NCBI GenBank assembly: GCA_963842525.1
Contig: CAWJGT010000034.1
Location: 512,001-576,000, forward strand
Length of the DNA stretch: 64,000 nt
Origin: an uncultured Holophagales bacterium
GTDB lineage: Bacteria; Acidobacteriota; Thermoanaerobaculia; Multivoradales; UBA5704
Reading direction: 5' to 3'
The notes below the pieces were generated by a model, which saw nothing but the letters and a program-made list of their open reading frames with translations, was not told the origin of the DNA and made no database searches. Positions within the stretch are counted from its first letter, which is position 1; each line of letters opens with the position of its first letter. Both the position numbers and the translations under genes were made by a program. Of the stretch, positions 1 to 64,000 are shown in pieces.

Positions 1-9309
<9,309 letters not shown>

Positions 9310-9313
<4 letters not shown>

Positions 9314-10350
9314 GAGCGGGCCTCCAGGGCCACCGGCCCGAAGGCGGCCGGCGGGCCGGCCAGAGCCCTCGGCACCGCGGCGAGCGAACGTTCGATACAG
9401 GAGCGGAGGCGATCCGCCAGGCCGGCGACCGCGGGGGGCATCAGCAGGGAGTAGTGGTCTACAGCTATTTCATGAACCTCGACGGGCTCGCCGGCGAGCG
9501 ACGACCAGCCGTTCGTGGGCTCCGGGGATGTCCGAAGGCGGAAGAGGATCAGGCGGTCGCCGCCGGGCCCGGGCCGGTAGGCGGCGATGGCACGCACGTT
9601 GGCGCGGTAGACGTCGAGGATCGGCCGGACCTGCGCCAAGCGCACGCTGGCCCGGAGCAGGCCGGCCTCGTGCGCCCGGGCGAGGAGCCAGTCGAGGGCC
9701 GCCGCCTCGTCCATCCCCGCCGGCTCCCCATCGAGCCAGGAGGCGTCCAGCCCCTGGAGCCCCGCCTGGTCGCGCAGGTAGAGGCGGACGATGTCGTCCT
9801 CGCGCGCGGCCGCGGGCAGCGGCACGATCCCGGGCGCCCAGGCGTCGAGGAGCGCCACGAGCGCCACCGGCCGGCCGCGCTGCCGCATCTGGCGCGCCAT
9901 CTCGAACGCCACGACGCCGCCGAACGACCAGCCGCCCAGCAGGTAGGGGCCGTGCGGCGCGGCGGCCTCGACCGCGGCGGCGTACTGGGCGGCCATCGCC
10001 GGCAGGTCGTCGACCGCGTGCCCTCCCGCGAGGCCTGCCGCCTGGATGCCATAGAACGGCTGCTCCCCGCCCAGCCGGAGGGCGAGATCGCGATAGGAGA
10101 GCACCGCGCCGCCGATGGCGTGAACGCAGAAGAACGGCGGCCTCCCGGCGGCCACCGCGGCGGCCGCCGGGCGCTCCGGCTGCAGGTCGACGAGGAGCGA
10201 TGGCTCGCGCCGGGCGCCGGGCGGCGCGCCGCCGGAGACGGCCTCGCCACGGATGCGCTTGGCGAGGAGCTTCCGCTTGGCGGCCGAGAGGGATTCCAGG
10301 CCCCGGGCGCGATGCTCGGGGGTGAGATCGGTGGTCAGGGGGGATTTCAT
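9310..10350 (-). CDS. Stand-alone NRPS-type thioesterase with N-terminal helical docking-like segment
   Basis: PFFCVHAIGG, GWSFGG nucleophile elbow and DHYSLL His. Likely start is ATG 10350 (MKSPLTTDL), matching the start of NRPS-2. Confidence 0.88.
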
Positions 10351-10455
10351 CTCGCTTTTAAAATCTTTAAACCTTACGCGAAAAACACAAAGTCTCCACG
10401 GCCCCCCGCGTGAGGTCAGTATATAGAAGTGCGACGGAGGGCTTGGGCGTGGACA
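10324..10455 (-). promoter_or_regulatory. Promoter/5' leader plus first codons, near-identical to 30699-30830
   Basis: About 130 bp near-identical in two places; minus-strand TATACT -10-like box and AT-rich leader ending AAAAGCGAGATG. Confidence 0.7.
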
Positions 10456-10496
10456 GCTCCTTGGAGTGCCTGACAAAACCGGCGTCGCCAGTTCTT

Positions 10497-10541
10497 GTAG
10501 GGGCGGGGTCTGGGGGGGGCGGAAGGTGGAGCGACCCGCCC
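10497..10541. repeat. GTAG-type REP-like palindrome
   Basis: GTAGGGGCGGGGTC...GACCCGCCC; same family as 53009-53121. Confidence 0.5.
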
Positions 10542-10625
10542 TCGGCGTGAGATTCCAAAGGGGCTCCCCTCCTCCTCAGGGTCCCGTCAAAGTCGTCGGG
10601 GTCGGAGCTTTCCCCCGCCCAAAGG

Positions 10626-10683
10626 CCCTCACCCCCTGGCCCCCTCTCCCACCCGCACTCACACCCACGCGGGAGAGGGGGAA
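10626..10683. repeat. CCCTCACCCC/CCCTCTCCC...GGGAGAGGG palindromic REP-like element (intergenic copy)
   Basis: Hairpin CCCTCTCCC...GGGAGAGGG; related copies near 38418, 41673, 43883, 46182 and 57513. Confidence 0.75.
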
Positions 10684-10755
10684 CCACCCTCCCAACTTCC
10701 TCCTGCTCAAGCCTCTGATTCGCCGTGATCGCGGCCCCGATTCACGGTGAACCGC

Positions 10756-10937
10756 GACTTTTCAGGACCACACCGGACTTTTCAGGACCGCGCCAGACTT
10801 TTCAGGGCCCCGCCGCGATTTTTCCGGACGACGCCCGACTTTTCAGGATGGCACCGGAGTTTTCAGGACAAGCCCCAGACATTTCCGGACGACGCCGGAT
10901 TTTTCAGGACGGCGCGCGATTTTTCAGGCTCACCGCG
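10756..10937. repeat. Degenerate tandem array, 9 units of 20-21 bp (GAYTTTTCAGGAC + variable tail)
   Basis: Units start at 10756, 10776, 10796, 10817, 10837, 10857, 10878, 10898 and 10918. Confidence 0.85.
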
Positions 10938-11005
10938 CGCCGTCTCGCCGTGATCGCGGGTTTTTCGCGGCGACCGCGCGTTTCTCGCCGCGATCTCGGG
11001 GCGTG

Positions 11006-11407
11006 TCAGCGGGGACGCCCCGTTTTGGTCGCTTCGCGCCGGGTGTCAGGCCGGCGCCGGGAGATTTCCTCGCGGACCGTGGTGCGGATCGCCTCCAGGA
11101 TCTCGGCCGAGAGAGTGGGAGATGGGGCGGCCTTGCGGTGATTCGGAGGCAGCCAGTCGTCGATGCGGCGGGTCGCCTCCAGGTTGGGGAGTCCCCGCTG
11201 GAGGAGCTCGGCAGGGTGGATCTCGAGGACCTGGCAGAGCGGCAGCAGGTGGCGGAGCTTCAGGTCCATGCGGCCGTCGAGAAGCCGCGGCAACGTTCCA
11301 TGGCCGATCTGCAGCGCGTCCTCGATCTTGCGGGGAGACAGAGGCAGTGCGGCCAAAGCCATGGCCAATAGCGCGCGGACCAGCTCCAGACCGTCTCTCG
11401 CAGGCAT
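11006..11407 (-). CDS. XRE-family helix-turn-helix regulator
   Basis: IEDALQIGHGTLPRLLDGRMDLKLRHLLPLCQVLEIHPAELL is an HTH_XRE-like pattern. Confidence 0.7.
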   Translation of the reverse strand: MPARDGLELVRALLAMALAALPLSPRKIEDALQIGHGTLPRLLDGRMDLKLRHLLPLCQVLEIHPAELLQRGLPNLEATRRIDDWLPPNHRKAAPSPTLSAEILEAIRTTVREEISRRRPDTRREATKTGRPR

Positions 11408-11548
11408 GATGGGAAAACTCTATGCGAGGGGTGCGGGAGGCGCAAGGGCCTGGTCCGCGGGGCGTTCCCTCCTCCTTCGGCGCCTCGCGGCGGGCCGGAT
11501 TCTTGTGCCATCATTGCCCGCTGAAACTGCGGTTTGATAGGAGACGCC

Positions 11549-12508
11549 ATGACGCCCACGGCGCTGAGGACATCTGAGCTGGGCGCCACCGGTCTCAAGA
11601 TCACCCGCGTCGGCTTCGGCGCCTGGGCGATTGGAGGCGGTGGCTACGAGGGGGGCTGGGGACCGCAGGATGACGAGGACTCGATCGCGGCGATCCGCCA
11701 CGCGCTGGCTCTCGGGGTGAACTGGATCGACACCGCGGCGCATTATGGCTTCGGGCACTCGGAACGGGTCATCGGGCGCGCCCTGGCCGGTGTCGAACCG
11801 CGCCCCTACGTCTTCACCAAAGGCGGGCTGCCCGAGGGACCAGGGAGGACCAAGACACGGAGCCTCCGGCGCGACTCGCTGCTGCGCGAGGTGGAGGGCA
11901 GCCGCGAGCGCCTCGGCGTCGAGGCCATCGACCTCTACCAGATCCACTGGCCGGTCCCCGATGAGGAGATCGAGGAGGGCTGGTCGACGCTCGCCGAGCT
12001 GAAGGAGCGCGGGGTGGTGCGCCACATCGGCGTGTCGAACTTCAACGCCAGACAGCTTCGGCGGGCGCAGGCCATCGCGCCGGTGGAGACCCTGCAGCCG
12101 CCGTACTCGCTGATCGACCGCCGGATCGAAGTGGAGCTCCTCCCCGTCGCCGAGCGGGAAGGGATCGGGGTGATCGTGTACTCGCCGATGGCCTCCGGCC
12201 TGCTTTCCGGCGCAATGACGCGGGAGCGGATCGCGGCGCTGCCCGAGGACGACTGGCGCCGGCACAGCGAGGAGTTTCGCGAGCCCCAGCTCACCCAGAA
12301 CCTCGAGCTGGTGGAGCGGCTGCGGCGGGTCGCCGCCCGCCACGACACCACGCCGGGGGCGGTCGCGGTGGCCTGGACCCTCCGCAATCCGGCCGTGAAC
12401 GGGGCCATCGCCGGCTTCCGGCGCCCTGAACAGGTCGATCCGATCGTGGCGGCGGCGAACCTCACGCTGGACAAGCACGACATCGCCACGATCCTCCGGA
12501 GGAAGTGA
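11549..12508 (+). CDS. Aldo/keto reductase
   Basis: GFGAWAIGG, WIDTAAHYG, IDLYQIHWP, IGVSNF, YSPMASGLL; RBS AGGAG before ATG 11549. Confidence 0.93.
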   Translation: MTPTALRTSELGATGLKITRVGFGAWAIGGGGYEGGWGPQDDEDSIAAIRHALALGVNWIDTAAHYGFGHSERVIGRALAGVEPRPYVFTKGGLPEGPGRTKTRSLRRDSLLREVEGSRERLGVEAIDLYQIHWPVPDEEIEEGWSTLAELKERGVVRHIGVSNFNARQLRRAQAIAPVETLQPPYSLIDRRIEVELLPVAEREGIGVIVYSPMASGLLSGAMTRERIAALPEDDWRRHSEEFREPQLTQNLELVERLRRVAARHDTTPGAVAVAWTLRNPAVNGAIAGFRRPEQVDPIVAAANLTLDKHDIATILRRK

Positions 12509-12538
12509 GACCGCCGGGGTGGGTCGCGGGAGCGCGCT

Positions 12539-13099
12539 TCACGCCTTCTCCGACTTGCGCCGGTAGTGCTGGGAGATTGCGCCCGACGCCAAGCGCTCGA
12601 TCGATAGGAGCTCGAGGCGCTTCGAGCGCGTCACTCCCTCGAACAAAGTGGGACCGTGGCCGGCCATGACGGGATGAACGAGGAAGCGATATTCGTCGAT
12701 CAGGTCGAGGGCCTCGAGCGCGCCGGCGAGCTTGTGTCCGCCGAGAAGAATGCCGCCAGGCGTCCGTTCTTTGATCTTCGTCACCGCCTCGCGGAGATCG
12801 CCTTCGACGAGGTGCGTGTTGGACCACGAATAGTCGCGGCGCGAGGTCGACACGACGTACTTCGGTTTGGCGTCGAGCTTGACCGCCCACTCGCGCATCG
12901 CGGCGGGTGCCTGGGTGTCGCGGGCGACGGCGGGCCATGCGCCCTCCATCATCTCGTACGTGACTCGGCCCCAGAGCATCGCCGCTCCGCCATCCATCAG
13001 CGCCGTCCAGTACCTGTGAAGCTCGTCGTCCGCGAGGCCCTCGCGATGATCGATGCAGCCGTCGAGGGTGATGTTGATGCCGAAGGTGAGGAGGCCCAT
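12539..13099 (-). CDS. Dihydrofolate reductase / RibD C-terminal family protein
   Basis: ITLDGCI, WGRVTYEMM, PKYVVS, LIDEYRFLVHPV..GHGPTLF. Confidence 0.9.
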   Translation of the reverse strand: MGLLTFGINITLDGCIDHREGLADDELHRYWTALMDGGAAMLWGRVTYEMMEGAWPAVARDTQAPAAMREWAVKLDAKPKYVVSTSRRDYSWSNTHLVEGDLREAVTKIKERTPGGILLGGHKLAGALEALDLIDEYRFLVHPVMAGHGPTLFEGVTRSKRLELLSIERLASGAISQHYRRKSEKA

Positions 13100-13152
13100 A
13101 CGGCCGATACTATTTCAAAATGCCGCCGAGAATCAGATCGATCCCGGCGAGG

Positions 13153-13320
13153 GGGGGCGGTCGCGGTGGCCTGGACCCTCCGCAACCCGGCCGTGAACGG
13201 GGCCATCGTCGGCTTCCGGCGACCTGAACAGGTCGATCCGATCGTGGCGGCGGCGAACCTCACGATAGACAAGCACGACATCGCCACGATCCTGCGGAGG
13301 AAGTGAGACCGCCGGGGGTG
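13153..13320 (+). pseudogene. Duplicated 3' end of the aldo/keto reductase (copy of ~12356-12520)
   Basis: GAVAVAWTLRNPAVNGAI...DIATILRRK* plus about 12 bp of downstream sequence, with only a handful of substitutions. Confidence 0.9.
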
Positions 13321-13463
13321 TTTCACCTCTCGCCGCGGATGCGCTTCGCGAGGAGCTTCCGTTTGGCGGGCGAGAGGGAATCCAGGCTCCGGACCGGCTC
13401 GCCGGGCCCCCCCGGCGCGCTCGGCGCGGGGGCCGCGAAGGCGGGCGCGGCCTTCGTCTCGGC
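13321..13463 (-). pseudogene. Duplicated 3' end of NRPS-2 (copy of ~22420-22563)
   Basis: KAAPAFAAPAP...SLDSLSPAKRKLLAKRIRGER*; DNA is near-identical to 22420-22563. Confidence 0.9.
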
Positions 13464-13506
13464 TTTCTCTCGCAGCTTGAAATGATGCTGCTGACGGCCG
13501 TCCTTT

Positions 13507-13750
13507 CCGGCCCAACGGGCCGGGAGAACAGAGCCCAGGGATGAGGCCGCAGGCCGATTCCCTGGGACCCAACGGACCGCCACGATCATGCGGCCTGAAG
13601 GGCCGCGGGAGCCTTCACCAGGGAGCGGAGCCGTCTCGAACAAATCCTCTCGCGGCCCTTCAGGCCGCGGGGTAGATCGGTCTCCTGTGACCCAGGGCAT
13701 CGGCCTGTGGCCGAAGCCCTGGGCTCCGATCTCCCGGCCCGTTCGGCCGG
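13507..13750. repeat. REPIN: two inverted REP clusters without a transposase, same family as those flanking tnpA
   Basis: CCGGCCCAACGGGCCGGGAGA...GCCCAGGG...CGGCCTGAAGGGCCG, then the mirror image ending TCTCCCGGCCCGTTCGGCCGG. Confidence 0.8.
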
Positions 13751-13859
13751 TGGCGGTGCCCAGGTTATTACGTGGCAGGTCCTAAGCATTCCAGGCCCCT
13801 GGAAGGAACACCTCCGGCAGGTAAGCCGACACCTCTCCGGAGCTCATTGGCCGACATGA

Positions 13860-13888
13860 TTGACACGGACTCTGAAAAGCCGTAAGTT
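13860..13888 (+). promoter_or_regulatory. Sigma70-type promoter upstream of the RT gene
   Basis: TTGACA (13860-13865), 17-nt spacer, TAAGTT (13883-13888). Confidence 0.6.
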
Positions 13889-14078
13889 GAAGCCCTACGA
13901 CGCTTTAGGGGCTCCACGTTCGCCGCTGCTACTCCCGAGGGGGAGGCATCGCGGGCTGGCAGTGAGGCGGCTGAGGCGTCGAAGCTAGGTTCGGCTCCAC
14001 TGAAGCTCCAATGCACATGGAGCCCAACCGCCGGCAGCCGGCGAATGCACCATTATATAGAGGAGCCGGGGCAACCAG

Positions 14079-15575
14079 ATGAAGCGATTGCTTGAACTTT
14101 CCAGCGCAGAAGCCAGGAAACACTTCCTTAAGGCGAGCAGTTACTTCAAAGACGACCTGCCCTCCTATTTAAGTTTCGAGCCGATCCTGAACTCGGTGGA
14201 CGCCGCGCTTAATGGGGCAACGTACGCGGCAGTCCAAGCTCACTGTCCGAGCAACTTCCCGGGCGTCAACTACAGTTTCATGGCGAACAAGGACGGAAGA
14301 CTTGCATGGCGTCCCTATGAGCTGATTCATCCGGTCATCTATGTGTCTCTGGTAGATGTCATCTGCCAGCCGGAGAACTGGAAGCTGATTACTGATCGTC
14401 TATCCGAGTTCACCAAAGGCGTTGTTGACTGCTGCAGCGCCCCTGTGATGTCGCTCGACCACCAGAAGGATGTCGCAGCCCAGGTGAGGGGATGGTGGCA
14501 TAAAGTTGAGCAGCGATCTCTGGCTTACTCGTTGGAGTTTAGTCATGTCCTACAAACCGATGTGGTCGATTGCTACGGTTCGGTTTATACGCACAGCATT
14601 TCTTGGGCGCTACATGGACTACCCTACACCAAGGAGAACAAGCAGAAGAAATCTCTTGTTGGAAACAAGATCGACTCGCACATTCAGGCGAGTAGGTACG
14701 GCCAGACCAACGGTATCTGCCAAGGCTCCGTCCTCATGGACTTCGTTGCCGAAATCGTGCTGGGGTATGTGGACGAACTGATCAGCGCAGAAGTGCCGAA
14801 AGCGAACGATTTCCGGATCCTCCGCCACCGGGACGACTACCGAGTGTTTGCCAACAATGACGATCGCGCTGAAGGCATCCTTAAAATTATCAGTGACAAG
14901 CTGCGGATCGTAGGGATGAAGCTTGGAGTATCGAAGACGTTCCTGAGCAGGAACGTTGTTGAGGGATCGATCAAGGCGGACAAGCTGGCAGGCATCGAGT
15001 TGCAGGACCTTGGCGACGCGAATGCCAAGACCATTCAGAAGCAACTCCTGAGACTGCATGCGTTCGGGCAGCGGTTCCCCAATAGTGGCGCGTTGCGGCG
15101 CCTGGTTGCCGAACTGCATACCAGCATTACTGCGCAGACTGAAGCGCCAGACGATCTCGAAGTGCAGGTCGCAATCGCAACAGACATCGGCTTCGTCTCT
15201 CCGGCAACATTTCCTGCTGTTGCGGGCATTCTGAGTCATCTGATCTCGCTCGCCCCACAAGACAAGAAGTCTGTGCTCTGGTCAAAAGTGCGCAATAAGA
15301 TGGCTCGAGTCCCATACAACGGCTACCTGGAGATATGGCTTCAACGGGTGACGCAGCCAAAGGCAGTTGGGATCCAGTTTGATAGCACTGAGGCGATCTG
15401 TCGGATCGTGAATGGTGAAGCGGTCGATCTATGGGAGAACGGATGGATTGCATGCAAGAATGTCAAGGCGGCGGTCGATCCTTCAAAAATCGTGGTCGGG
15501 TCCGTGGAAGATGTTACTGAGGTCGTTCAGCCTGCGGAGGTCGAGCTATTTCAGCAGAATGCATGGGCATACTAA
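14079..15575 (+). CDS. Reverse transcriptase-like DNA polymerase, Abi-P2/AbiK-type anti-phage family
   Basis: NKDG..AWRP..LIHP, WW..EQRSL, TDVVDCYGSVYTHSISW, TNGICQGSVLMD..AE, LRHRDDYRVF (YxDD position), followed by a helical C-terminal domain. GC content is visibly lower than the flanks. The family call is from remembered similarity, not a search. Confidence 0.85.
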   Translation: MKRLLELSSAEARKHFLKASSYFKDDLPSYLSFEPILNSVDAALNGATYAAVQAHCPSNFPGVNYSFMANKDGRLAWRPYELIHPVIYVSLVDVICQPENWKLITDRLSEFTKGVVDCCSAPVMSLDHQKDVAAQVRGWWHKVEQRSLAYSLEFSHVLQTDVVDCYGSVYTHSISWALHGLPYTKENKQKKSLVGNKIDSHIQASRYGQTNGICQGSVLMDFVAEIVLGYVDELISAEVPKANDFRILRHRDDYRVFANNDDRAEGILKIISDKLRIVGMKLGVSKTFLSRNVVEGSIKADKLAGIELQDLGDANAKTIQKQLLRLHAFGQRFPNSGALRRLVAELHTSITAQTEAPDDLEVQVAIATDIGFVSPATFPAVAGILSHLISLAPQDKKSVLWSKVRNKMARVPYNGYLEIWLQRVTQPKAVGIQFDSTEAICRIVNGEAVDLWENGWIACKNVKAAVDPSKIVVGSVEDVTEVVQPAEVELFQQNAWAY

Positions 15576-16330
15576 GAGCGCCTAACAAAACCGGCCCAAC
15601 GGGCCGGGAGAGCATAGCCCAGGGCTGAGGCCGAAGGCCGATGCCCTGGGTTCACGGGCGCCACCTCCCGGCGGCCTGAAAGGCCGCGAGAGTCTTCAGT
15701 CCCACACGTAGCGCTCGTCAAATTCGATTTCATAAGCCTTGAGGAACGCACGGAGCTCCTCTTGAAACGACTTGACTCGATGATGCTCGCGCTGGTTGCG
15801 GATGTAGGCTCGAACGTCTTCGACCTGCGATTGGCTCACCGAGAATGCACCGAATCCCGCCTGCCAAAAGAAGCTCGCAAACTGCGGGCCTCGGCCCCGA
15901 AGCCAGTCGTTCGAGCTTTTCTTGAGGTGGCCGACAACGTCGCTCAGCGCCTCGGTCCGTGCGAGGAGAAACAGACCGTGCAAATGGTCGGGCTCGGTGT
16001 TGATTTCGATCGGGAGACAGCCGAGGCCTTTGAGCGTGCCGCCCATATAGGCATGGAGATCGGGGCGAATCTCGGCAGGCAGGGTTCGTTCGCGTTCCTT
16101 CGTCGAGAAAATGAGATGGACGTAGATTTTGGAGAGGGATTGAGCCATGGCGCCGGTGACTCCAGCACCTGTCTGCGGATCTGTCAAGGATCTGTCAAGC
16201 GGGGAGCTCTCGCGGCCTTTCAGGCCGCCCGGAGGTGGTGCCCATTGACCCAGGGCATCGGCCTTCGGCCTCAGCCCTGGGCTAGATTCTCCCGGCCCGT
16301 TGGGCCGGCAACCGGTTTTGTTAGGCGCTC
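15576..16330. mobile_element. TIR-bounded REP-tnpA cassette, copy 1
   Basis: 19-bp perfect TIR GAGCGCCTAACAAAACCGG / CCGGTTTTGTTAGGCGCTC; flanks TAA (the RT stop) and TTA; REP hairpins inside both ends. Confidence 0.85.
15696..16148 (-). CDS. tnpA: IS200/IS605-family Y1 HUH transposase (REP-associated), copy 1
   Basis: YVHLIFSTK, DHLH (HUH motif), WQAGFGAFSVS, YIRNQ (catalytic Tyr). Confidence 0.92.
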   Translation of the reverse strand: MAQSLSKIYVHLIFSTKERERTLPAEIRPDLHAYMGGTLKGLGCLPIEINTEPDHLHGLFLLARTEALSDVVGHLKKSSNDWLRGRGPQFASFFWQAGFGAFSVSQSQVEDVRAYIRNQREHHRVKSFQEELRAFLKAYEIEFDERYVWD

Positions 16331-16481
16331 TTAGCTACTGTCGGTCCGCCACGATCAAATCGCGGGAAGGCCACGCCGTAAGGTAGCTGATGATCGATGT
16401 CTCCAAGTACACAAGAGCAGCCAAGCTCCGAGACCACCACCTCGAAAGAGCTACGGCGCCGGTTCCAACACCCATGGGTTA
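16331..16481 (-). pseudogene. Permuted PIN (VapC-like) gene fragments between cassette copies 1 and 2
   Basis: Minus strand reads THGCWNRRRSSFEVVVSEL followed by VYLETSIISYLTAWPSRDLIVADRQ. Confidence 0.7.
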
Positions 16482-16669
16482 GAGCGCCTAAAAAATCCGG
16501 CCCAACGGGCCGGGAGAGCATAGCCCAGGGCTTCTATGTGGGCCACCGGTGTCAAGCGTCTCGGGGTGGTGGTTCGTCGTTTTCCCTTTCCTGGCCCCCC
16601 CTCCTGTCACCGGTTTTCTCGCTTCTTGGTTCTCAGTCCGTCTGGCGCTTGCCCGGAGTGTGCAGGGAC

Positions 16670-16855
16670 CTGGGGAGTCGTCCTTTCCAGCTTCTATCCG
16701 TGCTGACCTCTTTGGGTCAGGACACCAAATGCAGCATGCGCTGTCGAGCGACTCAGGCAAGCTCTCGGAGCGGCCCCATCTGAGAGAACGGTTCGGAAGC
16801 CGAACCAAGCCCTGGGCCGGGCACGCTCCACCAGTCGTTTCTCTCCGAGCTTTTT
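16670..16855 (-). ncRNA. Putative bridge/seek RNA of the IS110 element (target-binding and donor-binding loops)
   Basis: Guides match target (16808-16817, 16780-16784) and donor ends (16727-16732, 16691-16697); each guide pair flanks a hairpin inside a closing stem. RNA ends are approximate. Confidence 0.75.
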
Positions 16856-16864
16856 CCTCCCAGA

Positions 16865-18001
16865 TTACTTCGTCTTCAGCTCAGCACCCTCAGGAATCAC
16901 ACCGTAGTCCAGATAGCGCCACAGCGCGATCAGCAGCTTGCGGGCGAGGGCCACGATCCCCACCCGCCGAGATCGGCGGCTCCCAGGACCATAACGCTCC
17001 TGAAACCACAAGCTCAGGCGACTCTGCGGTTGGAAGCGCAACCAGCCCCAAGCGATCTCGATCGCCATCGCCCGGACCCGACGATTCCCCGCCTTGCTGA
17101 TCCCTTGTTCGTGGTTGACCGTGTCACCGCTCTGATAAGGCATCGGCGTCAGACCCGCCAAACCGGCCACCTCACGGCGGTTGCGGAACTGCCGCCAGCC
17201 GAAGAACTCCACCACGAACAGCCAACCACTGTTGCCTCCGATCCCCTTGAGCTCTTGCAGCCGCTGCACCTTCTCCGTCGCTTCCACGCTGGCCGTCCGG
17301 CGAAACCGCTCGAGCTCGGCAATCTGACTCTCCAGCACAGCCAGACGCTCGCCCTCTCGCCTCAAACGCTCCCGCAAGCTCGCCAGCAGCCTCTCGCCGT
17401 TCCACTGCCTCGCCTGATCCAGCTGCTGCAGAAAGCCCTTGCCGACTTTCACCCCCCGAGCCCCCACGCTGGCCAGCAGGCCCTTGATCCGATTGGTGTG
17501 GGCCGTGCGCTCCTGCTTCAGAGACTCAAGCTCCCGAGCCAGGTGACGCTCGTCCTCCTGCTCGGGGGTCGGCGCGTGCGCTACCCCGAACACCTTCTTC
17601 TCCCCGCGCTCGTAACGGATCAACAACGACAGCAACTTCTCCACGTCCACCCCATCCGTCTTGGCCCGGCGATGCCGCCGATTCACCTCGATGCTCGAGG
17701 AGTCCATGACAACGTTTTCCACTCCCTCCGACAGCAGGAACCGGTGGAGCCAGAATCCATCCCGTCCGGCCTCGTAGCAACTCACCACCCGAGCCGACTC
17801 CGGCACGCCAAGGCGATGTTTGGCCCGCGCGATCTCCAGCATCAGCCCGGCAAGGTCCCCGGCTGCAACTGTCCGCTGACTTGCCCTCCGTCCAGCCTCT
17901 ACACCAAACCCCAGCTTCCACTCGCTGGCGCCGAGCTCCAGGGCCATATGTAACACCGCCTCCGTTCGCGTAGACTCTGCAATGCGGGTTGTCTGGTTCA
18001 T
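16865..18001 (-). CDS. IS110-family recombinase/transposase
   Basis: RuvC-like ALELG, CYEAG, AKTDGVD; Tnp domain LAGLTPMPYQSG, ISKAGNRRVR, VALARKLL. Confidence 0.93.
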   Translation of the reverse strand: MNQTTRIAESTRTEAVLHMALELGASEWKLGFGVEAGRRASQRTVAAGDLAGLMLEIARAKHRLGVPESARVVSCYEAGRDGFWLHRFLLSEGVENVVMDSSSIEVNRRHRRAKTDGVDVEKLLSLLIRYERGEKKVFGVAHAPTPEQEDERHLARELESLKQERTAHTNRIKGLLASVGARGVKVGKGFLQQLDQARQWNGERLLASLRERLRREGERLAVLESQIAELERFRRTASVEATEKVQRLQELKGIGGNSGWLFVVEFFGWRQFRNRREVAGLAGLTPMPYQSGDTVNHEQGISKAGNRRVRAMAIEIAWGWLRFQPQSRLSLWFQERYGPGSRRSRRVGIVALARKLLIALWRYLDYGVIPEGAELKTK

Positions 18002-18156
18002 CGGGGTTCTCCTTTCTAACCGCTAAAGTTCCCCCGAAACATACAACCGGCGACCCGCTTTTGCATCCCCCGCCCTGCATAGCATCTGAGGCCGAAGGCC
18101 GATGCCCTGGGTTCACGGGCGCCACCTCCCGGCGGCCTGAAAGGCCGCGAGAGTCT

Positions 18157-18609
18157 TCAGTCCCACACGTAGCGCTCGTCAAATTCGATTTCATAAGCCT
18201 TGAGGAACGCACGGAGCTCCTCTTGAAACGACTTGACTCGATGATGCTCGCGCTGGTTGCGGATGTAGGCTCGAACGTCTTCGACCTGCGATTGGCTCAC
18301 CGAGAATGCACCGAATCCCGCCTGCCAAAAGAAGCTCGCAAACTGCGGGCCTCGGCCCCGAAGCCAGTCGTTCGAGCTTTTCTTGAGGTGGCCGACAACG
18401 TCGCTCAGCGCCTCGGTCCGTGCGAGGAGAAACAGACCGTGCAAATGGTCGGGCTCGGTGTTGATTTCGATCGGGAGACAGCCGAGGCCTTTGAGCGTGC
18501 CGCCCATGTAGGCATGGAGATCGGGGCGAATCTCGTCAGGCAGGGTTCGTTCGCGGTCCTTCGTCGAGAAGATGAGATGGACGTAGATTTTGGAGAGGGA
18601 TTGAGCCAT
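18157..18609 (-). CDS. tnpA: Y1 HUH transposase, copy 2
   Basis: Near-identical to 15696-16148. Confidence 0.92.
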   Translation of the reverse strand: MAQSLSKIYVHLIFSTKDRERTLPDEIRPDLHAYMGGTLKGLGCLPIEINTEPDHLHGLFLLARTEALSDVVGHLKKSSNDWLRGRGPQFASFFWQAGFGAFSVSQSQVEDVRAYIRNQREHHRVKSFQEELRAFLKAYEIEFDERYVWD

Positions 18610-18779
18610 GGCGCCGGTGACTCCAGCACCTGTCTGCGGATCTGTCAAGCGGGAGCTCTCGCGGCCTTTCAGGCCGCCCGGAGGTGGTGCCCGTTGACCC
18701 AGGGCATCGGCCTTCGGCCTCAGCCCTGGGCTAGATTCTCCCGGCCCGTTGGGCCGGCGGCCGGTTTTGTTAGGCGCTC

Positions 18780-18940
18780 TAAGCTGGGCTGGCGGTCCGC
18801 CACGATCAAATCGCGGGAAGGCCACGCCGTAAGGTAGCTGATGCTCGCATGTCTCCAAGTCACAAGATGGCAGCTCAAGCCTTCCGAGAGCAGCGGCACC
18901 TCGAAAGAGCTACGGCGCCGGTTCCACCACCCATGGGTTA
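18780..18940 (-). pseudogene. Permuted PIN gene fragments between cassette copies 2 and 3
   Basis: THGWWNRRRSSFEV...SISYLTAWPSRDLIVADRQ; a diverged copy of 16331-16481. Confidence 0.7.
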
Positions 18941-19682
18941 GAGCGCCTAACAAAACCGGCCCAACGGGCCGGGAGAGCATAGCCCAGGGCTGAGGCCGAA
19001 GGCCGATGCCCTGGGTTCACGGGCGCCACCTCCCGGCGGCCTGAAAGGCCGCGAGAGTCTTCAGTCCCACACGTAGCGCTCGTCAAATTCGATTTCATAA
19101 GCCTTGAGAAACGCACGGAGCTCCTCTTGAAACGACTTGACTCGATGATGCTCGCGCTGGTTGCGGATGTAGGCTCGAACGTCTTCGACCTGCGATTGGC
19201 TCACCGAGAATGCACCGAATCCCGCCTGCCAAAAGAAGCTCGCAAACTGCGGGCCTCGGCTCCGAAGCCAGTCGTTCGAGCTTTTCTTGAGGTGGCCGAC
19301 AACCTCGCTCAGCGACTCAGTCCGTGCGAGGAGAAAGAGACCGTGCAAATGGTCGGGCTCGGTGTTGATTTCGATCGGGAGACAGCCGAGGCCTTTGAGC
19401 GTGCCGCCCATATAGGCATGGAGATCGGGGCGAATCTCGGCAGGCAGGGTTCGTTCGCGTTCCTTCGTCGAGAAAATGAGATGGACGTAGATTTTGGAGA
19501 GGATTGAGCCATGACGCCGGTGACTCCAGCACCTGTCTGCGGAGCTGTCAAGCGGGAGCTCTCGCGGCCTTTCAGGCCGCCCGGAGGTGGCGCCCGTTGA
19601 CCCAGGGCATCGGCCTTCGGCCTCAGCCCTGGGCTAGATTCTCCCGGCCCGTTGGGCCGGCAACCGGTTTTGTCAGGCGCTC
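18941..19682. mobile_element. TIR-bounded REP-tnpA cassette, copy 3
   Basis: Same TIRs; flanked by a TTA direct repeat (18938-18940 and 19683-19685). Confidence 0.85.
19061..19512 (-). pseudogene. tnpA: Y1 HUH transposase, copy 3, with a 1-nt deletion near 19500
   Basis: 452 nt versus 453 nt; GGAGAGGATT here versus GGAGAGGGATT in the other copies (could be a read error). Confidence 0.8.
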
Positions 19683-19734
19683 TTAGCTGCTGTCGGCCCG
19701 CGAGTAAATGCGTGGCACTTGAGGGGGAGCACTT

Positions 19735-19903
19735 GAGGGAGGTTGTCGAGCGAGGTAGCGCCCCCGCGAGATCGTGGGAAGACGCGGTCCACATGGAAGG
19801 TCGCGCCCTGCCCGACCTGGAGGAGGCCACAATAGAGGCACCGATCGGCGTCGCGACGCTGCACCTCGCGGCGCAGGGCTCTTGGGATGGACGATCGGCT
19901 CAT
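19735..19903 (-). pseudogene. Truncated HNH endonuclease
   Basis: MSRSSIPRALRREVQRRDADRCLYC...FHVDRVFPRSRGGATSLDNL, after which similarity is lost; the catalytic DH reads DR. Confidence 0.7.
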
Positions 19904-19933
19904 GCGGCAGGGGAGCCATGATAGATTCCAAGT

Positions 19934-20410
19934 ATGACTCTGGAGGAGGCCAAAGCGATTCTCGCCGCGCTCGTCCGCGAGCACGTTGAGTTCGTGGTCA
20001 TCGGCTCGATGGCGATGGCAGCCCAAGGTCTCCCCCGCGCGACCCACGACCTCGACCTGTTCGTCTCGCCGAAGATCGAGAATCTGGAGGCCCTCAAGCG
20101 GGCGCTCCGCGGCCTGTTCAACGACCCGAACGTCGATCAGATCGATCCCGGGGAGCTGGCCGGGGACTACCCGGCCGTGGAATATACCCCTCCGCACAGC
20201 CACTACTCGATGGACATCCTCACCCGGCTCGGAGAGGCCTTCACGTGGCAGGATCTCGCCGCCAATTGCGACGAGATCGAGCTGGGAGACCTGCTCGTCC
20301 AGGTCGCCAATCCAAAGATGCTTTATCGTATGAAGAAAGACACCGTTCGGCCACAAGACCGTGCCGATGCCGCCCGGATTCGTGAAGCCTTCGGTCTGGG
20401 AGACGAATGA
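19934..20410 (+). CDS. Nucleotidyltransferase-superfamily protein (DUF6036/AbiEii-like)
   Basis: FVVIGSMAMAAQGLPRATHDLDL and MKKDTVRPQDRAD. Confidence 0.8.
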   Translation: MTLEEAKAILAALVREHVEFVVIGSMAMAAQGLPRATHDLDLFVSPKIENLEALKRALRGLFNDPNVDQIDPGELAGDYPAVEYTPPHSHYSMDILTRLGEAFTWQDLAANCDEIELGDLLVQVANPKMLYRMKKDTVRPQDRADAARIREAFGLGDE

Positions 20411-20631
20411 TGCCGATCCGCAAGTTCCGCTCGGTGACCGAGATGCCCGGAGTCCGGCCGCTTCGGCCGCTCGATCCGGACAACCTCCGCATCGCGTGTG
20501 AGCTGACCGAGTTGAGCTTCGCGCTCCACCCCTGGAGGAACGAGCCCGGCGTCCGCAAATTCCGCTCGCTGGCGGAGGCCAACCGGCATCGCCAGGAGTG
20601 GGAGAAGAAACAAGTGCGCAGTCCGCATTGA
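20407..20631 (+). CDS. Small hypothetical protein coupled to the nucleotidyltransferase
   Basis: ATGA overlap; internal repeat IRKFRS / VRKFRS. Confidence 0.65.
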   Translation: MMPIRKFRSVTEMPGVRPLRPLDPDNLRIACELTELSFALHPWRNEPGVRKFRSLAEANRHRQEWEKKQVRSPH

Positions 20632-20634
20632 CCG

Positions 20635-22305
20635 TTACGCCAGCTCCGCCCACGGCCCCGGACCAACGCCGATCTGCGCCCGCCCGCCTCTACCCCAGGG
20701 CCACGGCCTGCGGCGCAAAGAGCGAGACGACTCCGATTCGTAGGTCATTGCATCGGTGGCCTGTCCGTCAAGGCTTTCGACCAGGGAGCGCGAGGCCACG
20801 CGCAGGAATTGCGAGAGCTGCTCCTGCGTGAAGCCGTGCGCCATCAGGTAGCCGATCGACCAGAGGTCGAAGCCGTGCAGCGGCAGCACACTGGACTCCG
20901 CGATGGTGCGGTAGCCCTCTTCGACGATCTCGGAGGCTCGCCGCCAGTCCATGGTCGCGTGCTTCCAGGAGTAAGCGTTGCCGGTGAGGTTGAATTCGGC
21001 CGCCTTCTGGCCGATCGGGACTTTCTTGTCGTAGAAGAAGGTCTCGAAGCTATAGAAGGTCGGGCTCGTCTCGCGGACGAAGTTGAGCGTGTTCTGCGCG
21101 CTTTCCTCGGTCTCGCCGGGATGGCCGATGATGAACGAGGCATAGGTTATGATCCCCTGCTCGTGCAGCTTCTTGAGGCCGTAGGCGTACTTCTCGGGGG
21201 TCGCCCCCTTGTTCATGGTGCGCAGAACCTTCTTGTCCGCCGATTCGATGCCCAGGAAGACCCCCTTGCAGCCCGCCTTCGCCAGGAGATCGAAGGACTC
21301 GTCGTCGGCGTTGGCGCAACGGAAATAGGAGAACCACTGGAAGTCGTAGCGGTTGCGGATCATCATCCGGCACACTTCCTTGAACCGCGGCTCGGGGATG
21401 TTGAAGGTATCGTCGATGATCAGCAGATGGGTGGCGCCGATCGATTTCAGATAATTCAGCTCGTGCTCGAGCACATTGAGGCTGGTCAGATCGAGCGCTC
21501 CCGCGACGACCGGGTAGCGGCAGAATGAGCACTTGAAAGCGCAACTCCGGGCCGTGCGGATCTGGACGACGGGGGCGAGGAAGCCCCGGGAGAAGGAGAT
21601 CCAGTCGACCGCTTCAGCGTCCATGTCGTTGTTTTCGACCTCGCGCGGCGTCCGCCGGAAGGTCTTCTGGTCGGTGGTGTAGGTCAGGTTCGGGATCGTG
21701 TCCAGCGCCGGGCTCGCCTTCCGCAGCTCGGCGCAGATCCGCGCCAGGGTGAGCTCGCCTTGCGAGTCGAAAACATAGATATCCGCCCCCATGGCCTGGA
21801 ACTGCTTGTCCTGCCCCCCCTCCGGAAAATCCGAGCAGACATTAAAGATGTGGGGGCCTCCCACCACAATTTTCGTATCGCGGTTACGACTGCGGACGAA
21901 GTCCACGATCTCACGGACCGGCCCGGCATCGAAGTAGTACGTAGTCGTGATCGCGACCGTGCTCGGCGACTCGTCGAGGAGCTGTGCGAGCAGATCCTTG
22001 TCGTCATTGAAGAAGTTAACCACCTCGGCGTTCAAGCCGCGGCGGCGCAGGAAGCTCGCCAGGTAACAGGCGCCGAGGTTGGGTACCTTGGCGACGTTGT
22101 AGGAGGCAGGCTTGCCCGTCGCGAGCTCCAAGGCGTGATTGAAGAGCGCGGGGTATTTCACGCGCCGGCCGTTGAGGGGGACCGTGTTGGCGAGGAGGTG
22201 CCGGTAGGTGCCCGAGAAATCCTTGTAGGCGGCCGCCTGCTCAACGAGCTCGGCGATGGAGACGTCGTTGTACCCTACTACCACGCAGTCGAGATGAGCG
22301 CCCAT
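20635..22305 (-). CDS. Cobalamin-dependent (class B) radical SAM methyltransferase, PhpK-like
   Basis: B12-binding region (YLASFL, AITTTYY, IVVGGP), CAFKCSFC, IDDTFN, FLGIES, FIIGHPGET; RBS AGGAGG. The extreme C-terminus may be frameshifted. Confidence 0.88.
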   Translation of the reverse strand: MGAHLDCVVVGYNDVSIAELVEQAAAYKDFSGTYRHLLANTVPLNGRRVKYPALFNHALELATGKPASYNVAKVPNLGACYLASFLRRRGLNAEVVNFFNDDKDLLAQLLDESPSTVAITTTYYFDAGPVREIVDFVRSRNRDTKIVVGGPHIFNVCSDFPEGGQDKQFQAMGADIYVFDSQGELTLARICAELRKASPALDTIPNLTYTTDQKTFRRTPREVENNDMDAEAVDWISFSRGFLAPVVQIRTARSCAFKCSFCRYPVVAGALDLTSLNVLEHELNYLKSIGATHLLIIDDTFNIPEPRFKEVCRMMIRNRYDFQWFSYFRCANADDESFDLLAKAGCKGVFLGIESADKKVLRTMNKGATPEKYAYGLKKLHEQGIITYASFIIGHPGETEESAQNTLNFVRETSPTFYSFETFFYDKKVPIGQKAAEFNLTGNAYSWKHATMDWRRASEIVEEGYRTIAESSVLPLHGFDLWSIGYLMAHGFTQEQLSQFLRVASRSLVESLDGQATDAMTYESESSRSLRRRPWPWGRGGRAQIGVGPGPWAELA

Positions 22306-22421
22306 TCAAACCTCCTACAATAGTTACGCTTGCGCCTTGCGGGCAAACACACAGGCGGTCAGGCCAGTATGCACGAAGAGAAAAGGCGCGGCAAGGAAGT
22401 GAGTCGCTCCGGCGGGAGCTT

Positions 22422-30698
<8,277 letters not shown>

Positions 30699-30725
<27 letters not shown>

Positions 30726-30830
30726 CTCGCTTTTAAAACCTTTAAACCTAACGCGAAAAACACAAAGTCTCCACGGCCCCCCGCGTAAGGTCAGTATATA
30801 GAAGTGCGACGGAGGCTTGAGGGCGGACAG
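30699..30830 (-). promoter_or_regulatory. Promoter/5' leader of NRPS-2, duplicate of 10324-10455; divergent from the single-module NRPS
   Basis: Direct sequence comparison; minus-strand TATACT. Confidence 0.7.
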
Positions 30831-30875
30831 TAGCCCGCCGGCGGCCCGGATCGTCTTTGACCCACCGCCGACCCC

Positions 30876-33800
30876 ATGCGAAGCTGTCTGGTCATGGGAA
30901 CCCTGACGGAACGACCCACCTGCACGCTGCCCCGACAAACCGTGCGACCTGGTGTGACGGCGCTTCAGGAGGAAACGGTCCGTCCGCTCTCCTTCGCCCA
31001 GGAGCGGATGTGGCTCCTCGGCCAGATCGATCCCGGCGCGGCAACCTACAACCTCTTCCACACCGTCGACATCTCGGGCCCGCTCGCCCCCGCCCTCCTC
31101 GCCCGCTCGCTCGACGAGGTGGTCCGCCGGCACCAGACCCTGCGCACCACCTTCGCCGCGCCAGGCGGCGCGCCGGAGCCCGTCGTCGCCCCCGCCGTGC
31201 GCCGGCCGCTGCCGCTCGTCGACCTCGCCGGCCTTCCGGAGCCGTCGTGGAGGCCCGAGGTCGCGCGCCTCTCCACCGAGGAGCGGCGGCGCCCGTTCGA
31301 CCTCGCGGCGGAGCCTCTCTTCCGCGTCGCTCTCGTGCGCCTCTCGGCGGGCCGGCACGCCGGGCTCCTCACCGCCCATCCCATCGTCTTCGACGGCGGA
31401 TCGAGCCTCGTTCTCTGGCGAGAGGTCGCAGCGCTCTACGAGGCCTTCGCCGCGGGACGGCCGTCGCCGCTCCCCGAGCTCCCCTTGCAGTACGCCGGCT
31501 ATGCGCTCTGGCAGAGGCTGCACCTCGCGGGCGATACGCTCGCCGGCGAGGTCGATCCCTGGCGGCGCGAGCTCGCCCCGCCGCTTCCCGTCCTGCGATT
31601 GCCGGCCGACTTCGACCGCGCCTCGGCGCATGGGTTCCTCGCCGGCGAGGTCTACCGCGTGCTGCCGGCGCCGCTCGCTGCGGCCCTCCGCGAGTTGGGC
31701 GGCCGGTGCGGGGCGACGCTCTCTTCGACCCTCCTGGCTGCCTGGGCCGCCGTCCTCGGGCGCACCGGCGGCGAGGAGGACCTTCTCGTCGGCACGCCGA
31801 TCGAGAGCCGCCGCCCGGAGGCCGAGGGGCTGATCGGTCCCTTCCGCAACACCCTGGTCCTCCGCGCCCGCCCGCGGCTCGACCGAGGTTACGGCCCGCT
31901 CGTCGACGAGGTCCGGCAGGCGGCGGCCACCGCCGCGCACCAGGACCTGCCGCTCGAGATGCTCCTCACGGCCCTGGGCCTGCCGCGCGACCCGCGCCGC
32001 GCGCCGCCGTTCCAGGTCATGTTCCTCCTCCGGAGCCAGCCGGCGCCGCGGCTCTCCTTCGCGGGCCTCCGGATCGCCGTCTCGCCTCCCGATCCCGCGG
32101 CGGACCTGGCGGGGGAGGTCTTCGAGCTCGGCCTTATCGCCGAAGAGATCGCCGAAGAGAGGTCCGATCCCCGCGGCGAGGGAGATGGCGGTGGCCATGG
32201 CAACGGCGATATTGGGCTGCGGCTCGCCTACGACGCCCTCCTGTTCACCGAGGTGACGGCGGCGCGCCTCCTCGACCACTTGGCGGCCTTCCTCGCCGCC
32301 GCGCTCGCCGCGCCGGAGCGGCCGCTCGCCGAGCTCCCCCTCCTCTCGACGTCCGAGCGCCGCCAGCTCCTCGCCTGGAGCGACGGCGGCGAGCACGGCG
32401 AGGACGGCCAAGCTGGGGCCCAGCCGCCGCTGGCCCATCACGCCTTCCTCGCCCAGGCGGCGCGCACGCCCGGCGCGCCGGCCATTTTCGCCGCGGGTGC
32501 CGAGGGTCGGGAGGTCTCTTATGGCGAGCTCGCACGCCTCGCGCGAGGCCTGGCGCGCCGGCTCATCGCCCAGGGGATCGGCCCGGAGAGCCGGGTGGCG
32601 ATCGCCCTCGAGCGCTCGCCGCGCATGGTCGCCGCCGTCTTTGCCGTGCTCGCCGCGGGAGGAGCCTACGTGCCGCTCGACCCGGCGAGCCCGGTCGAGC
32701 GCCTGGCCGTCATCCTCAGCGATGTCAGCGGTATCAGCGGCGTCGGGCGGGACACCGGCCAGGACGTCGGGCGCAGTGGGCGCGGCGCCGTCGCTGCGGC
32801 GCTCCTCACCGGCGGCGGGCACGCGGCGGCGCGCGAGGCGGCCAGGCGCGCCGGCCTGCCCGTCGTCGACCTCGACGAGATCTGGCCGGCCCTCGAGGCC
32901 GAGCCGGCGCCGACGGGAGAGCCGGCGAGCGACCCGACGATTGACCCGACGATTGGGGACGGCCACGAGGGCCTCGCCTACGTCATCTACACCTCGGGCT
33001 CGACCGGCGCGCCCAAGGGGGCGATGATCCGCCACGGCGGGCTCGCGAGCTACGTCTCCGCGACGCTACGGGACTTGACGCTCACCCCCTCCGACCGCAT
33101 GCTGCAGTTCGCCTCCCTCTCCGTCGACGCCAGCGTCGAGGAGATCTTCTGCTGCCTGGCGAGCGGCGCGGCGCTGATCCTCCGCAACGACGCGATGCTC
33201 GCAGGGGCGCCGGCCTTCCTGGGCGCCTGCGCGAGCTGGGGGGTGACCGTCTGCGACCTGCCCACCGTCTTCTGGCAAGAGCTGGTCGACCGGGTCGACG
33301 CCGGCGAGGCCGCCTGGCCGCCATCCCTCCGCCTCCTCGTCTTCGGCGGCGAGCGGGCGCTCCCCGAACGCGTCGCGCGCCTGCGCCGTCAGCTCGGCCC
33401 CGCGGTGCGGGTGATCAACTCCTACGGGCCGACGGAGGTCACCGTCGCCGCCACCTCGCACGCCGTCCAGGGCGAGCCGGACGGCCCGCCGCGCCCGCTC
33501 CGCGAGCTCCGCGAGTTCCCTATTGGCCGGCCGCTGCCGGGCGCCCGCGCCTACGTCCTGGACGGCGCGCGCGAGCTCTGCCCGCCGGGGATCCCCGGCG
33601 AGATCGCGATCGGTGGCGAGAGCCTCGCCCGCGGCTATCTCGGGCGCCCGGACCTGACCGCCAGCACCTTCCTTCCCGACCCCTTCGCGGGCCGCTCCGG
33701 CGCGCGGATGTACACGACCGGCGATTTGGCGCGCCATCTTCTGGATGGAGGGGGTCTGGATGGAGGGGAGGCCGGCGCGCTCGAGTACCTCGGCCGCATC

Positions 33801-34397
33801 GACCGCCAGGTCAAGTTGCGCGGCTTCCGCATCGAGCTGGCGGAGATCGAGGGGGTGCTCGCGCAGCACCCGGCGGTCGCCGAGGCGGCCGTGGGGATCG
33901 ACGAGCGGCGCGCCGGCGAGCGCGCGCTGGTCGCCTGGTGGGCGGCGCGGCCGGGGGAGGGCGCCACGGCGGCCGAGCTCCGCGGATTCTTGAAAGAGCG
34001 CCTCCCCGAGCCGGCGGTGCCGTCGCTCTTCGCCCTGCTTCCCGTCTTGCCGCGGAACGCGAGCGGCAAGCTCGACCGCCGGGCTCTTCCGATCCCCAAG
34101 CTCGACGCGACCTCGGCCGGCTGCTACGAAGCGCCGGCGACGCCGGCCGAGGAGGCGGTGGCATACGTCTGGCGCGACGTCCTGGGCGTCCCGCGCGTCG
34201 GGCGGAAGGACGACTTCTTCGCCCTGGGCGGCCGCTCGCTCCTCCTCCCTCGTGTCCGCCATCGCCTGGAGCAGGAGCTCGGCGTCCACCTGTCGCTCGC
34301 GAGCCTCCTTGAGCGGACGACCGCCGCGGCGCTCGCCCTGGCCGCCGAGGAGCTCCTCTTGGACGAGCTCGAGCGCGAGCTAGCGGCGGCCCGGTGA
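30876..34397 (+). CDS. Single-module NRPS C*-A-PCP with degenerate C active site (start codon uncertain)
   Basis: LSFAQERMW, TAHPIVFDGGS, YTSGSTGAPKG, ASGKLDRRAL, FFALGGRSLL. Confidence 0.9.
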   Translation: MRSCLVMGTLTERPTCTLPRQTVRPGVTALQEETVRPLSFAQERMWLLGQIDPGAATYNLFHTVDISGPLAPALLARSLDEVVRRHQTLRTTFAAPGGAPEPVVAPAVRRPLPLVDLAGLPEPSWRPEVARLSTEERRRPFDLAAEPLFRVALVRLSAGRHAGLLTAHPIVFDGGSSLVLWREVAALYEAFAAGRPSPLPELPLQYAGYALWQRLHLAGDTLAGEVDPWRRELAPPLPVLRLPADFDRASAHGFLAGEVYRVLPAPLAAALRELGGRCGATLSSTLLAAWAAVLGRTGGEEDLLVGTPIESRRPEAEGLIGPFRNTLVLRARPRLDRGYGPLVDEVRQAAATAAHQDLPLEMLLTALGLPRDPRRAPPFQVMFLLRSQPAPRLSFAGLRIAVSPPDPAADLAGEVFELGLIAEEIAEERSDPRGEGDGGGHGNGDIGLRLAYDALLFTEVTAARLLDHLAAFLAAALAAPERPLAELPLLSTSERRQLLAWSDGGEHGEDGQAGAQPPLAHHAFLAQAARTPGAPAIFAAGAEGREVSYGELARLARGLARRLIAQGIGPESRVAIALERSPRMVAAVFAVLAAGGAYVPLDPASPVERLAVILSDVSGISGVGRDTGQDVGRSGRGAVAAALLTGGGHAAAREAARRAGLPVVDLDEIWPALEAEPAPTGEPASDPTIDPTIGDGHEGLAYVIYTSGSTGAPKGAMIRHGGLASYVSATLRDLTLTPSDRMLQFASLSVDASVEEIFCCLASGAALILRNDAMLAGAPAFLGACASWGVTVCDLPTVFWQELVDRVDAGEAAWPPSLRLLVFGGERALPERVARLRRQLGPAVRVINSYGPTEVTVAATSHAVQGEPDGPPRPLRELREFPIGRPLPGARAYVLDGARELCPPGIPGEIAIGGESLARGYLGRPDLTASTFLPDPFAGRSGARMYTTGDLARHLLDGGGLDGGEAGALEYLGRIDRQVKLRGFRIELAEIEGVLAQHPAVAEAAVGIDERRAGERALVAWWAARPGEGATAAELRGFLKERLPEPAVPSLFALLPVLPRNASGKLDRRALPIPKLDATSAGCYEAPATPAEEAVAYVWRDVLGVPRVGRKDDFFALGGRSLLLPRVRHRLEQELGVHLSLASLLERTTAAALALAAEELLLDELERELAAAR

Positions 34398-34499
34398 GGC
34401 CTGGCGGGCGGCGGGGGCGGCGGCCGCCGCAGGTGGGGGTGTGAGCGAGCCCATGGGTTGGGCTGCTGCGAGAGGTGTAGAATGACTGCGAGGTGAGCC

Positions 34500-34758
34500 A
34501 TGGAAGCGACTCTCGACCAACTCGGCAGGATCGAGCTCCCCGAGGAGCTTCCGTGACGATCTAGGGCTATCGGCCGGAACTGTGCTGACCATTGAAGAGA
34601 GGAGCGGCGGCATCCTCCTGAAGCCGGTCGGCAGCCGAGCAGGTCTGGTCCGCAAGGAAGGGGTCCTCGTGTTCGCCGGAGAAGCCGAAGAGGACCTCGC
34701 CCTGGCGGTGCAGAGGGACCGAGACGAGCGGTCGCGCAAGGTGGCCGGCCTCGGATGA
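34500..34758 (+). CDS. AbrB/MazE/SpoVT antitoxin with an apparent +1 frameshift near 34551
   Basis: Removing one base gives MEATLDQLGRIELPEELRDDLGLSAGTVLTIEERSGGILLKP...; ATGA overlap with the PIN gene. Confidence 0.75.
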
Positions 34759-35192
34759 GGTTCTTTTTCGATACCTCCGTCCTGGTTGCCGCCCTCTTTG
34801 AAGGGCATGCTTTCCATCGCCAGGCTTTTCCCTGGCTGAAGCGTGCCCGCGAGCGCGAATTCTCCTTCCTCGTGGCGACCCATACGTTGGCCGAGCTGTA
34901 TTCGGCACTGACGAGTTTGCCGGTCAAGCCGAAGATCACTCCTGGTGCGGCTCAAGAGTTGATTCACGAGAATGTGGAGACCGTAGCGGAAATGGTTTCT
35001 CTGTCTCCAGCCGATTATTCGCTGACGCTTCAGCGAGTTGCGGAGCTTGGACTGCCGGGCAGCGTTGTCTATGATGCCCTCCTGGCGCGAGCCGCCGAGA
35101 AGTCGGCAGCGGACCGGCTGCTCACGTTCAACGTCAAGGACTTTCGGCGCGTCTGGCCTTCTGGAACTTCGGTTCTTTTCGTTCCCGAGTAG
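34755..35192 (+). CDS. vapC: PIN-domain toxin
   Basis: FFDTSVLVA, TLAELY, YDALLA, LLTFNVKDF. Confidence 0.88.
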   Translation: MRFFFDTSVLVAALFEGHAFHRQAFPWLKRAREREFSFLVATHTLAELYSALTSLPVKPKITPGAAQELIHENVETVAEMVSLSPADYSLTLQRVAELGLPGSVVYDALLARAAEKSAADRLLTFNVKDFRRVWPSGTSVLFVPE

Positions 35193-35312
35193 CCGCCGGA
35201 GGGATGTGAGCGGCGGCGCGACGAGGAGGTGGGAGTCCGCCTCAATGCGATCCTGAGCTGGCGGCGGCCCGCTGAGGGGATGCGTAGGCCAGTCCATGCT
35301 CCAGCCGGATCT

Positions 35313-35573
35313 TCATCCGGCGACGCGGAGGCCGAGCAGGGTGCGCTCGGTGATCTCCAGCTCTTCGCGATCGCTGTGGACAACGTACAGCTCCCGCGAC
35401 GGAGCGTCGCGGTGGAGTCTCAAGTATCCACGGAGAGCTGTTTCCCCGTCCGGGAACGCGTCGACGACGGCCAACTCGTCCAGTTGCCGTTTTCCCGCTT
35501 CCGAATGTGCCTGCAGCGCTTCGACCAGGAGCCACTGGTGAGGATAGTGCCGGCGGATGTCCGTCCAGATCAT
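35313..35573 (-). CDS. Small hypothetical protein, followed by a stub (MKIRLEHGL, 35316-35242) resembling an aspartyl-protease N-terminus
   Basis: 86-aa ORF with GGAGG RBS and an ATGA overlap to the stub; the family assignment is tentative. Confidence 0.55.
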   Translation of the reverse strand: MIWTDIRRHYPHQWLLVEALQAHSEAGKRQLDELAVVDAFPDGETALRGYLRLHRDAPSRELYVVHSDREELEITERTLLGLRVAG

Positions 35574-35630
35574 GTTGGCCTCCGCACGACCACGGGTCGC
35601 CTCCCGTGGCAGCGCCTGTCTCTTAGCTTA

Positions 35631-36400
35631 GGGCTCGTCACGAAATAAGTGTCTCATCTGCGGGCTCTCTCGCCCCGGGAAGTCAACGCCGTCTGACGAC
35701 TGCACCAAAGGTACGGCGCGACGCTAGGAGCGCCAGCGTCTCGCCGGCATCATCAAGACAGCGGGCCGAAAGCCCGGCCTTCTGGGAAGAACGGCGGGAA
35801 GCGAGGTGGGGGTTCGGGCTGGCTGCGGAGGCCCATCGCCGGTCGCCGTAGCCGCGGGGACTGTGGGCCGGCGGGACGCCGGCGCTCCCAGTGGGCGATG
35901 GCTCGGCCCTTGCGCGAGTCGAACCGCTGCCGCGGCGGCGACAACGCCCACCGCGGGACCAGCTACAGCCACCGCAGGGAGTCGAACCGCTGCCGCGGCG
36001 GCGACAACGCCCGCCGCGGGACCAGCTACAGCCACCGCGGGGAGTCGAACCGCTGCCGCGGCGGCGACAACGCCCACCGCGGGACCAGCTACAGCCACCG
36101 CGGGAAGTCGAACCGCTGCCGCGGCGGCGACAACGCCCGCCGCGGGACCAGCTACAGCCACCGCGGGAAGTCGAACCGCTGCCGCGGCGGCGGCAACGCC
36201 CACCGCGGCAGCAGCTCCATCCACCGCGGGGAGTTCGAACCAGTCCGCGGGACCAGCAGGACTGCCGGCTTCCCGCCCTAGATCCTACACTCCCGTTCAG
36301 CATGACACGATAGACCGGGCTCTGCGGTGAGAACCTTCCTGGATCGCTGGCGAGCTTCTTTGGAAGACCGAAACTGCGACACTTATTTCGTGACGAGCCC
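35631..36400. mobile_element. MITE with 23-bp perfect TIRs and TTA target duplication
   Basis: GGGCTCGTCACGAAATAAGTGTC (35631-35653) / GACACTTATTTCGTGACGAGCCC (36378-36400); TTA at 35628-35630 and 36401-36403. Confidence 0.88.
35918..36250. repeat. 63-bp tandem repeat x5+, each built of three 21-bp CCGCGG-containing subunits
   Basis: Units start at 35918, 35981, 36044, 36107 and 36170. Confidence 0.92.
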
Positions 36401-36527
36401 TTACCGCATCACCACACCAGCGCGGTGAAGCCGCCGTCCATGCGGTGAGGGCTCCGCCATCCGCTGATCGTCTAACATCTCTGCTTCCCCGTCGCGGCAG
36501 GAGCCCGCGAGGAGAGATGGACGACCG

Positions 36528-48443
<11,916 letters not shown>

Positions 48444-48976
48444 CGCAGGGGACCGCGATGAACACGAGCGGGTCGCAGGGGCTCACGTTGAACAGGATGC
48501 TCGCCATCGTTTTCGCGAGACCGAGCGCGGCGGCGAGCCCCGCCGCCAGACCGATCGCCAGGAGCGCGACGCCCTTCCACAGGAAATGGCGCAGGATGTC
48601 CGGCTGATCCGCGCCAAGCGCCATGCGGATGCCGATCTCAAAAAACGTCCGGGTCCGTCCAGAGGGCATGGACGGCGTCGAGGTCGTCTCCGGCAAGGGG
48701 TCGAAGGCGCAGCCGGGAAGTGGAGAGATGGGGCTGGTCCATAGTCCCGATTATGGCCGATGAGCCTACGGGTGAGGGGATCGCCCGTCGTCCAGCGTTC
48801 CTTCATCCAGACCCGGTGGGGTGAGCGATTCCGGTCCTCTGCTCCACCCGATTTCAAAAGATCCCGGCCGATCGGCCCCCTGGCAGACCGGCCGTACAGA
48901 AACTTCCGCTTTTCCCACCCCTACGCCCTTCCTCCCGGGCCGGCCGCAGTCAAGGCCGGCCCTCCTGCCTCGCCTG

Positions 48977-49474
48977 TTACAAACCCCAGAGCTTGTGGTG
49001 ACCTCGACGGGGAGATTGTACATGCCGTCGCAACGCCGATCGACGCGATCGAGCCGCGGTGAAGATACATGCCGGAGACGCCACCAGCTCCTCGAGTTTC
49101 GATCCGGCATGAAGGGCCTCGTTCACGGCGTGGACGTCGGCCGACTCCAGTGCAAGGCGCTGAAAAGCCGGCGTTCGCGCATATCGCTCCGCGCTCCGCA
49201 TGGCTGCCTGATAGCAGGGCTCGTCGGCCAGCTTGCCCGTCTCGACAACCCGACCCTCCGAATCGAAGCACAGATAGTCCTCTGAGAACTGGTGGATCCC
49301 CATTCCCTCGAGAAGGAGCCGGCCCCAGGCGATCTGTGTGAATTTGTAGGCTCGATCCGCGAGCAGCTCGGCGATGCCTTGATTGACCAGGGATCGATGG
49401 ATCTCAATTTCTGAAGCTTCGGGATGCGAGGCAAGGATTTGAACCAGCCGTGACAGGGCATCATCTGGTTTCAT
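48977..49474 (-). CDS. Hypothetical protein
   Basis: ORF with GGAGG RBS, protein-like composition and lower GC. Confidence 0.55.
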   Translation of the reverse strand: MKPDDALSRLVQILASHPEASEIEIHRSLVNQGIAELLADRAYKFTQIAWGRLLLEGMGIHQFSEDYLCFDSEGRVVETGKLADEPCYQAAMRSAERYARTPAFQRLALESADVHAVNEALHAGSKLEELVASPACIFTAARSRRSALRRHVQSPRRGHHKLWGL

Positions 49475-49535
49475 GTTCCTGTCCTCCAGGCTTCCGGGAC
49501 CAGGGCGATCCCGGAAGCTCACTGCACCCGTCCCC

Positions 49536-50672
49536 CTATGGCGAGGCGTAGTTGACCGCGTGGCCTCGGACCGTGACTCCTTCGAGGATCCCGAAGTTCA
49601 ACGACTGGAAGTCGACGAAGTTGAACATCAGGGTGCAGGGCGAGAGGTCGTCCTGATCTCCCTGGAGCAGGCCCTCGACGCAGTTGGCGTAGTGGTGATG
49701 GGCTCCCATCAGGTGCCCGAGCTCATGGGCGGCGACCTCCGGATGGGCATCGACGTTCACCCGGAACGGCCCGAGGACGCCTTCCGCGATGCCCTCCGCC
49801 TCGCCGACCGCGAAGGCGTGATGCGCGAACCGGACGCCGCCGATGCAGTCGGCCAGGCCGGCCAGCGCGGTGTCGCCATCCGTGGTGAGGTCCTTGCTGC
49901 TCAGGATGTAGACTAGGTCCGATCCGGTCGGCCGCACACCGCCGAAGTGGTCCTTGGCCTGCTGGATGATGCCGGCACCCTCGGTGCCGGTGAAAGTGAC
50001 GGTGTCATACGAGACGACGTTCAGGTCGATGCCGAGCGGCGCGTACGACTGCGCGGCCGTGGTCATGAGCAGGTCGGCGTCTCCGACGCTCACGCCGTCC
50101 AGAAGGACCGCGACGTCGAGCGACACCGTCTGGCCGGCGTCGGTGATCCCCGGAATGCCAATGGCGGCGGGAATCAATTCGAGGCAGGCGTTCGGGTCTT
50201 CCGGCTCGATCGCGGGGCTGGTGGTCGCGCTCGCGACGCCCTGGTAGGTGGAGCCCGAGGTGACCTGGAAGGGCAGCACGCGCACCTTGTACGGGCCGGT
50301 GCCGTGCAGGTTGTCGTGCTTGATCACGACAGCTTCGTTCCCGCCGTCATTGGCCGAGCGCCCGGCCTCGGTGCCGTTCGGGTAATAGACGTAGAGATCA
50401 TAGTCGTCCGCCGGGTTATTGCTCGCGACCGCCACCACGAAACGGTCCCCCGGGCTCAGGTTGACAGTCAGAGCGAACTTGTCGCAGGAGGGGTTGAGCG
50501 GAGTGATGCACCCGAGCTGATTGGGGACCCCCACGGTGTAGGGTCCGCCCTCCCAGCTCGCTGAGCCGCCGGACGAGACCGTGCCCGCGTTGGGCGCGGC
50601 GGCATGGGCGGCCGTGGCGATGCAAAGGACGGCAACGAACAGGAAAATCCGCGATCTCAAGAAACGCTTCAT
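49536..50672 (-). CDS. Secreted zinc metallopeptidase (reprolysin/M12-like) with PPC-like domain
   Basis: Signal peptide MKRFLRS...AHA; DYDLYVY; HELGHLMGAHH; CTLM Met-turn. Confidence 0.85.
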   Translation of the reverse strand: MKRFLRSRIFLFVAVLCIATAAHAAAPNAGTVSSGGSASWEGGPYTVGVPNQLGCITPLNPSCDKFALTVNLSPGDRFVVAVASNNPADDYDLYVYYPNGTEAGRSANDGGNEAVVIKHDNLHGTGPYKVRVLPFQVTSGSTYQGVASATTSPAIEPEDPNACLELIPAAIGIPGITDAGQTVSLDVAVLLDGVSVGDADLLMTTAAQSYAPLGIDLNVVSYDTVTFTGTEGAGIIQQAKDHFGGVRPTGSDLVYILSSKDLTTDGDTALAGLADCIGGVRFAHHAFAVGEAEGIAEGVLGPFRVNVDAHPEVAAHELGHLMGAHHHYANCVEGLLQGDQDDLSPCTLMFNFVDFQSLNFGILEGVTVRGHAVNYASP

Positions 50673-50844
50673 GAACGCCTCCTCGTAAGGTACAAGTGTA
50701 GTGCCACTCCTAAGGTGGGAGCATTCTAGAGGCGACGGGGAGATAGGGAATAGAGGGAAATCCCTCATCTCCAGAGAGGGGAAAACCCTCAGAGGGTGTT
50801 GGAAAGCGCTGGTGGCAGGGCTCGCGGTCACCTACGACCGCCGG

Positions 50845-51047
50845 ACGCCCTCGACGCGCTGATCGCCGAGGGCAGGGTGCGGCCCGTCTTCTCGTCGCAG
50901 CCGGAGGAGATCCAGCCCGACCGCCTCCGCCTCCGCCTGCAGGGCGACACGGTCGAGCTGGAGAACGACTACGTCTTCGTCTTCGCCGGCGGCGTTCCTC
51001 CGTTCGACTTCCTCAAGAAGATCGGGGTGGCCTTCGGCGGCGGATGA
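50845..51047 (+). pseudogene. C-terminal remnant of an FAD-dependent thioredoxin-reductase-like oxidoreductase
   Basis: LENDYVFVFAGGVPPFDFLKKIGV, with no upstream part. Confidence 0.55.
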
Positions 51048-51050
51048 CTC

Positions 51051-51625
51051 CTACTGCCCCCCGCCCGCGCTCCACGGCGGCACGATGCCGCTCATGCGGG
51101 CGTAGGCGATCGACTGGCCGAGGTGCTCGTGGGCGTGGGTGGCGATGATCATCATGCCCTCGCGCACGGTGCCGTCGTGGTCGAAGATCTTGATAGTCCG
51201 CTCGAGATCGGCGTCCGAGGCCGACGTGATGGCCTTGCGGGCGTGGTCGAAGGACTTCTTGAGCGCGTCGATCACCTTCGCCTTGTCGGTCTCCTTCTCC
51301 ATCTCGCGGCTGAGCCCCTCGGGCGGCTTGACGCCCCAGAGGGTCGGCAGGAAGTAGTTGCCGCCCGCAACGTGCATGAACACCGCGGACGTCGAGCGGA
51401 CCTTGTCGTTGGGACGCCAGGCGAGCTTGTCGGCCGGGGTGGCCTCGGCCAGGGCGATCAGCTTCTTCTCGGCGTCATCGATCTGCCGCACGAGCTCCAC
51501 GCGGAAACCGCCCGCAGCCGGCGCGGCGGCGGGCTTCTCCATCGTCGTCTGGGCCAGCACCGGCGACGGCCAGGAAGAGCCAGCAGCGTCAGCGCAAGAG
51601 GGAAAGCCAGAGCTTTGCGCATCAT
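51051..51625 (-). CDS. DinB-family protein with signal peptide (apparent frameshift near 51565)
   Basis: WRP...VRS...FMHVA and HAHEHLGQSIAYARMSGIVPPWS; MRKALAFPLALTLLAL lies in another frame behind AAGGAG. Confidence 0.85.
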
Positions 51626-51676
51626 CATCTCCTTTCAGGAAAACCGGGGACATCTTAGCGCTAGAATCGCCTCCCG

Positions 51677-52975
51677 ATGATGCACATGACCCTTGCCCTG
51701 CTGGCGAGCGTGGGAGCGTTCGCCCTCCTGGTCGCGCTCGTCGCCTGGCTGCAGCGCAAGATCTTCCTGGTGCGGCAGCTCGCCTTCCCTCTCTACATCG
51801 CCTCCGCGGCGGCCGCGGTCCAGGTGTACATCTTGCTGATGCCGGACCACAATCCGCTGGCCCTCCAGCGCACCCTGGCCTGGCTGCTCCTCTTCGCCGG
51901 CCTCGCCGCCGTGCTGCGGCTCTTGGCGCTCTACCTCTTCGACGTCCACCTGTACGCGCAGAAGGGCATCCGGCTCCCGCCGCTCCTCACGGCGGTGACC
52001 ATGGCCATGGTCTATCTGGTGACCGCCCTCATCACCCTGCGGCTGACGATCCCCGACATCGACATCACGGCCCTGGTGGCGACGAGCGCGGTGACCTCGC
52101 TGGTCCTCGGCCTGGCACTCCAGCCGATCCTCTCCAACTTCTTCGCCGGCCTCGTGGTCAGCCTCGAGCGGCCGTTCCGGATCAACGACTGGATCCGGGT
52201 CGGCGAGCACGAGGGGCGGGTGGTCGCCATCACCTGGCGCACCACCCACCTGCGGACGCGGGAGAACGACACCCTGGTGATCCCGAACGGCAAGCTGGCG
52301 GACGAACGGGTGCTCAACTATTACTCCCCGCACCCCACGCACATGGAGCGCCTCAAGGTGGGGGCGAGCTACAAGGTTCCGCCCTACCGCGTGCGCCGTG
52401 CCCTGTTGCAGTCCGTGGTCGGCGTGGCCGGCGCCCTCGACAAGCCGAGCCCCGAGGTCTATGTGCTCTCCTTCGACGAGAGCGCCGTCCTCTACGAGCT
52501 GCGGGTCTGGACCGAGGACGTGGCTCAGAGCCCGCGCATCGCGAGCGACATCCGGGCGCGCATCTGGGAGGAGCTCAAGAAGGCGGGGATCCCCATCCCC
52601 TACCCCACCCGCACGATCGATCTGCCGCCGCGCCCCCGGCGGAAGACCGAGCAGCCGGCAGAGGGTCCAGAGCCGGCCCGCCTCTACGTGGCGGAAGGGC
52701 CCGACCGCGGGACCTCGCTGGCTCTCGACGGCCTCCAGGAGGGACCCGTGACCGTGGGGCGCTCGCGCGGCTGCACGCTCTCGCTGACCGAGCCCAACGC
52801 CAGCAAGGATCACCTCCAGATCGAGTGGAAGGACGGAGCATGGGTGCTCTCCGACCTCGAAAGCAGCTTCGGGACCCGGGTCAACGGCGGCGAGCCTGTC
52901 GAGAGCGTTCCCCTCGCGCCGCTCGACCGCATCGCGATCGGCGACACGGTCATCATTTTCGAGAGCGACGGCTGA
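51677..52975 (+). CDS. MscS-family mechanosensitive channel fused to a C-terminal FHA domain
   Basis: TM helices, LGLALQPILSNFFAG, PFRINDWI, WRTT, IPNG, GIPIPYP; FHA motifs VGRS, ASKDH, DLESSFGTRVNG. Confidence 0.9.
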   Translation: MMHMTLALLASVGAFALLVALVAWLQRKIFLVRQLAFPLYIASAAAAVQVYILLMPDHNPLALQRTLAWLLLFAGLAAVLRLLALYLFDVHLYAQKGIRLPPLLTAVTMAMVYLVTALITLRLTIPDIDITALVATSAVTSLVLGLALQPILSNFFAGLVVSLERPFRINDWIRVGEHEGRVVAITWRTTHLRTRENDTLVIPNGKLADERVLNYYSPHPTHMERLKVGASYKVPPYRVRRALLQSVVGVAGALDKPSPEVYVLSFDESAVLYELRVWTEDVAQSPRIASDIRARIWEELKKAGIPIPYPTRTIDLPPRPRRKTEQPAEGPEPARLYVAEGPDRGTSLALDGLQEGPVTVGRSRGCTLSLTEPNASKDHLQIEWKDGAWVLSDLESSFGTRVNGGEPVESVPLAPLDRIAIGDTVIIFESDG

Positions 52976-53008
52976 CCGTGGACGTTAACTTTGCGCCGGA
53001 ATCTTCTC

Positions 53009-53121
53009 GTAGGGGCGGGTTTGGGGGATCGGGCGGTGGGGCAACCCGCCCTCTTCGCGTCGTATGCGCCCCCACCCAGGGCGGGTCGCGCCGCCTCCCA
53101 ACCGCCCAGACCCGCCCCTAC
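53009..53121. repeat. GTAG-type REP doublet
   Basis: GTAGGGGCGGGTTTGG ... CCAGACCCGCCCCTAC inverted pair. Confidence 0.7.
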
Positions 53122-53182
53122 GAGAGGCGCACCAGGCAAGTCAATCGTCCAAACCCTTCTCCCCCATCTCCGTAGTAGCTGC

Positions 53183-54637
53183 ATGCCCCGACTCCAACGC
53201 ATTTTCTCGCTCCTCGCCCTGACCTCCTTCGTCTCCCTCACCTGCTTCGCGGCCCAGCCCGCCCACCCGTCCCGTTCCAAGCTTCAACCCTGCAAGGTGC
53301 AGCGCGACGGCGGCGAGGTCGACGCCCTCTGCGGCCAGTACCAGGTCTGGGAGAACCGTCAGGCGAAGGCCGGCCGCAAGATCTCGTTGAAGATCGTGGT
53401 GATCCCCGCGCTCGGCCCGAACCCGAAGCCGGACCCGATCGTCGTGCTGGGCGGCGGTCCCGGTCAGGCGGCCACCGTCATGACCGGCATCCCGGGTCTG
53501 GCGCGGGACCGCGACCTTCTCTTCGTGGATCAGCGGGGGACCGGCGAGCCCGACCAGATGCAGTGCCTGCTGGGCACCCCGGGCGACCTCCAGAGCTTCC
53601 TCGAGCAGCTCTTCCCGCTCGACCCGGTGCGCCGGTGTCGGGAGGAGTTGGGCAAGAAGTACGACCTGACGCTCTACACGACCGCCGCCGGCGCGGACGA
53701 CCTCGACGAGGTCCGGGCCTGGCTCGGCTACGACAAGCTGAACCTGGCGGGCTACTCCTACGGCACCCGGATGGCGCAGGTCTACCTGAAGCGCCATCCG
53801 CAGTCGGTCCGCACCGTGACCCTCTGGGGCTCCGTGCCGATGGACGAGGCGCTGCCGATCTCGCACTCGCCTGCCGGCCAACGCTCGCTCGACATCGTCT
53901 TCGAGCTCTGCGAGCAGGACGCGGCCTGCAGCGCCAGGTTCCCGGTGCGCAAGGACTTCGAGGCAGTGATGGCGCGGCTGGACAAGGGACCCGTTGAGGT
54001 CGAGGTTCCTCACCCGGAGACCGAAAAGCCGATCAAGGTCCGGCTGCCGCGCGAGGTCGTGGCGGAGACCATCCGTTCCATCCTCTACAACGCGCAGGGG
54101 GCCGCGGCCCTGCCGCTCGCGTTCCACGAGGCGGCGGCAGGCGACTGGAAACGGCTGGGCGAGATGATTGTGCCGCAACGCTACGGCACTCTAGTCGGAC
54201 TGTCGCACGGCCTCTTTTTCTCGGTCACCTGCTCGGAGGACATGCCGCACATCACCGAGGAGCTGATCGCCGCCCGCACGGCCGGGAGCTTCCTGCGCGA
54301 CGACCGGGTGCGCCGGCAGAAGGCGGCGTGCGACCTCTGGCCGCGCGCCAAGGTCGAGCCCGGGCACCGCGACGCGGTCCGCTCGGACCTCCCGGTGCTG
54401 GTGATCAACGGCCGGCTCGACCCGGTCACGCCCCCCGACTTCGGCCGCCGGACCGTCGCGGGATTTTCGAACAGCCTCTTCCTGGAGATCCCCTACGAGA
54501 GCCATGGGATTTTCGACGACTGCCCGCTCGGGATCGCTCAGACCTTTGTCGACCGGGCCAGCCTCCAGGGGCTCGACACTTCGTGCATCGCGCAGATGAA
54601 GCCGGCGCCGTTCGTGCTGGAGCCGCCCCAGCCCTGA
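53183..54637 (+). CDS. Secreted alpha/beta hydrolase (TAP-like / S33 peptidase)
   Basis: GGGPG, DQRGTG, GYSYG, DPVTP, SHG; signal peptide. Confidence 0.88.
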   Translation: MPRLQRIFSLLALTSFVSLTCFAAQPAHPSRSKLQPCKVQRDGGEVDALCGQYQVWENRQAKAGRKISLKIVVIPALGPNPKPDPIVVLGGGPGQAATVMTGIPGLARDRDLLFVDQRGTGEPDQMQCLLGTPGDLQSFLEQLFPLDPVRRCREELGKKYDLTLYTTAAGADDLDEVRAWLGYDKLNLAGYSYGTRMAQVYLKRHPQSVRTVTLWGSVPMDEALPISHSPAGQRSLDIVFELCEQDAACSARFPVRKDFEAVMARLDKGPVEVEVPHPETEKPIKVRLPREVVAETIRSILYNAQGAAALPLAFHEAAAGDWKRLGEMIVPQRYGTLVGLSHGLFFSVTCSEDMPHITEELIAARTAGSFLRDDRVRRQKAACDLWPRAKVEPGHRDAVRSDLPVLVINGRLDPVTPPDFGRRTVAGFSNSLFLEIPYESHGIFDDCPLGIAQTFVDRASLQGLDTSCIAQMKPAPFVLEPPQP

Positions 54638-54826
54638 GCGAGACGCTCGATGGTCTTGTGGTTAGCCCGGAGGCACCAGCGGGTAGCAGAACCTTCGTCC
54701 TGAGTGACAGGTACAGGCGCCGGCCCCAGGCCCACTTGGCCGCCCCGCGCTCCGGCCCTGGGCTGAAAGTTGAGTGGCGGCTCTGGCGTTGACTTGTCGA
54801 CCGCGCCGCCGTCCGTCGAGACCGAT

Positions 54827-55147
54827 TCAGGCGCCCAGCCGCATGACTTGGCCGGGTCCAACAAGCGGGAGGGCTGTGAGGATGGCGGGGATGAGCGGCC
54901 GCACTTCGTGAATCCGAGTGCCACTGCGGAGCACGATGATACCCAACTCGCTGGAGCGGATGTTCTGCTGGAACTCGAGGTTCTGGTCGGCCGTCAAGAG
55001 ATGTGTAAAGCCAGAGAGAACCGCGCGATTCATGAGCTCGCCGTTCTTTAGACCCGACCAGCCCATGCCGCGGACCGTGCGGACAGAGGGCAGGCCGAGG
55101 TCGTCGGCCAGCTCAACGGGCAGCGATTCATCGACGAGAATGCGCAG
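54827..55147 (-). CDS. DUF5615-type PIN-like toxin (apparent CTG start)
   Basis: (L)RILVDESLP, GWSGLKNGEL, LLTADQNLEFQQN. Confidence 0.8.
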   Translation of the reverse strand: MRILVDESLPVELADDLGLPSVRTVRGMGWSGLKNGELMNRAVLSGFTHLLTADQNLEFQQNIRSSELGIIVLRSGTRIHEVRPLIPAILTALPLVGPGQVMRLGA

Positions 55148-55352
55148 TTTCGGCGAGGAAGTCACTGGCCATCTCGAGCGCCGCAACGGCCTGGTCGCGA
55201 GACACTGAAGGGAAGGAGTGAAGGAACTGTTCGATGGTGTCTCCCGCCTCGAGGTGGTCAATGAGAGTCCGGACCGGAACCCGAGTACCCACGAAAACCG
55301 GGGTGCCGCCGAGGATCTCGGGGTCGCTGTGCACTACCTGATCGGGGCGCAT
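55128..55352 (-). CDS. DUF433 antitoxin
   Basis: DPEILGGTPVFVGTRVPV...FPSVSRDQA. Confidence 0.9.
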   Translation of the reverse strand: MRPDQVVHSDPEILGGTPVFVGTRVPVRTLIDHLEAGDTIEQFLHSFPSVSRDQAVAALEMASDFLAETAHSRR

Positions 55353-55491
55353 GATCTCCTCTCTTCTAGATGAGCCAAGTTTACCAGAGCTGCCCAGGTG
55401 GCAGGAGCGCCGCCGCCCCACCTCGGGCTGAAGCATCTGCGGCGAACACTGCCGGTCCTGCGGGACCACTGCCAGCCACCGCGAAGAGCAC

Positions 55492-55713
55492 TTAGCCCGG
55501 AGGCAACAGCGGGAAGCAGAACCTCTTTCCCGAGTGACAGTTGCAGGCGCCGGCCTGGCCTGAACTGAACGTGCAATAGATGGTGCCGGGAGTACAGGGG
55601 GTCAACTGGAGGTCCTCGCAAGTGACAGAGGCCTGCGCCAGGCCGGGAGCCGACGCCCAGACGGAGACCCCGAGGATACCGACGACAGCGAGAAGACGGA
55701 GTGCCTTCAACAT
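55492..55713 (-). CDS. Small secreted six-cysteine peptide
   Basis: Signal peptide ending AQA; C-x7-C-x6-C-x9-C-x-C-x6-C; RBS AGGAG. Confidence 0.7.
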   Translation of the reverse strand: MLKALRLLAVVGILGVSVWASAPGLAQASVTCEDLQLTPCTPGTIYCTFSSGQAGACNCHSGKRFCFPLLPPG

Positions 55714-55855
55714 GAACCGCTCCTCTCCTGGATGGCCGCACAGCGAGGTTGCCGCGCGGAGCTCGCATGAGTCACTTCCCCAGAGTATACCGGAGCGAGG
55801 TTTGGCGCCGCTCGACCGCGTCCCGGTTGGTGATACCGTTACGTCTTCGAGAACG

Positions 55856-56779
55856 ATGCCTGACCAACCTACCCAGATCGGCCCCTATCGCATCACCGAG
55901 CCGCTCGGCCGCGAGGGGGCGGCGACCGTCTACCGCGCCGTCGGTCCTTCTCAGAACGAGGAGGTCCGGGTCCACCTCCTCTCGTCCCGGTTCGTCGAGC
56001 AGCCGGCTGCGCTGGAGCGCTTTCAGCGCGAAGGGAACGCCCTGTCCCGCTTTCCCCATCCCAACCTCCTCCAGGTCGTGGCCACCGGCCGCGAGGGGGA
56101 CCGGCCGTATCTGGTCACCGAGGCGTTTGACGGGGTCCCGCTCGACGAGGTGCTGCGCAGCCGCCGGCTGTCGCTGCCCGAAGCCATCCATGTGATGAAG
56201 GGGATCTGCCGCGGGCTTGCCCAGGCCCACATGCACGGCGTCGTTCACCGCCACGTCTGGCCGCACGCCATTCGCGTGTCGCCGGACCTGGCGCAGGTCA
56301 AGCTGACCGACTTCGGTTTCCTCCGGGTCGAGTCGCTGGGGACGACCGGCACGATCAAGACCGGCGCCATCTCGCTCGCCGCCTTCCACTACCTGGCGCC
56401 GGAGCAGACCGATGGCCGGCCGGACAACGACGATCACCGCGCGGACCTCTACTCCGCCGGCGTCGTGTTCCAGGAGATGCTGACCGGCCGGGCTCCGGGA
56501 GGCCGCGTCGCCCTGCCGAGCCAGCTCAACAGCGAGTTCCCCGCGGCGATCGACGTCCTGGTCCTCAAGTGCCTCGCCCGCAATCCAACCGAGCGCTACG
56601 CCACGGCCATCGACCTGCTCGCCGGCATCGGCAAGCTCGAAGAGGCGTCGCAGATCCGCCTCATCACCGGGCTGGGCGGCATCGGCCAGCCCGCTTCCCG
56701 GCGGCGGGCCCTGCTCGCCGGCGGGCTCGTGCTGCTGCTCGTTTTACTGGCGGTTGTTGGCTATCTGATCACGCGCTGA
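55856..56779 (+). CDS. Membrane-anchored Ser/Thr kinase-like protein, probable pseudokinase
   Basis: Hanks-type fold with DFG, YLAPEQ and DLYSAG but VRVH and HRHVWPHA; C-terminal TM helix. Confidence 0.85.
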   Translation: MPDQPTQIGPYRITEPLGREGAATVYRAVGPSQNEEVRVHLLSSRFVEQPAALERFQREGNALSRFPHPNLLQVVATGREGDRPYLVTEAFDGVPLDEVLRSRRLSLPEAIHVMKGICRGLAQAHMHGVVHRHVWPHAIRVSPDLAQVKLTDFGFLRVESLGTTGTIKTGAISLAAFHYLAPEQTDGRPDNDDHRADLYSAGVVFQEMLTGRAPGGRVALPSQLNSEFPAAIDVLVLKCLARNPTERYATAIDLLAGIGKLEEASQIRLITGLGGIGQPASRRRALLAGGLVLLLVLLAVVGYLITR

Positions 56780-56857
56780 CAAGAAATCGGCTCGCTCCCC
56801 CCTGGCCTCGGAAGTCCCTGCCGCGCACCAACCGGCGCGCGCCCCGCTTCAGTGGTC

Positions 56858-57003
56858 CCTGTCACGCGGACTTCGGTGCCTGTCACCCGCTTCGCCAAGC
56901 GCGACCGCGCCTCCCGGTGCGTGTCACGGGGACCGTGGAGCCTGGGACGCGCACCGCCGGGCCTGTCACGCGGACCACGGTGCCTGTCATCGGCTTCGCG
57001 AAG
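56858..57003. repeat. Degenerate tandem array, 7 units of about 21 bp (CCTGTCAC core)
   Basis: Units start at 56858, 56879, 56900, 56920, 56941, 56962 and 56983. Confidence 0.7.
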
Positions 57004-57047
57004 CCGGATGCACCTTGCCGGGTCCAGTCGCAGGCACCACGGTGCGC

Positions 57048-57425
57048 GTGAAGCGCATCGCGGTCCCCGGCGGGACCGGCTATCTCGGAGAAGCCCTGAT
57101 CCCGCAGCTGCTGGCCCGGGGGCACCGCGTCCGGGCCCTGGCGCGGCCCGGGTCGGAAGGGAAGCTGCCGGCCGGCTGCGACGCGGTCCTCGGCAACGCG
57201 CTGGACGGCACCTCCTTCGCCCGCGAGGTCGCTCCCGCGGACACCCTGGTCCACCTGGTCGGGGTCCCGCATCCGGCTCCCTGGAAGGCGGACCAGTTCC
57301 GGAAGATCGACCTCGTCTCCGTGCATGCCTCGGTGGCCGCAGCCCGGGAGGCAGGCATCCGCCACTTCGTCTATCTCAGCATCGCGCAACCGGCTCCGAT
57401 CATGAAGAGCTACGTGGCCGGTGAC
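57048..57425 (+). pseudogene. Truncated atypical SDR / NAD(P)H-binding protein
   Basis: PGGTGYLG, HRVRALAR, HFVYLS; similarity is lost after KSYVA. Confidence 0.7.
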
Positions 57426-57512
57426 GAAGACGTGTCGTGGCTCTGGGCTGCTCATCGTCCCTACTCTACGCGGCAGGAGGACTCCCCGGATGGACCCTGC
57501 GCGAGCCCTGGT

Positions 57513-57576
57513 CCCTCACCCCCGGCCCCTCTCCCATCCGCCCTCCCTTCCCCCGGGAGAGGGGCCGGGGGTGAGG
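57513..57576. repeat. CCCTCACCCC...GGGGTGAGGG palindromic REP-like element
   Basis: Long hairpin CCCTCACCCCCGGCCCCTCTCCC...GGGAGAGGGGCCGGGGGTGAGGG. Confidence 0.8.
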
Positions 57577-57688
57577 GACCAAGGCGACGCCCCCCAGCAG
57601 AGTTTCCAAACAACCTCTGAGATAATGGCTTCGAGGACGCGGCCGAGATCGACCGTCTCGTGCCGCCGGGCACGTCGGCCCTGTAGCG

Positions 57689-59719
57689 TCAGTCCTTCCG
57701 CTGCGGTTCCACGGAAGTGCTGCTGCCCGGCAGCTCAGCCAGGAGCTTCTCCAGGTCGGGCAGGTTGACCGGCTTGACCAGGTGGCCGTCGCACCCGGCC
57801 TCCTTCGACTTGGCGCGGTCCCCGTCCTGGCCCCAGCCGGTCAGGGCGATGACGGCCATGTCGTGTCCCCACGGCTGCTCGCGGATGCGCCGCGTCGCCT
57901 CGTAGCCGTTGAGCCGGGGCATCCCGACGTCCATCAGGATCACCTCGGGCCGGAACTGCTCGGCCGCCTCCACCGCCTCGACCCCGTCGTGCGCGGTGCG
58001 GACCTCGTTGCCCAGCAGCTGGAGCATCATCGCCATCGAGGCCGCCGCGTCCCGGTTGTCGTCCACCACGAGGATGCGCCGCTTCGACCCGACGGGGTCC
58101 GGCCAGCCCTCGGCCGACGTCTCGGGCAACGACTCCGCTCGGTCCGCCAGGACCGGGAGCCTGACGGTGAACGTGCTGCCCTTGCCCTGGCCGGCGCTCG
58201 CGGCCGTCGACCGTCCCGCCGTGCATCTCGACCAGCCCCTTGACCAGCGCCAGCCCGATGCCCAGCCCGCCGGTGCTCCGCTCGATCGACCGGTCCACCT
58301 GGGAGAACATGTCGAAGATGGTCGGCAGGGCGACGGCCGGGATGCCGATCCCGGTGTCCCGGACCGCCACGACGACCTCGTCGCCCTCGCCGCTCGGCGG
58401 TGAGCCAGATGTGCCCGCCCCGCTCGGTGTACTTGGCGCTGTTGGTGAGCAGGTTGCCGAACACCTGGGCCAGCCGGGTCAGGTCGGCGTCGAGGTGGAC
58501 CGGCTCCGGCGGCAGCGAGACGGTCAGCTCGTGCCCGGCCGCCTCGATCGCCGGGCGGGCCGTCTCCACCGCGCTGCTGACGACGTCCGCGAGCAGCACC
58601 CGGGCGCGGCGCAGCTCCATCTTGTTCGGCTGATGCGGGAGACGTCGAGCAGGTCGTCGATCAGCCGCACCATGTGCGCGAGCTGCCGGTCCATCATGTC
58701 CCGCGACCTGGCGACGGCATCCGCGTCGCCGGCGGCCAGCCGCATCACCTGGAGGCCGTTGCGGAGCGGGGCGAGCGGGTTCCGCAGCTCGTGGGCCAGC
58801 AGCGCGAGGAACTCGTCCTTGCGGCGGTCGGCCTCCTTGAGCGCCTCCACGGCCTCCCGCAGGGCCGCCTCCGCCCGCTTCCGCTCGGTGATGTCGCGGG
58901 CGATCTTCGACGCCCCGATGACGCGGCCCTCCGCGTCGCGGATCGGGGAGACGGTCAGCGAGATGTCGAGCCGGCGGCCGTCCTTGGCCACGCGGACCGT
59001 CTCGAAGTGCTCGATCCGCTCCCCGCGGCGGAGCCGGGCCAGGATCTCCCGCTCCTCGTCCAGCCGCTCCGGCGGGATGATCAGGGTGATCGGCCGGCCG
59101 ACGGCCTCCTCGGCCGTGTAGCCGAAGAGCCGCTCGGCCCCGGCGTTCCACGACCGGATGACGCCGTCGAGGGTCTTGCTGACGATCGCGTCCTCGGACG
59201 ACTCGACGATGGCCGCGAGCCGCGCCTGGGCCTCCTCGGCCCGCCTGCGCTCGGTCACGTCGCGGAAGACCAGGACCGCCCCCACCGGGGCGCCGAGCTC
59301 GTCCCGCATGGGGGCGGCGCTGTCGTCGATCGGCCGCTCGGTCCCGTCCCGGGCGATGAGGACCGTGTGGTTCGCCAGCCCGACGACCACCCCTTCCCGC
59401 AGCGCCCGCAGGGCGGGGTTCTCGACCGGCTGGCGGGTGTGCTCGTTGACGATGCGGAAGACGTCCGGCAGGGGCCGGCCCGCGGCCTCGGCCTGGGTCC
59501 AGCCGGTCAGGGCCTCGGCCACGCCGTTGAGGAACGTCACCCGGCCCTCGGCGTCGGTGCTGATCACCGCGTCGCCGATGCTGGCGAGGGTGATCCGCAG
59601 CCGCTCCCGCTCGGCGGCGAGCTCCCGCTCGGCCCGCTGGCGGGCGAGGAGGATGGCTCTGGGCGTTCTGCAGCGCGACGGACCGGAGCCGCTCGCTCCT
59701 CGTCGTCGTTCGCCGCCAT
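57689..59719 (-). CDS. Hybrid sensor histidine kinase (2 PAS, HisKA, HATPase, receiver), several apparent frameshifts
   Basis: SIGDAVISTD, SWNAGAE, LAHELRNPL, NLLTNSAKY, DTGIGI, GLGIGL, ILVVDDN..MDVGMP. Confidence 0.88.
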
Positions 59720-60792
59720 CACCCGCCTCCGAGTATTTCCGACGCGAGGGCCGTGCCGAGCACCCGCGCGCGGATCTTCGCGAACGCCGTGTCGCGGGTC
59801 GTCGACGTGTCGTCGCAGAACGGCGAGAACCCGCAGTCGTCGCGTCGTGCCCGAGCTGCTCGACCGGGATGTACTCGGCCGCTTCGAGGACCCGGTCCCG
59901 GACCTCCTCCGGCGTCTCGACGCGCGGGTCGATCGGCGCGACGACGCCGACGAACACCCGCTGGTCCGGCTTCATGTGGTCGCGGATGATCTTCAGGACG
60001 CGGACGCGGTCCTTCTCGCCGGCCAGGGCGATGTAGAAGTTCCCGGCCTTCAGCTCGAACAGGCTGGGCAGCAGCTCGGCGTAATCGACGTCCGCGCTGT
60101 GGGTCGAGTCGCGGTCGCCGCCCGGGCAGGTGTGCACGCCGATGCGGCTGGCGGTCCTCGGCGGAGAACCGCGACAGCGCGAGGTTGTTCAGGTCGATGA
60201 AGCTGTGCAGGAGATCCCCGGAGGGGTCGATCTTGACCGCCAGCCGCCCCTCCGTGAAGTCGATCTGCACCTTGTGCGCGCCCTTGCGCAGGCAGGTGCG
60301 GACCTCGGTCTCGTGCTCGCGCAGCAGGTCGTCGATGAACTGCTCGCGGGAGTAGCCGGGGATCTCGTCGGCCGGGTACATGAGGCTCAGGGCCGAGGGC
60401 GAGATGACCGCCTGCTTCACCGGCATGTGGGCGTACCGCAGGGCCACGTCCAGGTAGCTGTCCGCGTGCCGCTTGTAGCGGAACGGGCCGGCCGTCAGCC
60501 GCGGCATCCGGCGGATGTGGCCGGCCGCGAACGGGATCTTGAAGCCGTCCGGGGCCGTGTTCGGCAGCCCGTGGACGCAGTACGTCCAGAAGTTGTGGTA
60601 CTTCCGCTGCTCGCCGTCGGTGATGACCGGCGAGCCCGTGGCCTCGAACCGCTCGATGGTGTCCCGGATCGCCTCCTCGTAGAGCGGGTCCAGCCTCGGG
60701 TCCGCGCCGTCCGTGGCCGCGACCGCCTCGATCAACCTCAGCGGCCTCGGGATGCTGCCGATCGGCTCGGTTGGGATCGTCATCCTCTTCAT
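59719..60792 (-). CDS. Cobalamin-independent methionine synthase II family protein (apparent frameshifts near 60148 and 59850)
   Basis: TEPIGSIPRP, ITDGEQRK, VQIDFTEG, HTCPGGD, DDCGFSPF. Confidence 0.85.
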   Translation of the reverse strand: MKRMTIPTEPIGSIPRPLRLIEAVAATDGADPRLDPLYEEAIRDTIERFEATGSPVITDGEQRKYHNFWTYCVHGLPNTAPDGFKIPFAAGHIRRMPRLTAGPFRYKRHADSYLDVALRYAHMPVKQAVISPSALSLMYPADEIPGYSREQFIDDLLREHETEVRTCLRKGAHKVQIDFTEGRLAVKIDPSGDLLHSFIDLNNLALSRFSAEDRQPHRRAHLPGRRPRLDPQRGRRLRRAAAQPVRAEGRELLHRPGRREGPRPRPEDHPRPHEAGPAGVRRRRRADRPARRDAGGGPGPGPRSGRVHPGRAARARRDDCGFSPFCDDTSTTRDTAFAKIRARVLGTALASEILGGG

Positions 60793-60843
60793 TCGCAAGG
60801 ACGATACCATAGCCGGCGCGTTGGCCCACGATATGATGCGGCC

Positions 60844-61665
60844 ATGGCCGACCTCCAAGGCAGGACCCTCTTCATCACCGGCGCGAGCCGCGGCATCGGC
60901 AAGGCGATCGCGCTGCGCGCCGCCGCGGACGGCGCTAACATCGTCATCGCCGCCAAGAGCGCGGAGCCCCATCCCAAGCTGCCCGGGACGATCTACACGG
61001 CCGCCGAGGAGATCGAGGCCGCTGGAGGCAGGGCCCTCCCTCTCCAGGTCGATGTCCGCGACGAGGAACAGATCCAGAAGGCCGTCGAGCAGACGGTCGC
61101 CACCTTCGGCGGGATCGATGTCCTGGTCAACAATGCGAGCGCCATCAACCTGACTGGGACCCTCGAGACGCCGATGAAGCGCTTCGACCTCATGTGGTCG
61201 GTCAACGCCCGCGCCACCTTCGCCTGCTCCCAGGCCTGCATTCCCTGGCTCCGGAAGTCCCCCAACCCGCACATCCTGACCCTTGGGCCGCCGATCAACC
61301 TGGACCCGAAGTGGTTCAAACGGCACACGGCCTACACGATCTCGAAGTACGGGATGAGCCTCTGCGTCCTGGGGATGGCCGAGGAATTCAGGGACGACGG
61401 CATCGCGATCAACGCTCTCTGGCCGCGCACGGTCATCGCCACCGCCGCCATCGCCATGCTTCGCGGCATGGCGCCGCCCGAGCGCTGCCGCAAGCCCGAG
61501 ATCGTGGCCGACGCCGCTCACGTCGTCCTCACCCGCGACAGCCGCTGCTGCACGGGCAACTTCTACATCGACGAGGACGTGCTGCGGGAGGCCGGCGTCA
61601 CCGACTTCGAGAGGTACGCCGTCCAGCCCGGCCAGCCGCTGATGTCCGACCTTTTCCTGGATTAA
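60844..61665 (+). CDS. Short-chain dehydrogenase (HSDL2-like)
   Basis: TGASRGIG, NNAS, YTISKYG, NALWPRT. Confidence 0.92.
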   Translation: MADLQGRTLFITGASRGIGKAIALRAAADGANIVIAAKSAEPHPKLPGTIYTAAEEIEAAGGRALPLQVDVRDEEQIQKAVEQTVATFGGIDVLVNNASAINLTGTLETPMKRFDLMWSVNARATFACSQACIPWLRKSPNPHILTLGPPINLDPKWFKRHTAYTISKYGMSLCVLGMAEEFRDDGIAINALWPRTVIATAAIAMLRGMAPPERCRKPEIVADAAHVVLTRDSRCCTGNFYIDEDVLREAGVTDFERYAVQPGQPLMSDLFLD

Positions 61666-62012
61666 GTCTTCTCCGCCCGGAGCTGGTCGATGGTGTCGAA
61701 GGCGTGGCGCAGGTGGGGGATGACGATGCTGCCGCCGACGACCAGGGCCACGTTCAGGGCGTCGTACAGCTCGTCGTCCGTCCAGCCGACCTCGATGCAC
61801 TGGTCGAGGTGGTAGTCGATGCAGTCGTTGCAGCGCAGGACGGCCGAGGCGACCAGGCCCAGCAGCTCCTTGGTCTTGCCGTCGAGGGCACCGTCCCGAT
61901 AGGCGGCGCTGTCCAGGTTGAAGAAGCGCTTGATCCCGAGGTGGTCGGTCCCCAGGATGCGCTCGTTCATGCGCTCCCGGTAGGCACGGAACTCGTCGAT
62001 GGATTGAGACAT
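61662..62012 (-). CDS. Carboxymuconolactone decarboxylase / AhpD-like protein
   Basis: ALDGKTKELLGL..S...RCNDCIDYH. Confidence 0.9.
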   Translation of the reverse strand: MSQSIDEFRAYRERMNERILGTDHLGIKRFFNLDSAAYRDGALDGKTKELLGLVASAVLRCNDCIDYHLDQCIEVGWTDDELYDALNVALVVGGSIVIPHLRHAFDTIDQLRAEKT

Positions 62013-62021
62013 GTGTCCTCC

Positions 62022-64000
62022 TCAATTCAAGCCTGGGCGGGGCCGGCCCAGGAGATGGTGCTCGAGCCAGTCGAGCTCGGTCAGGAGCTTGGTCCGCTTG
62101 TGCGAGGGCTTCTGGAAGATGTGACCCTCTCGCGGATAGATCAGCAGCTCGACCGGCACGCCGCGCTGGGTCAGGGACCAATAGATCTCCTGGCCCTGCT
62201 CCGGGCCGTCGAGCTCGCCAAACGTGATCAGTGTCGGCGTCTTCACCTGGCCAGTCCGGCCGCTGGGCGACTCGGTCCAGTACCGGGTCACGTCCTCCCA
62301 CGGGGGCCGGGCCAGGTAATAGCTCTCGGCCCAGAAGGCGCCGCGCGGCGAGCCGGCCACCATGGAGATGTCGTCCCACCGCCCCGCCCCGGTCACGGCA
62401 GCGCGGAACAGGCCGGTCCGGCCGATCAGGCAGTTCGTCAGGGCGCCGCCGCCGCTATAGCCCGACACTCCCATCCGCTCGCGGTCGGCCCAGCCCAGGG
62501 TAACCAGGTGCTCCGCGCCGACGATCACGTCGGCCGAGGGACGCGAGCAGCGATGACCCTCGATCGCCTGCGTAAAGGCATCTCCCCGGCCGGCGCCGCC
62601 CCGGAAGTTGGGAGCGAGCACCAGGAAGCCGCGCGAGGCCAGAAGGCCTGGGTAGGAGACGAAGCTCCCGCCCAGCGAGATGGTCTCCGTGCGAGCGACG
62701 CCGAAGGGGCCGCCGTGCAGGCTGATCACCAGGGGTAGGCCCTTCTCCCTTTTACGGCCCGGCGGCCAGAGAAGGACGCCCTCGACGATATCTCCTTCCC
62801 CGTTGCTCCAGGAGATCGTCTCGATGTCCGGAGCCGGATGACGGTCGAGGACCGCGTTGAAATCGGTCACAGGCCGGGCCGCGGAGATCCGATCCAGCCC
62901 GTCCGCCAGCCAGACTTCTGGAAAACGTCGGTCATAGCGGACGAAGGCGATTTTCCCGCCGTCACGCGAGGCCGTGAGGCGTTCGATGGTCCCATGGTGG
63001 TCAAAGAGGATCTGCACCCGTCCGGTCCCGGGATCGATCCGGTCGATCCGCATCCTGGTCGAGACGAGCGCCGTCACCAGGACCGAGCCGTCGGCGAGGG
63101 GGACGGCTTCGATCACGCTCCCCTCCAGGTCCGGGGCGACGCGCACGAGACGGCCGTCCGGCTCCATTCGATAGAGCCGCCTCTCCGTACTGGTGTACCG
63201 CCCTTCTTTCTGCTCTCCTGAGCCTGTGATCAGAAGGTCGCGGCCGGCCCAGAGGAGCTGATCCTCGGAGGTCCAGTTGCGGGTGCGCACCGGGGAAGCT
63301 CCCGGATGTCCCAGAGACACGATCGAGGCCTCCCACTCCGCCACCGTCCCCACGTAGCTCCCGGCAGCAAAGGCAATCCGGCTCCCGTCCGGAGAGAGAT
63401 GGATGCTCGCGGGATTGGGCTCGATGGACAGGATTGGAGCCTGTACGGCGAAATCGACCCGGGCCAGCCGGTAAAGAGCAGGCCCGCGGGCCGGCGGAGG
63501 GGGCAGGCGGCGGACGTCCCCCAGCAGCTCACGCCTTGCGCGAGAGGCCCGCAGCTCCGATTCGGTGGGAGGAGCCACGGCGGCAAGGATGACCCCGGAG
63601 CTGTCCGGCAGCCAGTCGTGAGAGAGGACGCCCTCCTCGAACCGGGAGGGATCGGTCAGCCGGCGCGGCTCGCCCGCGACCGGATCGAGGGCATGGAGCT
63701 GCGGCGCCTCGTCCCGCGAGGAGGCTGAGAGGAAGGAGAGGAGGCTGCCGTCCGGCGACCATCTCAGCTCCCAGACCGGGGATGGTGCGGAGGTCCGGCG
63801 GACGGGCCGGCCCGGCTCTGGGCCCGCGACATCGACCAGCCAGAGGGCGTGCTCCTCGATGTCCCGGACCGGGTCATCCTGCCGCGTGACGAAGGCAAGC
63901 CGGCGACCGTCGGGAGACAGGGAGACTTCGAGGAAGGCGACCTCGCCCAGATATACGTCGATCGGATATCCCGGCTGGGCCAGGGCCGGAGGAGCGAGCA
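62022..64000 (-). CDS. S9 family (prolyl oligopeptidase-like) peptidase, 5'-partial, apparent frameshift near 63560
   Basis: LSPDG/WSPDG propeller repeats, LHGGP, GYSGGG, GELD, YPREGH. Confidence 0.88.
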   Translation of the reverse strand, partial: LAPPALAQPGYPIDVYLGEVAFLEVSLSPDGRRLAFVTRQDDPVRDIEEHALWLVDVAGPEPGRPVRRTSAPSPVWELRWSPDGSLLSFLSASSRDEAPQLHALDPVAGEPRRLTDPSRFEEGVLSHDWLPDSSGVILAAVAPPTESELRASRARRELLGDVRRLPPPPARGPALYRLARVDFAVQAPILSIEPNPASIHLSPDGSRIAFAAGSYVGTVAEWEASIVSLGHPGASPVRTRNWTSEDQLLWAGRDLLITGSGEQKEGRYTSTERRLYRMEPDGRLVRVAPDLEGSVIEAVPLADGSVLVTALVSTRMRIDRIDPGTGRVQILFDHHGTIERLTASRDGGKIAFVRYDRRFPEVWLADGLDRISAARPVTDFNAVLDRHPAPDIETISWSNGEGDIVEGVLLWPPGRKREKGLPLVISLHGGPFGVARTETISLGGSFVSYPGLLASRGFLVLAPNFRGGAGRGDAFTQAIEGHRCSRPSADVIVGAEHLVTLGWADRERMGVSGYSGGGALTNCLIGRTGLFRAAVTGAGRWDDISMVAGSPRGAFWAESYYLARPPWEDVTRYWTESPSGRTGQVKTPTLITFGELDGPEQGQEIYWSLTQRGVPVELLIYPREGHIFQKPSHKRTKLLTELDWLEHHLLGRPRPGLN

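Follow-up and report, generated by a model that had tools for sequence, protein, structure and literature searches.

A 1,555-bp element at positions 16533-18087 of the window (the whole 64,000-nt stretch of DNA analysed) is very probably an intact, recently active insertion sequence of the IS110 family, IS1111-like by layout, with a two-loop bridge/seek RNA encoded 3' of its gene. Read in gene sense, its predicted order is a short left end, the recombinase gene, and a long right end encoding a bridge (seek) RNA of ~185-225 nt. The analysis established the anatomy of the element, its family membership, a conserved RNA with a conserved structure, and the covariation of the guides with flanks and ends. 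The host genome (9.95 Mb, 67.8% G+C) contains many REPs, and the element interrupts one of them. The target sites and element ends are:

15617-15629, plus strand: empty cognate target GCCCAGGGCTGAG, exact copy
16270-16282, minus strand: empty cognate target, exact copy
16483-16532, plus strand: left half of the interrupted REP, matched by blastn of the intact REP unit
16523-16530, plus strand: left target GCCCAGGG, with the core CT adjoining at 16531-16532, read from the sequence
16533-18087, minus strand: IS110-family insertion sequence, 1555 bp, with five full ~100% copies in the genome, all sharing their ends and REP flanks
16534-16543, plus strand: subterminal inverted repeat on the right-end side, CTATGTGGGC, compared with 18072-18082
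18072-18087, plus strand: left end (gene sense), comprising the subterminal repeat GCCCTGCATAG (18072-18082), the left donor GCAT (18082-18085), and the core copy CT (18086-18087)
18088-18126, plus strand: right half of the interrupted REP, with the right target GAG at 18088-18090 (blastn match 18086-18126)
18719-18731, minus strand: empty cognate target, exact copy
18982-18994, plus strand: empty cognate target, exact copy
19622-19634, minus strand: empty cognate target, exact copy

The preliminary description had placed the element here, inserted into a REP at a CT core with CT on both sides, and reading of the sequence confirmed all coordinates. The five empty targets that it listed (15617, 16270, 18719, 18982, and 19622) are likewise exact. 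GCATCT is read at 18082-18087 and CTGAG at 18086-18090, so CT lies on either side of the element. The 2-nt core makes the boundaries ambiguous, and 16531-18085 is therefore equivalent to 16533-18087. Counting the core, the subterminal repeat begins 5 nt (left) and 3 nt (right) inside the element; its best 11-nt window matches at 8 of 11 positions here and at 5-9 of 11 across the 31 elements compared. Three subfamilies share the genome, at 100%, 90%, and 77% DNA identity and with three different targets. Subfamily A has five full copies, B two, and C four, and the B and C proteins are 93% and 78% identical to that of A.

The target is a genuine REP, as first proposed. The left flank (16523-16532, plus strand), GCCCAGGGCT, occurs eight times in the window against 0.57 expected, a count reached by none of 100 shuffles; REP copies account for seven of these and the guide for the eighth. 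The 13-nt target has six matches with at most one mismatch (0.33 expected), and 13 exact copies are found in the 9.95-Mb genome, compared with 1.67 expected from composition. A blastn search of the whole genome with the REP gave 54 hits, 40 of them at least 60 nt long. REPs are tied to Y1 (RAYT-type) transposases in the RAYT/REPtron concept, and each of three PF01797 ORFs in the window has inverted REP copies on both sides. The sequence is thus a short palindromic repeat with many intergenic copies and an association with Y1 (RAYT-type) transposases.

The element carries the recombinase gene:

16865-18001, minus strand: recombinase gene, 378 aa (360 aa from the alternative start Met19)

Judged from its sequence, the product is an IS110-family recombinase with a predicted DEDD RuvC-like domain and a predicted Ser-bearing Tnp domain, in agreement with the original assignment. 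It matches NCBIfam NF033542 (“IS110 family RNA-guided transposase”) over residues 61-366 with 183 bits against a cut-off of 140, and Pfam PF02371 with 63.1 bits against 21.3; the PF01548 match, at 22.3 bits, falls under its 29-bit cut-off. E77, D116, D119, S291, and G292 are unchanged in 12 relatives at 63-90% identity, and two of the 12 have D at the first acidic position, which is E22 here. In the IS621 alignment, S291 falls on the Ser of “YESG”, and the C-terminal motif GL-P----SG reads GLTPMPYQSG. The presumed catalytic acidic residues and the Ser were mapped to IS621 D11/E60/D102/D105/S241 by motif rather than by superposition. Sequence similarity to IS621 is seen only in the C-terminal domain (E 2.6e-5). 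The top Foldseek matches of a protein model of modest confidence (pLDDT 67, pTM 0.40) are IS621 (8wt9, E 2.7e-9) and ISCro4 (9t56, E 2.8e-9), over ~370 columns but with a TM score of only 0.35-0.40.

The guide RNA lies on the gene strand, 16 nt past the recombinase stop codon, with the following parts:

16624-16849, minus strand: bridge/seek RNA, whole match of covariance model R1 (142 bits, E 6.5e-41), the sole match in the window
16819-16829, minus strand: 5' strand of the stem closing the target loop (GGAGCG, bulged U, GCCC), from RNAalifold pairs
16808-16817, minus strand: 5' target guide GCCCAGGGCU, a 10/10 match to the plus strand at 16523-16532
16790-16806, minus strand: hairpin in the target loop (GGUUCGG CUU CCGAACC), Helix 3, with 5 of 6 pairs changed on both sides
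16777-16784, minus strand: 3' target guide CUC, core AG, and AUG, whose reverse complement is the plus strand CATCTGAG at 18083-18090
16767-16776, minus strand: 3' strand of the stem closing the target loop (GGGC CGCUCC), from RNAalifold pairs
16756-16762, minus strand: GCUUGCC, 5' strand of the long-range stem closing the donor half, pairing with 16653-16647
16729-16732, minus strand: left donor guide GCAU, identical to the plus strand GCAT at 18082-18085
16700-16725, minus strand: hairpin in the donor loop (GUG ... CUGACC/GGUCAG ... CAC), Helix 6
16690-16697, minus strand: right donor guide AUAGA, core AG, and one handshake-like base (C), complement of the plus strand GCTTCTAT at 16530-16537
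16647-16653, minus strand: GGCAAGC, 3' strand of the long-range stem, partner of 16762-16756

The two-loop RNA that had been proposed in the 3' non-coding end was recovered by R1, with a match 3' of the gene at 76 of the 80 loci retrieved. Each of the four guide segments lies where it had been claimed. Along the minus strand, the first module reads GGAGCG (16829-16824), GCCCAGGGCT (16817-16808), GGTTCGG/CCGAACC (16806-16790), CTCAG (16784-16780), and CGCTCC (16772-16767). The second reads GAGTCG (16754-16749), GCATTT (16732-16727), CTGACC/GGTCAG (16720-16715 and 16708-16703), ATAGAAG (16697-16691), and CGACTC (16680-16675). The 5' target guide is identical to the plus strand at 16523-16532 and thus would pair with the opposite strand; a repeat search returned an 11-nt pair of 100% complementarity, 16523-16533 with 16807-16817. 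The AU after the target-loop core would form a handshake-like pair with the invariant AT that ends the left donor. The left donor guide had been given as GCAUUU; GCAU stands, while the UU at 16728-16727 is variable in relatives and has no conserved core pairing.

The structure of the RNA is supported by comparison of relatives. From the 80 loci, 43 RNAs were chosen by exact scaffold motifs, comprising 40 distinct sequences, many of them mutually related. In the conserved structure, 82.4% of cells are paired versus 70.6% in shuffles, and 27 of 33 base pairs have both partners changed. Sliding the partners lowers the covariation score from 0.376 to at most 0.147, and none of 500 shuffles reaches the observed values. 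Compensatory changes occur in 9 of the 10 pairs of Helices 1 and 2. In Helix 6, 96.7% of cells are paired and 6 of 8 pairs are changed on both sides; in Helix 4 (GCUUGCC/GGCAAGC), all 5 pairs are so changed, but only 71.7% of cells are paired. G-U pairs outnumber A-C pairs by 232 to 98, which favours the gene-sense strand as the folding strand. The minimum-free-energy fold of 16660-16864 shows no excess stability over shuffled sequences (z = -0.75, equalled or bettered by 44 of 200), so thermodynamics was discarded as evidence and support comes from covariation. The second-module stem of the preliminary description, GAGUCG/CGACUC, is present in this copy but has decayed in subfamilies B and C of this genome. 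It was rejected as a conserved donor-module stem and left out of the helices scored across the family; the helix closing the donor half that recurs in relatives is GCUUGCC/GGCAAGC (16762-16756 with 16653-16647).

The R1 scaffold has its own invariant motifs, AGAUGGGG and CACGGAUAGAAG, and ATAGAAG is invariant in the 43 RNAs. Searched against Rfam 15, the RNA gives no hit with E of 1 or less, and Rfam matches are limited to the REPs, which match Acido-Lenti-1 at 19-20 bits compared with a gathering score of 37. R1 finds a Cupriavidus plasmid copy of 53% identity at 104 bits but gives no match at the ISMno20 and ISRel9 loci even in an unfiltered search (best E values 0.27 and 0.72), so the model is limited to the closer clade. 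At one locus (L082), a second RNA match lies inside an inverted duplication that includes an N and is probably an artefact of assembly; this match was excluded; another locus (L012) includes a tandem copy.

The guide matches are not due to chance, and the target-loop guides follow each element's own flanks, since each of the three subfamilies in this genome has target-loop guides rewritten to its own flanks. The 5' target guides are GCCCAGGGCU in A, GGGCGGAGCU in B, and GCGCCAGGCU in C, and each matches its own flank at 10 of 10 positions except in one C copy (8/10). The 3' target guides are CUC, CUC, and UAA, and the right flanks are GAG, GAG, and TTA, respectively. Donor guides and element ends are identical across A, B, and C, and the scaffold is kept; only the target-loop guides are rewritten. 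Covariation across homologues, proposed as a check in the preliminary description, is strongly positive. Among 36 relatives, the 5' target guide agrees with the right-end flank at 6.47 of 8 positions on average, versus 3.16 for mismatched pairs (0/10,000 permutations), although in 4 of the 36 loci only 4 of 8 positions match. The 3 nt of the 3' target guide that adjoin the core match fully in 22 of 33 elements, with a mean of 2.55 versus 0.86 (0/10,000 permutations) and only one matching position in 4 of the 33. In relatives, the 5' target guide often stops short of the core. Relatives sampled in other phyla keep the guide-flank pattern.

A G+C content of 67.8% and an abundance of REPs make short G+C-rich matches commoner, and the internal matches could in principle be chance or a captured REP fragment without function. 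However, the same scaffold position holds different 10-mers in B, in C, and in the 36 elements, each fitting its own flank, and the 10-mer found here is expected less than once per window. Re-targeting of the subfamilies together with the 36-element covariation already contradicts this explanation, to which we assign a vanishingly small probability.

The donor half bears on a second alternative, in which the first module alone guides, as a short seekRNA, while the protein reads the element ends through the subterminal repeats and the “donor loop” is scaffold. Because neither AUAGAAG, the right donor guide, nor the right end varies, they can show no covariation, and it is conservation that supports their pairing. 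The left donor guide has only 4 nt, and its two core-position bases are mostly unpaired (they equal CT in 4 of 33 elements). According to Siddiquee et al., 2024 (PMC11187229), the RNAs that predominate on the protein are short seekRNAs (82-96 nt) bearing the target matches. Against this reading, the two variable positions of the left donor guide follow the left end: 27 of 33 elements match at both, 5 at one, and 1 at neither (0/10,000 permutations). In addition, in 26 of 36 elements the donor-loop base that follows the core of the right donor guide is the same as the first target-flank base (0/10,000 permutations), a handshake pattern that is hard to explain unless the right donor segment meets DNA in strand exchange. 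A seekRNA-only system is accordingly improbable.

Guide-flank covariation alone cannot separate RNA from DNA, and the guide segments might work as DNA, for example as a folded single-stranded element end like those of the IS200/IS605 type. In two metatranscriptome runs (X19 and X20), contig pieces fall only within 16916-17863, that is, within the recombinase ORF, and the RNA segment has no transcript in these contigs. Yet members of the protein family have been shown to use RNA (PMC11208160, PMC11187229). The excess of G-U-type pairs on the gene-sense strand also speaks for RNA, and the guides sit 160-290 nt inside the element rather than at its tip. DNA guides are thus regarded as very improbable, more so than a seekRNA-only system.

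For the two-loop RNA, a mechanism can be proposed. The 5' side of the target loop (GCCCAGGGCU) would pair with one REP strand left of the CT core, and the 3' side (CUC-AG) with the other strand, right of the core. In the donor loop, GCAU and AUAGA-AG would read both ends of the excised, circularised element, again with one guide for each strand. Immediately after each 3' guide, on its 3' side, one or two bases would match the non-cognate partner, like the handshake guides of IS621. The DEDD/Ser recombinase with its RNA would join the circle junction to the REP and swap strands at CT, and such an exchange would place the element without duplication. That the RNA is transcribed and bound by the protein, that a circle forms, and how catalysis proceeds are inferred.

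A junction promoter, TTGACA-N17/18-GATNNT, that arises when the element circularises may drive transcription; for the present copy the proposed promoter is TTGACA-N18-GATGCT. Its candidate -35 box is:

16550-16555, minus strand: outward TTGACA, putative -35 box of a circle-junction promoter

Of 38 elements, 37 have a TTGACn close to the right end, and in 29 of 38 it would sit 17-18 nt from the left-end GATNNT in the circle junction. A scan of 16450-18200 for sigma-70-type promoters found none in the integrated element. Two further runs (X3 and X18), whose RNA label is guessed and which may be DNA, contain contig joints that skip ~1555 nt; such joints are expected from intact REP copies and are not independent evidence of excision.

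The preliminary description had regarded the 3'-encoded guide as a new kind. However, 3'-encoded guide RNAs have been described since 2024, and the element joins a known IS110-family kind. Durrant et al., 2024 (PMC11208160) predicted a right-end bridge RNA for 93.0% of IS1111-group elements. Siddiquee et al., 2024 (PMC11187229) demonstrated by experiment that IS1111-type elements yield a transposase-bound, programmable seekRNA from their downstream non-coding region.

As described in these two papers (including Fig. 6 of PMC11208160), the IS1111 group (ISEc11, ISPa11, ISKpn4, and ISPst6) shares several features with the element. These are a long non-coding region with an RNA 3' of the gene, a complement of the top strand that, in gene sense, comes before the bottom-strand match, subterminal inverted repeats, and the C-terminal GL-P----SG motif. 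Close relatives re-targeted naturally by guide-base swaps recall the pair ISEc11/ISXne4, and REPs or other repeats also serve as targets for ISPa11 and certain other members. The two papers define the group by 11-13 bp (near-)perfect subterminal repeats with 7- and 3-bp extensions and give transposase lengths of 330-350 aa. The recombinase here has 360-378 aa, the terminal extensions measure ~3-5 bp (left) and 1-3 bp (right), and the repeat is short and imperfect (8/11; 5-9/11 in relatives), which places it outside the repeat definition of the group.

A pair of internal loops in which the target loop comes first, a CT core, REP targets, and handshake bases just 3' of the right guides are shared with IS621 and ISCro4 (IS110 group; Durrant et al., 2024; Hiraizumi, 2024, PMC11208158), as is, according to the protein model, the probable DEDD-plus-Ser recombinase fold. 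The handshake-base concept comes from IS621 (Hiraizumi, 2024; PMC11208158). Unlike in these elements, where the RNA is 5' of the gene, it is 3' here; the left donor guide has 4 nt, the 5' guides often lack the core pairing that Durrant et al. describe for all four guides, the donor half has extra hairpins, and R1 represents a different scaffold. ISPpu9 and ISPpu10 of Pseudomonas putida resemble the element in their multi-copy, REP-specific insertion and in recombination at a gene-sense AG dinucleotide (CT on the other strand), as stated by Pares-Guillen et al., 2025 (PMC12288879). There, the downstream Ssr9 RNA of ISPpu9 (IS110 group) is dispensable for transposition and is also found alone, whereas all 12 R1 matches in the present genome are RNA copies inside elements and bear guides.

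The clade has been seen in Acidobacteriota, Chloroflexota, Gemmatimonadota, Planctomycetota, and Burkholderiales. When 72,556 plasmids were searched by tblastn, only 463 records gave matches at E 1e-5, and the named relatives found are ISMno20 (48% identity) and ISRel9 (42%). A literature search on ISRel9, ISMno20, ISBxe, ISCARN28, and ISAzs32 returned only the Durrant paper and its preprint, and these only for ISCARN28 and ISAzs32. The clade could conceivably be an undescribed multi-phylum bridge-recombinase lineage with features between the IS110 and IS1111 groups, although we consider this doubtful; it may already be catalogued in the ISfinder-wide Supplementary Table 5 of Durrant or in the trees of Supplementary Fig. 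2 of Siddiquee. Traits cited for such an in-between lineage are a 3' RNA with its own scaffold, short imperfect repeats, a recombinase of 360-378 aa, a 4-nt left donor guide, a core read reliably by the 3' guides only, and a single-base handshake.

If the lineage were separate, core pairing by the left guides would be dispensable, and the element would offer a compact, naturally re-targeted system, with three specificities in a single genome. The known picture of how such elements work is unchanged. The covariance model and guide rules apply to a multi-phylum clade of bridge recombinases and can be used in annotation and in mining for programmable recombinases. One soil bacterium, with three versions of an element in which the target guides alone are rewritten to fit three repeat families, provides a natural demonstration of programmability.

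The element, an IS110-family insertion sequence lying in a REP, comprises the following features.

16533-18087: insertion element, 1555 bp, splitting a palindromic repeat at GCCCAGGGCT / GAGGCCGAAGGCCGATGCCCTGGG, with CT on either side
16865-18001, minus strand: recombinase ORF, 378 aa
16624-16849, minus strand: bridge/seek RNA, the single match in the window of the covariance model R1 (142 bits)

The anatomy given in the preliminary description was reproduced base for base from the window sequence, with element boundaries and guide placements agreeing at every position. A non-coding stretch of about 330 nt follows the recombinase ORF on the minus strand within the element. Assignment of the recombinase to the IS110 family was borne out by NCBIfam NF033542 ("IS110 family RNA-guided transposase"; 183 bits, cut-off 140). 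Pfam PF02371 scores 63 bits, and the N-terminal PF01548 scores 22.3 bits, under its cut-off of 29. In sequence comparison, the C-terminal domain alone reaches the solved IS621 (E 2.6e-5) and ISCro4 (E 1.7e-6), which are also the top full-length fold matches (E ~3e-9, TM 0.35-0.40) of a modest AlphaFold model (pLDDT 67). E77, D116, D119, and S291-G292 are unchanged across 12 relatives, with either E or D occupying the first acidic position.

At the level of sequence, the decisive evidence for guide complementarity is a comparison of three subfamilies inside one genome. The host genome (9.95 Mb, 34 contigs, 67.8% G+C) holds five full copies of subfamily A, to which the window copy belongs (~100% identity), with one truncated copy and one remnant of 56 nt, as well as two copies of subfamily B (90% identity) and four of subfamily C (77%). 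Protein identity to A is 93% for B and 78% for C. One A copy (G000:C11:201267-202822) is frameshifted, 1 nt longer than the other four and otherwise identical to them; its longest ORF (325 aa) starts at an internal Met. A, B, and C have the same ends, TCTATGTGG...GCATAGCATCT, and the same two segments on the donor side, GCAUUU and AUAGAAG. The targets are GCCCAGGGCT/GAG for A, GGGCGGAGCT/GAG for B, and GCGCCAGGCT/TTA for C. When the non-coding regions are aligned, the 5′ target guide is GCCCAGGGCU in A, GGGCGGAGCU in B, and GCGCCAGGCU in C, and the three bases ahead of a constant AG are CUC, CUC, and UAA, respectively. Set beside the targets, these readings indicate that each subfamily fits its own flanks, with 10/10 (5′) and 3/3 (3′) matches in all three; the exception is one C copy in a variant site, where the 5′ guide matches 8/10. 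Subfamily C is inserted in a different hairpin repeat, whose exact target sites number 19 and 22. A distance of 10.9 kb separates the two B copies (G000:C23:156824-158399 and 167721-169296), whose flanks look alike (~80-90% by eye), and the B target itself may be repetitive or duplicated. Exact empty B sites number only five in the genome.

Guide-target covariation across homologues, a check proposed in the preliminary description, was positive. Among 36 elements with a locatable right-end junction, the reverse complement of the 5′ target guide matches the eight bases beyond the core at a mean of 6.47/8, against 3.16 for mismatched pairs (8 in 10 elements, 7 in 9, 6 in 9, 5 in 4, and 4 in 4). 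The left end was located in 35 of 43 elements, 33 of them distinct. In these 33, the 3′ target guide matches the three core-adjacent bases fully in 22, at two positions in 7, and at one in 4 (mean 2.55; mismatched pairs 0.86), and at the two variable positions of NNAU, the left donor guide, agreement with the left end is complete in 27, limited to one base in 5, and absent in 1. For the right donor guide, the post-core base equals the first target base in 26/36. None of 10000 permutations attained the observed value in any of the four tests. Kinship among loci inflates these tests somewhat. The informative cases are close relatives with differing guides and flanks, such as loci L012/L013 and L064/L072/L087 from other genomes.

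At least 8000 relatives of the recombinase reach E 1e-20 or better, and a one-genome-per-species scan gave 559 encoding stretches. The best 80 of these 559 loci, which have 50-83% identity, belong to Chloroflexota, Acidobacteriota, Gemmatimonadota, Planctomycetota, Burkholderiales, and other groups. R1 was built from an alignment (A3) of 40 distinct downstream regions with two exact scaffold motifs plus A, B, and C, across which the scaffold segments AGAUGGGG and CACGGAUAGAAG are wholly or almost wholly invariant and the guide positions free. Of the 80 loci, 76 carry a gene-strand match to R1, and L037, L049, L052, and L065 show none at E 0.001; in the host genome the model finds exactly 12 places, every one inside an element copy. 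In the model-fitted alignment, which is biased towards R1, 82.4% of cells are paired, compared with 70.6% for shuffles; two-sided changes occur in 27 of 33 pairs, and the covariation score of 0.376 compares with a maximum of 0.147 when partners are slid. None of 500 shuffles attained these pairing and covariation values; the outer stems, with 65% and 72% of their cells paired, are imperfectly in register. The gene-sense strand has 232 G-U pairs as against 98 A-C pairs. The minimum-free-energy fold shows no unusual stability against shuffles (z = -0.75), and folding energy therefore lends no support. The GAGUCG/CGACUC stem proposed for the second module is confined to subfamily A. A long-range stem, GCUUGCC/GGCAAGC, closes the donor half and encloses conserved hairpins. 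Two loci carry paired RNA matches. Those in L012 (576-792 and 3162-3378) apparently mark two tandem element copies with a short target remnant between them, and those in L082 (1586-1818 and 2002-2234) lie in an inverted duplication with N beside the right end, probably an assembly fault.

The 10-mer GCCCAGGGCT occurs eight times in the window (0.57 expected), seven times in REP copies and once within the element at the proposed guide position. A repeat search found a perfect inverted match of 11 nt between flank and guide position. The REP nature of the target also held, as the repeat has ~40-54 genome copies, inverted copies of which bracket Y1 ORFs. Exact cognate sites number 13 in the genome (1.67 expected), and five of these fall in the window because it has three REP-bracketed IS200-like Y1 transposase ORFs (Pfam PF01797).

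15696-16187, minus strand: Y1 transposase ORF 1, unit 15577-16308
18157-18858, minus strand: Y1 transposase ORF 2, unit 16483-18757, with the IS inside
19061-19411, minus strand: Y1 transposase ORF 3, unit 18942-19660

Each ORF is flanked by a plus and a minus copy of one REP, forming a tandem cluster that we take to be a REP/RAYT (REPtron-like) arrangement; in the middle unit, the IS has inserted into the left-hand REP. The third ORF, which may be truncated, covers only positions 41-121 of the PF01797 profile. Between REP copies 13507-13751 and 15577-15665 lies an ORF of 498 aa (14079-15575, plus strand) whose product carries a reverse-transcriptase domain (PF00078, 36 bits). The minus-strand REP copies 16498-16542, 15592-15629, and 18957-18994 match Rfam Acido-Lenti-1 (RF01687) at 19-20 bits, below the gathering score of 37; these sub-threshold matches may hint that Acido-Lenti-1 is kin to REP-type repeats of Acidobacteriota.

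With the CT strand (window plus) as top strand, the 5′ guides would pair over the left halves, GCCCAGGG(CT) of the target and GCAT of the donor, and the 3′ guides, which would address the opposite strand, over CT-GAG (target) and CT-TCTAT (donor). This layout is the arrangement that Durrant et al. describe for IS621 (PMC11208160). The bases directly 3′ of both right guides (AU; C) are complementary to the non-cognate left parts and correspond to what Hiraizumi et al. term handshake guides (PMC11208158). Read in gene sense, the complement of the top strand leads, which is the order given for IS1111-type seekRNAs by Siddiquee et al. (PMC11187229). The departures from IS621 are a left donor guide of just 4 nt, free variation at its two core-position bases in this clade, and a 5′ target guide that often ends before the core. 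The core-position bases (16727-16728, minus strand, and the same columns in 33 relatives) are TG in 6, TT in 5, AG, CT, and GT in 4 each, TA and GA in 3 each, CG in 2, and AC and CC in 1 each. Reliable core reading in this clade is thus limited to the AG of the 3′ guides.

Expression of the RNA is something we only infer. A scan for a sigma-70-type site within the integrated copy found none. An outward TTGACn is present at the right end in 37/38 elements and, on joining of the ends, would lie 17-18 nt from a left-end GATNNT in 29/38, a spacing that fits the junction-promoter model described for the IS110 family (PMC12288879). The first REP hairpin, CCGGCCCGTTGGGCCGG (16497-16513, minus strand), which directly follows the IS right end when read in gene sense, is succeeded by ATTTTTT and is terminator-like.

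The nearest named elements found are ISMno20 (48% identity) and ISRel9 (42%); the R1 scaffold was sought in both and is missing from both. The element differs from textbook IS1111 in its short, imperfect subterminal repeat and its terminal extensions, and its protein is 360-378 aa long. The view that it represents a new, 3′-encoded kind fails because two 2024 papers already have the guide RNA of IS1111-type elements encoded downstream of the recombinase gene (PMC11208160; PMC11187229), one of them with experimental demonstration (PMC11187229), and natural re-targeting between close relatives is described for ISEc11 and ISXne4 (PMC11187229). The sequence comparisons instead give good support to the element as a further member of an IS110-family kind already described.
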